A stretch of 64,000 bases of DNA. It comes from a phage. A program made the translations under genes and the position numbers. Under the pieces are notes generated by a model. That model saw only the letters and a program-made list of their open reading frames with translations. It was not told the DNA's origin and ran no database searches. Location of the stretch: the sequence record PX423614.1; one strand, 5' to 3'. Positions 1 to 64,000 of the stretch are shown in pieces; within the stretch, counting starts at the first letter, position 1, and every line of letters starts with the position of its first letter.

Positions 1-60
1 TTTTAAGAGCAGGTTATCCACAGATATTGGGTGATATCTATTTAATTGGCCTTAAAGCTT

Positions 61-86
61 GGCTCTCTTATGAGAGTCCTTTTTTA
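61..86 (+). terminator. hairpin plus T-tract, putative rho-independent terminator
   Basis: GGCTCTC-TTAT-GAGAGTCC imperfect stem-loop followed by TTTTTT. Confidence 0.3.
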
Positions 87-106
87 AGTTCAAAGAAGAG
101 GTTGTA

Positions 107-274
107 TGGATAATAAGTTGAAAGCTAAATTCTTATTGGCAGCAATCTTTATTTGCTTAGCCACTGTGGGGTTTGTCAGGATGTACTCTTTTGCATCTTG
201 CGAGTTAAGCAAGAATAACAGAGGGTCTTACAACTGGCTAACCAATCAATGTGACAAACAGGAGAAGTTATGAA
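107..274 (+). CDS. small hypothetical membrane/secreted protein (55 aa)
   Basis: ATG at 107 preceded by GAAGAGG; hydrophobic N-terminus KFLLAAIFICLATVGFV; stop overlaps next start (ATGA); below the 60-aa ORF track cutoff. Confidence 0.3.
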
Positions 275-632
275 CCTACGCCCCATTAAAGGCCATGTGA
301 ACCTGTCTACGCTTCATAAAGTAGCAAATGATTTAGGTGGTATGGATGAGGAAGATCTGAAACAGCAACTGCTTTGGATTTCTCATGGTATCAAGGCGGC
401 AAAGGCCAAAATGGCTCGTGCACAAGGTAAACTAAAAGCGAATAAATATCTTATTCGCCGTCGTAATACCTTACCTCAGGATGTGGTAAGTTTAGCTTTA
501 TCAGGATATAAAGCAGCAGAGGTAGAGCTTCAGGAAGCAGAGTTTGAAAAAATGCGCTTCCAAGAGAACTATCGAAACTTCCGTAGTATTGACTACATTC
601 GCAAATCTCTGAGCCTTTTGGTAGCAGAGTAA
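270..632 (+). CDS. hypothetical early protein (120 aa)
   Basis: ORF track; first long ORF of the + block, tightly followed by next gene. Confidence 0.55.
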   Translation: MNLRPIKGHVNLSTLHKVANDLGGMDEEDLKQQLLWISHGIKAAKAKMARAQGKLKANKYLIRRRNTLPQDVVSLALSGYKAAEVELQEAEFEKMRFQENYRNFRSIDYIRKSLSLLVAE

Positions 633-642
633 AGAGGTAAAA

Positions 643-1860
643 ATGTTCCCTGTAACACTTCAAAGCTGGAAAGAATCAGAAGACGTTGTAACTGTTTGGC
701 CTCCTTGTTATGGTTTCCTGAAAGCAGGTTACTATCAGGGTGGTGATTATGGTGAAGATGAAGACGGTGATCCTGACTACTACTGCACATACGACAGCAA
801 CTACGGCTGGAATATCCGCATTAAGGTGTGGAGTAAAAATATGATGGTTCGTCAAGGCACTGCCGAAGAGAACGTTCTCGAAAACATGATGCCTATGTCC
901 GAAATCAAGTACATCTGGAACTCTGGTACACACCTTCCCGCTTATGGTGTAAAACGCTATGGTGATAAAGAGCCTATTGCCACTCAATATTTCCGTGAAG
1001 GGGTGGAGAATGGAGACCCTCGTCCACCTTCCCACGTAGAAACATGGGCAGAAGAAAACAACCGTCCTGATATTACTGATCGCGCTGTAATGGAAGCTTT
1101 TGAAGCATTCATGGATAAAGATTCTGACTCATGTCTGGTGTGGCATGAAGCAGGATTCATGGGTGTTTGTACTGATGGTTGTCCTGCTGATCGCGCTCTG
1201 TTCTATCTGATGCTGAATCGCACATTCTATACAGATGATGAAAAATCTGCTGTGTATGAAATGTTGAACAAGATGTATAAGAAGGGCTGGTCTCCTTTAG
1301 CCTCTCTTGCATTCAGCCGACTGATCAACTCTTCAGTGGATGTGTTCGGTAACGAACGTGTTGCTTTAACAGGGAATGATTATGATTCCTGTATCTTCCA
1401 AGCATCTCTGTATACAGTGGGTGTTGGCAGTACAATGGTTGAACCTCGCCAGACCAAGTGGCGACAGTGTGAATACACCGAAGGTGAAGGGCATCTTCGT
1501 GATGAAGACTTCCCCAGTCTGCTCTACCGTAGTGAAGGTGTGCGAGACTGTCGAGTGAATAACTCAATGTTCTTACCAATCCTTCTTCCTCAGTATTGCA
1601 ATCTGCCGAATGGTGAACGTCCGGTCATCACAGAGAAGTCACTCTTGGTTGAATTTATCCGAGAAGTGGCTGAATCTGAAACATCTTTTGATAAAATTGT
1701 GTTCGGTTATAACTGGAACAATGAAACAGCTTCAGCTCGAAGCTACAACACGTATAACATTATCAGTAGTATGTCCAATGGACTGACAGGTAGTAATTAT
1801 ACAGTACGTCCCTCAGAAGAGTGGGAAACCATTATGGAAAAATTATTCTTTAATAAATAG
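643..1860 (+). CDS. hypothetical protein (405 aa), first gene of candidate modification cluster
   Basis: ORF track; RBS-like AAAGAGG upstream; no motif recognised by eye. Confidence 0.6.
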   Translation: MFPVTLQSWKESEDVVTVWPPCYGFLKAGYYQGGDYGEDEDGDPDYYCTYDSNYGWNIRIKVWSKNMMVRQGTAEENVLENMMPMSEIKYIWNSGTHLPAYGVKRYGDKEPIATQYFREGVENGDPRPPSHVETWAEENNRPDITDRAVMEAFEAFMDKDSDSCLVWHEAGFMGVCTDGCPADRALFYLMLNRTFYTDDEKSAVYEMLNKMYKKGWSPLASLAFSRLINSSVDVFGNERVALTGNDYDSCIFQASLYTVGVGSTMVEPRQTKWRQCEYTEGEGHLRDEDFPSLLYRSEGVRDCRVNNSMFLPILLPQYCNLPNGERPVITEKSLLVEFIREVAESETSFDKIVFGYNWNNETASARSYNTYNIISSMSNGLTGSNYTVRPSEEWETIMEKLFFNK

Positions 1861-1868
1861 AGGCGAAT

Positions 1869-2819
1869 ATGTCAATCTCCGCATCGATTGCTCCGGTAAC
1901 ACCGGCAGAGGATTTCGGTGAGTCAGTGTTCAAAGGAAGAGCTTGCTTTGGTACTTTTAACTGTATGCACATGTATTCTGTTACAGACATTAACGGTGAA
2001 AGTCGTAACCGAACAAGCCTTCGTGATAGAACTTCAGAAATTGAAGTTATTAACTTCTGGCCTCACAATTTTTATGGCGTACCAGCTAAAGATATCGAAA
2101 GAGCTTTGGTTGAAGCAACAGACATTTTTAACTCAATGTCTTGCTATAAAGATATGTTCTCTGTCACTTCGGTGAACTCTATTGCCGTGAACCTTCGAAA
2201 CCATCCAGCAGACAAGGTGTTTACTGGACTAATGACCATCCGTAGCTATTTGGATGGTGATTTTAATGGAATGGAGTTCCTTCAGGAAGGCGTACAAGAC
2301 AAGGAAGAGTTGCTTAAGCGACAACGAATCGGTTTAGCTCTACGCCTAGCTGGTTTAAGTCGTAACTTCTTTGGTCGCTGGTGTTATAGTAATGACGTAG
2401 ACTCAACTGATGAGTCAGCAGCGACTTATTTTGATGGTGACATGAGTGCAATTGCATTTCTGCCACTAATTTGCACCACTGATGAATTTTCTGAAAACGT
2501 ATGGGTTCAGAATGTGTTCGGTGTTGATGATAACCGAGATGGTTATGTACGAAACCATAATGATGGAGTTCTCCGTCGTATGGCACGTCGTCGTGACCAA
2601 GACCCTGACCATTACGAGAGTATGAGTGAATGGTTACGTCTCTGGTCAACTTGTGCAGGTCACAAGAGAGAAGTATTAGATCAGCGTATGGATAGAATTA
2701 CTGTTCGTAGTTTTATTGAACGTCTGATGCAAGCAGTACCTTCCTCAATGACACCAGAAGAAGCTGGTGCCCGTGTTGTTTCCCTTTTTGATGAACTCGT
2801 GGAGTATTACAATGACTAA
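1869..2819 (+). CDS. hypothetical protein (316 aa)
   Basis: ORF track; stop TAA overlaps the next ATG (ATGACTAA). Confidence 0.6.
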   Translation: MSISASIAPVTPAEDFGESVFKGRACFGTFNCMHMYSVTDINGESRNRTSLRDRTSEIEVINFWPHNFYGVPAKDIERALVEATDIFNSMSCYKDMFSVTSVNSIAVNLRNHPADKVFTGLMTIRSYLDGDFNGMEFLQEGVQDKEELLKRQRIGLALRLAGLSRNFFGRWCYSNDVDSTDESAATYFDGDMSAIAFLPLICTTDEFSENVWVQNVFGVDDNRDGYVRNHNDGVLRRMARRRDQDPDHYESMSEWLRLWSTCAGHKREVLDQRMDRITVRSFIERLMQAVPSSMTPEEAGARVVSLFDELVEYYND

Positions 2820-3618
2820 GCGCGCTTTCCTTATTGGCTCTGACCCTGAAATGTTTGTTCGTACTGCTTCCGGTATTATCACCTCTGTGGCTGGTAAGCT
2901 GGGCTGTTCTAAAGATAATAAAATTGATCTGGCTCCTGATGTTCGTCTTCAAGAAGACAACGTTCTGGCTGAGTTTGATATTAACCCACAGAAAGGGTTT
3001 GAAGCGTTTGATGATAATATTCAGCGTGGTATTGATCTGACTAACAAAGTTCTCAATGAACGTGGCATGGAGGCAGCACTTGGGATTAGCTCTCATGTGT
3101 TCACTTCAGAAGAACTTGAATCATTCCACCCGTCAGCTTTTGTATTTGGCTGTACTCCTGATTTCAATGCCTTCACTGGACAAAAGAACCCTTCACCAGT
3201 CGCAACTGATAAGGGTTTGCGTACTGCTGGGGGTCATGTGCACCTTGGTGTCTCCGGGACTTTAGAGATTACTCGACAAACTCAAATGATGTTGGGTGTG
3301 TTGTGTGATTACTTCCTGTCCTTGCCAGCTGTGATCATGGATAAAGACACTCGTCGTAAAGAGTTGTACGGAAAGGCTTCTGCCATTCGCTACAAAGATT
3401 ACGGTATTGAATATCGTTCTCTTTCTAACTTCTGGATTGGTGATAAGTCCACTCGCAAGTTTGTTTATGAGCAAGTGGATAAGGTTGTTCAGGGTTGTGA
3501 TATGGAAGTGTTGATGTCACTTCACTCTCGCCTTCCAATTGAAAAGCTTCACAACATCATCAACAGCAACGATGTTAAAGAAGCGGATAAATTCTCCTCT
3601 AAACTCCAGATTGTATAA
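2812..3618 (+). CDS. hypothetical protein, possibly divergent amidoligase-like
   Basis: ATG at 2812 (MTKRAFLIGSDPEMF) overlapping upstream stop; GSDPE and GGHVHLG motifs loosely reminiscent of carboxylate-amine ligases; product assignment weak. Confidence 0.55.
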   Translation: MTKRAFLIGSDPEMFVRTASGIITSVAGKLGCSKDNKIDLAPDVRLQEDNVLAEFDINPQKGFEAFDDNIQRGIDLTNKVLNERGMEAALGISSHVFTSEELESFHPSAFVFGCTPDFNAFTGQKNPSPVATDKGLRTAGGHVHLGVSGTLEITRQTQMMLGVLCDYFLSLPAVIMDKDTRRKELYGKASAIRYKDYGIEYRSLSNFWIGDKSTRKFVYEQVDKVVQGCDMEVLMSLHSRLPIEKLHNIINSNDVKEADKFSSKLQIV

Positions 3619-3627
3619 GGTGATATT

Positions 3628-4254
3628 GTGAGCTTGTTAAGAGATTTTCAACACTATTATTGTGGAACATGGATTGCTCAGCGATCACCTGATGGTAAAA
3701 ACCTCCCTCTATATGTGCTTGATGTTCGTCAGCAAGGTAACTTTGATATCGACGACTATTCACACGACGCTGAAATGTCTTTAGTGTTTGAGGCGGAACG
3801 CTGGACTAAAAACTCTGAAGGTCAGTTTGAACGTCAGGTTGTTAGTAATATCCCAGTGTTTGATCACAGCCTCATTCTGGAGTCTCCAGATGTAGGATAC
3901 CTTCAGCATGGTAATAACATGGTGAGCTGGACCCATATCAACCCTGTTCGTCAGCGAGCTAAAGGCTTGATGGGGAATAAACTTCGTGGTGCTCCGCCTT
4001 CTCTCGGACGTTCGATTCCGGGTGATTTGGTGTACAACCTGTTTAATCCAGAGTTTGAAGGGTTGGTTACTCGTTTCATCTATATCAATCCTGTCGATGG
4101 AAAAGTTTATTACAAAGGAGCTTACGTTGGAAACGTGCTTCTTGAAGCTGGTTATGGCGACAATGGTCGTCAATCTTTAAACCTTCTGGAGAAGTTCAAG
4201 CATATTTCTTCAGACCTGTCATCATATAATGTAGAGTTGGTGGAATCATTATGA
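3628..4254 (+). CDS. hypothetical protein (208 aa, GTG start)
   Basis: ORF track; stop overlaps next start (ATGA at 4251). Confidence 0.5.
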   Translation: MSLLRDFQHYYCGTWIAQRSPDGKNLPLYVLDVRQQGNFDIDDYSHDAEMSLVFEAERWTKNSEGQFERQVVSNIPVFDHSLILESPDVGYLQHGNNMVSWTHINPVRQRAKGLMGNKLRGAPPSLGRSIPGDLVYNLFNPEFEGLVTRFIYINPVDGKVYYKGAYVGNVLLEAGYGDNGRQSLNLLEKFKHISSDLSSYNVELVESL

Positions 4255-5351
4255 CAACCGTAGCACAAGTTTTTGGATACCGTAACCCTCGCTTATCTGA
4301 ACCGCATCCAAGTATTGCTTTTCAGTGTGGTGTTGGTATTGAGTTAGAAGTCGAAGGTACAACTGACATTGACGCTGATATGTGGGTTTGTACTGAAGAT
4401 GGCTCTCTTCGTGATGGTTGTGAATTAGTATGTGCACGACCTTACAACGGTGAAGAACTACTTCGTGCTATTAACAATCTGAGTGAAGCAGTACAGGATT
4501 CCGGAGCCGAGGGAACTTGGCGCTGCTCCACTCACGTTCATATGGATATGCGTGACGCTGATAGTAATATCCTTAAGAAAGTTATTCTTGGATGGACGTT
4601 CTATGAAAAGATGATGTTCAAATGTTCTGGATACCATCGCTATCGTAGCAACTTCTGTCCAGCTTTTGCTGTCGTTCAAGCACAAGTTATGAATGCTTCG
4701 TCAGCGTTCAACCGAGACGGGGAAGCTTTCTTCCACTCTCTTGTTAATAGCTGGGATAAATATACCTCCCTTAATCTTTTGCCTCTATCTCAATTTGGTT
4801 CTGTTGAGTTCCGTATCTCAGAGCCGAAGTGGAAAAAGAGCCAACTTCTGAATCTGGTCAACCGCTTCTTGGTTCTCAAGAAACTGGCTGTTGAATATGC
4901 AGATTTAGACAATGAAGCTTATGTTGAGAAGTTGAATGAGCTGCGCTTCGCTCCTATGATTCAACATCTACCCCTAGACTATACTCCAAGAGACAGCGAT
5001 CTCACTGAAGGGTATCGTCTTGCTCGTGATATTCTCTTCTGTCGTGAGCAATCTGTAACTTTGGTTGGTCGTGTTCGTGTGCAACAGACTGGCCCTGATG
5101 GTGAAGTCCTTATCAACTTACGTGATATGAATGACTTCTATGGTTTCTTGGGATATGTGCGCGGTAATGCCAACAGTGTCTACGAAGAGATCATGACCTA
5201 CTACACCCCTCAGATTGAAAGCACTCGAATCGCAACGGTTCGTGAAATTCGTCACATATTTGCATTGATGCGTGAATCAGGTAGCAGTGATGATAACGTC
5301 ACTGGTTATATTCCAGACCATCTGGAAATGCAATTAGAACGACTGCTGTAA
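4251..5351 (+). CDS. putative amidoligase (COOH-NH2 ligase, glutamine-synthetase-like superfamily)
   Basis: N-terminal GVGIELEVEG, EDGSLRDGCELV and CSTHVHMD motifs resemble the phage/bacterial amidoligase family; assignment from memory of family signatures. Confidence 0.5.
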   Translation: MTTVAQVFGYRNPRLSEPHPSIAFQCGVGIELEVEGTTDIDADMWVCTEDGSLRDGCELVCARPYNGEELLRAINNLSEAVQDSGAEGTWRCSTHVHMDMRDADSNILKKVILGWTFYEKMMFKCSGYHRYRSNFCPAFAVVQAQVMNASSAFNRDGEAFFHSLVNSWDKYTSLNLLPLSQFGSVEFRISEPKWKKSQLLNLVNRFLVLKKLAVEYADLDNEAYVEKLNELRFAPMIQHLPLDYTPRDSDLTEGYRLARDILFCREQSVTLVGRVRVQQTGPDGEVLINLRDMNDFYGFLGYVRGNANSVYEEIMTYYTPQIESTRIATVREIRHIFALMRESGSSDDNVTGYIPDHLEMQLERLL

Positions 5352-5428
5352 CACAACGGGCGCTCTTATACAGGGCGCATTTAAAGGTTAATTAGATGAA
5401 AGGGTTTACCCTTCAGGTGGATTAGAAA

Positions 5429-7462
5429 ATTTGTGGTATCGTATTAGCTGGCGGCAACATGACCTCAGCAGATTTGGACATTTTCAACCAACTTCTGTAT
5501 GCTGGTGTTTTCCGTGGACAGCACTCAACTGGTGTGTTTGGTCAGCGTAAAGGTGAAAAGCAAGTCTTCTCTTATAAAGAAGCTCTTCCTTCTTATGCTT
5601 TTATGCTCCAGACAGAATATACAAATATTACCAAAGGGCTTACGAACTACGTAGTTCCTCCTTCGTGGATTGTTGGTCACAGCCGACATGCCACTCGTGG
5701 GGCTGTCAATGCTCGAAATGCTCACCCATTTACTCACGGGGATATTACTCTGGTTCATAATGGAACCCTGTTAGATCAAGATCTCCTTCCTGACAGTAAG
5801 CGTTTCGAAGTTGATAGTGAAAACATCTGCCACTCAATTAACACCATTGGAGCAGCAGAGACTATCCAAAAACTGGATGGTGCATTCACTTTGATTTGGC
5901 ATGATGCTAAAGACAACACGCTTCACATTATCCGTAATGATGAGCGTCCTTTCCACCTAGCCCGCTGTGGTTTGGATTGGTTTGGAGCTTCTGAAGAAGC
6001 TATGCTTATGTGGATTTTAGAGCGTTCTAAGTCCCATAAGAACCGTATCAATGACCACTTCGAATGTAAAGTGGGAACTGAGTATATCTTTGATGTGTCT
6101 AACAGTCGTATGACTCTGGTTCAAGAGGTGGAGCACACGCTTCCGGTTTTTACGGTAACGAGTCGCTGGGGCGGCTATTACTCGAACTCCTCTCTTTATC
6201 AGAACCAACAGACAAACAAATCAAGCAGCAGCACAAGCGACATTTACGGAAACAAAGACGACAAGCCCGGCGTGACAAGCGGAGACATTCGTCGTCGTAA
6301 AGCGATTGAAGACCAGAACAAACTGGCTGCCGATCGTGGTCTTCCTTATCGTCGTGATGGTCGTGTGGATATTATTCCTCATGAGTTCCATGCTTATAAC
6401 AACACAGATCGTGGTAAGATGGTTGGTTACATCTACGATGATAAAGCTCAAGAGTATGTCGAAGGGGATGTTCACAACGTAGCCAAAGATGAATATCTTA
6501 AGGCTCTTGAAAACCCAAAGGTAGTATATCGCGGGACGATTGCTTGTATCTCCGAAGTGGACAGTATGATTCGCCTCGTACTAACTTCAGGGCTGTTTGT
6601 TGATGCTACAGATAAGGAGCCTCAAAGCACTACTGCTGATTTTGATGATGATATCCCTTTTGATGCAGAGGACTCCTTCATCACTAAGAATGGTGTAGAA
6701 GTCACTCGTAAGTTCTGGGAATCTCACTCTCATGGTGACTGTGGTGGTTGTGATAAGCACATTGACTGGAAAGATGCTCGTAAGGCTGTGTTTGCTTATC
6801 AGGCATACTGGCATCCAGAATGCTTCGAAGCGTTATCTAAAACCTCTGAAGAGGAAGAAGATGTGCCTTTGGGTGTATGTGCTATCTGTGGTGAAGTCAA
6901 GACTGATTTCGAGTTTGACAACGAAATGAGTAAACTTCGTGGTGAAGACGTTTGTTATATCTGCTCCAAAGAAATCAAAGATAAAGTAAAGAATGTTACT
7001 CTATCTGAAGGTTATATTTGGACTAAAGCAGTAGACACAACCAACCCACGTCGTCCTGAAGTAGCTGTTCGTGTTGATGAACGTATGCTTAGCCGTATGA
7101 TTGTAATGGTCAGCTCAGCAAAACGTTCAGGGGATATTACACTTGCAGATGTTCCTAATTCGTATTTGGAAAAACGTGGTGGTGATACTTATGCCATCTC
7201 TGTTTATGGTCCAAAGAATTCCCCAAAGGAGGTACCCGCTGAGAAAGCGGAGACATTTCCAGAAAAGTCAACCTCTCTCCGAAAAACAGTTGTCAGTTAT
7301 GATGGACAACGAACAGCTGAGTTTACAAAAGCCCTCTGGACTTCAATTGGGTTTTGTGCAGTCTGTTATAAACAAATTCCGTGGCGTGATGCAGAAACTT
7401 GCTCACTGAACAAAGAAAACAGGGTGATCTGTAATTCAGATTACTGTAAAGGTAAACACTAA
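5429..7462 (+). CDS. class II (Ntn) glutamine amidotransferase with C-terminal multi-CxxC zinc-ribbon extension; probable ATT start
   Basis: In-frame CGIV immediately upstream of the ATG at 5459 (TAG-AAA-ATT-TGT-GGT-ATC-GTA); AGGTGG RBS 8 nt before ATT 5429; HSRHATRG...NAHPF...HNGTL motifs typical of PurF/GlmS/AsnB-type GATase; C-terminal CGGC/CAIC/CYIC/CAVC pairs. Confidence 0.7.
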   Translation: MCGIVLAGGNMTSADLDIFNQLLYAGVFRGQHSTGVFGQRKGEKQVFSYKEALPSYAFMLQTEYTNITKGLTNYVVPPSWIVGHSRHATRGAVNARNAHPFTHGDITLVHNGTLLDQDLLPDSKRFEVDSENICHSINTIGAAETIQKLDGAFTLIWHDAKDNTLHIIRNDERPFHLARCGLDWFGASEEAMLMWILERSKSHKNRINDHFECKVGTEYIFDVSNSRMTLVQEVEHTLPVFTVTSRWGGYYSNSSLYQNQQTNKSSSSTSDIYGNKDDKPGVTSGDIRRRKAIEDQNKLAADRGLPYRRDGRVDIIPHEFHAYNNTDRGKMVGYIYDDKAQEYVEGDVHNVAKDEYLKALENPKVVYRGTIACISEVDSMIRLVLTSGLFVDATDKEPQSTTADFDDDIPFDAEDSFITKNGVEVTRKFWESHSHGDCGGCDKHIDWKDARKAVFAYQAYWHPECFEALSKTSEEEEDVPLGVCAICGEVKTDFEFDNEMSKLRGEDVCYICSKEIKDKVKNVTLSEGYIWTKAVDTTNPRRPEVAVRVDERMLSRMIVMVSSAKRSGDITLADVPNSYLEKRGGDTYAISVYGPKNSPKEVPAEKAETFPEKSTSLRKTVVSYDGQRTAEFTKALWTSIGFCAVCYKQIPWRDAETCSLNKENRVICNSDYCKGKH

Positions 7463-7473
7463 GAGGTATAGTT

Positions 7474-7707
7474 ATGGAAGTTCGTAAACTGATGTTGGAT
7501 AACGTGGTAACTACCCGCCGTATTCCGATGACAAGCACAGGATGTGATAACCTCCGAGCAATTCAGAAGTGGATGCAAGAAGGTATTGGGAAGCTGGTTG
7601 ACTCTCCAGTAGAAATCCCTTTTCCAACCGTTATCAATAACGTGTTGGCTGACTATGTTAAAATGAAGGGGATTAAAGTTGAGCCTCATGTCAAGCAAGG
7701 GAGCTAA
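7474..7707 (+). CDS. hypothetical small protein (77 aa)
   Basis: ORF track; RBS-like AAGAGG upstream. Confidence 0.4.
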   Translation: MEVRKLMLDNVVTTRRIPMTSTGCDNLRAIQKWMQEGIGKLVDSPVEIPFPTVINNVLADYVKMKGIKVEPHVKQGS

Positions 7708-7909
7708 GCCTCACCTGACAATGCTGGAGTATCAACAACTCCGACTTCAACAACTGGTAACGGAGCAGCGAAAGCTGTATCCGTTTGCTTTTAACTTAAT
7801 CGACTCTCCAAGCGATGCCCAAGAAGACGAAATGTTCGCTGAGTATTGGGCAATCGAAGCTAAAATTCAATCCTGTCGTAACGAAATTCTTAAACTAAAA
7901 GGTATCTAA
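7679..7909 (+). CDS. hypothetical small protein (76 aa or shorter)
   Basis: ORF track; overlaps previous ORF, true start may be internal. Confidence 0.35.
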   Translation: MSLMSSKGAKPHLTMLEYQQLRLQQLVTEQRKLYPFAFNLIDSPSDAQEDEMFAEYWAIEAKIQSCRNEILKLKGI

Positions 7910-7911
7910 AA

Positions 7912-9147
7912 ATGACTACTCGTATCCGTGTTCTTCCGTATGGCCCGTCTGATTCTGTTAACGCTCTGGTATCTGCTATCAGTGATACTATCCGTGATGA
8001 ACGCATCAATGCTAACGTGATGGGGCTTCTTTCAGAGAATAGCCGCTGGCGTTCTCGTGAAGGTGATGTGGTTGTTAACTACGGGAACCGTCGCTATCCT
8101 GAATCATTCTTTGGTTCTGCAACCGTCCTTAACCGTACCGCAGCCTTATATATGGCAGCGAACAAACGTCGTGCTTTCAGTGTGATGGACCAAGCAGGTG
8201 TTAAAACTGTGGAATACACAGATGTTCAAGAGACTGCTCAGGAGTGGTCAAACACTGGTAATATTGTGTATGAGCGCCATGAGCTGACTGGTCACTCTGG
8301 TTCGGGCATTGTTGTTGTAGAACCGGGTGATTCAATTGGTCAAGCTGAACTGTACACCAAAGGTATTCAAGGCCCACGTCGTGAATGGCGTGTCCATGTG
8401 TTCAAAGGTGTAATCACCTATGTTCAGAAGAAGATTCGTCGCAATGGTTATCGCGAAGACCCTAACTATCGTGAAGATATTCGTAATCACCACACTGGCT
8501 GGGTTTACTCAAGCTCCTTCACAGATGCTCCGAATGACGCCTCTCTGATCAATGCAGTGAAAGCTGTTGAATCAATGGGTCTGGATTTCGGTGCAGTTGA
8601 TATTATCACCAAAGGTCAAGAAGCGTGGGTACTGGAAGTTAATACAGCACCGGGCCTGACTGGTACAACTCTGGATACTTACCGTCATAACATTCTTGAG
8701 TTTGTTAAAGCTCAAAACCCTCTCTATACTCCTCAGTATAAAGTGGTTTACCAGACTCCGATTGAAGATGGAGACGGTGAGTTGGTGGATGATATTGAAA
8801 GTGCTGATGATGAAAACTTTGCACTGGAAGGACAAGTAGCACAGCCGATTGATTCAGTTGATGTGGTTCCTGAAGAAATGCAACTGGAAGGTCAGATGAA
8901 TACTCAAACTATTCGTAATGCACCTACTGGCTACACTTTGTCTCGTGGCTACTGGATTGCAAATATCCGTCATGTCCACAACAACCTGCAACCGAATGCA
9001 ATGTCTGCCAATGTCATCCTGTTCTGTGATGGTCGTAACTTCTACCGCAGTGGTTGGAACGTTCCGGTCAATCCAGTCCAGATTCATAACCCTCGCAAGT
9101 TAGAGTCTGTCAATGTTGAAGGTAGCGAAGTAGCAGTAACTCTGTAA
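7912..9147 (+). CDS. ATP-grasp family ligase (RimK/glutathione-synthetase-like)
   Basis: C-terminal half shows GxDxxxxxG...WVLEVNTAPGL, the characteristic ATP-grasp E-V-N-x-x-PG region, plus basic-loop region RREWRVHVFKG. Confidence 0.6.
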   Translation: MTTRIRVLPYGPSDSVNALVSAISDTIRDERINANVMGLLSENSRWRSREGDVVVNYGNRRYPESFFGSATVLNRTAALYMAANKRRAFSVMDQAGVKTVEYTDVQETAQEWSNTGNIVYERHELTGHSGSGIVVVEPGDSIGQAELYTKGIQGPRREWRVHVFKGVITYVQKKIRRNGYREDPNYREDIRNHHTGWVYSSSFTDAPNDASLINAVKAVESMGLDFGAVDIITKGQEAWVLEVNTAPGLTGTTLDTYRHNILEFVKAQNPLYTPQYKVVYQTPIEDGDGELVDDIESADDENFALEGQVAQPIDSVDVVPEEMQLEGQMNTQTIRNAPTGYTLSRGYWIANIRHVHNNLQPNAMSANVILFCDGRNFYRSGWNVPVNPVQIHNPRKLESVNVEGSEVAVTL

Positions 9148-9173
9148 TTAAATTAAACAAAAAGGAATTTGTA

Positions 9174-9416
9174 ATGTTGTCTATCGAAGATTTGATCAGC
9201 CGTGGAATGACCGAAGAAAAAGAGCCTCTGATTGTAGGCTCTCGTAAAGCTATCAACCAACTCTGTGAAGAGTTCGGTATCACAAATAAGAGAATGATTG
9301 GTAATCAGTTCTCTGCAATCATCACCTTCCTCAAACGAGGTGATAAATGTTCAATGGAATGTGCTGAGCGTATCATCGCAATTGCACAAGCAGATAAGGG
9401 AGTAACAAGTCTGTGA
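9174..9416 (+). CDS. hypothetical small protein (80 aa)
   Basis: ORF track. Confidence 0.4.
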   Translation: MLSIEDLISRGMTEEKEPLIVGSRKAINQLCEEFGITNKRMIGNQFSAIITFLKRGDKCSMECAERIIAIAQADKGVTSL

Positions 9417-9598
9417 ATAAATACACAATCATGTTTCGTACAATGTCAGCAGAAGGAAATATTCAATCTCTGGACATTCAAGCAGATCGCTTTGAATCAC
9501 TTGGAACAAGTGTTAACTTCTTCCGAGGTACAGAGCTAGTGGGTACATTCCAATCTGATGTGTTGACTGGTGTGATCAAACACTTCGAAGTAGAATAA
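9413..9598 (+). CDS. hypothetical small protein (61 aa)
   Basis: ORF track; start overlaps previous stop. Confidence 0.35.
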   Translation: MNKYTIMFRTMSAEGNIQSLDIQADRFESLGTSVNFFRGTELVGTFQSDVLTGVIKHFEVE

Positions 9599-9655
9599 TT
9601 TGCTTTAGCCTCTTCGAAAGAGGAGGCTAGTTCGAATTTAACTAGAGGTTGTAAA

Positions 9656-10072
9656 ATGGTTAATAATAAACTGGATATGTTTAAAAGTCGTATCTTAGAT
9701 GTAGAGTATTCCAAAAACCTCTTTGAGAAGCACAAGAAAGAGGCAAAGGAAGAGTTAGAAAGTCTTCTGAAAGATGAAGAGATTCCTCTCTTTGATCGTT
9801 GGTGCTTGTTTCTGGAACACGGTGACTTATTTCCTGTAGCTTCAAGTGTAATTAGTAGAGCTGTTACAAGTGCAGTGGAAGGTTTTTATGACTTGGAAAG
9901 ATACCGAACTTATATCTTCTCTGATATTTTTGAAGAATACTGGTTTGGTGAAAAAGAGTCAATTTCTGATGAAACCAAGAAAGCCATTAAGGGATGTTTT
10001 GAAGAATTCCCTGAAAAGCCAATCCGATCAATCATCTTCTCTGGATATTCTGGTTTCCAACATGATTGGTAA
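9656..10072 (+). CDS. hypothetical protein (138 aa)
   Basis: ORF track; RBS-like AGAGG upstream. Confidence 0.5.
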   Translation: MVNNKLDMFKSRILDVEYSKNLFEKHKKEAKEELESLLKDEEIPLFDRWCLFLEHGDLFPVASSVISRAVTSAVEGFYDLERYRTYIFSDIFEEYWFGEKESISDETKKAIKGCFEEFPEKPIRSIIFSGYSGFQHDW

Positions 10073-10078
10073 GCAGCC

Positions 10079-10276
10079 ATGAAAAAGATTCTATTTTTCC
10101 TCTCCTTATTCAGTGTGTCAGCGATCGCCGCTGATGAATGCATCTCTAAAGATTCAGGGAGAGGTCAAATCATAACTCAATGCGGCAGCCATGTAACAGT
10201 TGTCGATTCTATAACTCAAACAGTTCTCGTGTGTAACGGGACTTCTTGTACAAAAGAAATTTTAAACAAAAGGTAA
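10079..10276 (+). CDS. small secreted cysteine-rich protein (65 aa)
   Basis: N-terminal signal-like MKKILFFLSLFSVSAIAA; six Cys in mature part. Confidence 0.45.
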   Translation: MKKILFFLSLFSVSAIAADECISKDSGRGQIITQCGSHVTVVDSITQTVLVCNGTSCTKEILNKR

Positions 10277-10280
10277 TGTA

Positions 10281-10712
10281 ATGTCTGATAAAGTATTAGT
10301 TGCAACGTATGGTTCTCTTCGTAAAGGTCAACACAACCACGCTATCAATGCTCGTGCAGGTGGTGTGTCTATTGGTGAAGGGTGGACAGTAAACAACTGT
10401 AACCTGTATCAGTATTGCACAGCATACTTCCCAAGTGTATCTTTGGAGCATGACAGCAATGGTAAGCCTGTTCGTGTAGAAGTCTTTGAAACAACCCAAG
10501 CTGGTCTGGAAGGTCCGTATGACGGTCTGGAAGGTCATCGTGGTAATGATAACCCATACACCTTTTACAAGCGTACACTGATTCCAGTATTATTGGACAG
10601 CGGTGAAACTGTGGAAGCGTGGATTTATCACATCGACGAAGAACAAGATGTTCTGGTTGAATCTGGTGACTGGACAGCATATCTGGCAGGTGAGAAGGAT
10701 GACAGTAACTGA
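10281..10712 (+). CDS. gamma-glutamyl cyclotransferase-like (AIG2/GGCT fold) protein
   Basis: N-terminal YGSLRKGQHNH matches the YGSL-x-x-G-x-x-NH signature of GGCT/AIG2-like enzymes. Confidence 0.5.
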   Translation: MSDKVLVATYGSLRKGQHNHAINARAGGVSIGEGWTVNNCNLYQYCTAYFPSVSLEHDSNGKPVRVEVFETTQAGLEGPYDGLEGHRGNDNPYTFYKRTLIPVLLDSGETVEAWIYHIDEEQDVLVESGDWTAYLAGEKDDSN

Positions 10713-10905
10713 CAGGCAGAAGTTAAGAAAGCTGGAATCTGACTACTTGAAGATGCGGTGGAAGATTAATCGTTATGAAAAGTTTGTCAGTATGCTCACA
10801 CCTGATAAGCACTCTGAAGAATTTATTCACAGAACAAAGCAAACCTTGCAGGGTTTTAGAAACTTGCAAGATGATGTGTGGGAAGAAATACGATCGTTTT
10901 ACTAA
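10699..10905 (+). CDS. hypothetical small protein (68 aa)
   Basis: ATG at 10699 preceded by GAGAAGG; in frame with track ORF 10603..10905. Confidence 0.35.
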   Translation: MTVTDRQKLRKLESDYLKMRWKINRYEKFVSMLTPDKHSEEFIHRTKQTLQGFRNLQDDVWEEIRSFY

Positions 10906-10940
10906 GAAGATTGCTCAAGGAATTCCAAGGAGGATAGAGC

Positions 10941-12731
10941 ATGTCAAAGATCATTTTGGGAGACACAGGCTGTAAAGAGTGTATCTCTCATGGTCGTGAT
11001 AAGACCCGCAATCACATGATTCTCTTCCGAAATGAAGAGTCCGGTGAGGAGTGGGGTTCATGTAACAGATGTGGTGCGTATGAAATCTTCGAGAAAGGAA
11101 TGACGCCCACTCCTAATGAAAAGAAAGAGCTGTCCCCTGAAGAACTCCGAGAAGTCTTAGACGATTGCTTAGAGCTTCCTCAGGGAGAGTTGACCCGTCG
11201 CTTAATTCCTAAAGCTGTATCTGAACGCTATGGATGCCGTATTGGTTTAAGTCAAACAGACGGTCAAACTCCTGACAGCTACTTCTTCCCTCGCGAACGT
11301 GATGGGAATATTGTTGGATATGAAGTAAAACTTCTAGACAGCAAGAAATTCTATTATGTAGGTAATGTGAAAGAAGCCGACTTATTTGGTATGGCTCAAG
11401 CACAACGTGGCGATGTTTACAATAAGAAGCTCTTCATCTTTGAAGACCCACTCTCTTGTATGTCTGGATTCCACGTACTTACTGCGTTCACAAACGCAAC
11501 TAATATCAAACCTGCTTGTGTCTCTCTTCCGTTCGGTGCAGGTTCAATCTCTTCTGTGTTGTCAAGAAATCGTGATTTTATTAATGGTTTCGAGGAGATT
11601 GTACTCTGCATGGACAATGATGATGCAGGCGAGATTGCATTGACTAAAGGTCGTTCTCTGTACCCACATGTCAAGTTTGCAAGAATTCCAAAAGGTACGT
11701 TTACTTACAACGGACAGGAAAAGGAAATCAAAGATGCAAACGACATGTTACTGGCAGGGAGAGGTCAAGAGCTTTTCAATAATCTGAAGTATTCAGCTAA
11801 GCGGGAATCTCCTGCTGGAGCTGTTACAGTTTTTGATTGTCTTGAAGACGCTCTGAAGAAAGCGGAATGGGGTATCCCTTATCCGTGGAAAACTCTCAAT
11901 GACATGACCTTTGGTATTCGTTGGGGGGAGATGGTTGCAATCGGCGGTGGTGTTGGTTCAGGTAAAACCTTAATCGCACACGAACTGGTAGCATGGCTTT
12001 GCCTTGAGCATGGTTTTAATGGTGGTGGCTTCTTCTTGGAAGAGAAGGTAGGCATGTCTGTTAAGAACATTGCTGGCAAGTCTGCATCTGTTCCATTTCA
12101 CCGACCGGATGTTGAGTATGAAGAAAGTCAGCTACGAGATGAAGCACTTCGATACGCTGATAAGTTTTTCTTGTACGACAACTTTGGACAGAATGAGTGG
12201 GAAGACATTAAGCAGTGTATTCGCTTTTGGGTAGTTGAGAATCAATGTAAGTTTATCATCCTTGATAACATCACTGCATTGGTATCTCACTTAACTCCAT
12301 CCGAAGTGAATACAGAAATCAGTAAGATTGCTTCAGAGCTTGCTGGTATGTGTAAGGAATTAGACTTCACTGCTTTTGTGTTATCTCACTTGAATGCTCC
12401 GGCGGGCGGTGCCCCTCACGAAGAAGGTGGTCAGGTTAAAGAAGTACAGTTTACTGGCTCACGTTCATTAATGCGCTGGTGTCAATGTATTATCGGTTTC
12501 GAACGTAATAAACAAGCGGATGGGTTAGGTAAAAACTTGTCAATCATACGTCTGCTCAAAGAGCGTAACTATGGACAGACGGGGGTTTGCTATACCAAAT
12601 ATATTAACGAAACAGGTCGTCTTGTAGAACGAGAAGATCATGAAGTTGATGAAGATAATCCGTTTACAGTCACCAACGGAGAAGATGCAGCTTCCTTACT
12701 TTCACAAGAAGGGGAGGCACGTCCGTGGTAA
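10941..12731 (+). CDS. DNA primase/helicase (T7 gp4-like: zinc finger, TOPRIM, SF4 DnaB-like helicase)
   Basis: N-terminal CxxC...CxxC zinc finger; central TOPRIM-like acidic motifs (EDPLS, DND); Walker [10 protein letters not shown]; RBS AAGGAGG upstream. Confidence 0.85.
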
Positions 12732-13273
12732 AGAAACTGTATGCGTTTGATATTGAAGGTGATAACCTCTATGACGGTATTCAGAATGTCTGGTGTATAT
12801 GGATATTTGATGTACTGTCTGGAGAACGGTGGGGGTATCGCCCTCACCAAATTGAAGAAGCACTACACAAACTGAAAGAAGCTGATGTAGTAATAGGTCA
12901 CAATATTATTGATTTTGACCTTCCTGCTTTGTTTAAATTCTACTCTCATGTGATACCTTTTCGTTTTAATGTCTTTGATACCCTGTGCCTGAGTCGATAC
13001 CTCAAGCCTGACCGTATTGGTGACAGTCCAGAATACCCCAAAGGCGACCCTAGACATGGCCCTCGCGGTCATGGCCTCAAGCAATGGGGCGAATTTCTGG
13101 GAGAGCTGAAGGGTGATTATGGCGAACAGGAAGAAGCATGGGATGCATTCACTGAAGACATGTTCACATATTGTGAGCAAGACGTTAACTTGACAGTTAA
13201 GGTTTACATGTGTCTTTGCCAAATGGCAGGATTTGATTATAGAAATCCCCCATCTCTCAACTGGAAAATGTAG
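12725..13273 (+). CDS. family A DNA polymerase 3'-5' exonuclease domain, encoded as a separate gene
   Basis: Exo I FDIEGDNL, Exo [13 protein letters not shown], Exo III YCEQD motifs; 182 aa with its own stop. Confidence 0.7.
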
Positions 13274-13275
13274 AA

Positions 13276-14748
13276 ATGATTAAGATTCCATTGTCTGAAT
13301 TGAACCTTCAAGAAGGAGAAGCCCTCAGTGTAGGGCTTGACCTGATTCGTAATTTGATCAGAGATAACGTAGTCCCTGATGGCATCTATCCTGTTATTGC
13401 AGGTGGTGCTATCCGTGATACGTTCTTCCAAAATAGAACTCCGAATGATGTTGATATCTTCCTAGTTCAAGGAGGGTTTCGTTGGAACACTCGTCAGGAA
13501 AACAGCCCTGCTAACGTAGGTAATGCTGCACTTTTCCTTGACAACTTCTTATCTTGGACAGAAAGTAAGGGGCTTCAGGTTACATCTCGACTAATTCAGC
13601 CTGTTAACGGGACAACCTATGCTGAAGCGCTTTTCACTTTCCAAGAGATTCTGGAAATTGAGATTGATCAAGTTAAAATCCAGATGATGATTAATCTACC
13701 TTTGGATATGGATACTTTAAGCCGTCGCTTCCCTATGATCTGTCAAGGGTTTATGACTCTTGGTAATCTGTATGTGTCAAACGAAGGTTTGTTTGCAATG
13801 TCATACACTCGTGACATTCCTGTGGTATCTAGTCGTGAAATGAAGTACGTTCACAAGAAGTGGCCTGAAGCAACTGTTGCAGTTTATAGCAGTTCTACCG
13901 AATATATGCACCTTGCAATGGGAGCTTTCGGTGAGCCAGAAGTTCACCTGATTAGTGATTTAGTTGGACCTATGGCTGGTGTAAATTTATATCAGAATCA
14001 GCGTCGTCATTATACCCTGAAGATGATGGAAACTATATTAAACATTCCTCAGGAAAGGGGTCGTAGTTATCTGGACGAGGAAGTTAACCTACAGACAGAA
14101 TGGTCTAGTGGATTAACCACTATAGGTGCTGAAGCAATCACGCAGCCTTGGACTCCGGGAACTAACAGACGAGATCTTCAAGCTTTTAATGAAGAAACTT
14201 CTCGAACAGTTCGAGGAGGTGTTGTAGGGTATAACGTACAACCTCATGAAAGACCTCGTGACACTTTCACTGGCAGTTTTGGTAGTGCACGCTCTTCTGG
14301 AGTGGATACTCGTACATGGCATGTCCAAGGAGGAACTGCTCGTCCTATTCCCTCTCCGTCAATGGATGATTTGCAGCGTTCTCGTCGTTCATGGGAAACA
14401 GTAAGCTCTGTTGTTCAGGGTCTACGTGCTAGAGATATTGAACGTGTAGAAGTTGGTGATTTGCCAACCCCTACAGAAGATCGAGTATCAGCTATAGCGG
14501 CTCGTGAAGCTGCTCATATTGGTTTTGCATCATTAACTAATGACGCTAACGAAGCTCCTCGACCTGTTGGTCGTCGTAATGGTCTAGCTCACTCTGACAC
14601 TGCACTTGGTGCAGAACTACGAGCAGCAGCTCGTGAGCTATCTGGTGAGCTTCACAACAACCTAGCAGGTGTTACACTATCTCGTGAAACAGCTCGTAAT
14701 ATGATTAATAATTTGGCATCATCTGTACAAGGAAACAGAAACTCATGA
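13276..14748 (+). CDS. Pol-beta-superfamily nucleotidyltransferase (CCA-adding/poly(A)-polymerase-like head) with disordered R/S/G-rich C-terminus
   Basis: AGGAIRD-x13-DVDIF fits the G[GS]-x9-13-DxD nucleotidyltransferase motif; C-terminal ~200 aa low complexity. Confidence 0.5.
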   Translation: MIKIPLSELNLQEGEALSVGLDLIRNLIRDNVVPDGIYPVIAGGAIRDTFFQNRTPNDVDIFLVQGGFRWNTRQENSPANVGNAALFLDNFLSWTESKGLQVTSRLIQPVNGTTYAEALFTFQEILEIEIDQVKIQMMINLPLDMDTLSRRFPMICQGFMTLGNLYVSNEGLFAMSYTRDIPVVSSREMKYVHKKWPEATVAVYSSSTEYMHLAMGAFGEPEVHLISDLVGPMAGVNLYQNQRRHYTLKMMETILNIPQERGRSYLDEEVNLQTEWSSGLTTIGAEAITQPWTPGTNRRDLQAFNEETSRTVRGGVVGYNVQPHERPRDTFTGSFGSARSSGVDTRTWHVQGGTARPIPSPSMDDLQRSRRSWETVSSVVQGLRARDIERVEVGDLPTPTEDRVSAIAAREAAHIGFASLTNDANEAPRPVGRRNGLAHSDTALGAELRAAARELSGELHNNLAGVTLSRETARNMINNLASSVQGNRNS

Positions 14749-15278
14749 GTCTTTTAGGTTCTCAAGAATTACACAGCGTTATCGATAATGGCTTTTTAGA
14801 TGCGGAGCATAAATATGTTAACGCTGCTAGCGTGGATATCCGTATTGGTGATACTATCCTTGTTGAAGAACAGGCTGATGGTATTGTTGACATTGATGCT
14901 AAAGAAAACCTCAAGTGGAAAGAAGTGAAAATCCCTGAAGATGGCATTGTCATTACTCCGGGACAGTTCTTCTTAGCTCACTCTATGGAAGAATTTAACC
15001 TTCCAGACAATATTTCAAGTCTGTTTGTACTCCGCTCCTCAATGGCTCGTTGTGGTTTAAACCACTTACATGCTGGGTGGGCTGATGCAGGGTTTAACAG
15101 CAGTAAGCTAACCTTTGAGTTCCATAACGTTACCCACAATCACAGCTTACGAGTTCGTGCTGGGATGCGTGTTGGTCAAATGGTTATGTTTGAACACTCT
15201 CACGCTGGTGATGATTCCTATGCAGTGAAGGGTCGTTATAATAACTCTGATGGGGTTGTTGCTTCTAAAGGCGTATAA
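14745..15278 (+). CDS. dcd: dCTP deaminase / dUTPase-family protein
   Basis: SVDIRIGD, LRSSMARCGL, GWADAGFN and GMRVGQMV resemble Dcd motifs (VDVRLG, GRSSLARLGL). Confidence 0.7.
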   Translation: MSLLGSQELHSVIDNGFLDAEHKYVNAASVDIRIGDTILVEEQADGIVDIDAKENLKWKEVKIPEDGIVITPGQFFLAHSMEEFNLPDNISSLFVLRSSMARCGLNHLHAGWADAGFNSSKLTFEFHNVTHNHSLRVRAGMRVGQMVMFEHSHAGDDSYAVKGRYNNSDGVVASKGV

Positions 15279-15281
15279 TTG

Positions 15282-15494
15282 ATGGAGTTTGGAACAATGA
15301 AAAGACGTTGGGTAGTCCGCGTTCACTGGAGCAGTGGTACAGAATCAATGGGTATCAGAAACACTCGTCAAGAAGCTCGCGCTCATAAGAAGTTCTTATT
15401 AAGCTGCGAAAGTACTATTGACAAGATCACTATCCACAAAGCTCAGGACTTTAAATCAGGTCGTTTCTATATCAGCGGAAAGGTACATTACTAA
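15282..15494 (+). CDS. small basic protein, paralogue family A member 1
   Basis: W-x-V-x-V-x-W...TRQEAR...KITIHK...KVHY shared with three other ORFs. Confidence 0.5.
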   Translation: MEFGTMKRRWVVRVHWSSGTESMGIRNTRQEARAHKKFLLSCESTIDKITIHKAQDFKSGRFYISGKVHY

Positions 15495-15700
15495 TGGCTA
15501 AATTATGGGCAGTTCGTGTTAAATGGGCTAACAAAGATCTTGGTGGTGATTGTCTTAAACTGTTTGACACACGACAAGAAGCTCGTCTTGCTAAGAAAGC
15601 TACAAAAGCTTTAGGTCTCGCTGAAAAAGTAGAGATTCATCGTTGGTTTCAAAATGATAATAACAGTGCAGGATCCTTGACTAGCAAGGTTCATTACTAG
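15494..15700 (+). CDS. small basic protein, paralogue family A member 2
   Basis: Same pattern (WAVRVKW...TRQEAR...KVEIHR...KVHY); start overlaps upstream stop (TAATG). Confidence 0.5.
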   Translation: MAKLWAVRVKWANKDLGGDCLKLFDTRQEARLAKKATKALGLAEKVEIHRWFQNDNNSAGSLTSKVHY

Positions 15701-15770
15701 TTGGTAGTAGATATGATAACTCTCAAATGTATATACAGTATAAGAATATTGTATGAAACAGGAGAGAGTT

Positions 15771-16100
15771 ATGTTAGATTTGAGTAAAGTGGCCCCGCCA
15801 TCTGAAGAGATTAGCAAAGCTAAAGTTATGCAGCAGTTCTATCATCGTGATATGCTTGGTCGTTATATCAAGAATCGTGATGTTGTTGCATGGTCTATTG
15901 GAAATCAAGGTTATCTTCTCAAAGTGTTGCAAGTTACTGGCTCAACAGCCAAGCGAGTCAAAGTCTATGACCCTGAAATGGGGCGTTCTAAATCAGTAGA
16001 CCCTCAGAATTGCATTGTTATCACACAACAGGTCATGGATAACATTGCTCGTAATGTAGCTAATTCAACTAACTTAGAAGGGGATGCACCTAATGCATAA
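15771..16100 (+). CDS. hypothetical protein (109 aa)
   Basis: ATG at 15771 with RBS AGGAGAG; within track ORF 15753..16100. Confidence 0.5.
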   Translation: MLDLSKVAPPSEEISKAKVMQQFYHRDMLGRYIKNRDVVAWSIGNQGYLLKVLQVTGSTAKRVKVYDPEMGRSKSVDPQNCIVITQQVMDNIARNVANSTNLEGDAPNA

Positions 16101-16659
16101 TAATGTCTTCGACTTACCTGAACTAACACGAGTGGGTTCTAGCAACCCATTCTCTACTACTGACTCTTCTATCTCTCGTCTTGAGGGAATGAATAAACTG
16201 ATTAGCGGTAACAGCTTAGAACACATCTTGTGTGGTGTGCAAGCTAACCTTGAACTTCTACACATCAAAGCAAAGAACTACCACTGGAACGTCTCTGGAG
16301 CTGGTTTCCAAGGTGTTCATGGTATGTTCGATGAGTTAGAAGATTATGCTCGTGAGGCAGGCGACCGAATAGCAGAGCGTATGCGCTTTCACTGTGTTAA
16401 AGTGGATGCTACTGCTAGTAACTATTTAGGTCATGCTTGGTTCCGAGAAGGTAACGCTGATCTCGACATGGACGGTATGCTTTCCGACATGTGCATGACT
16501 CTGATGTGTATCATTGAAAAGATGGACGAGTTTGATTCAGACTTGTGCACTTATCCAGTTGACCAGAGTATGCTTCAAGAAATTAATGAAGGTCTTGGCA
16601 AGTTCTGCTACTTCGTCAAGAGCAACATGTCCCACTCCAGTGGTGACGTGTCTTACTAA
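16093..16659 (+). CDS. Dps-like ferritin-fold protein
   Basis: NLELLHIKAKNYHWNVSGAGFQGVHGMFDELEDYAREAGDRIAERM matches the Dps signature H-x-YHWNV-G-x-F-x-x-H...FEE...D-x-x-AERI. Confidence 0.6.
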   Translation: MHNNVFDLPELTRVGSSNPFSTTDSSISRLEGMNKLISGNSLEHILCGVQANLELLHIKAKNYHWNVSGAGFQGVHGMFDELEDYAREAGDRIAERMRFHCVKVDATASNYLGHAWFREGNADLDMDGMLSDMCMTLMCIIEKMDEFDSDLCTYPVDQSMLQEINEGLGKFCYFVKSNMSHSSGDVSY

Positions 16660-16722
16660 TCAAACCTCCGCCCTGTCTCTTTGTTTAAGAGGTGGGGCGA
16701 ACTTCTTTATAAGGATATGAGT

Positions 16723-16902
16723 ATGTTTTCAGCAATCGTATGGTCTGTATGGGCAATTCTTGTTGGTGGTATCGTTTATCTGGCTCAGAAGCAGATGCTT
16801 AAAGAGAATCCGAATGATGCTAAACCTATTAAACATGGCAGCATTGCTCTGGTAATTTTCTCTGTTGTTATTCCTTTCCTTCTCCACCTGTTGACTGCAT
16901 AA
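16723..16902 (+). CDS. small two-TM membrane protein (paralogue B1)
   Basis: ATG 16723 with AAGGA RBS; two hydrophobic segments flanking KENPNDAKPIKHG. Confidence 0.5.
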   Translation: MFSAIVWSVWAILVGGIVYLAQKQMLKENPNDAKPIKHGSIALVIFSVVIPFLLHLLTA

Positions 16903-16911
16903 GGGTTTGAT

Positions 16912-17100
16912 ATGATTTCACTGATTGTGTGGGCCGTGTGGTCGTTAATAGTTGGTACTGTTATATATATATAAAGCTCGAAATTTAGCAATTAAAGAAA
17001 ACCCAGCAGAAGAGGATGTTAAAGCTATCAAGCTAGGTAGTGTTGTTCTGGTACATTTTGCTATAACACTACCTCTTGTTATTATTCTTTGTATGCTATA
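16912..17100 (+). pseudogene. interrupted paralogue of the 16723 membrane protein; reading frame broken at a (TA)6 tract
   Basis: MISLIVWAVWSLIVGTVIYI then TAA inside TATATATATATA (16962-16973); downstream +1-shifted frame encodes KARNLAIKENPAEEDVKAIKLGSVVLVHFAITLPLVIILCML, homologous to the upstream gene. Confidence 0.45.
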
Positions 17101-17291
17101 AGGAATCCAAAGAGTGAAACTAAACCTACCTGAAGAATTACAAGCACATGCCATTATCGTTAGTGGCTGTGTGATGGGTCTTGGTCAGACAAAGAAGATT
17201 GCTCATGACTTAGCAAAAGGTCAGTATAAATCTTTTATTGTTGTTCCTGCTACCCAGCGTCATATCAACCTGTTTATTAACAAGGAATAGA

Positions 17292-17567
17292 ATGAGTAAA
17301 GTAATTAAGTTTTATAGTAATTCATGTGCTCCGTGTGCAGCTATGGCTCCTGTGTTTAAGAAGGTTGTGGCTGACTATAGTGTAGAAGTTGAAGAAGTAA
17401 ATATCTCTGAAGGTGATGGTCGAGAGCGAGCCGTTGAATATGGTGTTCGCAGTATCCCAGCCTTTGTCGTCCCTGATAAGAACAGTGGTGCTCATTATAG
17501 TTTATCAGGTATGCAAACTGAATCTAATCTCCGTGCATTTTTAGACACGGCTCTGAAAGGTATTTAA
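17292..17567 (+). CDS. thioredoxin-like protein
   Basis: CAPC active-site motif in thioredoxin context (KFYSNSCAPCAAMAPVF...IPAFVV); RBS AAGGAA upstream. Confidence 0.7.
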   Translation: MSKVIKFYSNSCAPCAAMAPVFKKVVADYSVEVEEVNISEGDGRERAVEYGVRSIPAFVVPDKNSGAHYSLSGMQTESNLRAFLDTALKGI

Positions 17568-17568
17568 T

Positions 17569-17784
17569 ATGGAAAAGAAACCTTGGATTACTTTTTGGGT
17601 AGTTAAGTGGTTTAATTTTGATAGCACAATCCCTAGCCTCTCCTCGTACACAACACGGAGAGAGGCTCGCCGCTTTAAGCGAGCTTTAAAAATTGCTAAC
17701 ACTGGTGCTTCTAAGATCACAATCCAGAAAGGGATTGAAACAGAAAGTGGAAGCAATCTGATTTATAAAAAGATTTACTATTAA
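17569..17784 (+). CDS. small basic protein, paralogue family A member 3
   Basis: WVVKW...TRREARRFKRALK...KITIQK...KIYY. Confidence 0.5.
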   Translation: MEKKPWITFWVVKWFNFDSTIPSLSSYTTRREARRFKRALKIANTGASKITIQKGIETESGSNLIYKKIYY

Positions 17785-17799
17785 AGAATAGGTGCTATT

Positions 17800-18012
17800 A
17801 TGACTCAAGGAAAAGATGTGTATTTTTGGGCTGTTGTTTCTGAATATCCAGAGATGGAGTATCCAAGGGTTAACACGTGTGCTACTCGTAAAACTGCACG
17901 ATGCACTAAACGTGCCCTCAAGAAGATGGGTCGTGATTCGAAGATTTCAATCCACCGTGCATATATGACAGCAGCGGGTTTCATTGTAGTAACACCAAAA
18001 GTTTATTATTAA
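17800..18012 (+). CDS. small basic protein, paralogue family A member 4
   Basis: FWAVV...TRKTARCTKRALK...KISIHR...KVYY. Confidence 0.5.
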   Translation: MTQGKDVYFWAVVSEYPEMEYPRVNTCATRKTARCTKRALKKMGRDSKISIHRAYMTAAGFIVVTPKVYY

Positions 18013-18026
18013 GGAAGAGTTCAAGG

Positions 18027-18677
18027 ATGAATGAACAATTACAAGCAACACTAATTGAAGCAATGGGAAATGACAAAACCGTTGTTAACGCAGCTCGGGT
18101 TTCTTTTGGAGTCACTCGTGAAGGAGAGTTAAATGAACGTGATGAACGCCTTATCAAATTCCTTGCCAGAGAAAAACACTGTACACCATTCCGTCATCCG
18201 ACAATTAGCTTCCGATGCAAAGCGCCAATCGCAATTGCGAGGCAGCTGGGCAAGCATCAAGTTGGATTCTCGTGGAACGAAATGTCCCGGCGGTATAAAG
18301 ATGGAGCAGTTGAACTCTTCATCCCTAAAGAGATTTTTGAAAGACCTTCGGACCTCCATGCAGGTGCGGGGAATCTCCTCACCACAGGAGCACAAAACTC
18401 TGCACTAGTCCTGATTAATCGGGCATATGAAACAGCTCTTGAGTCATATGATGAGTTGATTAAGTTCATCGCTCCAGAGCAAGCTCGATTCGTACTACCT
18501 CAGGGAATGATCACTGAGTGGGTGTGGACAGGCTCTTTATATGGTTGGTCAGAGTTGTGTCGTCAGCGACTGTCCGACCATGCTCAGTATGAAGTACGAG
18601 TGTTCGCATCAACGGTCGATGAAGAGCTTCGTAAACTTTTCCCAATCTCATGGGACGCACTACGTGAAGCCCACTAA
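18027..18677 (+). CDS. thyX: ThyX-like flavin-dependent thymidylate synthase family protein with variant signature
   Basis: HCTPFRHPTISF and KHQ-x8-S...RRY resemble the ThyX H-x-S-P-F-EH and RHR-x7-8-S motifs, but RHR is replaced by KHQ. Confidence 0.5.
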   Translation: MNEQLQATLIEAMGNDKTVVNAARVSFGVTREGELNERDERLIKFLAREKHCTPFRHPTISFRCKAPIAIARQLGKHQVGFSWNEMSRRYKDGAVELFIPKEIFERPSDLHAGAGNLLTTGAQNSALVLINRAYETALESYDELIKFIAPEQARFVLPQGMITEWVWTGSLYGWSELCRQRLSDHAQYEVRVFASTVDEELRKLFPISWDALREAH

Positions 18678-18849
18678 AGTGTGTAGCTTCTGTCAAAAGC
18701 AGAAGCTTCTTATCAATTTCAAGCTGAACGAGGAAACAGGTTTGGGTCATGCTTTTTGTCATGATTGCAGGTACTACCTTGAACAGAAGCAACACATAAA
18801 CTGGTTGCATTACTACAAACCTAACACCTACAAGCACAAGGTTATCTAA
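18664..18849 (+). CDS. small Cys-rich (zinc-ribbon-like) protein, possible GTG start
   Basis: In-frame GTG at 18664 after the ThyX-like stop; CSFCQK...CHDC pairs. Confidence 0.25.
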   Translation: MKPTKVCSFCQKQKLLINFKLNEETGLGHAFCHDCRYYLEQKQHINWLHYYKPNTYKHKVI

Positions 18850-19329
18850 ATGAAAGCTATTTTTGAAGGAAGAGAATATGATGTTCCTGAGTGGACCAAA
18901 TACATAGCCCGCGATTGTGATAATCAGGTTTGGGCATATGGAAATACACGACCTATGTTTAATGAAAACACTGGCAGTTGGTCTAATATGTCAAAACTAC
19001 CGGGATATATTCGGTTGCTTGGTTCTTCTAGGCGTCCTGTAGGTTTCGCTGCTGACTCTCTTGTTGAGGTCGGTGTTGAAAAAGGGGTAGACAAGCCAGA
19101 AACAATTTGGGTATTGTCTTCGAGTACTCCAATCAAAGGGAGTCGTGGGATTTCCTTCTACGTTGAGCCTGTCGCTTACTTCAAAAAGAAGCCAACCACC
19201 AACTCTCTGATGTTAAAGAACATTCCTTATTCCCAAGTTGCTACTCTGTTAGATAATGGAACAGTGCTTGTTGAGAATAATGGGACAAATCAAATCTTTT
19301 ATGATTTAGAAGAAAGGGTTTTGGAATGA
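18850..19329 (+). CDS. hypothetical protein (159 aa)
   Basis: ORF track. Confidence 0.5.
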   Translation: MKAIFEGREYDVPEWTKYIARDCDNQVWAYGNTRPMFNENTGSWSNMSKLPGYIRLLGSSRRPVGFAADSLVEVGVEKGVDKPETIWVLSSSTPIKGSRGISFYVEPVAYFKKKPTTNSLMLKNIPYSQVATLLDNGTVLVENNGTNQIFYDLEERVLE

Positions 19330-19646
19330 TCAACAATAATACATTTAGGACTGGTAACGGAAATGAAATCAGTCCTGCTGAAGTGATTAAACGACACAGA
19401 ACACAGATGCTTATCCACTCCTATTTGTATTATTGGTTGGATGACCCAATCTGGTCTGACGATAAGTGGCAACAAGTGGCTGATGACTTAACCACCTTGC
19501 AAGAGATGTATCCTGAGCCTATTGGATTCTTCGATTCAGAGTTCAATGGATGGAATGGCTCCACTGGTATGCATCTTCCTCATGACGAGCGTATAGCTTG
19601 TATGGCTACTGAAGTATACCGTTTACATAAGGACAAATCAATCTGA
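19326..19646 (+). CDS. hypothetical protein (106 aa)
   Basis: ORF track; ATGA overlap with upstream gene. Confidence 0.5.
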   Translation: MINNNTFRTGNGNEISPAEVIKRHRTQMLIHSYLYYWLDDPIWSDDKWQQVADDLTTLQEMYPEPIGFFDSEFNGWNGSTGMHLPHDERIACMATEVYRLHKDKSI

Positions 19647-19824
19647 AATGTTTTAAATGTGAATCAACTCTTCTCCATTTGGACTCGAAAGTAATACGGG
19701 AGCTTGCCAAAGGCTCCCCGACTAAAGGGAAGAATAAGAAGTTTGTCGAAATTAAGGTTATAGGTATCCATTGCTCAGAGTGTAAATCCTGTAGCTTCTT
19801 ATATGAAGAACACGGAGGTAGGAA

Positions 19825-20562
19825 ATGAGTCGTAGAGAATCTCGGAAAGCATCACGGAGAGAATTACGTCGTGAAGCTCTCGTCACCAAGAAAGGAAAGC
19901 GGGAATTTGAAGAAGTAGTTCTTGCTAAGCCGGTAGTACCTCAGAACCAATTCCAGAGTGAGCTGCTTGATGCAATTAAAACCAAACAGGTTGTATTCAC
20001 AGATGCTCCTGCTGGTTGTGGTAAGACCTTCGTAATTACTTCTACAGTAATTGATGCTCTGAAGAGTGGGAAGATTGAGAAGATTATCCTAAGCCGGCCT
20101 GCTGTTGGTATGGGTAATAGTCTTGGATTACTTCCCGGTGGGCTTCGTGAGAAGTTTGAACCATACCTAATGCCAATCGTTGATGTTATTACTCAGCGCT
20201 ACGGTAAAGGTTTCTACGAATGTCAAGTAGGTAATGGTAATATTGAGTTCGTACCTCTGGAATATCTACGTGGTCGCTCGTTCAACGATGCTGTCGTGAT
20301 TGTTGATGAGTTCCAGAACACTACTCCTGATGAAGCATATTCAATCATGACACGTCTTGGTGAAACCTCTCAGATGTTCTGCATGGGGGACACTAACCAG
20401 CACGACATGCGTGGTGAGAGCGGTCTTGATTGGGCTACTGATTTCATCTACCGTCACCAGTTATTTGAGTTTGCCGCTCTAGTAGATGGCGAATCAGATG
20501 ATATTGTTCGTTCAGGTTTCTGTAAAGCTATTGTTAAAGCAATGGAATCTGAAAAATCATAA
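19825..20562 (+). CDS. phoH: PhoH-like ATPase
   Basis: Walker A APAGCGKTF, Walker B VIVDEFQN, conserved PhoH region LSRPAVGMGNSLGLLPG; RBS GGAGGTAGG. Confidence 0.75.
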   Translation: MSRRESRKASRRELRREALVTKKGKREFEEVVLAKPVVPQNQFQSELLDAIKTKQVVFTDAPAGCGKTFVITSTVIDALKSGKIEKIILSRPAVGMGNSLGLLPGGLREKFEPYLMPIVDVITQRYGKGFYECQVGNGNIEFVPLEYLRGRSFNDAVVIVDEFQNTTPDEAYSIMTRLGETSQMFCMGDTNQHDMRGESGLDWATDFIYRHQLFEFAALVDGESDDIVRSGFCKAIVKAMESEKS

Positions 20563-20609
20563 ACATAATGTATACTCCTTAGTGTACACTGATATGTTAA
20601 GGAGTTGTG

Positions 20610-20924
20610 ATGACCGATAAGGCGAAACGTGATTATGCACAAGAACGAAGAACTGCAATCGCAAGGGGTGAGACCGGCGTTGGTAGCAAGAGCGGAGATG
20701 CTCAGCGCCACCGTGCACGTCGCATCGTTGAAAAGCGCGATGGAAAAGCTGCTGTCCGAGGTAAAGATGTTGGACACAAACGATCAATCAAGTCGGGAGG
20801 TTCTAATGCGTCAAGTAACTTACGTGTTGAATCAGTCTCTCGAAATCGCTCGAACGGCGGCAAAAGTGGAGATCGTGCTGGAAAATCAGCAGGCGGTCGC
20901 AAAGGAGCTTTAAGCTCAAGTTGA
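20610..20924 (+). CDS. small basic Gly/Ser/Arg-rich protein
   Basis: Strong RBS AAGGAG then GTGATG; followed directly by terminator; an alternative-frame ORF 20629..20913 overlaps. Confidence 0.4.
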   Translation: MTDKAKRDYAQERRTAIARGETGVGSKSGDAQRHRARRIVEKRDGKAAVRGKDVGHKRSIKSGGSNASSNLRVESVSRNRSNGGKSGDRAGKSAGGRKGALSSS

Positions 20925-20928
20925 TATA

Positions 20929-20960
20929 AGGCTACCCATTTCGGGTGGCCTTTTCTTTTA
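20929..20960 (+). terminator. rho-independent terminator
   Basis: AGGCTACCC / GGGTGGCCT stem (one G-U), 5-nt loop, then TTTTCTTTT. Confidence 0.6.
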
Positions 20961-20980
20961 TAGAACCTAAGGTAATAAAT

Positions 20981-21232
20981 ATGTCTAAAGTAACTTATAT
21001 CACTGTAACTGATTTCCTCCCTTCTCTGAACACAACTGAGAGCTATACTTTTCCTGTAGAAAATGTTACAAGCTCTGTTGAAATGATTAAGTTTAATCAA
21101 ACAACAGCTCGTACTAACGTGGCTCTTCGTGGTCCTGATGGCAAGTTCATCTCCTTCCGTGATAAGGTTGTTCCTAAGCGTATTGCTAAATCTATTGAAA
21201 ATCTGAAACCTTTCCCTAACTTTGGTGCATAA
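20981..21232 (+). CDS. small protein, paralogue family C member 1
   Basis: RBS AAGG then ATG 20981; C-terminal TTARTNVALRGPDGKFISFRD...NLKPFP shared with next ORF. Confidence 0.5.
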   Translation: MSKVTYITVTDFLPSLNTTESYTFPVENVTSSVEMIKFNQTTARTNVALRGPDGKFISFRDKVVPKRIAKSIENLKPFPNFGA

Positions 21233-21233
21233 T

Positions 21234-21491
21234 ATGAAGATTAGCTTAATCCAAATTCGTGATCATCTCTTTAATGGTGACGCTCAGACTCATGACTACA
21301 AGGTTAATCAAGGACAACACCCTACCAATCACCTGATTGGAGGGATTTCTTTATTACCTAATAAAACAGCACGGACTAATGTAATGATTCGTGGTAAGGA
21401 TGGTAAATTCCTCTCTTATCGTGACCCTGAAATCTGTGCTATTGTTCGTACAGCCATGAACAACCTAAAACCATTCCCGACAGTGGAGTAA
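21234..21491 (+). CDS. small protein, paralogue family C member 2
   Basis: KTARTNVMIRGKDGKFLSYRD...NLKPFP; start overlaps previous stop. Confidence 0.5.
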   Translation: MKISLIQIRDHLFNGDAQTHDYKVNQGQHPTNHLIGGISLLPNKTARTNVMIRGKDGKFLSYRDPEICAIVRTAMNNLKPFPTVE

Positions 21492-21494
21492 GTT

Positions 21495-21848
21495 ATGCCA
21501 GTACCTCAACGCCTAGAACGTCACTGCGTTCTCAAATGGGATAATATTCATGATAACCTCTCTATTCAAGAGTTTCGTCAGTTTATCGAATTGACAGCGA
21601 AGATTAACCGAAACCAACCAGCTCGAAACTTTGTGGTGGTTAGCGATAAGTATCCAGAGCTGTATGAGCAGGTGTGGGGGATGAAACTAGCACAGGTTCA
21701 GAGGAATAGTAATGAACGGAGAGAAGCTCGTAGACAGCGAGCAGAAGATGTTCCAGCAGTCTTTTATGTGGATGAATTGGCTGATTCATATGAAGCTTTA
21801 GATATTGTTGAAGACAACCAAGCATTCACAGATTTAATATACCAATAA
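21495..21848 (+). CDS. hypothetical protein (117 aa)
   Basis: ORF track. Confidence 0.5.
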   Translation: MPVPQRLERHCVLKWDNIHDNLSIQEFRQFIELTAKINRNQPARNFVVVSDKYPELYEQVWGMKLAQVQRNSNERREARRQRAEDVPAVFYVDELADSYEALDIVEDNQAFTDLIYQ

Positions 21849-21861
21849 CTATAAGGAGTGG

Positions 21862-23556
21862 GTGATGGATAACCCTGATAAGTTACCTTTCATAACGGAG
21901 ATGACAGTCGCTGATATAATCTCAAAACAGGCGAAGCATGGAGTCAACTTCAACAGAAGAAACGCTCGGTGGTTTGTTCACCTTCTCAAAGAGATTATTG
22001 TCAATATTGATAAAGAACTGATTCCTCTCCTCCCCAAAATGCGGGTGGATGGTTCAACTTATTCCAAACCTTTTAAGAAGTCCGGTGCTTTACAGAAGTG
22101 GCCTCAACTCTATTGTGATAGGGTTGGTCTTAAAAGAGAAGATATCGGTGGGGCGTTTACTTGCGTTGAGTATGTAGACTTTGACCCATCAAAAGATGCA
22201 CGTATCAAAGAAGCCTTGATGGATGAAGGTTTTATACCTCCAGAGTGGAATTATTCTAAGAAACCTTGGAATACTTTTGAAATTCGTAAAGCTATGAAGA
22301 AGTATGGTACATACTCTGCATGGTATTCTGCTTGGATTCGAGGTAACGCTAAAGAGAAACAGACAGCAGAGATGATAGATGCTGATATCCGAAGGTTTTT
22401 GGATAAACACTTCCGTTATCATACTGTCAATTATATGAAAGCCTATGTCAGCGGTTTAGGTCTTAACCCTAACAGGAAGAAGCCTGTAACCTTTGATGAA
22501 ATCAAAAAAGTTTTGGCTACATCAAACAAGTGGCCTACAGCCCCTACAAACCTTGAGGAGACTCTTGAAGAGGGGCTTGGGGGTGAGCTAGGGGGTGTAG
22601 GAAGTTTGCTTAAGAGACGCGTTGTAGCGGCTCACAGGCTAGGTTTGATTAGCGGGCTTATCGACAAGGAACGTAAAGATGGTAAGTTGTCCGCCGAAGC
22701 TAATAGCTGCGCTACTCCGACATTTCGTTTTAAACATCGCATTGTTGTTAATATTCCTTCTCGCGGTTTGTTTGGTCACGAGTGCCGCAGTCTTTTTCAA
22801 TCTGACTATTCCTCAGACGATAGTCATAACCATCCTTTCATCATTACCAACCATATCCCTGATGGGTGTTACGTACGAAAGGGTACTAACATTATCTATG
22901 AAATGGGAAAACCGGGCAAGAAAGACAAACCAATAGGTGCTTATAAATTTTATGTACCTGCTGGTCGTGAAGTCTTCTTAGGTTATGATGGCTCTGGTCT
23001 TGAGCTGAGGATGCTCGCTCACTACCTTATCAAAGAGTGTCGTGAGATGCTCGCTGAAGCAGAGCGGGAAAACAACCCAGCTAAGAAACGGGAAGCTGAA
23101 CGCGGTCTAGCTTCTGCTGTTATGTACAGAGATATTCTTTTAGAAGGAGATATTCACTCACATAACCAAAAACTTGCTGGCCTTCCTACTCGTGATAATG
23201 CTAAAACATTTATCTACGCATTCAACTACGGAGCTGGTGACGCTAAGTTAGGAAGCATCGTAGGTGGTGGCTCTGACGAAGGGGCTATCATGAGAGCAAG
23301 ATTCTTAGCAGAGAATCCTTGTATTGCAATCCTTATTGAACGTATGACAGAGAAAGCACAAAGTGGATATATCTACGGTGTGGATGGACGTCGTATTACA
23401 ATGAGAAGAGATGCAACTGGAAAGGTTATGGTCCATAAAGCCTTAAATACGCTCCTACAGAGCGCTGGGGCGATTGTTATGAAGTATGCAATGCTATTCC
23501 TCAATAAATGGATTGAGCGTGATGGTGTTCGTTGTGCGAAGGTTATCGACATGCAT
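21862..23556 (+). CDS. family A DNA polymerase, polymerase domain, exon 1 (ends within motif C)
   Basis: Motif A YDGSGLELR, motif B RDNAKTFIYAFNYGAG; track ORF continues to a stop at 23577, but reading stops being polymerase-like after ...AKVIDMH. Confidence 0.65.
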
Positions 23557-24164
23557 AAACTTTCATTGTGCATGTAAAAGTTGGTGAACTCGGTGAAACC
23601 CTACCATTAAGTTGGGGGCAATACCGAGCTAAGCTATTAGGAGATGATATGGCTAAGAAAACTCTTGTTTTGGAAACAACCGAAACAGGGTGTATCATCC
23701 CTATCTCACACAAACTTAACAAAGATGGTTATTTCAGAAAAGTAATAGATGGCAAATGGGTCATGTATCATAGATATGTTTGGGAAGAATCTTTTGGTTC
23801 TATTCCTGATGGTTATGAAATAAATCACAAATGCAAGAATAGGGCTTGTTCCAATCTTGAGCACTTAGAAATGATTGAAGGTTCAGAACATGCAATAGAA
23901 TCAAACACTGGAAGAAATGGAGATAGACAAGAAGCTGCAAGGCTTTATTGGCTAGAAACAGAATGCTCTGGTGTACATCTTGCAGAGAAGTTTGGTGTGA
24001 GCTTCGGAATCGGTTGTAGATGGATTCGGAAGTGGAAAGTGTAGAGACTATCCTAAGGGAGTAGGGGGTTAACAGGGAAACCCTCGAAGCGCCAACAACA
24101 GCAAATTAGCTATGCTGTTATGATATAGTCCGATACCCGAAGTAATTTGGGAATAACATAAATG
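23557..24164 (+). mobile_element. putative group I intron carrying an HNH homing endonuclease ORF, inserted at polymerase motif C
   Basis: Upstream exon ends with T (cat), insert ends with G, downstream codons GAT GAA restore ...VIDMH|DEGQF (HDE motif C); an HNH ORF lies inside. Confidence 0.5.
23649..24044 (+). CDS. HNH homing endonuclease
   Basis: RBS AGGAG before ATG 23649; YEINHKCKNRACSNLEHLE HNH motif. Confidence 0.65.
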   Translation: MAKKTLVLETTETGCIIPISHKLNKDGYFRKVIDGKWVMYHRYVWEESFGSIPDGYEINHKCKNRACSNLEHLEMIEGSEHAIESNTGRNGDRQEAARLYWLETECSGVHLAEKFGVSFGIGCRWIRKWKV

Positions 24165-24317
24165 GATGAAGGCCAGTTCACTGTACATCGTGATGATGTT
24201 AATATTCTGCGCACTCTCACTGAAGAGTGTGTCCGTAAAGCAGGGGAATACCTCAAGATGGAATGTCCTCTTGCATCAGATTGTAAGATTGGGCTTAACT
24301 GGAATCATACTCACTAA
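24165..24317 (+). CDS. DNA polymerase C-terminal exon (motif C to C-terminus)
   Basis: DEGQFTVHRDD...CPLASDCKIGLNWNHTH resembles the T7 DNA polymerase C-terminus (...LDTEGKMGPNWAICH) as recalled from memory; 51 codons, below the ORF track cutoff. Confidence 0.55.
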   Translation, partial: DEGQFTVHRDDVNILRTLTEECVRKAGEYLKMECPLASDCKIGLNWNHTH

Positions 24318-24628
24318 TGATTGATATCAAAACTGAAGTTAAATATAATCCCAAGCTCAATTTTGATGCTTGGGCAAAACTGATTCTTGATATACCTCTC
24401 CAAGATGTGGGTTACACACAAGTAACCTGCACAGCAGAAATTCCTACTCATGGGTTACGTCCGTGGAAAGGCGTATCAGTTGTAGATGTGATAAAAGAGA
24501 TGGTTAAAAGATGTGCCACTCAGTACGGAGGTGCATTAGAAGGTCGTCATTTCTACTACACCCGTAAGCAGGAGTCAACACAATACGAAACTTTCATTGA
24601 AGTTAACCTCTTTGTGGTGGAGAAGTAG
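24317..24628 (+). CDS. hypothetical protein (103 aa)
   Basis: ORF track; start overlaps polymerase stop. Confidence 0.45.
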   Translation: MIDIKTEVKYNPKLNFDAWAKLILDIPLQDVGYTQVTCTAEIPTHGLRPWKGVSVVDVIKEMVKRCATQYGGALEGRHFYYTRKQESTQYETFIEVNLFVVEK

Positions 24629-24709
24629 TGACTAGTTCAGTGGAAGAGTTGAATGGTATTACGAAATGAACTAGTCTTATTGATTAGTTCTTTTTAAGGA
24701 GACAAGGAA

Positions 24710-24844
24710 GTGGAAGAAGTAAAAAGTTCTGAATGGTGCTTGAAGCAACAAAAGCTCGCACAGGATGAAGGTCGTTTTGAAGACGCTAAAGCTTATGGTG
24801 AATTATTTCAAACATGGGTAGAACGAGAGGAGAAAGCTAAATGA
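24710..24844 (+). CDS. hypothetical small protein (44 aa, GTG start)
   Basis: RBS AAGGAG, GTG 24710; short ORF not in track. Confidence 0.2.
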   Translation: MEEVKSSEWCLKQQKLAQDEGRFEDAKAYGELFQTWVEREEKAK

Positions 24845-25008
24845 TGGACCTGATTCGTAAACCCGCCCCAAAGTGGAACATCTATTACCAAGATTCCACT
24901 GGTAAATTTCATAACCAACTGGTTTATACTGATGAAGAGCGCGATGAAGTCGTTGCTCAGATTGAAGCAGATGGTGGTACAGTTCTCAAAATCTACGAAA
25001 GGAATTAA
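24841..25008 (+). CDS. hypothetical small protein (55 aa)
   Basis: ATGA overlap with previous ORF; MMDLIRKPAPKWNIYYQD... Confidence 0.3.
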   Translation: MMDLIRKPAPKWNIYYQDSTGKFHNQLVYTDEERDEVVAQIEADGGTVLKIYERN

Positions 25009-25010
25009 TA

Positions 25011-25253
25011 GTGACTCTAACCTCTAAAGAATTAAAAGAAACTCTGGAAACAACCGAAGGTAAACAACATCTCCTTGCACAGATTCACTCTATGGGTAAG
25101 GATACCTTACGTCAAGCTTTGTATGAACTGACTACTGCTGTTATCCAGATTGAAGCTAACGCTGAAGAAAGTTTGATTAAGTTAGAAGCTGCTAATGCAG
25201 AAATCAATGGATTGAAGGTTCGTATTATCGAGCTGGAAACACAAAATAAATAA
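25011..25253 (+). CDS. hypothetical coiled-coil protein (80 aa)
   Basis: ORF track; followed by terminator. Confidence 0.4.
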   Translation: MTLTSKELKETLETTEGKQHLLAQIHSMGKDTLRQALYELTTAVIQIEANAEESLIKLEAANAEINGLKVRIIELETQNK

Positions 25254-25278
25254 GCTACCTTCGGGTGGCTTTTCTTGT
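25253..25278 (+). terminator. rho-independent terminator with UUCG tetraloop
   Basis: AGCTACC-TTCG-GGTGGCT followed by TTTCTTGT. Confidence 0.65.
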
Positions 25279-25291
25279 CTAAGGAGCTGGT

Positions 25292-25684
25292 ATGAAGATT
25301 GGCTTAGATTATGACGACACTTTTACAGCGGACAAAGAGATGTGGACACATATCATAGGACTTATGAAGTCCCGTGGTCATGATGTTCGTATCGTGACTT
25401 ACCGATTCGCTGAACCTAATGGGTATACAAATGAAGAACTACTGGCAGATGCAGCAAGTCTAGATATTCCTGTTATCTTTTGCAACGGTGTTCAGAAGGA
25501 TTCCGTCACTCAGAGCTTGGGTTTCTTTGTGGATGTTTGGATTGATGACTTCCCTGTAGGTATCCCTAAAATGGACCACCTAGATGGTATGCTGAAGGGC
25601 GTAAGGCTTAATGACCTTAGAGCAGCACCTCCGGTAGAAATAGCCTCTCCTGTATACTCTGAAGAGCCTCTGGTGATACGATGA
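25292..25684 (+). CDS. HAD-superfamily phosphatase-like protein (possible 5'-deoxynucleotidase)
   Basis: N-terminal IGLDYDDTF matches HAD motif I DxDx[TV]; RBS AAGGAG. Confidence 0.45.
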   Translation: MKIGLDYDDTFTADKEMWTHIIGLMKSRGHDVRIVTYRFAEPNGYTNEELLADAASLDIPVIFCNGVQKDSVTQSLGFFVDVWIDDFPVGIPKMDHLDGMLKGVRLNDLRAAPPVEIASPVYSEEPLVIR

Positions 25685-25860
25685 AGAAGTTTCTAATCTG
25701 GTCTATTGTAATTGCTCTGTTTCTTTGGGTGATGGATGCTCTTGGAGATTACAGTAAAGAAGATTGCGAGACTCGAATCTCAAAAGAGTTTAAATCAGAG
25801 ACCAAGTGGGTTGATGGTCGCTGTTATGTTGAAGGTTGGAGTCGTACTACAACTCGTTAA
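25682..25860 (+). CDS. small membrane protein (59 aa)
   Basis: ATGA overlap; hydrophobic segment LIWSIVIALFLWVM. Confidence 0.3.
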
Positions 25861-25871
25861 TAAGGATTAAA

Positions 25872-26096
25872 ATGATTTACGTTCACACCTATAAGATTGG
25901 AAAGAAAATAGTTGACCGAATTCACTATGATGAAGCGGAAGCTCAGGCTTCTCTAGCGGTTCTTGGTGGCAAGGTTAAGAATTACATAGAGGCTGATAAA
26001 CCGACTAAGGGCGTCCCTATTCTAGAGTATCTCGGGACAAACAACCCAGTAACAGCGATGACTGTTATCAACAGTAAACAAAGGGAGTTGCTATAA
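25872..26096 (+). CDS. hypothetical small protein
   Basis: ATG 25872 with AAGGA RBS; inside track ORF 25836..26096. Confidence 0.4.
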   Translation: MIYVHTYKIGKKIVDRIHYDEAEAQASLAVLGGKVKNYIEADKPTKGVPILEYLGTNNPVTAMTVINSKQRELL

Positions 26097-26299
26097 TGTC
26101 TAATGAATATATTATTAAAAATGATGCGACAGGTTTGTTTCAATTTATCACAGATGCGACAGATTATGGGCAACTTATCAACTTTGTAGAGCTTGCAAAG
26201 CTCAAGGAAGAAATTGATGCTTTATATGCCGATGAGCAATCTCGTCTCTTACAAGAATCCTTGAGTGGAGATTATATCTGCGATGGTTGCACTATCTAA
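26096..26299 (+). CDS. hypothetical small protein (67 aa)
   Basis: ORF track; start overlaps upstream stop. Confidence 0.4.
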   Translation: MSNEYIIKNDATGLFQFITDATDYGQLINFVELAKLKEEIDALYADEQSRLLQESLSGDYICDGCTI

Positions 26300-26450
26300 A
26301 CGGTATAAAGTCTGGCTAGACGAAGGGGCTGAGTATTCTGAGGGTTTTGGCTGGAGAGTTATTTTAGAAACAGACGATAGGGAGGAGGCTGAAACGAAAG
26401 CTGAATCCTTCAACTACTCATATTACGAGGACACATACGAGAATGGCTGA
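26265..26450 (+). CDS. hypothetical small acidic protein (61 aa)
   Basis: ORF track; overlaps neighbours. Confidence 0.3.
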   Translation: MEIISAMVALSKRYKVWLDEGAEYSEGFGWRVILETDDREEAETKAESFNYSYYEDTYENG

Positions 26451-27063
26451 AGTTTATTTTGCAGGTGATGGTCACCTAGGCCATCGTAACATCTGTAAAT
26501 TTAGGAAGAAGTTTAGTAGTATTGAAGAACATGATAAAGCTATCTTAGCAGCGTTTGATCATGTTACTAAACGCGATAAAACTTTCTTTACAGGTGACTG
26601 GGTGTTTGAGAAGTATGCACTTGATATTATCGCTGAAGTAAAGGGAGAGAAACATCTTGTCTTAGGGAACCATGACAGATTAGAACTTCTCCCTGATATG
26701 ATGAAAGTCTTTAGACACATCAGTGGTGATTATAAATACAAAGAATTTTGGGTAACTCATATTCCTATTCACTCTGATGAAATGAGAGGGAAGTATAATA
26801 TCTATGCTCATACTCATAATTCTACTATTAGAGATTGGAGATACTTTTGTACTTCAATGGAACAAATTGATTACAGAGCTGTGTCTCTGCAAGAAATTAG
26901 AAAAGAATTAGAAAGTAGGAAAGATTGGGTAGCTTCTTTATTACAAAAAGATTATCCAGTTACTGATAAAGTACAAGAGATGTTAAGCAAACAAGCAGAA
27001 TCTAACTTACCTTATCAGAGAACAGTAGAACAAACCAGTTTTAAAGGTCTTTTAGAATGGTAG
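26443..27063 (+). CDS. calcineurin-like metallophosphoesterase (Ser/Thr phosphatase-like)
   Basis: GDGHLGH, GDWV, GNHD and HTH motifs in canonical order. Confidence 0.65.
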   Translation: MAEVYFAGDGHLGHRNICKFRKKFSSIEEHDKAILAAFDHVTKRDKTFFTGDWVFEKYALDIIAEVKGEKHLVLGNHDRLELLPDMMKVFRHISGDYKYKEFWVTHIPIHSDEMRGKYNIYAHTHNSTIRDWRYFCTSMEQIDYRAVSLQEIRKELESRKDWVASLLQKDYPVTDKVQEMLSKQAESNLPYQRTVEQTSFKGLLEW

Positions 27064-27396
27064 AAGTTATTGTTTTAAGTTAAGTTTTCTTTTGATTTTA
27101 ATAGAGAATCAAAGTCCTAGGAGTCCTCAACCTAAATCAAGGATTTCCTTAATTCTCTATTTTTATCTCGCAGGTGTCTCCTGCCCTTCGGTACTTGCAA
27201 GGGTTACAATGATTGCCCAATATACAAGCCTGCAATAGCTTTACTAGCTATACCATATATACATTACTACTTGTCATTATCTACTACCAAAAAGGTTATA
27301 GTATAATAGAACCTTATCTGTATAAGTGTAATGTATATAGTATACAAACCGCTCAAAGAGAGCAACAATCTTAAATCTATATAAGGAAATATTAAT
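27064..27396. promoter_or_regulatory. long AT-rich noncoding region with inverted repeats and promoter-like elements (candidate promoter cluster / origin)
   Basis: 333-bp gap in otherwise tightly packed genome; TAGAGAAT...ATTCTCTA inverted repeat; perfect TATAAT at 27302-27307; two copies of the AATGTATATA-type motif in opposite orientation (27256-27266, 27328-27339). Confidence 0.4.
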
Positions 27397-28137
27397 ATGT
27401 CTATGATCCCTGAACTGTCTGTATCCCGTAAATCCAACTACGATGTAATCCCTGATGGTGAGTACGAAGCACGTATTGTTCGTGTTGTAGGTTTGGGTGT
27501 TCACAATCGTGACCCTTGGATTGACCCTAAAACCAAAGCAGTTACTCCTAAGAACCCAGCTTTCCGTATGGACTTAGCTTTTGAGCTGATTGGCGTAGAT
27601 GCAACAGGGACTGATAATGAAGGCAAACCTCTGGACCCTCGTCCTGCTTGCCAGTTTAAATCTTTTGATGTAAACCCACGAGCTAAGAACTCTGGTATTC
27701 TAAATCTGATTAAAATGATCGACCCAAGTGTTCAAGCACTGAAAGGTGATTTGGGTTGGTTTAAAGATATGCTGTTAGGTCAGCCTGTTAACATTCTGGT
27801 TAACTCTTACACCAATAAAGCTGGTGAGAAGAAAAACTCCATTAAAAGCATCACTCCAATCCCGACTAAATATCGTGACGCGGTAGGTGCTCCTCGTAGT
27901 GAGTTGATCTTCTTCGAACCATATGCTGAGACTGATGCTAACTTAGCTGCTTATCAAGCAATCTTCCCATTCCAACGTAACCTCTTGACTCAAGCTAATG
28001 ATGCTAAGAACATTCCTCTGGCTGGTCGTGAAGTTACCAAAGCTTCTGACACTGAACAGAAGGACGCAACTCCGAGTATCCCTACTATTAATGAAGAGCC
28101 GCAGTCTACCTTTGAAGAGGACGACTCTCCATTCTAA
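27397..28137 (+). CDS. putative single-stranded DNA-binding protein (T7 gp2.5-like)
   Basis: Acidic C-terminal tail ending in Phe (EEPQSTFEEDDSPF), as recalled for gp2.5; sits with replisome genes; fold not verified. Confidence 0.45.
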   Translation: MSMIPELSVSRKSNYDVIPDGEYEARIVRVVGLGVHNRDPWIDPKTKAVTPKNPAFRMDLAFELIGVDATGTDNEGKPLDPRPACQFKSFDVNPRAKNSGILNLIKMIDPSVQALKGDLGWFKDMLLGQPVNILVNSYTNKAGEKKNSIKSITPIPTKYRDAVGAPRSELIFFEPYAETDANLAAYQAIFPFQRNLLTQANDAKNIPLAGREVTKASDTEQKDATPSIPTINEEPQSTFEEDDSPF

Positions 28138-28159
28138 GAATCTCTCCTTGTAATAGCTT

Positions 28160-28182
28160 AGCCACCTTCGGGTGGCTTTTTT
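28160..28182 (+). terminator. rho-independent terminator with UUCG tetraloop
   Basis: AGCCACC-TTCG-GGTGGCT followed by TTTTTT. Confidence 0.7.
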
Positions 28183-28195
28183 CGTTGGAGTTAAA

Positions 28196-28543
28196 ATGGA
28201 AAACCTTAAACACACTATAGGTTTTATAGTCTTCATAGCTCTTGTTTTCTTTGGAGGTGTTAGGTTCGAGCAACTTCGAAATGACAGTAAAGCTCTTGAC
28301 CAAGAGAAGAAACAACAAGAGATAGAGATTGAGAGAGCTAAGGCTGCTGATGAAGTGGCTCAGAGAGTTCTGACTGGTTTATCAAACTGGAAGAAGAACA
28401 CGGAAACTATTTACAAAGAGATGCATTATGAAAAAACTAAGCCAGTTTTTTACAATGTGTGTGCTAGCGATGAGTATGTCAGCTTGTTCAACGAGCGACA
28501 ACAGCAGGCAGTTAGTGCCCTTACCAACAAACCTAAAAACTGA
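28196..28543 (+). CDS. putative i-spanin (Rz-like; N-terminal TM plus periplasmic coiled coil)
   Basis: RBS GGAG then ATG 28196; TM segment IGFIVFIALVFFGG; coiled-coil QEKKQQEIEIERAKAADE; overlapped by lipoprotein ORF. Confidence 0.45.
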   Translation: MENLKHTIGFIVFIALVFFGGVRFEQLRNDSKALDQEKKQQEIEIERAKAADEVAQRVLTGLSNWKKNTETIYKEMHYEKTKPVFYNVCASDEYVSLFNERQQQAVSALTNKPKN

Positions 28544-28688
28544 GTGTGATGTAGACCTCCCTTTACTTCAGAGTGGACAGGGAGTAGCACTTGCAACAAC
28601 ACTTGAGTGGTATCAGGATAATTATATAACCTGTGCTGCTAATCACAATGGTTTACTTAAAGCTCTCAAAGAGAGAGGGATACAATGA
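28428..28688 (+). CDS. putative o-spanin (Rz1-like lipoprotein) overlapping the i-spanin 3' end
   Basis: Signal sequence ending in lipobox-like MSAC; Pro-containing mature region; out-of-frame overlap with previous gene. Confidence 0.4.
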   Translation: MKKLSQFFTMCVLAMSMSACSTSDNSRQLVPLPTNLKTECDVDLPLLQSGQGVALATTLEWYQDNYITCAANHNGLLKALKERGIQ

Positions 28689-28909
28689 TAAGAGCAGAAC
28701 TTACAATACCAGAAGGCGTTACTCAACTTCATGCAGTATGGGAATACAACAATCAAGTTTGGGGACGAACCTTTAAGTTCTTTGTAGATGGAGATCAATC
28801 CTATTGGGCCTATTATGACTCTGAAGAAGATATGTGGATTAAGGTAAGTGGTATTCAGACAGCCATTCCTTGTCCTGACACAGCAATGTATCTATTCTGT
28901 GTAGCCTAA
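28685..28909 (+). CDS. hypothetical small protein (74 aa)
   Basis: ORF track; ATGA overlap. Confidence 0.4.
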   Translation: MIRAELTIPEGVTQLHAVWEYNNQVWGRTFKFFVDGDQSYWAYYDSEEDMWIKVSGIQTAIPCPDTAMYLFCVA

Positions 28910-28933
28910 CATAAAGTAAGTTAAGGACGACTT

Positions 28934-29584
28934 ATGAAGAAGAAGACAACACCCACACGCTATCGTATTCATGGCATTCCTATTAAATATTATCCAACCT
29001 TCGATGAATTTTATCGAGAGAACTGGAAAGTTGTGCATAAGTATTTTATGTATGACATTAAAGATTATCACGAGGCAGAGGATGTTGCTCAGGAAGTGTT
29101 ACTGAACGCTTGGCGTTTTGTATTTGCAAAGCAAGAAGAACTTCTGCTCACTGATGAAAAAGATATTGAGCACATGACTTATCGTGTCAAGAATATCATC
29201 TGGTCGATTCGTTCTAATCGTCAGACAGTTGGAGACCGACGTATCTACTCTATTCCAGAAGCTGATATGTTTAGACCTCCTGAGATGAATTCATGGGAAA
29301 GTCCTTTAGAGATTGCGATGGATAAGCATGATTCTACTGGAGACCCGTTCTTGGAATCTAGAATCTTTTTCTTCTTCCAAGACCTGAGTGACATTATGGA
29401 AAACCGTAAGATGGCAAGCATGTTCTCAATGCTCTTTCTCGGCATCCCACATGATCACATCCAGCAAGAGTTGGGAATTTCACACGGAACCTTCTATCGT
29501 CGTTATTCAGAGAATCGTGATCTGTATGAAGCGGTAGTAGAGAAGCACTTTGATAAAGAAGATCTTCAAGGGATGATTCAATAA
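28934..29584 (+). CDS. putative ECF-like sigma factor
   Basis: [17 protein letters not shown] resembles sigma-70 region 2; C-terminal [13 protein letters not shown] resembles region 4 HTH. Confidence 0.45.
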
Positions 29585-30180
29585 TGAGTAAACCATTAGT
29601 AGTAATTCTGAATGGACCACCGGGTTGTGGTAAAGATACAATCGCTAATTCTTGGTTAGAGAAAACACTTGGTAACACCGAGTTTAGGCCGCATGTAAAG
29701 GCTTTTAAGGAGCCTATGTATCGAGTGGCTGCTGCTGCATTAGGTCTACCTCTTTATGAGTTCATGGAGCTGTACAACGACCGTGAGTGGAAAGAACATA
29801 GCCGTCCTGAATGGGACGGTAAGTCAGTTCGAGACTTGATGATTGCAACTAGTGAGAACTATCTGAAGCCCATGTTTGGTGAGACCTGCATGGGTAAACT
29901 TGCTGTTAGCAGTATTCAACAACGCACCCCAACACAGAATGATGTTATTGTATTCTCTGACGGTGGGTTTAAAGCAGAAGTTGAAGAACTGGAAAAACAT
30001 TTCCATGTTCGAGTAGTTCAGATTCTCCGAGATGGATGCTCCTTTGAAGGGGACTCCCGTTCTTATATCGAAGGAATAAACCTACCAACCTACCTCCTCT
30101 TTAATGACCGTTCTGTAGAAGAGGCAGTGGAGGATTTGGAGTGGATTATTGAGGGGACACGGAGAGGTCTCTATGTCTGA
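29584..30180 (+). CDS. P-loop nucleotide/nucleoside kinase (dNMP kinase-like)
   Basis: Walker A ILNGPPGCGKDT near N-terminus; size and position like phage dNMP kinases. Confidence 0.6.
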   Translation: MSKPLVVILNGPPGCGKDTIANSWLEKTLGNTEFRPHVKAFKEPMYRVAAAALGLPLYEFMELYNDREWKEHSRPEWDGKSVRDLMIATSENYLKPMFGETCMGKLAVSSIQQRTPTQNDVIVFSDGGFKAEVEELEKHFHVRVVQILRDGCSFEGDSRSYIEGINLPTYLLFNDRSVEEAVEDLEWIIEGTRRGLYV

Positions 30181-30994
30181 TGTAGTCTATCCTGAAGTAG
30201 CAATTGTGGATGCAGATGTTCTACGGTATGAAGTTGGTGCTCTTACACAAGAGCATCCATTCCTAGATACAGGTCGTGTTCCGGTTGATTATGGATTCTT
30301 AATTGAACGTCTCCAACACAAAATTGATGTAATCATTGCAAGGTCAGGTTGTGAGAAAATAATCTTTTACTTCAGTGAAGGTGGTAATTTTCGGTTTGAT
30401 ATTGCTAAGCAGCAAGGTTATAAAGCTAATCGACCACCGGGAGAAAGACCTCACCACTGGCAAAATGTTAGTGACTACATTAAAGAGAATTACGAATACG
30501 TAGAAGTTTTTGGGAGAGAGGCAGATGATGCCTTAGCTGAAAGACAGAGACGTGATAAGAACACTATCATTTGCACCCGTGATAAAGACTTGTTAATCAC
30601 TCCCGGATGGCATTACCGTTGGGCTTGCGGGGAGAGACAGAAAGAGGTACCTCCTCATTATGTATCAGAGGAAGTAGCATGGCAGAACTTCTTCTACCAG
30701 ATGCTGATCGGGGATAGCACAGATAATATTCCCGGATGTGGTGAGAAGGTTGAAATGATGTGGGGTGGCAATCTAGTAATGCGTCGTAAAGGCATTGGTA
30801 GTAAGGCTGCAATCAAACTTATTGAGAAGGTATTCGATAAGTGGACTCTTTATCATATTATACGAATGGAATACTATAAAAGGTTCGAGGAAGAAGCAGA
30901 AGATAAGATGTTAGAAAACGCTCGATTGCTCTTCGTTGGACAAGCTGAAGGTGACCTCTTTGATTGGTCATGGTTAGATAAAACTTGGGAATAA
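30173..30994 (+). CDS. 5'-3' exonuclease / flap endonuclease (T7 gp6-like)
   Basis: ATG 30173 overlapping upstream stop; acidic clusters and YKANR motif typical of FEN-type 5' nucleases. Confidence 0.65.
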   Translation: MSDVVYPEVAIVDADVLRYEVGALTQEHPFLDTGRVPVDYGFLIERLQHKIDVIIARSGCEKIIFYFSEGGNFRFDIAKQQGYKANRPPGERPHHWQNVSDYIKENYEYVEVFGREADDALAERQRRDKNTIICTRDKDLLITPGWHYRWACGERQKEVPPHYVSEEVAWQNFFYQMLIGDSTDNIPGCGEKVEMMWGGNLVMRRKGIGSKAAIKLIEKVFDKWTLYHIIRMEYYKRFEEEAEDKMLENARLLFVGQAEGDLFDWSWLDKTWE

Positions 30995-31004
30995 GGATAT
31001 TATA

Positions 31005-31196
31005 ATGGGTAAATTTGACTATCGTTCGTATGATGAAAACTCCTCTACTCGTGAATCTCGTAAAGATCAAAAGATTAAGCACCAAGCATTTGATCGTCGC
31101 ACAGGTCGTATCCCTCGTGCTGATAAAGAATCACACCGAGTCAATAAACGCATTTGGGAAGACGCTGATATGGATGTAGGTTATGGCGAAAGCTGA
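31005..31196 (+). CDS. hypothetical small basic protein (63 aa)
   Basis: ORF track. Confidence 0.4.
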   Translation: MGKFDYRSYDENSSTRESRKDQKIKHQAFDRRTGRIPRADKESHRVNKRIWEDADMDVGYGES

Positions 31197-31587
31197 GAAG
31201 ACAAGATGCTCTGGTCAGTGGACTGAAGCACGTTATAACTCCTTCATTAAGTCAGGGATTCGTTCTCTGACTAGGAAATGGAAACCTATGTTTGATTCTC
31301 TCAAAGAAGCTCAGACAGAACGTAAAATCAACCCTAAAACTGGCAAACTGGCAATGCACTATAAGTGTGCTATGTGTGGTAATGATTCTCCTCTTAAAGA
31401 CGTAGCAGTAGACCATATAGAGCCTATTGTTCCAGTGGACCATGAAGCTACTTGGGATGAAATCATCGAGAGGGCTTTAGTTGAGAAAGATGGTTTTCAA
31501 GTCTTATGCAAAGAGCCTTGCCATAAGATAAAAACTAAGGAAGAGAATGATGCAAGACGCGAATTTAAAAAATCTAGAGACTCCTGA
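31183..31587 (+). CDS. HNH endonuclease
   Basis: CAMCGN...DHIEPIVPVDHEATWDE...LCKEPCHKIKT HNH-like zinc/His-Me finger. Confidence 0.55.
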   Translation: MAKAEKTRCSGQWTEARYNSFIKSGIRSLTRKWKPMFDSLKEAQTERKINPKTGKLAMHYKCAMCGNDSPLKDVAVDHIEPIVPVDHEATWDEIIERALVEKDGFQVLCKEPCHKIKTKEENDARREFKKSRDS

Positions 31588-31849
31588 AGAAAGAGAAGTC
31601 TTTGAATCTATGAACAAGGAAAACACACATGATCAAGTATCTACGAAACAAGTTCTTCGCTTTAGCTATCGTAATTGGAGAGGCGAAGTTGCAGACCGCT
31701 CCGTTATTCCTTTACGAACCTCAGTTGCTTCTTCCCGTTATCATAATGGGGGCAAACCTTGTTGGATAATGACCGCTTGGGACAACGACAAGAACGACAT
31801 TCGAGAGTTCAAACTCTCTGATATTATTAAGTATTATGATTTAATCTAG
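31547..31849 (+). CDS. hypothetical protein (100 aa)
   Basis: ORF track; last gene of + block. Confidence 0.4.
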   Translation: MMQDANLKNLETPEEREVFESMNKENTHDQVSTKQVLRFSYRNWRGEVADRSVIPLRTSVASSRYHNGGKPCWIMTAWDNDKNDIREFKLSDIIKYYDLI

Positions 31850-32029
31850 GAGATTTTATGATTGAAGAAGAAAATTGGGATGTATGACGAATTTGATGGA
31901 TTCTAGTAGCCTTGGGTTTTCTCTTTGTTCTAATAGTTCCTATTAAGAGTAAGGACACACCCCTACTGTACAGTAGATATGGCAAGAGAAGTGATAAAGG
32001 TTTGATATAAAACGTCGAACCTGTATCTA

Positions 32030-32079
32030 GAAATAAAGAAGCCCCCTTCCTTTTTACAGGTTGGGGGCTTTTCTTGTTT
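32030..32079. terminator. bidirectional rho-independent terminator between convergent gene blocks
   Basis: AAGCCCCC...GGGGGCTT stem with inner CCT/AGG pairs, T-rich runs on both sides; immediately 3' of the 1481-aa gene stop (32078-32080). Confidence 0.6.
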
Positions 32080-35000
32080 ACTCCTTAGCTCGAACTCTAA
32101 CACGAAGTTTAGCTTGACGCTTACTTCTCTCCAACTTGTCAGACAGAGAACCACGTTTGACTTTCAACTCTCCCTCGTCATTATACTTCTCCAAGAACTG
32201 TAAATACTCTTGTCGAGTAGTTGTCTTGTAAGAAGGAATCTTAGCATTAGGATTCGCTTCAATCACACGTCTAATCTTAGCTACATCATCCCTCCCTAAA
32301 AGTTTCCCTTTAGCTTGTTCTGCTGTAGAACCAAAGATTTTCTCAAGTGCTCGAGATTTGTTACCACCTGCTGAAGCAGCACCAAGTTTCGCAATAGCAG
32401 AATAATCATCAGCACTAAACCAAGCCACTGGATTATCTCCATAACGTTTCTTGTTCTCAGCAGCAGTCTGTAGAGCACGCACAAATCGACGGTTGTTACC
32501 AGCCTTATCTGCACCATGAACCCTATCTAGAACCTCTGCAACACTCGCCAACTCCTGCAAGTCTTTCCCTTCAATAAAAGCTTTCTCTGCTTTGTTAGCA
32601 AAGTCATCTTCCTGCTTCTTAATACTTTCAAGAATATCAGAGTTAGCCTGAGATCTTTCATCCTCAGGTAGAGCCGAACGAATCTTCTCCATTTCTTTCT
32701 CTTCATCTAAAAGTTTCTTAAAGTCAGAATCAACTTTACGAGCATCTTCGATAGCTTTTGATGTTTCTGCATCAAGGTCAGAAGCTTTCCCATCTGCATC
32801 ACCAGTTGCCTTAGCAATCTCTCTTTCGATTGGAGTAGCTGTTTCATACTTCTTAACAAACTTCTCTACGTCAGATTCGATACGAGCACGAGCATTCTGA
32901 TGTTCCACTGGAGTCATAGGTTTCTCTAACAAAGCATACCGATTGTCCATATAAGAACCAGCATACGCTTCAGCATCCTCCCTAGAAACCCCCTTCTCTT
33001 CCAGAGTATTGACTAAACGCTTATGAATGTCATCACGTTGACGTTGAACTGCCATTAGGTCATTCTCTCGTTCCTGAGCTTCTTTCAGAGCCTTATCTCT
33101 CTTCACTCTAGAATCAATATCAAACCTACGGTTCATTTCCTCAGCCTGTTCATACATCCTATTCCACTTAGCCTCACGAGCATCTTCCTCTGCTTCGGTC
33201 AAACGACGTTTGCGATCGAGATAATCACTCTCAGCGTTGTGAATACGTTCAATAATACTACGGAAACGCTCTGGTGGTACTGGAGAGTTTTTATCGTGGT
33301 GAGCAGCAAGCTGTTTCAAAGTACGACCTTCCTGAGCTTCTCTGACACTTTCAGGCAATTCTTTGAACATCTTCTCCATCTCGGATTTCTGAGCCGCTAT
33401 AGCTTCCAAGGACTGCTTTTCAGCTTCCATAGCTGCCTTGGCATCATTACGAGCCTTAGCTCTGTTACGGAGCGTCTCAAGACGTTCTTGACGTGCTTGC
33501 AAGTGTTTAGCCGCTGCTTCGTATTGAGAGTTCTTGTTAGCCTTGTTGAACATGTTAACTTCTCGGTTATAGGTATTAATAAACCCATCCCACACATCCT
33601 TCATTTGACCAACTTCCAAAGCCTCAACCCTTCCAGCTTTCTCTGAAGATTTAAACTTACTCTCCACAAAGTCTTCCATGATCTTACGCATAGCATCTTT
33701 CTGAGCAGGACGTAAAGGTTCTGCATCAAGCAGTGTACCAATTTCATCCTGAAGCTCTTTCTTCTGATCTACCAGTTTAGGAGCATCTTTCTTGTCAAAC
33801 GCTTTATTCTCTTCCAGAGCCTCTCGATAGAGACGGTCAAATTCATCATCTCTCTGTTTCTGATATAAACGTTCAGCTCTTCGTTTCAGTGAATCTAGGC
33901 TTGTGACGTTTCCACCCAAACCCTTCTCTTCAGCACGTAAAGCCTTAGTAGCAATATCAGAAGGCAATCCACGCTCTTTTACCCAATCAGCAAAAGAAGA
34001 ACGAACATGTTGAGACTTAGCAGAAGCAATACCTTGCTGTGAAGCTAGCTGGTTTCTAGCCATCTCTTCATGACGCTGTGTGTTGTTTGCTTGGTCTTCC
34101 TGACGGATACGACGCATAAGCTCTTTAGGGTCTCCTTTATAAGAAAGGAAGTTTTCCGCAGTAGCTTTAGCTTTAGCAGCAGCCGAATACAAAGAACGAG
34201 CAAATCGGTCAGCACGATCTTTTGTTGCCTGACGGGCAGCAGTTGACATGGAAGCCAGACGCTCTACACCGAGTGATGGTTTAACAGGCTCAGGAGCCTT
34301 CTCAGGAGCTTTAGGCGCACGAGCAGGTAATGGCTCAGGTTTCTCTTGAGGTTCCTCTACGGTCTTCTCAGGAGCTTCTTTGGCACGTTCTGCTTCCTCT
34401 GCTTCTTGACGTTTCTTCGCTTCTGCTACAGCCCTGCGCTGAGCTACTAGCTCTCTCGCTGTCAATGCTTCTTGCTGTGGTTCAGGTTCTGGAGTAGTGC
34501 TTTCTTGAGCCTGAGCAGCTTCCGCTTCTTGACGTCTAAGTTCTGCTTGTTGTAGAGCACGTCTTTGAGCAACTAAATCTCTTGCCGTAAGAGGTGTTTC
34601 AGTAGGAGCTGGAGAGGAAGGAATTTCTTCCGTCACAGTAGTAGCAGAAGGCTCCTCACGAACCGGTTCGGAAGGGGCATCATTTTGGGTACGGAATTTG
34701 ATGTCTTCTGTGGTTGGTTCTTCTTCCATTTTTGCTCTTGCTTCTTCGGCTTGAGTTCTAGCTCGTTGTACTTCTAAATCCGCTCTAGCCAAAGAACGAA
34801 TAGCTTCACTATTAGCTGACTGTTGTTTCTCTCGTTGAGCACGAGCACGGTCAGAAGTGAAACGATTAAGCACATACTTAGCCGCACCAAGAGGATTCTT
34901 AACCAAGACAGGAGCTGGAGCTTCACGGAAACCATCATCAGTCAGAGAGGTCCAACCGCGATCTTGGTTGCTCATGAACTTAGCCGTGTTATTTAAAGTG

Positions 35001-36523
35001 AAAGCATCTTGAATAGGATTAAACCCTTCAGGCATACCTTTCAGTTTCTTCAACCCACCAATAGCCTTCTTCATCTCTGGAGAAACATTCTCAGAGAGTT
35101 TTTGCAACTGAGTAGCTTTATCAATAAAGTTATTTAGATCTTCACCATCACGAGCTTTGAAACGATTTGCTTCACTGTAGAAGGTCTTGTAGGCATCAAT
35201 AAAGTCACGGTCAGCTTGTGTACGATTCTTAATGTCAATAGCACTACCGGTAAAGTCACCACTCGCTCGGAGAGCTACTAACTCTCGGTCTAGGTTGTCT
35301 AGAACATCAGTAAGAGCTTTGGTGTTGTCTTTAGTGTAGTCAGCCATCGCATCTTTCATTGCTACAGCTTGTTTCTGGTTATACTCATTGTCAGCAAAAG
35401 CTTTACCTTGAGTCTTCTTAGGAGAAGCTAAAGGATTGAGACCGGGAACGTTAGAACTGTCTTTCTGAACAGTAGCAGCCTTCTCTGCACGACTTTGGTC
35501 TGTATTTAAGATGCGCTGAACAGCAGGAGAATCCATAGCAACTGCATCAGTGATACGGAAACCGTTTTCATCTAGAAGATTTAAAGCAGAAGCAGCATTA
35601 GCATTCTCAGCTTTAGAGTAGGCTTCACGAAGTTCATCAGCATTAGCAGCTTTACGAATCACTTCATCTTCAGCAGCAATGTCAGTTTTAACATGCTCAG
35701 GAGTACGGTCAAATACTTGAGGGCTAGAACGACTTATCAATCCATGAACCCCACCAATTGCCCCACCATAAGCAGCACCAAGTGCACCCTCTTCAATAGC
35801 CCCTTCTAAGACATTAGCGAGAGTAGTATCATCCCCATGTTTGTTCTGAGCTTCAGCAGCACCTACAATAGCACCACCCTTAGCACCCGCAACTGCGTTG
35901 GAAGCTACGCTCTGTCCTACACGACCAAGAGTCGTAGAAGCTGTACCAGTCATACCCGGAAGGATTTTCTGAGCAGCGTAGTTAGCGCCACCAACAAGAG
36001 CAGCATCCAGAACTGATTTGTCTTCATCTTCTTTTGGAGTTTGGTCAGCATATGCACGACCTGTTTCACGAGCCGCAATAACAGCAGCAGCAACAGCAGG
36101 GTTTGCAACTGTCAAACCAATATCAGCAGCAACTCCAGCATACTGACCAGCTGTTTTACCAAAACCATCTTCTATCTTAGATAAGCGCTCTTCCAACAAT
36201 TGCTTGGAGTTCTCTTGAATACGCTTACCGTAGCTTGTTTCTGAACCAGTTAAGTTTTCACCAATCTCTACCAGCCCACCTATACCTCTAGCAGCACTAG
36301 CTGCAATGTTAGCACCACCAGATTGAAGAGCGTTAGACACACCTTGAGCAAACTCCCCAATAGCACCTCGTTCTTCTTGTTGTGGTTGCTCTTGTGGTTG
36401 AGTCTCAGGAATAGTGCCCCCTGCTGCCTTGTATTGTTCTCTCATTTGAGCCTGTTGCTCTGGAGAGGCATTCAGATACGCAGGAGCTTTGGAAGCTTCT
36501 TCCCACGATTTTAAATTAGCCAT
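32078..36523 (-). CDS. large alpha-helical virion protein (1481 aa), likely internal/ejection or tape-measure-like protein
   Basis: Very long ORF rich in Ala/Glu/Lys/Gln with coiled-coil character; last gene of structural block. Confidence 0.7.
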   Translation of the reverse strand: MANLKSWEEASKAPAYLNASPEQQAQMREQYKAAGGTIPETQPQEQPQQEERGAIGEFAQGVSNALQSGGANIAASAARGIGGLVEIGENLTGSETSYGKRIQENSKQLLEERLSKIEDGFGKTAGQYAGVAADIGLTVANPAVAAAVIAARETGRAYADQTPKEDEDKSVLDAALVGGANYAAQKILPGMTGTASTTLGRVGQSVASNAVAGAKGGAIVGAAEAQNKHGDDTTLANVLEGAIEEGALGAAYGGAIGGVHGLISRSSPQVFDRTPEHVKTDIAAEDEVIRKAANADELREAYSKAENANAASALNLLDENGFRITDAVAMDSPAVQRILNTDQSRAEKAATVQKDSSNVPGLNPLASPKKTQGKAFADNEYNQKQAVAMKDAMADYTKDNTKALTDVLDNLDRELVALRASGDFTGSAIDIKNRTQADRDFIDAYKTFYSEANRFKARDGEDLNNFIDKATQLQKLSENVSPEMKKAIGGLKKLKGMPEGFNPIQDAFTLNNTAKFMSNQDRGWTSLTDDGFREAPAPVLVKNPLGAAKYVLNRFTSDRARAQREKQQSANSEAIRSLARADLEVQRARTQAEEARAKMEEEPTTEDIKFRTQNDAPSEPVREEPSATTVTEEIPSSPAPTETPLTARDLVAQRRALQQAELRRQEAEAAQAQESTTPEPEPQQEALTARELVAQRRAVAEAKKRQEAEEAERAKEAPEKTVEEPQEKPEPLPARAPKAPEKAPEPVKPSLGVERLASMSTAARQATKDRADRFARSLYSAAAKAKATAENFLSYKGDPKELMRRIRQEDQANNTQRHEEMARNQLASQQGIASAKSQHVRSSFADWVKERGLPSDIATKALRAEEKGLGGNVTSLDSLKRRAERLYQKQRDDEFDRLYREALEENKAFDKKDAPKLVDQKKELQDEIGTLLDAEPLRPAQKDAMRKIMEDFVESKFKSSEKAGRVEALEVGQMKDVWDGFINTYNREVNMFNKANKNSQYEAAAKHLQARQERLETLRNRAKARNDAKAAMEAEKQSLEAIAAQKSEMEKMFKELPESVREAQEGRTLKQLAAHHDKNSPVPPERFRSIIERIHNAESDYLDRKRRLTEAEEDAREAKWNRMYEQAEEMNRRFDIDSRVKRDKALKEAQERENDLMAVQRQRDDIHKRLVNTLEEKGVSREDAEAYAGSYMDNRYALLEKPMTPVEHQNARARIESDVEKFVKKYETATPIEREIAKATGDADGKASDLDAETSKAIEDARKVDSDFKKLLDEEKEMEKIRSALPEDERSQANSDILESIKKQEDDFANKAEKAFIEGKDLQELASVAEVLDRVHGADKAGNNRRFVRALQTAAENKKRYGDNPVAWFSADDYSAIAKLGAASAGGNKSRALEKIFGSTAEQAKGKLLGRDDVAKIRRVIEANPNAKIPSYKTTTRQEYLQFLEKYNDEGELKVKRGSLSDKLERSKRQAKLRVRVRAKE

Positions 36524-36593
36524 AACGTCTCCTTATAAATAAAAATGTCCTACCTCCTATATACATTATAAGAGATAGGACTTAGGTCTTAGA

Positions 36594-38261
36594 TTACTGG
36601 AACATCCAACTCGTATCTGCCGCTGAAGAAGAAAGAGCACCTGTTAAGCGAGGATTTGTAGTATCTCCACCAACAGCTGCTTCGGCTTCATTCTCAAACG
36701 TACCGAATGGGTCATAGAAACCAGCAGAGGGGATAGCACGGTTGACAAGAGCTGTAGCTCTTTTCTTATCCATACCAGAACCGATATATGCCTCAATTGT
36801 TGCTTTCTTAGCATCCTTCACACCTTTCTCAGCGGAAGTAGCACCAACAGTTGCCTGCTTACGAGCATACGACAGAGCAGCATCAGAAGGACGATAGCCT
36901 GCTTTAAGGGACCAAGTATTACCAACCTTAACAAAGATTGACGGGTCTTCTGCAAAGTGAGCCAAGTCATCAGCTTGGAGAGAGCGGTTAGCACCAATTT
37001 CTGCCCTTGCGGAGTTCATGATAGCCTGCATGTAAGCAGAACGAGCAGTTTGATAATCCTTATCTTTAACAGCTTTGTCAGCTAAATCCAAGTCTTTATG
37101 AGACTGATTAAACAGACCCGCTTTTTCTGCCCACTGCTTAGCAACGGTACCTTCTGCTGTGTTCTGAGCCAGACGAACTTCTTTAGGGTTGAAAGTAAAG
37201 CTCTGAGCAGCTTTCTCTGCACGCTCTGCTTTAACTTGATCACGATATCCAATAAGTTCTTTCTGTTTCTCGAACTGAGCATTAGCACGTTCTTCAGCAG
37301 CACGACGAGTTTCAGCAGCACGTTCCCGCATCGAATTCTCTTGAATCTGTTGACGTCTATCCCACTCACGATTGGCACGTTCTTCATCCTGAGCAGCAAG
37401 AGCCATTTTCTCCTGAGGACTCATCTGACGCATCTTGAGAAGAGAAGGATCTCCCGAAGCAATTGCAGCAGCAACTGAATCTTGAGAGTAGCCTTGTTCT
37501 AACAGAGCATCACGGTTGGCTTCTAGTTGTTGTTTAGTTTCATCCTGAGCAGCTAAGCCAGAACCAATCTGGAAAGCTTCAATAGGGGATTTACCTGACA
37601 TAATAGAAAGACCAACACCCATTAAGCCAGTGTAGAAACTAGACTTCTGGTAGAACGGTTGCTTCTGAAGCTCATTCCAAGCTTGTGCTGGATCTTTAGC
37701 TTTAGCTACTTCCATAATATCATTATTAATACGTTCTTGGTCTTTAGCACGAGTTGCACCAGCCATACCTTCAGGAGCTGGATTACTATTAGCTAGAGTG
37801 TTAATAACATTCTGAGCCTGTTCCACTTGAACTGGAGAGAACTCTTTATCTGTTTCTTCCAGAGGTTTACGAGGAGGAGTAACAGGAAGCGGGTCACTAG
37901 GCATCAACCCAGCAGCTTGTAGACCCTCATCAGAGGATAGATCTGGGTTATTTATAGCAGGAGCTGGTTCGCCAATATCAATACCCTGAAGGCTTGTAGG
38001 AGTCCCTTGATTCTCTGCTTCCATAAGGCGCTGTCTAAATCCCGGATTTAACATAGCTTCTTGGTCTTCTTGAGCATTGGCAACAAGAGAAGACAAACCT
38101 ACAGGAGAAGCAGGAGGTCTCCGGTTATACATAGAAACATCAGCAGCTGGATAAGCAGGTCTTGCCATGTATGGAGAGGCCGAAGCGGCCCCTTGTTTAA
38201 CACCATAAATCTGATTTCTTGGGTCTTGACTGCGAAGATACGCATAAGAAGTTTGTTGCAT
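36594..38261 (-). CDS. virion structural protein (555 aa)
   Basis: ORF track; within structural operon. Confidence 0.6.
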   Translation of the reverse strand: MQQTSYAYLRSQDPRNQIYGVKQGAASASPYMARPAYPAADVSMYNRRPPASPVGLSSLVANAQEDQEAMLNPGFRQRLMEAENQGTPTSLQGIDIGEPAPAINNPDLSSDEGLQAAGLMPSDPLPVTPPRKPLEETDKEFSPVQVEQAQNVINTLANSNPAPEGMAGATRAKDQERINNDIMEVAKAKDPAQAWNELQKQPFYQKSSFYTGLMGVGLSIMSGKSPIEAFQIGSGLAAQDETKQQLEANRDALLEQGYSQDSVAAAIASGDPSLLKMRQMSPQEKMALAAQDEERANREWDRRQQIQENSMRERAAETRRAAEERANAQFEKQKELIGYRDQVKAERAEKAAQSFTFNPKEVRLAQNTAEGTVAKQWAEKAGLFNQSHKDLDLADKAVKDKDYQTARSAYMQAIMNSARAEIGANRSLQADDLAHFAEDPSIFVKVGNTWSLKAGYRPSDAALSYARKQATVGATSAEKGVKDAKKATIEAYIGSGMDKKRATALVNRAIPSAGFYDPFGTFENEAEAAVGGDTTNPRLTGALSSSAADTSWMFQ

Positions 38262-38275
38262 AATTATTCTCCTAA

Positions 38276-39244
38276 TTAAGAGCTAGCTAAGCCACCGATA
38301 ACACCGCCAGCTAAAGCACCCCAAGGGCCAAAAGCTGAACCAGCAGCAGCACCACTAGCAGCACCACCTAGGAAGCCTCCGCTACCACCAGATGTTTTAG
38401 TAGTTGTGGTTGTCCCTAAAGCTCCATTAAGAACCCCGGCAGCACCTAGTTGATTGTTAATATCCTGCCAACCCCAATTAGCAGCATTCTGAGCATTCTC
38501 ATAAGCATTGTTCAAATCAGACTGCTGTTGTTGCTGCTGTTGCAGTCCTGCATTCCACTGATTCATCATTTGCTGTTGTGATAACTGACCAGCTTGGTTT
38601 CCTAGATTAGCAAGATTGGAGCCAATGTTAGATAAACCACCCAAAGCAGATGCTTGTGTTTGTCTATTACCAGAAAGAATGTTCTGTGCTTGAGTTAGAG
38701 CGGAGTCATAAGCACTATTAGTAATATTGGTTGCTGTGTTCTGCATCTGGTTCAGAGCATCACCTTGAGCAAAAGATTTAGCCATACGTGCACCAGAACC
38801 TTGCTGACCAGCAAACTGCTGAGAAATTTGAGGAAGTGCATTCCTAGCCAAACTCTGTTGGGTTTGTTCATTATTCGCTGCAATAGCTGCTTGCACAGCC
38901 TCATCGTCATAGAGCTGGCCTGCAAGAGCACCAATCTGTTCTCCAGTGATTTGACCAGAGTTTGCAAGGTTGTTGTATCCAGAGTATGCGTTATCTAGAT
39001 ACCCTAAACCAGATTGGGCAGCATCCATGTATTGAGAAGAAAGTGCACCTAATGCACCAGATTGTGATAGATTGTTCAGAGCCTCTTGCTGGTTTTGATT
39101 AAGTCCAACATTTTCTCGATACACATAATCGCCTGAACTAGTGTTATTAACCTGATTGACCAACTGATCAATATAGGATTGAATGTAGTCAGGTCTTGTC
39201 ATTTTAGAAGTAGTCTTGCTACTCCCACCACCAAATAAAGCCAT
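38276..39244 (-). CDS. N/Q/G-rich virion protein, paralogue of 39254..40306
   Basis: Shared N-terminus M(A/S)LFG..., Asn/Gln/Gly-rich, poly-Q run, Gly/Ala-rich C-terminus. Confidence 0.6.
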   Translation of the reverse strand: MALFGGGSSKTTSKMTRPDYIQSYIDQLVNQVNNTSSGDYVYRENVGLNQNQQEALNNLSQSGALGALSSQYMDAAQSGLGYLDNAYSGYNNLANSGQITGEQIGALAGQLYDDEAVQAAIAANNEQTQQSLARNALPQISQQFAGQQGSGARMAKSFAQGDALNQMQNTATNITNSAYDSALTQAQNILSGNRQTQASALGGLSNIGSNLANLGNQAGQLSQQQMMNQWNAGLQQQQQQQSDLNNAYENAQNAANWGWQDINNQLGAAGVLNGALGTTTTTKTSGGSGGFLGGAASGAAAGSAFGPWGALAGGVIGGLASS

Positions 39245-39253
39245 AGCTCCTCC

Positions 39254-40306
39254 TTAATTTGCTCCAAAGGCTCCTAGAACACCACCTAAGATATTACTCC
39301 CTGCGGTAGATAACCAGTTGCTCTGACCGTTCTGTTGAGACAGGTTTGAGCCACCAATCATAGGACCAGCCATCCCAGCTTGACCTCCAGAAGCATTGTA
39401 CGAATTCCAAGCATTAGTAGTTTGCTGGTTAGGGGTAAAAGCACCTAGACGACCAGCAATACCAAGACCAGTAACCCCAGCACCAAGGATTTGTTGTGAA
39501 GCATTAGGGGCAGCACCTCTATTAGTAATAGTGTACCCAGCCATTGGACTTACTGAGTTTAATACATTAAGCTGATTGTTAAGCTGATTCCAACCATACT
39601 GCTGACTGCCAATATCATTCTCCCAATTGTTGTTAGCTTGGAGTTGATCTTGCTGCTGTTGAAGGTTTCCAGCAGTGAGCTGATTCTGTATTGCCTGTTG
39701 ACCAGCTTGCACCCCAGCAGCTCCTAGGTTCAGATTCTGATTTGCTAAACCAGACTGAGCATTGAGCAAACCTTGCTGATAAGAGTTGTTATTCAGAAGA
39801 TTACTAACACCCATATTTTTACCCTGAATAGAGCGAGAGAGGTTAGTATTCGCTGAAGAAAGAGCAGCACCTTGAGCAGCAGCGCGTCTCAGAGAGCCTG
39901 AGTCAGAGCCATTGCCAAGAGATACATTAGCAGCAGCTTTGCCTGTAGACTTAGCTAGTGCAGAGTTATTTAATCCAGAACTAAAGTTATTAACATCTTG
40001 AGCAGAGATACCACCTTTATTGACTAGGTTTTGGTATTTCTGAGCCAACTCATTCATCTGGTCTAGCCCTTGTTGAGTCCGAGGGGTATACATCTGACTG
40101 AGTTGGTTAAGTGTGTTAGAGTTTGCTAAATTAGAAAGAGCTGCCGTTTGGCCTTCATTGAAGCCCGCTATATTGCGACTGATGAACCCTTGGTCATTTT
40201 GATTCATAGCTTGGGCATTGGCTACAATCTGTTTCAGAAGAGCATCAACCTGAGAAGACGGAGCTACCGTAGTCTTAGATTTAGGAGCAGAACCGAAAAG
40301 AGACAT
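39254..40306 (-). CDS. N/Q/G-rich virion protein, paralogue of 38276..39244
   Basis: MSLFGSAPKSKTT... similar composition and N-terminus. Confidence 0.6.
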   Translation of the reverse strand: MSLFGSAPKSKTTVAPSSQVDALLKQIVANAQAMNQNDQGFISRNIAGFNEGQTAALSNLANSNTLNQLSQMYTPRTQQGLDQMNELAQKYQNLVNKGGISAQDVNNFSSGLNNSALAKSTGKAAANVSLGNGSDSGSLRRAAAQGAALSSANTNLSRSIQGKNMGVSNLLNNNSYQQGLLNAQSGLANQNLNLGAAGVQAGQQAIQNQLTAGNLQQQQDQLQANNNWENDIGSQQYGWNQLNNQLNVLNSVSPMAGYTITNRGAAPNASQQILGAGVTGLGIAGRLGAFTPNQQTTNAWNSYNASGGQAGMAGPMIGGSNLSQQNGQSNWLSTAGSNILGGVLGAFGAN

Positions 40307-40315
40307 ATGTCCTCC

Positions 40316-41113
40316 TTATCTGTAAATGTCAGTACCTATGCTAGACAGACGTCTCAGCACAGCTTGTGTTTGTGGACTATATCGAGAACCTGCTTGAGTA
40401 GGGGCATGTGCTCTCTGTACAGTTTGAGAGTTAGGCTGTTTTCCTGCAAGCATAGAAGCAGCTGCCAACACAGCATTACCAAAGTTCTGTTGAGGTTTTT
40501 GATCTTCTCCAGACTGTTGTTCATCAGAGTAAAACTCAACAGGACGACCACCCAAAGCCCCAGCCTTGCTTGCAGCCATCTCTGCTTGAGTGGGAGCATT
40601 TGCAGCACCTTCTCTGGCCAATGTGTTAGGGTCAAACTGGTCCACAGGTTGTACTGCTTTCAAAGCACCTACAGGATTAGCCACTTGTGCCGCTGCTGTG
40701 TTCTTATCAAAGAATGGTAGGAACAGCTTATTATTCATTGAATCTAAAGCTTGAGGTGTAAACCCTTTCTTACCAGCAAACATTTGCTTAGCACCACCAG
40801 TCCCTTCTGAATATCCCACCAAAGCCTTCCTCACATCACCGTCAAAAGCTTTCAGGTTATCTCTTAAATATCTAGCACCCATGTCAATATTCTTTGCAGG
40901 GTCTAACCTATCTTCAAGTTTATATCCATAATCTTTAGCCAACCCCTTACTGATTTGCATTAAACCTACTGGCCCTGTACCAGATTCAGCAGAAGGTCTT
41001 CCACTAGACTCTCTCTGAATAACTGCGTGAATGAGAGCAGCAGGAATGCCATATTTCTTAGAAGCTTGCTGAACCAAAGGGTCAAGCTCCGACACTCCTA
41101 GTATCTTTGTCAT
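40316..41113 (-). CDS. lytic transglycosylase (SLT domain) virion-associated peptidoglycan hydrolase
   Basis: IHAVIQRESSGRPSAESGTGPVGLMQI matches SLT catalytic E-S...GLMQ motif. Confidence 0.7.
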   Translation of the reverse strand: MTKILGVSELDPLVQQASKKYGIPAALIHAVIQRESSGRPSAESGTGPVGLMQISKGLAKDYGYKLEDRLDPAKNIDMGARYLRDNLKAFDGDVRKALVGYSEGTGGAKQMFAGKKGFTPQALDSMNNKLFLPFFDKNTAAAQVANPVGALKAVQPVDQFDPNTLAREGAANAPTQAEMAASKAGALGGRPVEFYSDEQQSGEDQKPQQNFGNAVLAAASMLAGKQPNSQTVQRAHAPTQAGSRYSPQTQAVLRRLSSIGTDIYR

Positions 41114-41125
41114 AAAAACTCCTTA

Positions 41126-42157
41126 TCATAAACCTGCAAAAATCTTAGCAGCGTTGATTACAGGGATGGAGATATTAACAGCAGCATTAGAACCTAAGTC
41201 ATAGCTGTTAGACCATTGGAACATATATCTACCATATCCAGTTCCTATTGAAGATCCTGACATGGTATGAGAACGCATTTGTTGATAATACCAACCACCC
41301 CCACTTCCTCTAATAGCTCCAACTCCAGAAGACAGAGGAATCATAGGATAAGCTAAGCCAGTATCTCCACCTGCTGAGCCTACGAAAGTGTCTACTGTAA
41401 AAGGAGACCTATAAGTAGAGAATACGCACTGAGTAGTTCCGGGAGAGTATATATTTAAACCGCCGTTGTGTTCAGGAACCCCAGCACCATTACAAAATAC
41501 AGCAACCCTAGCAAACACAGAACCACCTTCATTAGTGTTGCCGTTGTTATAAGACCTGTTTTGATAAACTCGAATCACCCTATCTCCTGATGTATAAGAT
41601 AAACCAACACCACCATCAGACCAGTTAGCAAAAACTACAGCATTAGGCATATAGAAACCACCAATATCAGGTATCTGTAGAGCGTTGTTTATAGTTCCTT
41701 GCCAAGCCCAGATACATTGACCCACAACCCCAGCATCTGAGATAGAGAAGTAGTCAGCTGTATTAGAGAAGGTTATTCCATAGTTCCTATCAGCTCTTGG
41801 GTAGATTTGATATATATTGAAACCACAGTCAAACAAGGGGTTGCTTCCCGGATTTTGATTTAATGTAACCCTGAACGATGTGTTATTCTCTACATAAATA
41901 TTGTTGACACAATATACATCAGGAATTAAGTTAGGAGGAACCTCCCATTGCCAACAAAGAGATCCTGTTGGTACAATCACTATCTGACCACTCCCATCCC
42001 ACCCGCTAATAGGAAAAGACCTTCCAGCCCCATTAAAGTTAAAACTCCCACTTATTGAATTTTTTATTTGAGGAAAAGTACTTCCGCTATCAATAAAGAG
42101 AGGAGCCGGGGAAGCTGGTCCCGGTCCTACAGGTTGACACCATATTCCATAAGCCAT
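41126..42157 (-). CDS. tail-associated structural protein (343 aa)
   Basis: ORF track; Gly/Ser/Asn-rich beta-type composition. Confidence 0.55.
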   Translation of the reverse strand: MAYGIWCQPVGPGPASPAPLFIDSGSTFPQIKNSISGSFNFNGAGRSFPISGWDGSGQIVIVPTGSLCWQWEVPPNLIPDVYCVNNIYVENNTSFRVTLNQNPGSNPLFDCGFNIYQIYPRADRNYGITFSNTADYFSISDAGVVGQCIWAWQGTINNALQIPDIGGFYMPNAVVFANWSDGGVGLSYTSGDRVIRVYQNRSYNNGNTNEGGSVFARVAVFCNGAGVPEHNGGLNIYSPGTTQCVFSTYRSPFTVDTFVGSAGGDTGLAYPMIPLSSGVGAIRGSGGGWYYQQMRSHTMSGSSIGTGYGRYMFQWSNSYDLGSNAAVNISIPVINAAKIFAGL

Positions 42158-42158
42158 A

Positions 42159-43139
42159 TTACCAACTCCCTATCCTGATTCTCAGTGCACCACTCCCGTC
42201 ATAGAAATCGATTCTGTTCCCATTCATCCAGAGCTGTGCTCCACCTGTACCACCCATCACAAAATCCCCACCAACAGTAAGTCTCCAGTTTGAACCACTC
42301 ATAGAGCCAGCAGTGATCTTGTTAGCTGTAAGATTGGCAATCTGACCATCAGTAATCCACACGTTATCTATCTGAGCAAACTGGATACGAGCATTAGCAA
42401 TCTGAGCAGTTGTGATATTGACGTTCTTAATATCAGCAAACTCTATCTTAGCTCGACCTCCTTCAAATACAAAAGGTGTATTACCCGAGTTACCATCACC
42501 TACAACAAACTTATCAGCTGTAACTTGGAACTGACTATTCGTGCCGTTGTTAGTTAGTTTGACACCAGCATACCTACCGTTGACATTTGAGTTAATTCCC
42601 CACGTAGCTTCGTAGTCAGATAGCTTCATATAAGAAGATAGACTGCTGTTAATGTTGGAGATCTCTGTTTGAACTAAGCCAATTTCCTCTCCCTGCTGGT
42701 TTACGATTCCCTCAACAGATTGTATCTTAACCTCATTACCTTCTATAGAAGTTTTAAACCCTGCCATAGAACTTTCTAGCTTAACTGGCGGTTGTACTGA
42801 ATTATCCCAAATATCTTCAGTGGACAGATTGCCCATCTGTGTTTGAATATCAGCAATAGCTGTTTCGATCTCTGTAGTAATTCTGTTTTCAAGTTCATCA
42901 AATTGAAGATTCATTGCATTAAGAGCTTTAATCCTAACATCAATTTCTTCATGTATTTCATCAATGGCTTGAAACATCTGATTAGTTGCTGTACTAACTT
43001 TTTGTAGTTCATCATAGACGGCAACGTTGTAAGTTTCTGTATCCTGCACATTGTTTAGAAAACCAACATTGTACGGAAGTGTGGTGTTGTTTCTACCAGT
43101 ATTCTTTCGAAAACCTCCAGCACCCATAAGTACCTCCAA
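42159..43139 (-). CDS. tail fibre/tail tip-like protein (326 aa)
   Basis: N-terminal coiled coil then Gly/Asn-rich repeats (IANARIQFAQIDNVWITDGQIANL). Confidence 0.55.
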   Translation of the reverse strand: MEVLMGAGGFRKNTGRNNTTLPYNVGFLNNVQDTETYNVAVYDELQKVSTATNQMFQAIDEIHEEIDVRIKALNAMNLQFDELENRITTEIETAIADIQTQMGNLSTEDIWDNSVQPPVKLESSMAGFKTSIEGNEVKIQSVEGIVNQQGEEIGLVQTEISNINSSLSSYMKLSDYEATWGINSNVNGRYAGVKLTNNGTNSQFQVTADKFVVGDGNSGNTPFVFEGGRAKIEFADIKNVNITTAQIANARIQFAQIDNVWITDGQIANLTANKITAGSMSGSNWRLTVGGDFVMGGTGGAQLWMNGNRIDFYDGSGALRIRIGSW

Positions 43140-43140
43140 T

Positions 43141-43168
43141 TAAAAACAATAAAAGGGGCCGAAGCCCC
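43141..43168 (-). terminator. hairpin with UUCG tetraloop (on - strand) followed by T-rich tract
   Basis: GGGGC-CGAA-GCCCC palindrome; - strand reads GGGGC-UUCG-GCCCC then UUUUAUUGUUUUUA. Confidence 0.45.
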
Positions 43169-43174
43169 TATTTG

Positions 43175-46100
43175 TTATCTTCGACCGCCAACACTAAACT
43201 CTATGGTTAAACCATTCATAGAAGCATTACTGTTAACATCATTATCTATAACATTATAGAATAGGTATGGATGGTTCAGTCTCACGGATACATGACGATC
43301 TGAGCCTACCCTAAACTCTTTAGTTGAGTGATTGTGTCCATACTCGTTTGAGAATTGACTTCCACCGACTTCAAAAGTATAAGTACCTGTACCAGTAACT
43401 TGAGGTCTAAATCTATTAATATGTTTTTGATTCCACTCATTAGTGACATTATCAAAATCAATACCAGTTCTTTCTAACCTCATTTCTAAAGGTTTTTCTA
43501 TAATCCTATCATTGGTTCTATCATAGATGTAGTCCAGAGCACCAACATCCACTTGATAGAATCCCTTCAGGAAAGAGCCAACTATTGTAATCCTTTGACG
43601 GAAGTTATTAGCATCCTTTCTCCAGACTAATTGGTTAATAGAGGGATCATCCCAAGTGATCTCTTGAAAATCTGCCCAGATTGGACCTCTCTCAAGAACT
43701 GGTGGATCGACTAACCCAATACACTGAGCATATGGTATTGTACGGAAAGACCAAGTGTCAAACTCATAATTCCAAACAGCGGCTTTATTACAAGCAAAAC
43801 TCTCTTTAGGCTCTCCCGGACCTACATATAAAACCCAAACCTCTTTCTTGTCTTGGTGTAGGTGAACTCTAGTAGCTAGAGGGTTTACTAGACAGATCTC
43901 ATTAATGAGAAGATTCTTGACTCGGTTAGATGCTATAGATTTTTTAGATGCACCATTATGTAAGATCACATCATTTTGAGTTACTACGAAGTGTCCACCT
44001 TCGACTTCAACTGCACACTCAGGAGCAAGTATGCCAGAGTCATTAAACAGTTTCTTAAACATAAGGGGCTGATATGTGTTATTGGTTGGAGAACCAATGT
44101 AGGTTTCGAACTCCGTGTAAACAAAAAGGTAATCTTTCAGAGGAAGTACATCAATCAAGCTTCCGTTAGAATCTGCTAAATCTATATACCCAGCGTACCC
44201 ATTTTCCAAAGCCTCAGTTTGACCAACAATGTTTGCTGATAGGTCTGAAGTTGTTAAACGATCATAAGCATAATCATCCCAAAGAGATGGAGCTTTGTTT
44301 TCGTTAGCGAAATTCGACCACCGAAGTCTTAGAGGGTAGTGAGTAGTTACACCAGATGCATTAGATTCCCTCATATTCAGAGCAAAAAGTCTGTTGTTGA
44401 ATGCACGAATACGCTCACACTTCCAGTTAAATTTCTTAACAGAAGGGTTGCCATCATTATCAACGACTGTTTGCTCACCCCATCCCGGAAGATCTACGAA
44501 ATACTCAGATTCAAACTCTTTGACCTGTGGTGTTTCATAATGAGTGGTAGCCACTGCACAGTTAGAGATTATGGTGTGATACCAAGGATAGTCGTCAAAA
44601 GCATCATAATCTTTCTGAGTCATTTGACTAGCAGTACAAGTAACTTTGATCTCACCTTTACGAATAGCTGTCAGTTTTAGAGATTTCCCGGTAGTAGATG
44701 TGGTTGAAACATATCCTGCTTTGTCCACTGTCCACTGATAGAAATACTCTCCCTCAGGCAAAGCATTGGCTGTAATTACAATATCTTCCCCAACATCAAG
44801 AGAGGCATCGATGATATCTAGTGATAAAGATTGCAACGGAGTATCGCTGGACATGAGTGCAGCTCGTGCAAAACCTTCCATATCATTGACGTTTGAGTAA
44901 TCATAGAAGTTGTTACCTTCATACATTCCTGAGGTATCAACTCCAGATGGCTCATTAACAAAATATAAAACCTCTTCTGATTCGATAGGAACATTATTGG
45001 TTTCTTCTCGTATAGAATCTACTACAGGTTCTGATAAGGTCATTGCAGAAGTTCGCATCATTCTCCCAGCTAAATCAACCCTCACTGTACAGGTTGCTGA
45101 TCTATCACCCTCTTGAGTAACAGCTGTGATTTCAGTAAACCCAGCTAGTAACCCTGTTATTACCGCTTCTGTACTATTTCCAGAAACTGTGGCAATGGTA
45201 GGATTAGAGGAAGTCCAAGTTATGCTTTTATTGGGAGCATCTGAAGGATTAACCGTAGCAGTTAAAACATACTGAGTACCTCTGCTCATTTGAACGCTTG
45301 TCTGACTCAGAGTGATACTGTCTATCTGAGGTATAACAGTAACTTGACAAGAAGCACTCTTAGTTCCGTTATCAGCAGTTATTGTTACAGTACCCTCACC
45401 ATTAGCAGACAAAGTAGCTGTCAGTGTATTAGCATTAGGTGTTACAGACACAACAGAAGCATTACTAGAGACCCAAGTTACAGGAGTTTTTCCAGTAACA
45501 GCAGTTAGCGTTGTGTTACCACCTTTGCGGACAGTTATTGTATCCTGACTTAAGAAGATACCAGAATCACCATCTATGATGTTTACTGCAATCTGAGTAC
45601 TAATAGATTTATCAGCTGTTGATACAGTAACTACTAAATTCCCTTCTTTTTCATAAGACGTCAAGGTTGCAGTTTTAGAGTTCTCGGTGTCAGCTTCTAC
45701 TTTACCATAAGAAGAATTACTAACCTCCCAAACTAAAGCTGTGTTATTAGCATCTTCAGGAAGAATAGAAACTTCCAAGGTTTTAGTTTGATTGAAATTC
45801 ATTGAAATAGAAGTTTCTTTAGGAACAATCTGAGAAACAACCGGATATATCTTAATAGAAGCGGAAGCTCTTTTTGTGACAGTAGCAACCTTTCGGCTAA
45901 TATCTGTCAAACTTTCATCTGTTAGCTTGTATAGCTTTTTGTCTGTACCAACAATCAGAAAGCTATTACCTGCACTATAGTAGTCAAAAGGCATTGATAT
46001 AAAAGAAAGTGGTGTAATCTCTTTATCTTCTTCTACATAAGAAAGAGGGGCATTGCCCCCCGTCTTAAAAACTCTTTGCTCTACAAAGCGGGCATTGATA

Positions 46101-46192
46101 GCATTAGTGAAAGCATTAGGTGCTAAATCAGTTGGAGCTTGGTCAGCAATAACCCCTACAGCCCCTAAAGATTTTATTGGATAAAGCGCCAT
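43175..46192 (-). CDS. large structural protein with Ig-like (Big_2-type) domains (1005 aa)
   Basis: Several ~80-aa segments with the T-x-T-A / V-T-V pattern typical of bacterial Ig-like domains. Confidence 0.65.
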   Translation of the reverse strand: MALYPIKSLGAVGVIADQAPTDLAPNAFTNAINARFVEQRVFKTGGNAPLSYVEEDKEITPLSFISMPFDYYSAGNSFLIVGTDKKLYKLTDESLTDISRKVATVTKRASASIKIYPVVSQIVPKETSISMNFNQTKTLEVSILPEDANNTALVWEVSNSSYGKVEADTENSKTATLTSYEKEGNLVVTVSTADKSISTQIAVNIIDGDSGIFLSQDTITVRKGGNTTLTAVTGKTPVTWVSSNASVVSVTPNANTLTATLSANGEGTVTITADNGTKSASCQVTVIPQIDSITLSQTSVQMSRGTQYVLTATVNPSDAPNKSITWTSSNPTIATVSGNSTEAVITGLLAGFTEITAVTQEGDRSATCTVRVDLAGRMMRTSAMTLSEPVVDSIREETNNVPIESEEVLYFVNEPSGVDTSGMYEGNNFYDYSNVNDMEGFARAALMSSDTPLQSLSLDIIDASLDVGEDIVITANALPEGEYFYQWTVDKAGYVSTTSTTGKSLKLTAIRKGEIKVTCTASQMTQKDYDAFDDYPWYHTIISNCAVATTHYETPQVKEFESEYFVDLPGWGEQTVVDNDGNPSVKKFNWKCERIRAFNNRLFALNMRESNASGVTTHYPLRLRWSNFANENKAPSLWDDYAYDRLTTSDLSANIVGQTEALENGYAGYIDLADSNGSLIDVLPLKDYLFVYTEFETYIGSPTNNTYQPLMFKKLFNDSGILAPECAVEVEGGHFVVTQNDVILHNGASKKSIASNRVKNLLINEICLVNPLATRVHLHQDKKEVWVLYVGPGEPKESFACNKAAVWNYEFDTWSFRTIPYAQCIGLVDPPVLERGPIWADFQEITWDDPSINQLVWRKDANNFRQRITIVGSFLKGFYQVDVGALDYIYDRTNDRIIEKPLEMRLERTGIDFDNVTNEWNQKHINRFRPQVTGTGTYTFEVGGSQFSNEYGHNHSTKEFRVGSDRHVSVRLNHPYLFYNVIDNDVNSNASMNGLTIEFSVGGRR

Positions 46193-46201
46193 AGTTCCTC
46201 C

Positions 46202-47005
46202 TTAGCTAATACGTCTCCAGATATGCGCTGCTCTGAAAGGCGGCAAAGTGTTGATAGGTTGTCTCGATACATCATCACGTCCAAAACTAACAGAACCTGT
46301 AATCGAGTGAGAGTGAGTGTTAGTATCAGTTACCTGAGTATAACCACCACCCGGACTATACCAATTAGGACTGCTGTTGTGACCGCTAGCATCCCCACGA
46401 CCCATCGTGATATTATGTGAGTGAGAATAAGAACTAACTTGAAAACTGGAACCATTGATTGTAGTAAGAGGCATATTGTCAGCACGGATTGTGTTGAATA
46501 CTCGACCTCCTGTGCCACCTGCTTGGAATTCCACACGCTGGGCGTTAGGAACCGAACCGTCAGGGTTAACAACACCAGTACCCATAACAACACCAGTTAC
46601 TTTAGCCCAAGAACCGAAGCCAAGAGAGCTGGAGTCTCCCGGATTAATATCTTCTTCAGTGATGTAATAAGAACCAATACGGTATAGTTTATTTTGCATC
46701 CAATTCAACATGAAAGCTTCCATCTGACCTTTGGTTACAGCATCTTTATCACCAGTTCCCGGAGTTAAGTTTTTGATCATCAAACCTCCAACATCCATAG
46801 AATCTCCAGTAAAGGAGACCTTGTTTGCTAGGATGTTGAAAGAATCTGAGTCAAGTTGAACCGGCTCTGTGATGTTAGGGAAAGTGTTAATTAAGACTTG
46901 TTTGACCAGTCGTATCTGGGCAGCCCCTTCATAAAGATAGTCCCTATCCCGTGGGTATAGGGGGTTTAAATCGGTAGTAACTACCGCAGTTGTTTCGATA
47001 GCCAA
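46202..47005 (-). CDS. tail fibre-like protein (267 aa)
   Basis: Gly/Ser/Thr-rich with His-rich C-terminal region (SYSHSHNITMG...THSHSITG). Confidence 0.55.
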   Translation of the reverse strand: MAIETTAVVTTDLNPLYPRDRDYLYEGAAQIRLVKQVLINTFPNITEPVQLDSDSFNILANKVSFTGDSMDVGGLMIKNLTPGTGDKDAVTKGQMEAFMLNWMQNKLYRIGSYYITEEDINPGDSSSLGFGSWAKVTGVVMGTGVVNPDGSVPNAQRVEFQAGGTGGRVFNTIRADNMPLTTINGSSFQVSSYSHSHNITMGRGDASGHNSSPNWYSPGGGYTQVTDTNTHSHSITGSVSFGRDDVSRQPINTLPPFRAAHIWRRIS

Positions 47006-47017
47006 AAGGCACCTCCA

Positions 47018-47509
47018 TTAATATTTTCCTGTAGTGTATAGATTTGCTTCTGCAACCCTGCGATTGTGAAGTCCCGGACTCCGCTGCTTTACACCTTTAA
47101 CAGTTATCTTATCCCAACGTAAGAACTCTGAGTAAACATCACCCTTCACATCTCCGTTGATCACTTTCCTAAGTTTTGAAGCTGACAAAGCACCACCACC
47201 AACATTAAAGTTGAAAGAAGTGACAGCATCAAATTCATGAGCTAGCATAGGAACTCTTATGTTTTTCTGAGTAGCACGAACAGAGTCTTGTGTGTCTCTA
47301 TCTAGCAGAGCTAGACAATCCTCTATAGAATACGTTAATCCCTGTCTAACTGGATACCCATTCATATCGCGCGTAGCCCCAACACATATCGTCCAGATAC
47401 CTGCGGAATCTTGGTAAGCACGAGTTCTCATACCTTCATGCTTCATGATGAATTCCATCCCTTCTGGGCTTAAGCTCAGTTGTATCGGTGGCAATGCGAC
47501 ATTATCCAT
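47018..47509 (-). CDS. phage lysozyme (T4 E-type muramidase) candidate endolysin
   Basis: HEGMRTRAYQDSAGIWTICVGAT fits the E-x8-D-x5-T catalytic pattern of T4-type lysozymes. Confidence 0.65.
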   Translation of the reverse strand: MDNVALPPIQLSLSPEGMEFIMKHEGMRTRAYQDSAGIWTICVGATRDMNGYPVRQGLTYSIEDCLALLDRDTQDSVRATQKNIRVPMLAHEFDAVTSFNFNVGGGALSASKLRKVINGDVKGDVYSEFLRWDKITVKGVKQRSPGLHNRRVAEANLYTTGKY

Positions 47510-47539
47510 TTTTCACCTCCCTTTCTAGTTAGCCCTAAG

Positions 47540-47758
47540 TTACTGAAGCATGTTTCTCAGAGCACTAGAATCAGAGTCCGGACAAATAACCACAAGATTA
47601 TTTTGAATTGTACGCTGCTTACATGATGCACTTAACTTCTCAATTGGTGCAGGTTGTGTTACCAGAGGATGCACTGCGTTAACAGGAACAGCCACTGACA
47701 CAGCAAAACCGGTAGCAACACAAGCTAACCCATAACTGATTTGTTTCATCATTTTCAT
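47540..47758 (-). CDS. small secreted protein (72 aa)
   Basis: Signal-peptide-like N-terminus MKMMKQISYGLACVATGFAVSVAVPVNA. Confidence 0.5.
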   Translation of the reverse strand: MKMMKQISYGLACVATGFAVSVAVPVNAVHPLVTQPAPIEKLSASCKQRTIQNNLVVICPDSDSSALRNMLQ

Positions 47759-47852
47759 CTTCGTATCTCCTATGTGTATTCCTTTTGTGATATAGTAGTT
47801 TCATTACTTCTTGAACATACTTACTACTAAAGCCCCCAAAGGGGCTATTAGA

Positions 47853-50042
47853 CTACTTACTAGACTTAAGCTCTGACACCTCTTTCTTAAGATCTTCAAC
47901 CTGCTTCATAAGTTCAAGAATAGCTTCATGGTGCAACGCAGCAGCAACGCCCGTGGTGTTAACTGACTTTACGTTATCCAACACAGATCCGTCTCGCAGA
48001 GTGACTGGTGAAGCCTTTGTTTCTGATACAGCTTCAGGAAAATCCTTCTCTACGTCCTGTGCGATGAATCCGTACCCTGTTGAGCCATTGGTTTCCAGAA
48101 CCCATGAAACCCCCTTGATATTCTTCATCTTAGAGAGTGGGTCACTGATGCGCTCAATATTGCTTTTAACTCGTTCATCAGATGTACTTCTCCATTCTTG
48201 GCATCTTGCTATACCATCAGATCCAAATAAGTATGAGGCACTGCTACCAAGCCCATCATAGACGTTAATCTGCACGCGGTCCAATGCTGTTGTGCCACTT
48301 CTGACTCCGCCAAGTAACCAATTCCCGTCATACCAGTCGCCGCCAACGGAGTTTATATAACCTCCTTCCGGCACATTCGCGTAGTTTATCATCCTGATGG
48401 CGTTTCTTTCTGAAGCTGCGACCCCAACAGAGTTTAATGGTTGTACAATGACATCATTCGGTCTGACGTATGCGTCAATATGTAATGCGCCATCAGGCCG
48501 TAGTGTGCCAATCTGAGTCTCTGCGCTTGGGAAGTACAAAGTACCAGCTTGGTTGAATGACCATTCTTGCACCCCATTGGATACCACAGCGCCTTGTTCA
48601 GATGCCAACCCACCAATTCTCCCATATGCCTGAAGATATGCTTGATACCTTAGGCTTGTACCAATCTTATATTCAGATTTGACACTACCACCCCTGACAA
48701 CCGTTCCGGATGCAGGTTCTGTCGAGTCACTATTAATAACAGACCAAGAAGTATTAGCAGCAGTAAATCCACCGTGTGCACGGATAGTCCAAACACCAAT
48801 AAAGTTACGAGGTATGGCATTTGCAGTAATACCGTATCTACCATATGTTAGATCAGATTGACTTGCATCAAATCTAATATTAGTATACAGCCCGGCACCA
48901 CCAGAAACAGGCCACACACCTTGAGTTGAAGTTGTAGAGGTAAAAGCTCCATCAGTAGCTACTTGACCTTGAGAACTAGCTGCGGTAAGAAGAGTATGGG
49001 CAGTGTAGGCAACAATGTTAGGCAGTGCAGCATCATAAGCCAACCCATTATTAACAGAGTATCCTCCATCACCACGAGCAAACAATTCTTTAAGAGAGCC
49101 AGCCTGAACACCATTTCGGTCAGGCACACGGAAGGTTGTCGTACCGTTCCCTGTAGAGTATTTCCCTCTTTGCTGAGCATCAGCCAACCAAGCAGAATCG
49201 CTAATAGGTGTTAGTAATTGAGCATAAGCCCATAGGTCTGGATAGTCAGCACGATTGAGAAGCTGCCCGTCTGAAGGTACTTCAAAAGCTGGGATGAAAG
49301 CACGACTGTCACGTAGGTGAAAATCACCAATACCAAAGTTAGAAATACCACTCATGGTAGGACCACCAGAACCACCACCACTATTACGAAGCTGTCTCAG
49401 TGTCACTGCATCATAATCACCAACTGCATCAGGGACAGTTACTGGTTGAGTGAAAGTAACTTTCTGTGTGAGCTGTTTGATATCAGAGTTAATACCAGTA
49501 CGAGTTACACCAATGGTACGCCCTTTGGAATCTTTGACGTAGGAACCAATTGAAGCGAAAGGTAAATCCTCAACTTCTGGGCGATATCTTTTGGAGTATA
49601 CCGGGTATTTAGTTTCGACTCCAGAATCGTTCTGATCAACAACCTGAAGACGACCAGCAGAATGAATCTCAACCCCCTGAACAGAAGAAGCATAACTTCC
49701 AAGTTTGATGGTGTTCTCAGGGGTGACTTTAATCATATCTACCGATTCAACACCATTACCACCGCCAGAGCGAATAGGTGTGTCATTATTAACAAAGGGG
49801 TCATCTTTAAAAAGAGCATTTGTCATAATGGGATTGATAGCGTCGGTTACATATTGCTTAGTAGCCCCTTCTGCTTTCGTTTGATAGGTTGCTTCAGCGT
49901 CAGACTTCTGAAGATATTTTTCTGTTAAGTTGATAGCACCAGCGGCCCCATCTACAGTAGATACACCCACAACTGCGGCATCTCTAGTAACTACCACGTG
50001 AGGCATCATTATCCCAGATTTGGGCATTAATTCTCTAGACAT
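47853..50042 (-). CDS. tail fibre/tailspike with C-terminal intramolecular chaperone (peptidase S74-like) domain
   Basis: C-terminal DERVKSNIERISDPLSKMKNIKGVSWVLE...GFIAQDVEKDFPEAV resembles the autoproteolytic chaperone domain of endosialidase-type fibres. Confidence 0.65.
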   Translation of the reverse strand: MSRELMPKSGIMMPHVVVTRDAAVVGVSTVDGAAGAINLTEKYLQKSDAEATYQTKAEGATKQYVTDAINPIMTNALFKDDPFVNNDTPIRSGGGNGVESVDMIKVTPENTIKLGSYASSVQGVEIHSAGRLQVVDQNDSGVETKYPVYSKRYRPEVEDLPFASIGSYVKDSKGRTIGVTRTGINSDIKQLTQKVTFTQPVTVPDAVGDYDAVTLRQLRNSGGGSGGPTMSGISNFGIGDFHLRDSRAFIPAFEVPSDGQLLNRADYPDLWAYAQLLTPISDSAWLADAQQRGKYSTGNGTTTFRVPDRNGVQAGSLKELFARGDGGYSVNNGLAYDAALPNIVAYTAHTLLTAASSQGQVATDGAFTSTTSTQGVWPVSGGAGLYTNIRFDASQSDLTYGRYGITANAIPRNFIGVWTIRAHGGFTAANTSWSVINSDSTEPASGTVVRGGSVKSEYKIGTSLRYQAYLQAYGRIGGLASEQGAVVSNGVQEWSFNQAGTLYFPSAETQIGTLRPDGALHIDAYVRPNDVIVQPLNSVGVAASERNAIRMINYANVPEGGYINSVGGDWYDGNWLLGGVRSGTTALDRVQINVYDGLGSSASYLFGSDGIARCQEWRSTSDERVKSNIERISDPLSKMKNIKGVSWVLETNGSTGYGFIAQDVEKDFPEAVSETKASPVTLRDGSVLDNVKSVNTTGVAAALHHEAILELMKQVEDLKKEVSELKSSK

Positions 50043-50082
50043 TTAAATCTCCTTAAAGCTCCCCGAAGGGAGCATTGTTAAA

Positions 50083-52641
50083 TTACTCAGAAGGCATTTC
50101 AACACGAACTGAAATAAAAGCATCACTCGGGATATCAATAGGATCGCCGTCAGAGAAACCTTCTATCTCATTTCTAGCAAAAACCGGAGAGGTTGGATGG
50201 GTTCTGTGATAGGTTTTAACTAAAATAGAACCATCTTCTTTAATCTCATAGTCCAACCAAATCCTAGGTTGTTTGTTGCGGTCAGTAGGAATTTCAAAGC
50301 CGCCGTCAATGCCTCCCCATTTTGCATCTGCGTTTAAGCCAAGGCAACCGGTAATCAAGTACTCACCAACACTTTGCCGAATGACATTAACCCCCTCAGA
50401 TTCCTCGTTCGTCTCATATCGACCGTTGGAGTAAATATGAACTACCGGAGATGCCGCTTTGATAAATCCGTTTACATCAACAGTGGTGTTTTTGTTTGTA
50501 AAACAATGGACATATTTTGTTGTTCCGTCTGCAATCCTTATTGCGTAAGTTATACGACCATAGTCTGAGGCTTCGCCATTAGACCCTGCATATGATACAC
50601 CGTGGGCAACCCAGAAGTTAGTATCCTCTGGCTGCATATACCAGTAGCAGTTAAACATGTCTAAAGTAAACAGTCCATTCCCGGAGGCATGTTGGACGCG
50701 ATTACCAGAACCACCCACACCTGTGTTTGATGGAGTGGTACTTAGCGCTCCAATATTGAACCTTGCACCAGCAGCATCCCCAGCACCTGTCCCACCGTTA
50801 GCAATAGGGACGTTATCTAGAGTAGAAACACTCCCGAGACCTAAGTTGGAACGAGCACCAGCAGCAGTAGTTGCTCCAGTACCTCCATTAGCTACGGGTA
50901 TATTGTTTAGCGTGGACACTGAACCCAAACCGAGATTGCTTCGTGCACCAGCAGCATCCTTAGCTCCCGTACCCCCTTGAGGAATACCAAGAGCAATAAA
51001 ACCGCCATCTGTTACGTTCTGGCACCCCCAAGAACCACCAGTGTTGTCAACATAAACACGACGGGCATAATCAGGAGAATATATCAAAGTCTGCGAATTG
51101 TCTTGTTGAAATCTTTCAAGATTCAGGTTTGCCCTAGCTTCAGATGGGGTTTTCCCTCCTGTACCGCCTTGAGCGATAGAGAGAGCTGTAGTGAGTCCTG
51201 TCAGGGATGTTATATCAGAGTTTGCACCAGAAGAAGCTGCTCCCAAGATAGATCTGGAGATGTTCACATTACCAGTAATATCATCAGGAGCTTGGTTATT
51301 TACAGTAACAACATAAGGTTTCTGAGCCTGTACAGACCCATTGTACTGAGAGTCTTTATCAGAATCTGGTGCTCTTATTGCCTCCCCTCCAGTCCAATCA
51401 GGGAGTCGAATGTTGATAAAATTAGTAGAATCCGCATCGGTAATACCGTCTGCTAACTTACCCCAAGAGAAGTACTGTTTAGCCCCCGCTTGCCATTCAG
51501 TTTCTGAAACAACAGGGAGCTGTCCGCTGACAAGGGATGGGCCTAAATCTGAAGCAGATTCTTTTGATACCAGACGACCATCAGCAGGAAGAACTCCTGG
51601 GTAGGAGATATTCTTAGATGGATCGTAAGGGAACATTACCATTTCACCAAGATACAAAGACGGGTTACCTGTTGGAATCGTGATATCGATATTACCGCTT
51701 GAGTCTGGAGAACGAGAGTTAACGGTAAGGATTCTACCTTCAGTTTTAACAGGAGTTAGTGTTTTATTAGCAGCAACAGTATAGAACTCATACTTAGTAG
51801 CTTCCCAAACCAAAACCTTCTCACCAACTTGACGGTATTGAGCATCAGCATCAGCTTCTGCTTTTGATTGGTAGGTCTTGGTAGTTTTGTCAAACTTGTC
51901 ATTAATCTCTTGACGGCTATATTGAGCAACGTTCAGAACATTTCCTAAACCTACCGTCTCTTTGTTAAGTGTTAGAGCAACCTCTCCATCAAGAGCTGGA
52001 CCACCGTTAACAGAAACAGAACGAACAGACGGAATCAAGTTAGCAATGTTCTCTAGGGTAGTTTTGTGGACGGTATTGTCATCTTTGTCAACATAGAAAC
52101 CTAAATCCCCAAGCTCTGGAGTCCCAGAAGATACAGTTGACAGATCTGTTACAGAGCCATCTGCACCTTTTTCACCCTCAGGAATTCCCAGCTTAATCTC
52201 ACCAGTTTGGTTATCAAAAGAGCCAGTAGCTTGAGAACCCGGAGGCAGAGTAGTGACAGTAACCTTCATATCCATTAGAATATCCAATTGCTTCTGGACT
52301 TCTACAATCTTTTGATCAATAAGTGCAACTGAGTTATTGGCATCTGCAACAGCAGCATTTGTTTGAGCAATCAAATTCATTAAGCGAATGTCTTGAGCAG
52401 CAAAATCCTGCTTCAGGTCTTCAATATCTTCTCGGAGTAAAACACCTTGTTGGTATAAACGCTCCACCTGTGCAATCAGGTCATCAATTGTCCCAAATTT
52501 AGATTCTGCTAAAAGTGCCCAATATTTAGAATCAGCAGCATATTCCGCTGCTTGTTTATAGGCTCCAATAGAACCTTCTGTAGCACCAAACTGACCAACA
52601 TTATTAGGATTAGCTGGTGCTTGGCTGTTATAAACGATCAT
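50083..52641 (-). CDS. tail fibre protein with internal tandem repeats (852 aa)
   Basis: Repeated ARSNLGLGSVSTL-N-P-ANGGTGA units; Gly/Thr/Asn-rich. Confidence 0.65.
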   Translation of the reverse strand: MIVYNSQAPANPNNVGQFGATEGSIGAYKQAAEYAADSKYWALLAESKFGTIDDLIAQVERLYQQGVLLREDIEDLKQDFAAQDIRLMNLIAQTNAAVADANNSVALIDQKIVEVQKQLDILMDMKVTVTTLPPGSQATGSFDNQTGEIKLGIPEGEKGADGSVTDLSTVSSGTPELGDLGFYVDKDDNTVHKTTLENIANLIPSVRSVSVNGGPALDGEVALTLNKETVGLGNVLNVAQYSRQEINDKFDKTTKTYQSKAEADADAQYRQVGEKVLVWEATKYEFYTVAANKTLTPVKTEGRILTVNSRSPDSSGNIDITIPTGNPSLYLGEMVMFPYDPSKNISYPGVLPADGRLVSKESASDLGPSLVSGQLPVVSETEWQAGAKQYFSWGKLADGITDADSTNFINIRLPDWTGGEAIRAPDSDKDSQYNGSVQAQKPYVVTVNNQAPDDITGNVNISRSILGAASSGANSDITSLTGLTTALSIAQGGTGGKTPSEARANLNLERFQQDNSQTLIYSPDYARRVYVDNTGGSWGCQNVTDGGFIALGIPQGGTGAKDAAGARSNLGLGSVSTLNNIPVANGGTGATTAAGARSNLGLGSVSTLDNVPIANGGTGAGDAAGARFNIGALSTTPSNTGVGGSGNRVQHASGNGLFTLDMFNCYWYMQPEDTNFWVAHGVSYAGSNGEASDYGRITYAIRIADGTTKYVHCFTNKNTTVDVNGFIKAASPVVHIYSNGRYETNEESEGVNVIRQSVGEYLITGCLGLNADAKWGGIDGGFEIPTDRNKQPRIWLDYEIKEDGSILVKTYHRTHPTSPVFARNEIEGFSDGDPIDIPSDAFISVRVEMPSE

Positions 52642-52650
52642 AATCTCTCC

Positions 52651-53394
52651 TTAACTGTAGTGTTTGATTCCATACAACTCACGAGAGCTGTGAAGACGGT
52701 CAATAGTTCTAGGAATAACTAGAGGAGAGCCTGAGTATTCAGCTTTCTTACTCTGTTCAACTACCTCATCTAGAATAGCTTTCCCTAAAGCAGACCATTT
52801 CTGAACCCCATTATCATCTTGGACAAATAAGCTTGCATGACGTAATGTGAAATATAGAAGAAGCTCTGGAGCTATTGTTAAAATTGCACTTGTATCAGAA
52901 TCCTCATGAAACTCCGGAGGGTCTGCATAATAGCTAAGAATTACCGAATTCTCCGCTGGAATAAGAGGGCTTCCATCATCAGGATAGACCGGAGTGTCAG
53001 CGTTGATAGCTGGGTAGAACAGGAACCGACTTCCCAACCTAGTAAAACTCACTTCTCCCTGATTCCAGTTAGTTGGGTTTACTGAGTTATTTCTTTTCAG
53101 CCAATCTAACTCTTCTGGAGAAGTCACTCGGAACATATGTCCATTGCTTGCTCTCATCATCCATTGAGCTTCTAAATAGTCTGGTGGAATAAAAGCCACA
53201 CCATCTTTAATATCTAAGTATACTTCTTTTTCCAGAGGAGGAATTCGTAAGTTACGATAGATTTCTTTCTCTGCAAAGTTAATAAAGTTTGGAATCTGAT
53301 TAACAAATTCATCATCATCCCTGTCAGCCCAGAGGGACACAGCTTTCTTGAGCCATCCGTAGGTATTGATGGGATATTGGACGTCAGGCATCAT
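52651..53394 (-). CDS. virion structural protein (247 aa)
   Basis: ORF track; between HNH gene and fibre. Confidence 0.5.
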   Translation of the reverse strand: MMPDVQYPINTYGWLKKAVSLWADRDDDEFVNQIPNFINFAEKEIYRNLRIPPLEKEVYLDIKDGVAFIPPDYLEAQWMMRASNGHMFRVTSPEELDWLKRNNSVNPTNWNQGEVSFTRLGSRFLFYPAINADTPVYPDDGSPLIPAENSVILSYYADPPEFHEDSDTSAILTIAPELLLYFTLRHASLFVQDDNGVQKWSALGKAILDEVVEQSKKAEYSGSPLVIPRTIDRLHSSRELYGIKHYS

Positions 53395-53896
53395 AATAAA
53401 CCTCCTTCCAGTTTACGCCTTTAGTAATGAGAGATATTGTGCTTTTAGAGACCCTAAATTTTCTAGCTAAGGCTCTAGCTCCAAACTCTCTATCTCTCGG
53501 TTTGTAGTTCTCCAAACAAAAGAGAACTTGCTCTTTAGTGAGTTTGGAATTAGGGTTATCCTCAAGATTCCTTGGTGTTGAGAGTTTTGTTTCATAAGCA
53601 TGTACACAGTTTTCTTGTTGAGTACACCACTCTAAATTCTCAATCCTGTTGTCATCTTTTATTCCATTCTTATGGTTGATATACTCCTTCCCTTCTACTT
53701 TAGGAAGAAAGAGTTCAGCTATGACTCTATGCTCTAGGTAAGATTTCTTCTTGAAGGTTAACACACGATACCCCTTACTGTTAATACATCCAGCACGTTG
53801 ACCTTTCTGTTTATTGAATATGTTACTCATAGACCAGAAAAGATACCCTGTATTTGGGTCATATGTAAAAGCTCCTCTGAAATCTGGCATTGCCAT
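53384..53896 (-). CDS. HNH homing endonuclease, free-standing in the late operon
   Basis: YINHKNGIKDDNRIENLEWCTQQEN HNH motif. Confidence 0.65.
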   Translation of the reverse strand: MAMPDFRGAFTYDPNTGYLFWSMSNIFNKQKGQRAGCINSKGYRVLTFKKKSYLEHRVIAELFLPKVEGKEYINHKNGIKDDNRIENLEWCTQQENCVHAYETKLSTPRNLEDNPNSKLTKEQVLFCLENYKPRDREFGARALARKFRVSKSTISLITKGVNWKEVYYDA

Positions 53897-53959
53897 AACT
53901 TGTCCTCCTAGTTGTGTATAGACAAAGAGAATACATTACATATCTCCTTATAAGGGTCT

Positions 53960-53990
53960 TAAAATGAGAAAAGGCCACCCGAAGGCAGCC
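53960..53990 (-). terminator. hairpin with UUCG tetraloop plus T-tract (on - strand)
   Basis: - strand GGCUGCC-UUCG-GGUGGCC (two wobble pairs) followed by UUUUCUCAUUUU; directly 3' of the Ig-like ORF stop. Confidence 0.5.
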
Positions 53991-53996
53991 TTAGTT

Positions 53997-55628
53997 TTAA
54001 GCACCAGATTTAACGGTGTAGGTTTTGAACACTGTAGAACCTGGGTCAGTTCTCAGGGTTACTTTAGTATCTTCACTAGTGATAGCACCAGAGAGCGTAA
54101 TTGTTAAAGCATCACCAGAAATGGTAATACTCAATTTGTCTGCATCTGTGCCTTCTACATCATATACGATAGTTCCTAGTGGAGCACCTTGAGGAACAGA
54201 AGCTATGTTAAAAACTCCTGGTTGGCTTGGGTCTGAGATTGTCAAAGTATCACCAGCTACTGACCCATCAGACACTGCTGAAACAACTAAACCAGTAAGT
54301 TTAGGTATTACGTCTTCTATGGTAGAAGTTGCAGTTACTGAAGTCTGGGTTTTATGAGTAGCCTTAACAGTTACATTGTCATTCGCTGTATCTGACAAGG
54401 TTAACAAGCCAGAGGTAGCATTAACAGAACCGGCAGCAGTTGGAGTTACTACGAAATTATAGTTAGTAGCTGCGGAGTTAGTAACAGTAAACATTTCAGC
54501 AAACGTTACTGTACCTCCTGCGGATTTACCACCTACTATCTTGCCTGTAATTGTAGCTTTTGGCGATACACCTGTCAAATTGAACGTAGCAGTGACAGTT
54601 GTTTTAATTTTATGAGTAGCTTTGATACTCACATCACCAGTAGCTGTATCAGCCAGAGTTAACAACCCAGAAGCATTAACGGAACCAGCAGCTGTCGGAG
54701 TAACAACGAAGTTGTAGTCAGATGCCGCAGAGTTGGTTACTGTAAACATGTCAGCAAACGCAACCGTATCACCGCCTATCTTACCAGCAACAGCAGCTTT
54801 AGCTACGACAGTTGGAAGAGGAGTTACACCATTAATACTAGCAGTTGCAGTAATAGAAGTTACCGTCTTGTGAGTAGCTTTAACAGTTACGTTACCACTA
54901 GCTGTACCAGCTAAAGTGAGCTGACCAGCAGCATTCACTGTACCGGCAGCAGTAGGGGTTACTACAAAATTATAGTCACTAGCAGCTGAGCGTTGAACAG
55001 TAAACATATCTGTAAAAGCGACACTGTCTCCACCAGATTTTCCAGTAATAGCAGCTTTAGCCGCGATAGTTGGAGGCTGAGGGTTGACAACAACGTTAAT
55101 CACTTTAGTGACAGAAGGTTTAGTAGAAGATTTAACTGTAAGAGTAGTACTACCTGCTGCAACAGCAGTTACACGACCAGCAGTTGTTACCGTAGCCTTA
55201 GTCGGATCTGCAATTTCCCAAGTAACACCTTGAGGTGCACCAGCAGGAGATACAGAAGCAGTCAGATTGGTAGCATCTGGAACAGTTATGGTAAGAGTAT
55301 CACCAGTTAGACCACCACCAGTTACAGCAATGGAAGCTGGGTCAGGGATTGGAGCTTTAATTTCCGAGATAACGGCAGTACCTGATACATCTTTAAGAGT
55401 AGCAGTCACTGTAATATCAGCGGTTTGAGGCGAACCCGGAGCAGTGAACAGTCCAGAAACAGAAATGGCCCCACCACCGGCTACTGACCAATCGAAGCCT
55501 GTAGTAGATGTGGAGCCATCGCTTAGTTCTGCTTCAGCTGTAAACTGTTGGGTAGCCCCGGTCAGCAGACTAGCCACTGACGCGGGACTAACAGTTACGC
55601 TGTCAACTGTTACGCCTCCACCTTTCCC
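53997..55628 (-). CDS. Ig-like (Big_2-type) repeat extension, predicted to be expressed as a -1 frameshift fusion to the major capsid protein
   Basis: ~540 codons open in the -1 frame relative to the capsid gene, no plausible own start/RBS; tandem repeats of VTPTAAGSVNA...VKATHKT; slippery G GGA AAG at capsid codons 346-348. Confidence 0.55.
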   Translation of the reverse strand, partial: GKGGGVTVDSVTVSPASVASLLTGATQQFTAEAELSDGSTSTTGFDWSVAGGGAISVSGLFTAPGSPQTADITVTATLKDVSGTAVISEIKAPIPDPASIAVTGGGLTGDTLTITVPDATNLTASVSPAGAPQGVTWEIADPTKATVTTAGRVTAVAAGSTTLTVKSSTKPSVTKVINVVVNPQPPTIAAKAAITGKSGGDSVAFTDMFTVQRSAASDYNFVVTPTAAGTVNAAGQLTLAGTASGNVTVKATHKTVTSITATASINGVTPLPTVVAKAAVAGKIGGDTVAFADMFTVTNSAASDYNFVVTPTAAGSVNASGLLTLADTATGDVSIKATHKIKTTVTATFNLTGVSPKATITGKIVGGKSAGGTVTFAEMFTVTNSAATNYNFVVTPTAAGSVNATSGLLTLSDTANDNVTVKATHKTQTSVTATSTIEDVIPKLTGLVVSAVSDGSVAGDTLTISDPSQPGVFNIASVPQGAPLGTIVYDVEGTDADKLSITISGDALTITLSGAITSEDTKVTLRTDPGSTVFKTYTVKSGA

Positions 55629-56665
55629 GCAGCGGTGAACAATACACCAGAAGCATATGGGTTGCGGTGACGCAGACCAACTTCCATTTCGATCATCCAT
55701 TTCTCGTAAGAACCATCTTTCGCCAGTTCAGTACGTTTCGGAGCACGAAGAACCATCTGAGTCCAGTCAGAGCTGCGGAAGAAGTAAACTGCATCAGCAG
55801 GCATCCAACGGTTAACGATGATTTTATAGCTCTGACCCAGCGGGTCAGTGATGCTGTTAACTTCATAGATGAACTGTTTGGTGTTCTCAAAGATACGCTG
55901 ACGAGAACCAACAGAGTTTTCCTGAAGCTTAGCAAAGATGCTAGCGTGAGCAGGGTTAATCATGATGATGTCTGCTTCAGAACCGGCGGTATACAGTTGC
56001 AGAGTCATATCAAAGATATCAGCTTCATCAAAACCGATGTTCGTAGTCGGGTTAGAAGCATTCTGTGCAACTTTAACAGTTACTGCACCAGTATCTGGGT
56101 CAGCAGGACCATCTTCTTTCTTAACAACACCACCAGCAACACCGTTGTGTGCACACAGGAACTGGAAAGCACCAGTCTTACGAGCAGCTGAGGTGTCATT
56201 CTGACCTACAACAGCAGGATCAGTTGCAGAGTTGGTCAGATACTGGTCTGCCAGAATATCGGTACGAGCCTGACCGGACAGCAAGATTTTCTCGAGGTCA
56301 CGTTTAATCTCTTTACCTTTCTTCTCCAGCTGATACATCAGTTCACGACCACGACCGTAGTTAGCGGTGGTGTTAGCAGTATCAGAAACACGAACAACTT
56401 TACGCAGGATCTGAGTAACGTTGGACTTGATTACAGTCGGTTTCATTTCGCCGTCTTCAGCACGAGAGCCTTCGACGTGGGCGTTGTTAGCATCTACGCT
56501 CGCCAGAGCATCGGTCTGCCAGCTGAAAATAGTCTGATTGATAGACTCTTTACCAGTCATAGACACAAACGGAGTGTCTTGCGGAGACAGGACAGAAATC
56601 CAGTTAGCAAAAGAAAGTTTTTTACCATTCTGGTCGTAAGATACAAATAAAGTTGGATTTGCCAT
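55610..56665 (-). CDS. major capsid protein (351 aa)
   Basis: Directly downstream of acidic scaffold gene; strong RBS; product assigned by operon position, not by recognised motif. Confidence 0.55.
   Translation of the reverse strand: MANPTLFVSYDQNGKKLSFANWISVLSPQDTPFVSMTGKESINQTIFSWQTDALASVDANNAHVEGSRAEDGEMKPTVIKSNVTQILRKVVRVSDTANTTANYGRGRELMYQLEKKGKEIKRDLEKILLSGQARTDILADQYLTNSATDPAVVGQNDTSAARKTGAFQFLCAHNGVAGGVVKKEDGPADPDTGAVTVKVAQNASNPTTNIGFDEADIFDMTLQLYTAGSEADIIMINPAHASIFAKLQENSVGSRQRIFENTKQFIYEVNSITDPLGQSYKIIVNRWMPADAVYFFRSSDWTQMVLRAPKRTELAKDGSYEKWMIEMEVGLRHRNPYASGVLFTAAGKVEA
55622..55628 (-). other. -1 programmed ribosomal frameshift slippery heptamer G GGA AAG
   Basis: On - strand mRNA, GCG GGA AAG GTG GAG GCG TAA in capsid frame; slipping to GGG AAA G enters the Ig-like ORF (…GKGGGVTVDS…). 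Confidence 0.5.
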
Positions 56666-56705
56666 GTTATATTAGCTCCTATACTATTAAAAATAAATTT
56701 GTCGA

Positions 56706-57788
56706 TTAATCTACGAGATACTTAAATGCGTCTTCGTGACGAATACGACCCTCTGAGAATGCCTTGGCAACCTTAGCGTTGTCTGGCGTATTGGAAGAAC
56801 GAGACTTAGAAGCATCGGACTTCACAACCTTGCGTGGAGAGCCGGGACGTTTAATCTTAGCCATCACCTGCTGCTTACCTTTATCAAACTGGTATGCTTT
56901 GTGTAGAGCTAGGAAGATTGACGGACGGTTCTCTTTCAGCACTTCTTCTTCTGTAGCACCTAAGTCGATTGCGTACTGCATCAGGTTCTGATACAAGTTG
57001 TCATCCCAATTAGGAATCTCACGTTTAAGTACGCTTACACACTCAGTACATTTAGCTTGGAAGAGCTGTTGTTCTTTTGCTAGTGCTTCTTGCTTGATTT
57101 TAAGCTGAGCTTGTTCAAGCTGTTGGCGACGAGCTGTATATTTTTCTAAGAAACGTTTGTTTTCTACATAAGCTTGAGGATCTTCTTGTGCAAGTTTGTC
57201 CCAATCAAAACCGTTGTAATCTTCAATTACTCGGTCTGCTTCTAGGGCAGCTAGTTCTAATACATCCCCCAAGCCAGCAACACGCTCTTCAAAAGCTTCA
57301 ACATGACGCTGCAAAGTAGTCTCACGTTCGGACATTTCTGCACCAGTCAAATAGCCATTAGACAACTCTTCAATAGTCATCTCACGACCGTCAGGAAGGG
57401 TGATAACAGTTTCATAATCTACGTCAAAGACTTCACCTTCTTCGCCATCTTCATCACTGTTAGCAGCTTCATCGTGACCTGCTTCACCGGAATCATCTTC
57501 TTCATCTTCTTCATCAGAGAACTCAGACTCTTCCTCTTCTTCTTCGCCTTCCTCTTCACGATCTTCCCAACCATCTTCATCTTCGAACGCTAACGTATCG
57601 TCATCACCGAGAAGGTCGGAAGCATCAAGATCAAAAGTCTCAGACTGTTCTGGGAATTCATCATCGATGTTCACTTCTGGTTCACGTTCTGATTCTAATT
57701 GACTAAGCTCTTCTTTGAAGGAGCCTTTTAAGTCGTCTAGTTGGAGGAAAGATTTAAAATCGTTCGGGTCAATATAATCATTTGCCAT
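56706..57788 (-). CDS. scaffolding protein (acidic, 360 aa)
   Basis: Highly acidic with poly-Glu/Asp runs (EEGEEEEEESEFSDEEDEEDD); located between portal and capsid. Confidence 0.5.
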   Translation of the reverse strand: MANDYIDPNDFKSFLQLDDLKGSFKEELSQLESEREPEVNIDDEFPEQSETFDLDASDLLGDDDTLAFEDEDGWEDREEEGEEEEEESEFSDEEDEEDDSGEAGHDEAANSDEDGEEGEVFDVDYETVITLPDGREMTIEELSNGYLTGAEMSERETTLQRHVEAFEERVAGLGDVLELAALEADRVIEDYNGFDWDKLAQEDPQAYVENKRFLEKYTARRQQLEQAQLKIKQEALAKEQQLFQAKCTECVSVLKREIPNWDDNLYQNLMQYAIDLGATEEEVLKENRPSIFLALHKAYQFDKGKQQVMAKIKRPGSPRKVVKSDASKSRSSNTPDNAKVAKAFSEGRIRHEDAFKYLVD

Positions 57789-58024
57789 TAGGAATTATCT
57801 CCTGCATTATTGATAGCAGCTTTTATGACCTCTTTTAAGCTACCAACCATTTTATACTTTTGATAACATTCTTCGCGTTTCTTATTCTCATGAGCCTCGG
57901 TTAATACGATATCTCTCATGAGGGTTTCTTTTAATGCCTCTAATGCTGCGTCAAGAATGCCGTTGTGATTGAGAGCCGCCAAAGCGGCGGCGTGCTCTTT
58001 ATTGAATTGCTGTCTTGTATTCAT
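57788..58024 (-). CDS. hypothetical small protein (78 aa)
   Basis: ORF track. Confidence 0.4.
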   Translation of the reverse strand: MNTRQQFNKEHAAALAALNHNGILDAALEALKETLMRDIVLTEAHENKKREECYQKYKMVGSLKEVIKAAINNAGDNS

Positions 58025-58033
58025 TCAGTATCC

Positions 58034-60277
58034 TTATTTTCTACTACCAAGACGACGGTTAGGAATCCGTGAATCTTTGATTGAACTTTGCTGTTCTTTC
58101 TTAGTTTCATTTGCTTCTTTCTTTTGGAGTTCCAAAGTCTTATCTTGAATTTTAGCCTGATTTGCAACTTTCTCAACATCGACCTGATGATTAAGAGTCA
58201 TCTGCAACTCTTTAAGTACAGATTCATACTGACGGACCTGTTGCTGGAGCAGAGCCAACTTATGCTTGGCTTGTTCAAGTGTAGCACTGTTATCTTCTTT
58301 ACGGTTCTCCAAAGTCATCTGATCAGCAGCATTCTCTTGCTTAAATTGCAGTTCTTCTTGACGTAAGCTGAACTCATCCGCAGCTTTCTGCTGTTCAAAC
58401 GTAGTACGTTCACGCTGGTCGAATGCATCAGCAATCATCTTCTGAGAAGAAGCCTGTACGTTCTCAACCTGTGCTTTAGTCATCTCAAGCTGGAGGATTT
58501 CCATCGGAGTTGGCTCAGGAGGTTGATACTGTTCCAGAGGCATTAAGTATTTGTGGGTGTCTTTAATTCCCATCAACTCGAAGATCTGTGCAGTCATATA
58601 ACGATCTTGCTCCAGAGTAAACAGAGGTGCTAACTGAGCATCAGCAGCAATCAATTGCTTCAGGCTGATTAGTTTCTGGGCACGTTCTGATTTCTCGCTA
58701 GGAGAGATAGCTACAACAACTTGTAGATTATGACGAGCAGGTAGTTGTTTAGGATGAACCTGAACCATACCACGAGGGGTTTGTACTTGTAAAGGAACCT
58801 CACCATTTTCTCGGACTAAATTATAAATACCACGCATCAATTCAACCATACCGTTGTGAGCAATATTACGACAGACCATACGGAGACGGTTCTGAGCAGC
58901 ATTCATCATCAATCCAACAGTTGCATACGCGTTATCATTCTTAAACACATCAGGGTTAATGCCCATACCAAGTTTAGTAACACCAGTACGAGTTTCTTTC
59001 AACTCATCAGACATTCCCAGCAAGCCATCGATACCTTGAGGTAGGTTATGATACGGGAAGAGATCAATCGCATCCTGACGCTCCATTTCTACTACACCAC
59101 CCGGACGGTTGTCTAGCAAAGAACGACGGTCATATGCGCCTACGAGCGCCTTGTATCGACCATAGTTAGCGTTATTTACGTTATCAATATAACCTCGGAC
59201 CAAAGCGGTACGTAAATCCTGAATATCTTTAGTAATATCATAAACCGACTGTCCGTAGAATGAACCCGGGATAGGATAAGGGCAGAAAGTTACAAAAGGA
59301 ATGCTAGTTACTTCCTCACAAGAGAGAATATGCTCACCTGCTTGAATAACTTGGTAAAGTTTTGATTCTTTATTCTTATCAAGTACACCAGTACGGATAT
59401 AATGTTCATAAACCCATACCATACATGCAATGTCATCAGTGTCAACACCGATATCAGCATCAGTGTCCTGTCTCCAGTCAGTACGTGACCATGCAACGGT
59501 AGACTGAGTGGTGTCCATTGTGTCAGTCCAGTCATTAAAAGCTTCAATTTCATCTTTAGGGAAGCCCATAGCAACCAGATCTTCTTTAGATTTACGTGTG
59601 CGATGACAAAAATACTGAGCATCTGAAAAAGAGGTAGCATGTTCGTCAACAAAAATCTGTTCTGAAGGAACATATTCTACTTTAACACGTTTTACTGTTT
59701 GTTTGTAAGTTACTTTAACGTCCACTGTACCATCTTCATTGTCAGTGGTAAAAATTTCTAAATCTTGAAGCCCACCAGCTTCTAAACCTTGGACATATGC
59801 AGCCAAAGCTTCCGGAGGAACACCCTCTGCTTCTTCTGTTTGAGTAGAAGTTTGTTCATCCCAATAGTATTTAATAAAAGAGTTACGTGTAACCAGACAC
59901 TCTTGTGCCGCTGAAGAGATAATATTGTATCCCGGATTATCACGTAACAAAATTTGGTTGACAAGTTTAGTGGCTACGTCAGCAGCATCACTATCTTCTT
60001 GGTTATCGGCTACGAAAGTTACCGCTTCGTCACCAGAACAGAACACGTTAATGATATCTTGGAGTGTACCATTCACTGATTCCCATACTGTACGGTCTAC
60101 CCAACTAGAACTACCAGCAGTAACTGGAGCAGGAAGGTTCCCATAGAAGTATTCCCAAGCTTCACGAGCATAGCCTTTTACAGCTAAGTCTACATAACCC
60201 TGAGCATAGTTGAATCGACGTTGAAGGTCAACGCGTAATTCATCCAAAACATCTTCACTAAATTTCTTCTTAGCCAT
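58034..60277 (-). CDS. portal protein (747 aa)
   Basis: Large ORF immediately downstream of terminase large subunit and upstream of scaffold; assignment by position and size. Confidence 0.55.
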   Translation of the reverse strand: MAKKKFSEDVLDELRVDLQRRFNYAQGYVDLAVKGYAREAWEYFYGNLPAPVTAGSSSWVDRTVWESVNGTLQDIINVFCSGDEAVTFVADNQEDSDAADVATKLVNQILLRDNPGYNIISSAAQECLVTRNSFIKYYWDEQTSTQTEEAEGVPPEALAAYVQGLEAGGLQDLEIFTTDNEDGTVDVKVTYKQTVKRVKVEYVPSEQIFVDEHATSFSDAQYFCHRTRKSKEDLVAMGFPKDEIEAFNDWTDTMDTTQSTVAWSRTDWRQDTDADIGVDTDDIACMVWVYEHYIRTGVLDKNKESKLYQVIQAGEHILSCEEVTSIPFVTFCPYPIPGSFYGQSVYDITKDIQDLRTALVRGYIDNVNNANYGRYKALVGAYDRRSLLDNRPGGVVEMERQDAIDLFPYHNLPQGIDGLLGMSDELKETRTGVTKLGMGINPDVFKNDNAYATVGLMMNAAQNRLRMVCRNIAHNGMVELMRGIYNLVRENGEVPLQVQTPRGMVQVHPKQLPARHNLQVVVAISPSEKSERAQKLISLKQLIAADAQLAPLFTLEQDRYMTAQIFELMGIKDTHKYLMPLEQYQPPEPTPMEILQLEMTKAQVENVQASSQKMIADAFDQRERTTFEQQKAADEFSLRQEELQFKQENAADQMTLENRKEDNSATLEQAKHKLALLQQQVRQYESVLKELQMTLNHQVDVEKVANQAKIQDKTLELQKKEANETKKEQQSSIKDSRIPNRRLGSRK

Positions 60278-60342
60278 CTAATCTCTCCCTCGGTGATAGC
60301 TTGGAAGGAACTACTAAAGGGAGGACAAAGCCTCCCCTATTT

Positions 60343-61896
60343 TTAGTAGGTCTGATTCCATCTGTTAATATTGTCTTGATAAAGCGATGAACTACCATAA
60401 CTAGCATCATGCTTACTACGTCCACGATGTGTTACAGAACAAGCTGAATATCGCATAGCATCCATCAAGTCATCGTGTTCCTTAACAATCTTGCCAACCT
60501 TACGGTGATAGCGAGCTTTCTCTTCAAAGAGTTTAGCACACGAAGCAATGTTAAAGATTTTGAAACGACCTGACATCATACGTTCACGAATATCAGTAAT
60601 TCCTGGCTCTACAAAGAAGTTCTTCTTACCATCCATTCCAATCTTGTTGTAGAAGGTCTCACTCTGTACGTTAACTCCTGCATTCTTATAGAATTGAGCA
60701 ACAGATGAACCACTTCCCTTCTCAATGTTATCGGCATCATGAGGAAGAATAACTGGAATCCACTGACCACGACCATTAATAGCTGGTGCATGATACACCG
60801 GAGTAAATCCACCTTCTTTATAGCAGTCATAAACATAAATCGTATCAGTGTTAGCATCATATGCTGTCCAAACAGCGGCTGTCGGGTGATCGATACCAAT
60901 ATCAATAGCACAAACACGTTTCCACGTATCAGGTATCTCAAAGGGATCACACTTAATCATGTCATCTGATACATCATAAATTAAACCAGAACCAAGCAAC
61001 GGCATACCTTTTGAACGCATCTCTAACTGCCATGCTGGAATACCTTCAGTCATATCTTTAATATCTTGGTCAGTGATGTGTCCACCTAAATCTACGTGAG
61101 CATCCCACCAAGAAGCGTTCTGGAAATATAGAGAACCTGTGTTCTCGTCCCCTTCACCTTTCATAAACTTATCCACCAGCTCTGTTAAACCGTTCTCTGG
61201 TGTAGCTGTAATAGTAACTAAACCTTTAGTTGTAAGTGTACGTGTTACACACTGAGAGAAGATTGCCATAGATTCGTATGGATCTTCTTCGTCCAGCCAA
61301 ATGTAATCAACCGTAGCACCCATCAATGTATGTTCACCCTGTTGGGTAGAACGGAACTCCAGCGTACTTAGACCATCAAACTCGCCTCTCGCGTTTTGAT
61401 GTTTAATCTGTACAATCTGTAATTTGTTCCCATCTCGTTCTATTGTATCAATGACAATAGCATCACGAGGAATAACACCTGTTCCTATTAGATTCATATC
61501 TTTTCCGATAGGTGTTCCAAACAATTCCTTTTGCAATACCTTTCTTGTAGAGTCCCCTGTAATCCCTACTGCCCAAGCCAATATGGGTCGATTAAATCTA
61601 TATCCTGTCCACCAAGTTGGGTAGCGACCTGTGACATGACAAGCAAACTCGTATGCCTCGCTGTAAGATTTACCAACACGGTTAGCTGCACACAGGAATC
61701 GGAAGCGATGCTTCAACCCTGCTGCATAGAATTTCTTCTGAAAGTCGTAAGCTTTAAAAGCTAACATCTTATTATATTTTCTCCACTGGTCCCTTTCTTT
61801 TAACATATTGAGCAAAGCTTTCTTCTCCTCTACACTCAACTTGTCTCCAGTTAGAGCTTCATAAATTTCTTTATCTAACGACATATATTCCTCCAA
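60343..61896 (-). CDS. terL: terminase large subunit
   Basis: Walker A-like LCAANRVGKS in N-terminal ATPase region; acidic residues in C-terminal nuclease region; size ~517 aa. Confidence 0.7.
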   Translation of the reverse strand: MEEYMSLDKEIYEALTGDKLSVEEKKALLNMLKERDQWRKYNKMLAFKAYDFQKKFYAAGLKHRFRFLCAANRVGKSYSEAYEFACHVTGRYPTWWTGYRFNRPILAWAVGITGDSTRKVLQKELFGTPIGKDMNLIGTGVIPRDAIVIDTIERDGNKLQIVQIKHQNARGEFDGLSTLEFRSTQQGEHTLMGATVDYIWLDEEDPYESMAIFSQCVTRTLTTKGLVTITATPENGLTELVDKFMKGEGDENTGSLYFQNASWWDAHVDLGGHITDQDIKDMTEGIPAWQLEMRSKGMPLLGSGLIYDVSDDMIKCDPFEIPDTWKRVCAIDIGIDHPTAAVWTAYDANTDTIYVYDCYKEGGFTPVYHAPAINGRGQWIPVILPHDADNIEKGSGSSVAQFYKNAGVNVQSETFYNKIGMDGKKNFFVEPGITDIRERMMSGRFKIFNIASCAKLFEEKARYHRKVGKIVKEHDDLMDAMRYSACSVTHRGRSKHDASYGSSSLYQDNINRWNQTY

Positions 61897-61950
61897 TAAA
61901 ATAAAAAAGGGAGAGATCCCTCGCGAAAAGAACCTTCCCCTCTATTCCTA

Positions 61951-62418
61951 TTAACTCTCGTCCGCTTCCTCCTCCTTTTCAGCGTCCTCAGAGTCCTCTG
62001 GAGGTAGCACATCCACTTTCAGTGCACCAGTCAAGAAGTCTCGAATCTGTGCGTTCAGTGATTCTTCATTGATTACATTCTCTTCCTCAATCTTAACCTC
62101 AACAGAAGCTGCCTTAGGATATACCAGATCAGCGACTTTACTTGCAGCCTTGAATCTAAGATCAGGTGGAATATTTGGATCTTCATAAATCTGAATCAAC
62201 ACTTCATCAGGAGACAAATGACTAGCAGCAACACGATCGAGCATGAGCTGTGTCAATTTACCTCTACTACCTTTGGGACGTCCAAATTTATTACCTTTAG
62301 TGAACTTCCCTGTGCTTGGTTCCATGCCCTTGGATTCAAGTTCTTCCGTTACTCCGGGCAGTCTTCCTGTAATCTCAGCTACCTGTGCAGGCGTGAGTTC
62401 TCCTTTTTCTCCAAACAT
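61951..62418 (-). CDS. putative terminase small subunit
   Basis: Immediately upstream of terL; basic N-terminal GNKFGRPKGSRGK DNA-binding-like segment, acidic C-terminus. Confidence 0.35.
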   Translation of the reverse strand: MFGEKGELTPAQVAEITGRLPGVTEELESKGMEPSTGKFTKGNKFGRPKGSRGKLTQLMLDRVAASHLSPDEVLIQIYEDPNIPPDLRFKAASKVADLVYPKAASVEVKIEEENVINEESLNAQIRDFLTGALKVDVLPPEDSEDAEKEEEADES

Positions 62419-62483
62419 CTTATACTCCTTCTACATTATCGTTATAACAAAAAGCCTCCCACGAGAGGAGGCAACACCTTTTA

Positions 62484-63158
62484 TTAATCTACATCACCTA
62501 TGTGTAGGTTGAACAAAGTCTGGAGAGCTACAGTTTCACCTTCCCAGCTAACTGGAACAGATTTGTCATTCTCTACCTCAAAAGAAGAGGACGCCAAAAA
62601 TTTTTTGTATTCTTCAAGCTCGGGGTCCAGAGCTTGTTCACTAACATGCACCCACGTAACTACTTCATTACCTTCTTCATCAATTACTACATTACGAGAC
62701 CATTGCTCTTTTGAATTTAAATAGTTATTCAGAGCTTCATACTCGGCTTCTTCAATCATCTCAATCATCTCGCGGGCATAGTCCGGTAGGTGTGCATGTT
62801 TGTCGGATACATACGGAACAACTTCTAAATTGGAAGGAAGCTTACGTTTAACCTCTTTCGCTACAGTGAAATAATCTTTCACGTCTTTAGCTTCTGTACG
62901 AGGAATCAAACCTTCCCATAATTCACGGGTTGAAGGAGCATAACCATACACAGAATCATGAGCCAGTTGTTTTGCCATCTCAACTCGGGACTTACCTCCA
63001 GTAGTTTCATGAATACGGTTCAGATAGAAAGTGTCCTCTGATAAAGGACGGAGATTGCCATTATACGTAACTTCGCCTTTACATCCCATGTTCTCATAGA
63101 TTGCATTCAGTGTATTAGTTCCTGTCATATTATTCATCATTCTCTCCTTCAGCGCCAT
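62484..63158 (-). CDS. hypothetical protein (224 aa)
   Basis: ORF track. Confidence 0.5.
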   Translation of the reverse strand: MALKERMMNNMTGTNTLNAIYENMGCKGEVTYNGNLRPLSEDTFYLNRIHETTGGKSRVEMAKQLAHDSVYGYAPSTRELWEGLIPRTEAKDVKDYFTVAKEVKRKLPSNLEVVPYVSDKHAHLPDYAREMIEMIEEAEYEALNNYLNSKEQWSRNVVIDEEGNEVVTWVHVSEQALDPELEEYKKFLASSSFEVENDKSVPVSWEGETVALQTLFNLHIGDVD

Positions 63159-63393
63159 AGCGATAATCTTTATAAGTTTCAGCCTTGTAGGTTACAAAGC
63201 AACGCATGTACAACCAACCCAATGAACTCAGATCTATTGTCACATCAAAATCTTCATCGTCATCTAGGTCTACTAATCTACCCAAACAAGTTATTACTTC
63301 AGTGTCTCCAACTTCTTCAACTTTAAATGCACATTTCTCAGTGCGGAAGTAAGGAATCAACTCTGATAAAAAGTCTAGAAACATTTTATATCT
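63130..63393 (-). CDS. hypothetical protein (first gene of - block)
   Basis: Internal ATG at 63393 with RBS GAGGAG 8 nt upstream; track ORF extends to 63453. Confidence 0.45.
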   Translation of the reverse strand, partial: RYKMFLDFLSELIPYFRTEKCAFKVEEVGDTEVITCLGRLVDLDDDEDFDVTIDLSSLGWLYMRCFVTYKAETYKDYRYGAEGENDE

Positions 63394-63526
63394 CCTCTGA
63401 TAAAGGGAGGGGTCTTCACCCATAAAGGCGTACTCATCTAAAGGCCCACCCATCTAATCTCTGAAGTAAAGGGGACTCCATAAAGGCTACCCCACATTAA
63501 GGCATACCCATAAAGGCCATGTCATG

Positions 63527-63691
63527 TTAAGGCTTATCCACCCATTTACTATTCCTAACCTTACCACAGTCTGCGCATCTCCATGTACTCTTGTAATAAG
63601 CGTGTAACCGTTCATCACCTCTTGATATCCGGATTGGATAGTACTCGTGATTACATTTGAATTGCTTAATTAGTAACTTAATCTTCCACAT
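63527..63691 (-). CDS. small zinc-ribbon-like protein (54 aa)
   Basis: ATG at 63691 (- strand) with AAGGA upstream; C-x-H...C-x2-C arrangement; below ORF track cutoff. Confidence 0.2.
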   Translation of the reverse strand: MWKIKLLIKQFKCNHEYYPIRISRGDERLHAYYKSTWRCADCGKVRNSKWVDKP

Positions 63692-64000
63692 AAAATAGTT
63701 CCTTATTCTTATATATAAGAGTTTAAAATTTCAATTTGACCGAGTGGACCTAGCCTCTCCGAGCGCGTTTCCTAAAAAGGGGGAGTCCTCATTTAAATTG
63801 TGGATATTACCAATGCAATTGCCTTTAGGAAATCAACCAGCCTTTAAGCCCTAAGCCCTAGCTCCCTTGCTACCAGTGGCATACCTGCCCATAAATACCC
63901 TACCCATTAATATAAGCCATCTATTTAATACCCATGTATATCTAACCAGTATTCTCCCACCCGTATTTCTCTTACTCATGTTGAGAAGGGATGAAAGGCT

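Follow-up and report, generated by a model that had tools for sequence, protein, structure and literature searches.

The 3′ end of the major capsid protein (MCP) gene of this phiEco32-like (Gordonclarkvirinae, SU7/NC-B-like) E. coli podophage very probably carries a programmed −1 frameshift cassette, yielding a predicted capsid-Ig fusion. This reading, already proposed in the initial annotation of the sequence, is supported by the phase of the slip site, the open −1 reading frame, the lack of separate initiation signals, conservation and the position of the first domain boundary. Coordinates below refer to the window, that is, the whole 64,000-nt stretch that was analyzed. The elements of the cassette are the following:

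55610–56665, minus strand: major capsid protein gene, zero frame, 351 aa, 38.6 kDa, from the ORF list
55622–55628, minus strand: slippery heptamer G_GGA_AAG in X_XXY_YYZ phase, three sense codons ahead of the MCP stop
53997–55622, minus strand: −1 frame extension, 541 codons plus stop, accessible only after a slip
53971–53992, minus strand: terminator-like hairpin with T-run, 4 nt past the extension stop codon

The zero-frame gene encodes an HK97-fold, SU10-type MCP. Its product matches Pfam PF17236 (SU10_MCP) over the full length of the profile (residues 12-343, E 2.6e-79) and PDB 7z45, the SU10 major head protein, over residues 1-350 (E 1.7e-221), it is 100% identical to the MCP of Phage NC-B, and its gene has the Shine-Dalgarno sequence AGGAG 10 nt upstream. 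The capsid frame ends in ...GCG GGA AAG GTG GAG GCG TAA, so that the slippery GGA is the fifth codon before the stop, exactly where the initial annotation had placed it. The heptamer lies at offset 1037 of the capsid CDS, which is the correct phase (1037 mod 3 = 2), and is the sole in-phase canonical heptamer within the capsid gene. GGGAAAG as such is not enriched (7 copies in the 64,000-nt window versus 6.76 expected); since the motif occurs at chance frequency, its count carries no weight, and what makes this copy significant is its phase, where it lies and how well it is conserved.

Between 55727 and the stop codon at 53997-53999, the −1 frame stays open across the slip site, and a slip at the heptamer gives the continuous capsid-Ig fusion that had been claimed. 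The predicted product reads ...FTAAGK|GGGVTVDSVTV... and comprises 889 aa (91.5 kDa), in which a GGG linker joins 347 capsid residues to six Ig-like modules; the predicted trans-frame junction is ...FTAAGK-GGGVTVDSVTVSPASV..., also given as ...FTAAGK-GGGVTVDSVTVSPASVASLLTGATQQFTAEAELSDGS.... The extension of 541/542 residues agrees with the earlier figure of ~540, and the ~95 kDa foreseen for the fusion was slightly above the computed mass. When compared with the extension of phage Bas88, the ratio dN/dS is 0.18 in the −1 frame and >2 in both other frames; judged by these substitution patterns, the extension is under purifying selection, and only in the −1 frame. A scan of the same strand found no terminator-like site between the MCP stop and the Ig ORF, and the position equivalent to that of the hairpin behind the extension carries annotated terminators in Paul, SU10, WFI101126 and Privateer.

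In the proposed mechanism, for which we infer the slip efficiency, the capsid incorporation, the fiber function and the role of the RNA, most ribosomes would read GGA-AAG-GUG-GAG-GCG-UAA and release the 351-aa capsid protein, while a minority would slip one base back on G_GGA_AAG, with the P-site tRNA-Gly re-pairing on GGG instead of GGA and the A-site tRNA-Lys on AAA instead of AAG. The slipped ribosomes would go on in the −1 frame through the GGG linker, two Big_2 domains, three tandem repeats and a terminal module. The resulting 889-aa fusion would co-assemble with the normal capsid protein at a minority of positions of the prolate head, where its fused modules may form a flexible Ig-like fiber outside the head. 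By analogy with the Ig-like domains of other phages, such a fiber would probably adhere weakly to carbohydrate on the surface of cells or on mucus.

The modular composition of the extension can be laid out as follows:

55614–55622, minus strand: Gly-Gly-Gly linker codons GGT GGA GGC, joining the capsid body to the first Ig domain
55344–55613, minus strand: D1, Big_2, extension residues 4-93, common to every relative
55074–55343, minus strand: D2, Big_2, extension residues 94-183 (E 6.6e-10, 39.2 bits)
54273–55073, minus strand: R1-R3, three tandem repeats of ~86-92 aa, extension residues 184-450, predicted beta-sandwich
54000–54272, minus strand: D6, C-terminal module, extension residues 451-541, all-beta, without sequence-family match

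The linker stretch doubles as the zero-frame codons for the last capsid residues V-E-A; in all relatives, it reads GGG, GGS or GSGG in the −1 frame, and the zero-frame tail varies between VEA, AGA, VAA and AAA. The first Big_2 domain starts only 5 residues past the slip site, and D1 exceeds the cut-off of Pfam Big_2 (PF02368; 26.4 versus 22.8 bits), its residues 6-83 covering profile positions 2-75 of 79. R1 shows a weak Big_2 match (E 0.0021, 18.4 bits) under the 22.8-bit gathering threshold, and R2, R3 and D6 gave no Pfam Big_2 match. A module-by-module alignment reveals 65-69% mutual identity among R1-R3 and a KATHK motif at 248, 334 and 420; these repeats are visible at the protein level only, with Tandem Repeats Finder returning nothing on the extension DNA, and BLASTP of the extension against itself returned the identity match only. 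D2 is restricted to the lineage of this phage, Bas88, Bas87, EK010 and TH42, and D6 is also present in Bas88, Bas87, EK010, Paul, YF01, Bas86, Bas89, SR02 and EP335. An AF2 model of the extension is all-beta with six modules (mean pLDDT 80.4; 93-97 for R1-R3 and lower, 43-75, for D1-D2). Its Foldseek matches in the PDB, with E down to 1e-18, include Ig-array, cadherin, invasin, RTX-adhesin and S-layer proteins as well as two chains from the SU10 virion and tail, 7z4b_DW and 7z4f_G; the arbitrary geometry between domains keeps the TM-scores low. As modeled, the extension is a tandem array of Ig-like beta-sandwich modules of ~90 aa each.

The arrangement is conserved among relatives. GGGAAAG is found at the same site in 24/24 Gordonclarkvirinae loci, 3-4 codons ahead of the MCP stop, and the −1 ORF is open past the heptamer in the Gordonclarkvirinae loci compared; the deposited SU10 sequence stops prematurely within the extension, which shows that at least one lineage can do without it. 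On the upstream side of the heptamer, 22 of the 24 variable columns are third positions of the capsid frame, from which it follows that the −1 frame is non-coding there. Downstream of the capsid stop, the variable columns are spread over all three phases (37/29/29) since the extension is more divergent; here, the conserved peptide GGGVTVDSVTV and the dN/dS values support coding in the −1 frame. The relatives differ in the number of Ig modules, forming a modular series of 2 to 6 that is always in frame with the slip site. The closest extension to that of this phage is the one of Bas88, with 97.9% identity.

We also considered the RNA downstream of the heptamer, for which three elements were predicted:

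55589–55612, minus strand: hairpin H1, UAACAGU(U)-N8-(A)ACUGUUA, from the MCP stop codon, 9 nt past the heptamer
55555–55588, minus strand: GC-rich apical helix (RNAalifold; alignment columns 56-67 with 79-89)
55540–55598, minus strand: alternative long hairpin, with a lower helix pairing 55598-55591 with 55548-55540 and enclosing the apical helix

The structure prediction that the initial annotation had recommended does reveal a conserved hairpin downstream of the slip site. The region suggested there for a reporter assay, 55590-55660, is too short, as the structure reaches to ~55540. H1 alone folds at −7.1 kcal/mol, and 7/7 of its base pairs are invariant in 18 distinct relatives; because these pairs never vary, their conservation gives no covariation evidence for H1. 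Its distance from the heptamer is 9 nt in this phage and up to 12 nt in relatives, typical frameshift stimulators being spaced 5-9 nt downstream of the slip site. In the apical helix, 99.4% of alignment cells are paired versus 25-52% in slid controls; at pair 66-80, AU, UA and GC are each found in 6 sequences, and pair 67-79 is GC or UG. The long hairpin and H1 are mutually exclusive, with ACUGUUA pairing either upstream with UAACAGU at the capsid stop or downstream with ACAGUU, and the two folds are nearly equal in energy (MFE −35.4 kcal/mol, z −2.7, with the long hairpin; −34.2 with H1). The long hairpin has one covarying pair, 48-102, with 2 exceptions. The covariation-supported helix begins ~33 nt past the heptamer (23 nt when the long hairpin is formed with its lower helix), which is beyond the spacing typical of stimulators, and no Shine-Dalgarno-like sequence is visible by eye in the 20 nt upstream of the heptamer. 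The conserved structured RNA at 55612-55540 probably tunes the slip frequency. It is tempting to speculate, if only tentatively, that it represents an undescribed, family-specific frameshift-modulating element, in which two exclusive base helices around a covarying apical helix perhaps set the ratio of plain to fiber-bearing subunits, the number of Ig modules (2-6) then being a rapidly evolving adaptation to host or environment. The stem-loop of Mirzaei et al. enclosing the slip site (CTGCTGCGGGAAAGGCGGCGG) was rejected: its RNAalifold pairs are weak, G-rich with C/U-rich, and show no compensatory change. A metagenome scan with TTCACNGCNGCGGGAAAGG returned mostly chance matches; the 4 genuine ones held no new RNA haplotype.

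Could the Ig ORF instead be a separate gene, translated by independent initiation or by termination-reinitiation from GTG 55577 into a free decoration or other protein of ~526 aa? This is how most GenBank records, including that of Bas88, present it, as a stand-alone “Ig domain containing protein”, and the authors of the SU10 cryo-EM structure took gp10 as a distinct putative minor capsid protein; moreover, GTG 55577 lies just 32 nt past the capsid stop, which makes reinitiation conceivable. The initiation signals nevertheless render this improbable. Near the 5′ end of the −1 ORF, the only candidate starts are ATG 55700, GTG 55577 and GTG 55409, and none has a Shine-Dalgarno match of at least 4 nt, whereas 7/7 neighboring genes match over 4-7 nt. 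The same holds among 23 relatives, in which no Shine-Dalgarno sequence precedes any candidate Ig start, and in the SU7 record, which annotates an RBS for each neighboring gene and none for the Ig ORF. Hence, the earlier description of an ORF overlapping the capsid 3′ end without a convincing start or RBS is borne out by the scan. Neither is the start position conserved: across 23 relatives, the first candidate shifts between extension residues 9, 16, 34 and 47, and the codon corresponding to GTG 55577 is GTG, TTA, GTT or ATG. Each such start would also truncate the first Big_2 domain by at least its beta-strand A: the D1 match begins at extension residue 6 and thereby precedes the GTG start annotated in Bas88 by ten residues, and the −1 frame peptide GGGVTVDSVTV, upstream of those starts, is conserved as protein. 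Finally, GTG 55577, used as the Ig start in some annotations, is base-paired within the conserved apical helix. ATG 55700 was rejected as a start: the capsid Lys-Trp codons dictate it, it lacks a Shine-Dalgarno sequence, and in the phiEco32-type relatives, whose −1 ORF opens just 79 nt ahead of the capsid end, a −1 frame stop follows it.

A programmed frameshift is also what has been published for the capsid genes of close relatives (PMC9965538; PMC7881722; PMC4281155). The YF01 paper describes the GGGAAAG slip for the whole Kuravirus-like group, with isoforms of 892 aa (YF01) and 894 aa (Paul) identified in silico (PMC9965538); joined CDSs are annotated in the GenBank records of Paul, YF01 and Privateer, and record MN045231 carries the note “Frameshift at GGGAAAG”. 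For phiEco32, secondary citations report detection of the frameshift product by MS, and the minor capsid protein of Privateer has been detected by SDS-PAGE and MS. In the case of SU10, forms of 38.5 and 55.4 kDa were reported by MS, SDS-PAGE showed no extended band according to the YF01 paper (PMC9965538), and the cryo-EM head shows no extra density. The present locus resembles the Kuravirus-like ones (phiEco32 gp11-gp12; Paul CPT_Paul_010; YF01) in an MCP that is 93-100% identical, in GGGAAAG at the same position, in the −1 direction, the GGG linker and the first Big_2 domain, and in its length class (889 versus 892/894 aa). In contrast, the extension is only about 49-55% identical to those of Paul and YF01 and differs in its modules, with D1, D2, three repeats and D6 in this phage and Bas88 versus D1, four repeats and D6 in Paul and YF01; in Bas88, the extension is annotated as a separate gene rather than a frameshift product. 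The extension, which had been called unusually long, is so relative to T7 10B or phiEco32 but is equaled in YF01 and Paul, and the novelty thereby implied was overstated, given these equally long isoforms and the Bas88 extension.

Still less likely is that the heptamer and the open −1 frame were merely kept by descent, with negligible frameshifting and an unexpressed or irrelevant relic of an extension: the premature stop and plain capsid of SU10, the chance frequency of the heptamer in the window and the in silico nature of the YF01 and Paul isoforms would fit this, but the 1.6-kb ORF is intact with dN/dS of 0.18 in the −1 frame against >2 in the others, the domain repertoire is actively remodeled among relatives yet always in frame with the slip site, and compensatory changes maintain the RNA helix.

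The programmed frameshift, including its long variant, is already in the literature for this phage group, and the current understanding is unchanged; modest additions are the covarying hairpin downstream, the 2-to-6-domain series and the duplicated capsid genes that replace the frameshift in some Grimontviridae. Since the Ig ORF appears in most records as a gene of its own that starts at an arbitrary internal codon, a predicted structural protein of ~890 aa is missed. Kuravirus-like phages are under development against pathogenic E. coli, and a six-domain fiber on a fraction of the capsid subunits could affect adsorption, mucus adherence, immunogenicity and pharmacokinetics. The capsid-Ig fusion could also serve as a natural scaffold for capsid display.

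Comparable systems exist outside this group. T7 10B uses a different slip site and gains only ~53 residues, compared with 542 residues in six domains here, and the two capsid families are unrelated at the sequence level. What the T7/T3 10A/10B pair shares with the present locus is that ribosomes shift by −1 shortly before a podophage MCP gene ends, which leads to a minor, C-terminally extended surface species (cited in PMC9965538). The heptamer itself is, as had been pointed out, identical to the G_GGA_AAG of lambda G/GT, which also slips in the −1 direction and at low efficiency but belongs to a tail assembly chaperone gene, not a capsid gene. The lambda GT product is an assembly factor, not known to be present in virions, and not a displayed structural fusion. 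The efficiency of the lambda slip is ~3.5%, as quoted second-hand in PMC9965538. The SU10-type MCP gene of Proteus phage Privateer (Grimontviridae) likewise has a GGGAAAG −1 slip at its 3′ end, leading into an Ig-like extension; the Privateer MCP, however, is 58% identical, the heptamer abuts the stop codon and the extension, at 169 aa, has the length of about one or two domains. Salmonella phage 7-11 and Cronobacter phage A24 (Grimontviridae) also have SU10-type MCPs and apparently combine a plain with a C-terminally extended MCP, but in these phages a pair of paralogous capsid genes takes the place of the frameshift: the second MCP copy of 7-11 is fused directly in frame to the extension (313 + 586 aa), and the MCP copies of A24 comprise 313 and 362 aa.

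Both the major capsid protein (MCP) and the Ig-like ORF are encoded in a late structural operon on the minus strand (ORF list).

Features of the late structural operon (window coordinates)
60277-58034, minus strand: portal (ORF list)
Between portal and scaffolding protein, minus strand: small ORF (ORF list)
57788-56706, minus strand: acidic scaffolding protein (ORF list)
56665-55610, minus strand: MCP (Pfam SU10_MCP, E 2.6e-79)
After the long Ig-like ORF, minus strand: HNH endonuclease, adaptor-like virion protein and tail fibre (ORF list)
53992-53971, minus strand: terminator-like hairpin with T-run, 4 nt past the extension stop

The solved major head protein of SU10 (7z45) matches the MCP with an E value of 1.7e-221, and the window belongs to a phiEco32-like (Gordonclarkvirinae) E. 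coli podophage. Phage NC-B and SU7 share ~94% identity with it over 84% of 25 kb, the NC-B MCP is 100% identical, and Bas88 is the closest record across the capsid-Ig region (95.6%).

The capsid frame ends in ...TTC ACC GCT GCG GGA AAG GTG GAG GCG TAA, with G_GGA_AAG at 55628-55622 (minus strand) in exact X_XXY_YYZ phase, the only in-phase heptamer of this kind in the MCP gene. The same heptamer serves the lambda G/GT shift, as the initial annotation had noted, and T7 10A/10B follows the same logic. The heptamer, frames and coordinates of that annotation (53997-56665) were confirmed on rechecking, including the position of the heptamer five codons before the stop (GGA AAG GTG GAG GCG TAA) and an extension of ~540 residues. 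No stop interrupts the -1 frame between 55727 and its terminal stop at 53999-53997. Slippage yields the continuous capsid-Ig fusion that had been proposed, reading ...FTAAGK-GGG-VTVDSVTVSPAS...; its computed size is 889 aa (91.5 kDa), whereas the plain MCP has 351 aa (38.6 kDa). GGGAAAG itself is not enriched in the window (7 copies, 6.76 expected); the case for frameshifting rests on its context. Conservation, selection and the surrounding signals support the annotated interpretation, and the predicted 91.5-kDa fusion arising by -1 frameshift is very probably the intended product.

In all 24 Gordonclarkvirinae loci obtained from GenBank and IMG/VR, GGGAAAG lies 3-4 codons ahead of the MCP stop, and the -1 ORF runs through the heptamer without a stop. 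Of the 24 variable alignment columns in the 126 nt that end at the heptamer, 22 fall on third codon positions of the capsid frame, indicating that the -1 frame is not coding upstream of the heptamer. Directly downstream, relatives keep the -1 peptide GGGVTVDSVTVSP but differ in the zero-frame MCP tail (VEA, AGA, VAA or AAA). Between the window and Bas88, dN/dS of the extension is 0.18 in the -1 frame and above 2 in both other frames; purifying selection thus acts on the extension in the -1 frame.

The extension consists of six modules of ~86-93 residues each. The first two, D1 and D2, score above the Pfam threshold as Big_2 domains (the D1 alignment begins at extension residue 6, covers profile positions 2-75 of 79 and exceeds the gathering threshold), R1-R3 are tandem repeats with 65-69% mutual identity, and the terminal D6 has no sequence-family match. 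AlphaFold2, run with 23 homologues, gives an all-beta model whose mean pLDDT is 80.4; the repeats reach 93-97, and D1-D2 score lower. Foldseek against the PDB retrieves tandem Ig-like, cadherin, invasin, RTX-adhesin and S-layer arrays as well as SU10 virion and tail chains. Given this evidence, "Ig-like repeat extension" was a fair description. Among relatives, extension sizes are discrete (178-180, 264-271, 351-372, 455-459 and 541-545 residues) and reflect how the modules combine: D1 is always present, D2 and D6 may be missing, and the R repeats number one to four. The window ranks among the longest, alongside Bas88, Paul and YF01.

RNA structure prediction downstream of the heptamer, as suggested in the initial annotation, was carried out with RNAalifold on the junction alignment (18 distinct sequences) and revealed a conserved hairpin directly after the slip site (55540-55612, minus strand; folding z-score of the full 87-nt region, -2.7). 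In its GC-rich apical helix (55588-55555), 99.4% of cells are paired, compared with 25-52% in slid controls. Pair 66-80, in which the synonymous third base of a Ser codon pairs with the middle base, 14 nt away, of a codon for Leu, Glu, Gln or Pro, occurs as A-U, U-A and G-C in six sequences each, and pair 67-79 is G-C or U-G; compensatory change in this helix is real. The base of the structure is ambiguous between two helices. ACUGUUA (55595-55589) pairs either with UAACAGU at the capsid stop codon, giving hairpin H1 (9 nt past the heptamer in the window, 9-12 nt in relatives, 7/7 pairs invariant), or with an ACAGUU farther downstream, in which case a 20-bp hairpin forms, beginning 23 nt past the heptamer. 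The two folds are mutually exclusive and nearly isoenergetic (-34.2 and -35.4 kcal/mol, respectively). Since the covariation-supported helix is spaced farther from the heptamer than classical stimulators, we offer modulation of frameshifting by this element only as a hypothesis. The hairpin is neither mentioned in the YF01 paper (PMC9965538) nor described in the other papers cited here on this phage group, and it differs from the stem proposed by Mirzaei et al., which encloses the slip site.

Most database annotations imply instead that the Ig ORF is a separate gene, translated by independent initiation or reinitiation. Its start is annotated 12, 33 or 84 nt past the capsid stop in different phages (relatives' loci L001, L017, L025-L029 and others), and these three starts are arbitrary and pipeline-made; all would cut at least the first ten aligned residues from the first Big_2 domain. 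Consistent with the annotated lack of a convincing start codon or RBS, none of the three candidate starts (ATG 55700, GTG 55577, GTG 55409) has a Shine-Dalgarno match of at least 4 nt, whereas 7/7 neighbouring genes have matches of 4-7 nt. Relatives differ in where their earliest possible start lies (extension residue 9, 16, 34 or 47), and in none is it preceded by a Shine-Dalgarno sequence; the codon aligned with 55577 varies among GTG, TTA, GTT and ATG. In the SU7 record, RBSs are annotated for all the neighbouring genes but not for the Ig ORF. With start signals missing and non-conserved, the first domain truncated and a candidate GTG buried in the conserved helix, a separate gene is improbable, and its mis-annotation as such is widespread: among the relatives' GenBank records, only Paul, YF01 and Privateer carry the joined frameshift product (Paul and YF01 as joined CDSs). 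Scanning the same strand for terminators gave no terminator-like site from the MCP stop to the Ig ORF; at the place equivalent to 53992-53971, terminators are annotated in Paul, SU10, WFI101126 and Privateer. Less likely still is a silent relic, given the purifying selection on the extension and domain remodelling that stays in frame.

The capsid frameshift is already published and the finding is known; what little is added here is the covarying RNA hairpin downstream of the slip site, the modular series of extension domains and how widely the Ig ORF is mis-annotated. According to the YF01 paper, which also cites lambda and T7, slippage at GGGAAAG close to the stop codon produces two MCP forms in YF01 "and other group phages"; the isoforms of YF01 (892 aa) and Paul (894 aa) far exceed the ~500-550 aa found in other members. 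In SU10, the paper reports, a premature stop has removed the extension, and SDS-PAGE showed no extended band (PMC9965538). The Paul record notes [quoted passage not shown], and Privateer (Grimontviridae) has the identical heptamer, with its longer protein backed by SDS-PAGE and MS. For SU10, Mirzaei et al. (2014) reported MCP forms of 38.5 and 55.4 kDa by MS, but the cryo-EM study found no extra density on the head. Just past the capsid stop, SU10 (L003, KM044272) reads TAACAGTAGACACTGTCTACTGTTAG and phiEco32 TAACAGTAGACAGTGTGACTGTTAG, a one-base length difference. As a result, 11 codons past the slip the -1 frame meets a TAG, and the Ig domain falls in the capsid zero frame, behind two stops. 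This difference may account for the conflict between the 55-kDa form and the plain cryo-EM capsid, and could stem from stock divergence or sequencing error.

Other relatives differ at this position. Two tandem capsid paralogues occur in Salmonella phage 7-11 (L022, locus 1182-3958), Cronobacter phage A24 (L023, 2192-4296), L013 and L014, all Grimontviridae-type loci without a frameshift signal at the MCP 3' position; the second 7-11 copy (586 aa) is joined in frame to an extension. Tandem paralogues are another genetic route to a pair of plain and extended capsid proteins. In four IMG/VR contigs (L009-L012), capsid genes end CTG AAG GTA AAG GCG TAA, and the -1 frame continues without a stop into a Big_2-like ORF. 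Their G_GUA_AAG, ~10 nt ahead of the capsid stop at locus 4424, is not a canonical X_XXY_YYZ heptamer and may be a non-canonical site at which frameshifting depends on tRNA-Lys slipping on A_AAG; in L009-L011, a GC-rich tetraloop hairpin (GCGCCC-CUAC-GGGCGU) maintained by G-U wobble changes follows 6 nt past it. Finally, the window's HNH_3 endonuclease gene (170 aa, 53384-53896, minus strand) sits between the extension's terminator and the adaptor-like virion gene, overlapping the latter's start by 11 nt. It occurs at the same site in Bas86, is absent there from Bas88, phiEco32, SU7, EK010 and the other relatives fetched, and looks like a mobile homing-endonuclease insertion.

Follow-up and report, generated by a model that had tools for sequence, protein, structure and literature searches.

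Near one end of the 64,000-nucleotide stretch of phage DNA analyzed here (sequence record PX423614.1; hereafter the window), a short non-coding spacer carries eight copies of a 7-bp core, all of them direct repeats in one orientation. The question raised by this locus is what such an array is for and which protein, if any, recognizes it. The sequence-only reading had reported six copies, and all six were recovered on the + strand where it had placed them: CATAAAGGC at 63421, 63479, and 63509, with no other copy in the window, and TCTAAAGGC, ATTAAGGC, and GTTAAGGC at 63437, 63496, and 63526, respectively. Two degenerate copies (TAAAGGG at 63401-63407 and 63467-63473) extend the set to eight. 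On the - strand, which is the gene-sense strand, the core reads [GC]CCTT[TA]A. It has 19 matches in 64 kb, eight of which fall within the 133 bp between 63401 and 63533. The Poisson probability of this cluster is 3e-18, or approximately 1e-15 once all windows are corrected for, and first-order Markov simulations of the core reached a maximum of two per 140 bp. The + strand pattern TAAAGGC or TTAAGGC occurs 12 times in 64 kb, and half of these occurrences (6/12) are inside 63423-63533.

The repeats extend beyond the core. We aligned the units on the core, using the eight of the window together with 71 unique units taken from 15 phages. In the resulting logo, positions -8 to -6 form a further conserved half-site, A/G-T-G (approximately 1.3-1.4 bits at the T and the G), and the core itself occupies 0 to +6. 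Therefore, the unit is RTG-N5-[GC]CCTT[TA]A, with a length of 15 bp, and the centers of its two half-sites are approximately 10.5 bp apart, i.e., about one helical turn. Eight such units tile positions 63401-63541 (- strand). Units 1-5 make up sub-array I (63467-63541), with cores at 63527-63533, 63511-63517, 63497-63503, 63481-63487, and 63467-63473, and units 6-8 make up sub-array II (63401-63453), with cores at 63439-63445, 63423-63429, and 63401-63407. In the direction of transcription, the start-to-start steps in the window are 16, 14, 16, 14, 28, 16, and 22 bp, the first four being those of sub-array I. Between the sub-arrays of the window is a gap of 28 nt, which widens to 37-39 nt in most relatives. 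Across 18 genomes, steps of 14 bp (n=28) and 16 bp (n=33) were accompanied by a single step each of 13 and 15 bp, and this 14/16-bp register is out of helical phase. Conservation was higher in core columns than in spacer columns (0.84 vs 0.71; Mann-Whitney p 0.005).

The window derives from a phiEco32-like podophage (Gordonclarkvirinae) and runs opposite to the orientation customary for phiEco32, as its reverse complement. Among sequence records, EK010, SU7, and Bas87 are closest, with approximately 90-92% identity over the last 1.6 kb. The last base of the window is position 1 of the NC-B, SU7, and phiEco32 records, and the EK010 record diverges exactly past ...AAAGGCT (...GATGAAAGGCT). Since the record starts coincide and EK010 diverges at this point, we regard base 64000 as the physical left terminus. 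Terminal repeats are annotated in phiEco32 (193 bp), 4E8 (206 bp), and NC-B (250 bp), and by homology to these a direct terminal repeat (DTR) of 248 bp was assigned to 63753-64000. Both of its boundaries read GCT/AG followed by C or G, the slash marking the boundary. Comparison of relatives identified CAATTTAAATGAGGACTCCCCCTTTTTAGGAAACGCGC (63763-63800, - strand) as the most conserved terminal element. It corresponds to the "highly conserved region ~130-170" that a published description places within the terminal repeat (PMC9965538), and related strings are also present in 7-11 and LAh_9.

The array lies approximately 220-350 bp inward of the inferred DTR boundary (63752/63753) and approximately 1 kb from the putative terminase genes, and a sigma-70-like promoter and a 54-aa ORF are located between it and the DTR. 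Its distance from the DTR boundary is not fixed, being approximately 215 nt in the window and in SU10 and approximately 480 nt in 4E8. Two inverted copies of the core, GCCTTTA, occur within the DTR on the + strand (63821-63827 and 63840-63846), opposite to the array orientation, and one of them (TAAAGGCATTGCC) is kept in Kuravirus terminal repeats. The motif is clustered at one genome end only: positions 1-40000 of EK010 contained no second TAAAGGC cluster, and the far side of the junction in relatives has a different repeat, CATAGGTTATCA. A second oriented motif, A[CT]GGG[TGC], occurs seven times in the last 620 nt versus 0.37 expected (P 1e-7) and is absent from the other strand of this segment. 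Four of its copies are in the outer terminal repeat (63888-63964, - strand; ends at 63893, 63907, 63935, and 63964), and the motif is also found within the array with its orientation kept (TTATGGGT). The best explanation is that the array is part of a larger set of oriented short repeats filling the left-terminal 600 bp.

Read inward from the end, the order of features is DTR, promoter, gene A, array, gene B, gene C, terminator and late promoter, small terminase, large terminase, and portal; on the basis of this order, the array is the intergenic spacer of a small left-end operon. The sequence-only reading had placed it upstream of the first - strand genes, which is inaccurate: it lies between two - strand ORFs, 63527-63691 and 63130-63384. 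The putative sigma-70-like promoter (TTGAAA-18-AAGAAT or an overlapping TATATA; 63705-63734, - strand), the sequence of which is kept in all relatives, would drive genes A, B, and C through the array. Gene A (63527-63691, - strand) is a 54-aa zinc-ribbon ORF (Cys-x-His...Cys-x2-Cys; phrog_7696), and its TAA stop codon sits within the first core of the array. Gene B (63130-63384, - strand; phrog_12698) is an ORF of 84 aa with a very acidic product, and its ribosome-binding site, GAGGAG, is 13 nt past the last core. Gene C (62484-63158, - strand) is an ORF of 224 aa that carries the PHROG label "ABC transporter" without Pfam support. It accompanies the array in every lineage examined and is always directly downstream of the array or of gene B. 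Its 96 records are all from Escherichia or Shigella phages, and these are exactly the array-bearing phages. The AlphaFold2 model of gene C was unusable (pLDDT 43.6), and no DNA-binding domain was recognizable in gene C.

Beyond gene C, an intrinsic terminator (62454-62472) is followed by the gp36-type late promoter ATAATGTAG (62431-62439), both on the - strand and together (62431-62472) equivalent to P6 of phiEco32. In phiEco32, gp36 promoters have been mapped upstream of genes 6, 13, 26, 40, 58, and 68 (PMC8948821), and the gp36 consensus is AATGTA (PMC12276001, PMC4281155). The putative small terminase gene (155 aa; 61951-62418, - strand), which was identified by a profile match, is directly upstream of the large terminase gene (60343-61896, - strand; Terminase_6N and Terminase_6C).

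The sequence-only reading had pointed to related phages as a means of checking the array, and in that comparison it is kept, in a single orientation, in 18 of 18 genomes, including those in which flanking small genes are missing and those in which it falls inside coding sequence. In all 18, it is positioned approximately 120-390 nt inward of the conserved terminal element, and in every fetched stretch long enough to include the small and large terminase genes, it is upstream of both. Both the array and sub-array I are present in 15 of the 15 GenBank phiEco32-group phages examined (Suseptimavirus, Kuravirus, and Nieuwekanaalvirus; the Bas87 record is without a genus), where the start of the array coincides with the gene A stop codon or comes after an extra small ORF. 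Four metagenomic relatives (L104-L107; contigs of 24-100 kb), with small terminases that are 75-79% identical, lack genes A and B, yet they have 5-7 same-strand cores, counted without sorting into sub-arrays I and II, downstream of the same terminal element and promoter as in the window. In L104 and L105, three cores at 14/16-bp steps are located inside the coding region of the gene C homolog. The array is not described in the accessible literature on phiEco32-like phages, which is without two key phiEco32 papers; the SU10 paper mentions only a different repeat, located inside the terminal repeat.

The same comparison bears on whether the array has a dedicated function at all. It may be a product of slippage or unequal recombination that offers, at most, short homologies for the gain and loss of small early genes. 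The copy number ranges between four in LAMP, from which sub-array II is absent, and eight, and EK010, PAS59, and Bas87 are short of exactly one 16-nt unit. Moreover, phiEco32, ES17, and 1-6bf have small ORFs inserted exactly in the gap between the sub-arrays; these insertions split the array by 100-180 bp, their junction between repeats is marked by a duplicated CTTTATCAGAGG, and in ES17 the array is detached from gene B. However, an array of this origin would not be expected to be kept over four named genera or lineages and deeper metagenomic relatives, to be preserved inside a coding region, or to show strict 14/16-bp spacing and a conserved second half-site while its spacers diverge faster than its cores. 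A pattern scan of IMG/VR also identified the degenerate array in Kuravirus-like contigs only, and the other hits, 70-odd in number, were perfect tandem or coding repeats. We consider it quite unlikely that the array is without a dedicated function.

Two further observations were made on other repeats. One unrelated IMG/VR contig contained GCCTTTATGGGTAAT repeated as 3 x 15-bp in an uninformative context. Between the terminal element and the small terminase gene, the more distantly related phages 7-11 and LAh_9 have other repeats (six TCAGTG and five GGCATG) of borderline significance, and those of 7-11 overlap its mapped late-promoter element GTAAtg.

Coding sequence was rejected as an identity for the array: relatives lack the in-frame ATG found at 63453, and the indels by which the window differs from EK010 are not multiples of three, which breaks the frame. 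A structured RNA was also rejected. The minimum free energy of the array was -36.8 kcal/mol versus a shuffle mean of -43.9 kcal/mol (z +1.7), and Rfam contained no relevant match for it. Since the array RNA folds worse than 196 of 200 shuffles, it may instead be kept unstructured, either as a platform on which an RNA-binding protein recognizes the CCUUUAUG motifs or as a series of epsilon-like translational enhancers. Every copy is in the sense orientation, and the last unit is 13 nt ahead of a Shine-Dalgarno sequence. In phiEco32, TTAACTTTA precedes the ribosome-binding site of the inserted ORF, and we take this sequence to be identical to the epsilon enhancer of T7 gene 10. A role in RNA nevertheless appears most improbable. 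CTTTA was rejected as a genome-wide translational enhancer: CYTTWA is found at only nine of 97 gene starts, several of these occurrences being terminator tails, so that the translation start regions of this phage do not carry it in general. ES17 has the array apart from gene B, L104 and L105 have it inside an ORF, and the lack of an Rfam family also argues against this role. Furthermore, a spacing of one helical turn between the GCC and RTG half-sites suggests that duplex DNA is what is recognized, and the related copies in the terminal repeat are upstream of the sigma-70-like promoter, and hence outside the transcript.

The array is presumably transcribed within the sigma-70-driven operon, and a regulatory role is possible for this reason. 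A phage or host protein may bind it to control the left-end operon of genes A, B, and C; as variants, a roadblock or repressor may limit sigma-70 transcription into the late packaging genes, or gene C may regulate itself. The array is 170-330 nt downstream of the conserved sigma-70-like promoter, inside the transcription unit, and gene C, directly downstream of the array or of gene B, is restricted to array-bearing phages. However, neither a sigma-70-like nor a gp36-type AATGTA(T) promoter was found in the array or overlapping it. We rejected a promoter for the gp36 sigma factor within the array because the AATGTAT sites are elsewhere, the consensus being at 62432-62437 instead, within the left-most late promoter. 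We also rejected AATGTG in unit 3, which is without the upstream TGGTAG/TAAGACC of the gp36-type sites in the window and is not kept in EK010 or PAS59. All repeats are direct, without dyad symmetry, and 1 kb separates the array from the mapped late promoter. Gene C has no recognizable DNA-binding domain, the terminator already cuts off the operon from the late genes, and the array is kept in the absence of genes A and B. Taken together, regulation of the operon, in any of these forms, is unlikely.

A replication origin is another role in which tandem direct repeats of one orientation in a non-coding region are typical, as in iteron arrays. The units may be iterons for an initiator, or the region may be a zone near the genome end for the loading of, or priming by, a primase-helicase. 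An AT-rich stretch (the promoter region, 63695-63745) is located 160 bp from the array, and in T7 the phiOL promoter, a secondary origin, sits just inside the left array. On the other hand, the present units are 15 bp long at 14/16-bp steps and out of phase, in contrast to the 17-22 bp of known iterons, which are in helical phase. The array (47% G+C) is not directly adjoined by an AT-rich unwinding element, none of the flanking ORFs has an initiator-like domain and no initiator-like gene is adjacent, and insertions of 100-180 bp split the array. We regard an origin as very unlikely.

We consider the rigid unit, strict spacing, single orientation, independence from flanking genes, and survival within an ORF to indicate that the units may be duplex-DNA sites for an oligomeric protein. 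The sequence-only reading had described such clusters as typical of protein-binding sites, and this part is well supported, if indirectly, by the enrichment, the orientation, the bipartite unit, the 14/16-bp spacing, the conservation of the core, and the persistence of the array despite changes in the neighboring genes. It had offered three functions, among which packaging recognition appears to fit best, with an operator and an iteron origin both disfavored. We tentatively propose, with somewhat less than even confidence, that the array serves in genome packaging as a platform with multiple sites for a phage DNA-binding protein, the small terminase being the most likely one. Packaging is favored because the array is always found together with the terminase genes, because there is a plausible small terminase, because the array is placed between the DTR cut site and the terminase genes, as in cosB/pac-type sites, and because it resembles the terminal arrays of T7 and T3.

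The candidacy of the small terminase depends on several lines of evidence. Wherever the array occurs, gene C and the terminase genes occur as well. The 155-aa ORF has an invariant F-KGN-x-GRPKGSR, an extended basic arm that is its most conserved segment. A profile of 30 homologs matched the solved small terminases 7joq (E 0.014) and 6w7t (PaP3; E 0.31), both matches covering the conserved DP...RFKAA..D helix, and there was a weak match to DUF5681. A published HHpred analysis also assigned this ORF as the small terminase (PMC9965538), and we consider the assignment plausible. The predicted structure had a pLDDT of 65, too low for use, and Foldseek returned no match to it in the PDB. We speculate that the GRPKGSR arm, which resembles an AT-hook, could read the TTTA/TTAA tract of the core. 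The product of gene C is an equally possible binder because the association of gene C with the array is as consistent as that of the small terminase. The zinc-ribbon protein of gene A and the protein of gene B are unlikely binders since L104-L107 keep the array without both genes, which excludes the two as obligatory partners. A 14-aa helix-like insert in the N-terminal region of the small terminase was considered as a feature covarying with the array, and was rejected because L106 and L107 have the array without the insert.

If the array is a packaging platform, its eight head-to-tail sites would bind a sequence-specific, oligomeric phage DNA-binding protein, and at the terminase-proximal end of the genome the platform would dock or assemble the packaging machinery, consisting of the small terminase with or without a partner. 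Once bound to concatemers, this complex would bring the large terminase to the GCT/AG boundaries of the 248-bp repeat for cutting, and packaging would then start toward the terminase genes. The main early genes of phiEco32 and its four mapped early promoters are at the opposite genome end (PMC8948821). Since the array end is opposite the main early region, this suggests, by analogy, that the array end is packaged first and ejected last. From genome to genome, the distance between the first core and the terminal element varies over 123-386 nt, in contrast to the fixed distance from the cut site seen in cos-type systems. A rigid cosB-like geometry is unlikely because the distance to the DTR varies, ORFs split the array, and LAMP is without sub-array II. 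The 14/16-bp, out-of-phase spacing is also awkward for simple wrapping around a ring.

The recognition and processing of concatemer junctions in phages with short DTRs (T7, T3, T5, and phiEco32-like phages) are poorly understood in comparison with cos and headful systems (PMC13595956, a 2026 review). With the array, a second and unrelated phage family has a candidate recognition element that is clearly delimited, conserved, and easy to mutate. The phiEco32-like group is widely used for E. coli phage therapy, and if the array is the packaging signal, transducing or packaging vectors may be designed for this group. If it is not, the array would be a conserved but ordinary regulatory spacer.

Among known systems, the array is best described as a set of short oriented repeats beside a direct terminal repeat, distinguished by its bipartite 15-bp unit and its 14/16-bp register. 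It resembles cosB of lambda (R3-R2-R1) and pacL/pacR of SPP1 in having short direct repeats that separate the cut site from the terminase genes on the presumed first-packaged side, in falling into two sub-clusters, and in being followed by a small terminase gene whose product is basic and conserved in its N-terminal region. The cosB end of lambda is packaged first and ejected last. The present array differs from cosB and pac in its variable distance from the cut site (approximately 215-480 nt among relatives) and in ends that are 248-bp direct repeats rather than cohesive ends or headful cuts. No IHF-like site was recognized by eye in the gap between the sub-arrays. The gapless tiling of short direct repeats in two blocks is also reminiscent of parC of plasmid R1, a centromere-like array bound by ribbon-helix-helix proteins, and by this analogy hints that many copies of a single small protein coat the array cooperatively. 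In contrast to parC-type systems, the phage is lytic, has no partition genes, and has no ribbon-helix-helix protein identified near the array.

The closest resemblance in layout may be to T7 and T3. Arrays flank their terminal repeat and were reportedly named SRL and SRR by Dunn and Studier in 1983. Past the 160-bp terminal repeat of T7, approximately 12 copies of C[CAT]TAAAG follow one another at 12-13 bp steps, with three more inside the repeat, and T3 also has this motif. The right array of T7 is found between the terminal repeat and gene 19.5, the latter being just downstream of the large terminase gene; toward the end, this array reads CCATAAAGAG, CCATAAAG, CCTAAAG, and CCTAAGG. The two systems have in common cores of approximately 7 bp with TAAAG (on the + strand here, CATAAAGGC, CTAAAGGC, and TTAAGGC), direct copies of one orientation 12-16 bp apart with occasional longer gaps, and an array inward of a short direct terminal repeat that itself holds extra copies, with a small ORF nearby. 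The polarity is also that of the T7 right array, the + strand here reading CCATAAAGGC toward the terminase-proximal end. However, neither the family of these phages nor their terminase proteins are related to those of the window. The bipartite unit and strict 14/16-bp step of the present array contrast with steps of approximately 13 bp in T7 and T3; the array is presumably transcribed, with a promoter and a 54-aa gene between it and the repeat; its in-repeat copies are inverted, whereas the three of T7 have the orientation of the T7 array; and the same motif is not found on both sides of the junction. Only the 5-nt core TAAAG is common to these different phage families, a resemblance that does not imply homology, and the chance that two 7-bp motifs share it is, by our own estimate, roughly a few percent.

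LUZ24, with a large terminase that is 38% identical to that of the window and a small terminase family with a solved structure, likewise has several short repeat families just inside its terminase-proximal DTR. Together with the GCCTTWA array, the T7 and T3 arrays of C[CAT]TAAAG and those inside the LUZ24 terminal repeat may form one functional class of recognition platforms for the assembly of terminases in DTR phages, a proposition that we consider rather doubtful. Within such a class, a GRPKG-type arm would perhaps read the TTTA/TTAA tract, partly via the minor groove. If these arrays are one class, unrelated podophages would have a common logic for the processing of concatemer junctions. 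To our knowledge, no function has been established for the terminal arrays of T7, and these arrays are not discussed in the accessible literature. The likeness described here suggests that these long-unexplained T7 repeats may be tested alongside the array of the phiEco32-like phages.

At both boundaries inferred for the direct terminal repeat (DTR), in window 63740-63765 and 63990-64000, the sequence is GCT|AG(C/G), where the bar marks the boundary. The genome begins at its left end with AGCCTTTC...; at the inner boundary, the window has ...GAGAGGCT|AGGTCC and SU10 has GCGGCT|AGCCCC. The presence of GCT|AG(C/G) at both inferred boundaries suggests that the terminase nicks or cuts the DNA at a common site. 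In addition, the 8 nt with which the genome starts (AGCCTTTC) are similar to the array core. Regarding EK010, the head and tail of the GenBank record (L006) overlap by 97 nt, and the final 38 nt after this overlap match neither end. This arrangement is probably an assembly artefact; therefore, the record does not appear to have been opened at the true termini.

The most conserved portion of the DTR is the terminal element AAATGAGGACTCCCCCTTTTTAGG (window 63763-63800). Strings recognisably related to this element, GACCCACTTCCCC(T)n ... ATGAGAGAGGAC, are located upstream of the small terminase genes of Salmonella phage 7-11 (L017 1190-1250) and Aeromonas phage LAh_9 (L018 2925-2975). A separate observation within the DTR is that GGGTAGGG (window 63895-63905; AATGGGTAGGGTA on the - strand) fits the consensus of KOPS, the FtsK-orienting sequences of E. 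coli (GGGNAGGG). This KOPS-like string is kept in the metagenomic relatives L106 and L107, and the match may be due to chance.

Gene C (window 62484-63158) is labelled 'ABC transporter' by PHROG and RefSeq. It lacks a Pfam match, and inspection revealed no nucleotide-binding motifs. This label looks like a propagated annotation error. In the metagenomic relatives L104 and L105 (2640-2760), CCCTTTAtgccttcGCCTTTAgttgataagCCCTTTA cores with the 14/16 spacing lie within the 5' part of the reading frame of the gene C homologue. In these relatives, the DNA motif seems to be preserved even where the sequence is coding.

Candidate gp36-type promoters were found elsewhere in the window. In the middle-gene region, two promoter-like sites, at 27265 (-) and 27330 (+), are arranged back to back at a distance of approximately 65 bp, and both have AATGTATAT with TGGTAGTAGAT approximately 20 nt upstream. 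GC skew goes negative at this pair, and the 27265 (-) site is directed against the local + strand genes. Late-type candidates, all on the - strand, are located at 36567, 53937, and 62432-62437, and the genes downstream of them encode a 1481-aa tail-fibre-like protein, a 170-aa protein, and the small terminase, respectively. TAAGACC precedes AATGTAT by approximately 17 nt at both 36567 and 53937.

A perfect tandem repeat of three 15-bp units, GCCTTTATGGGTAAT, each identical to the consensus unit of the array, is present in an unrelated 41.5-kb IMG/VR contig (L083 10671-10715). It is intergenic, with small ORFs on one side and tail-fibre-like genes on the other, and its identity to the array unit is probably a coincidence. 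On the right-end side of the concatemer junction, the unique DNA adjoining the DTR of PAS59 (L005), Bas87 (L007), and EK010 (L008; EK010 110-240) carries 3-5 copies of CATAGGTTATCA / TGATAACCTATG. This repeat differs from the array motif and lies outside the window. LUZ24 has several short repeat families immediately inside its terminase-proximal DTR (L103; LUZ24 44,900-45,440, read inward starting at the right end), namely, three copies of CTGGATMAAGG, three of GTATAYCTATRGAAC, and six of CTTAAG(A) around two sigma-70 promoters.
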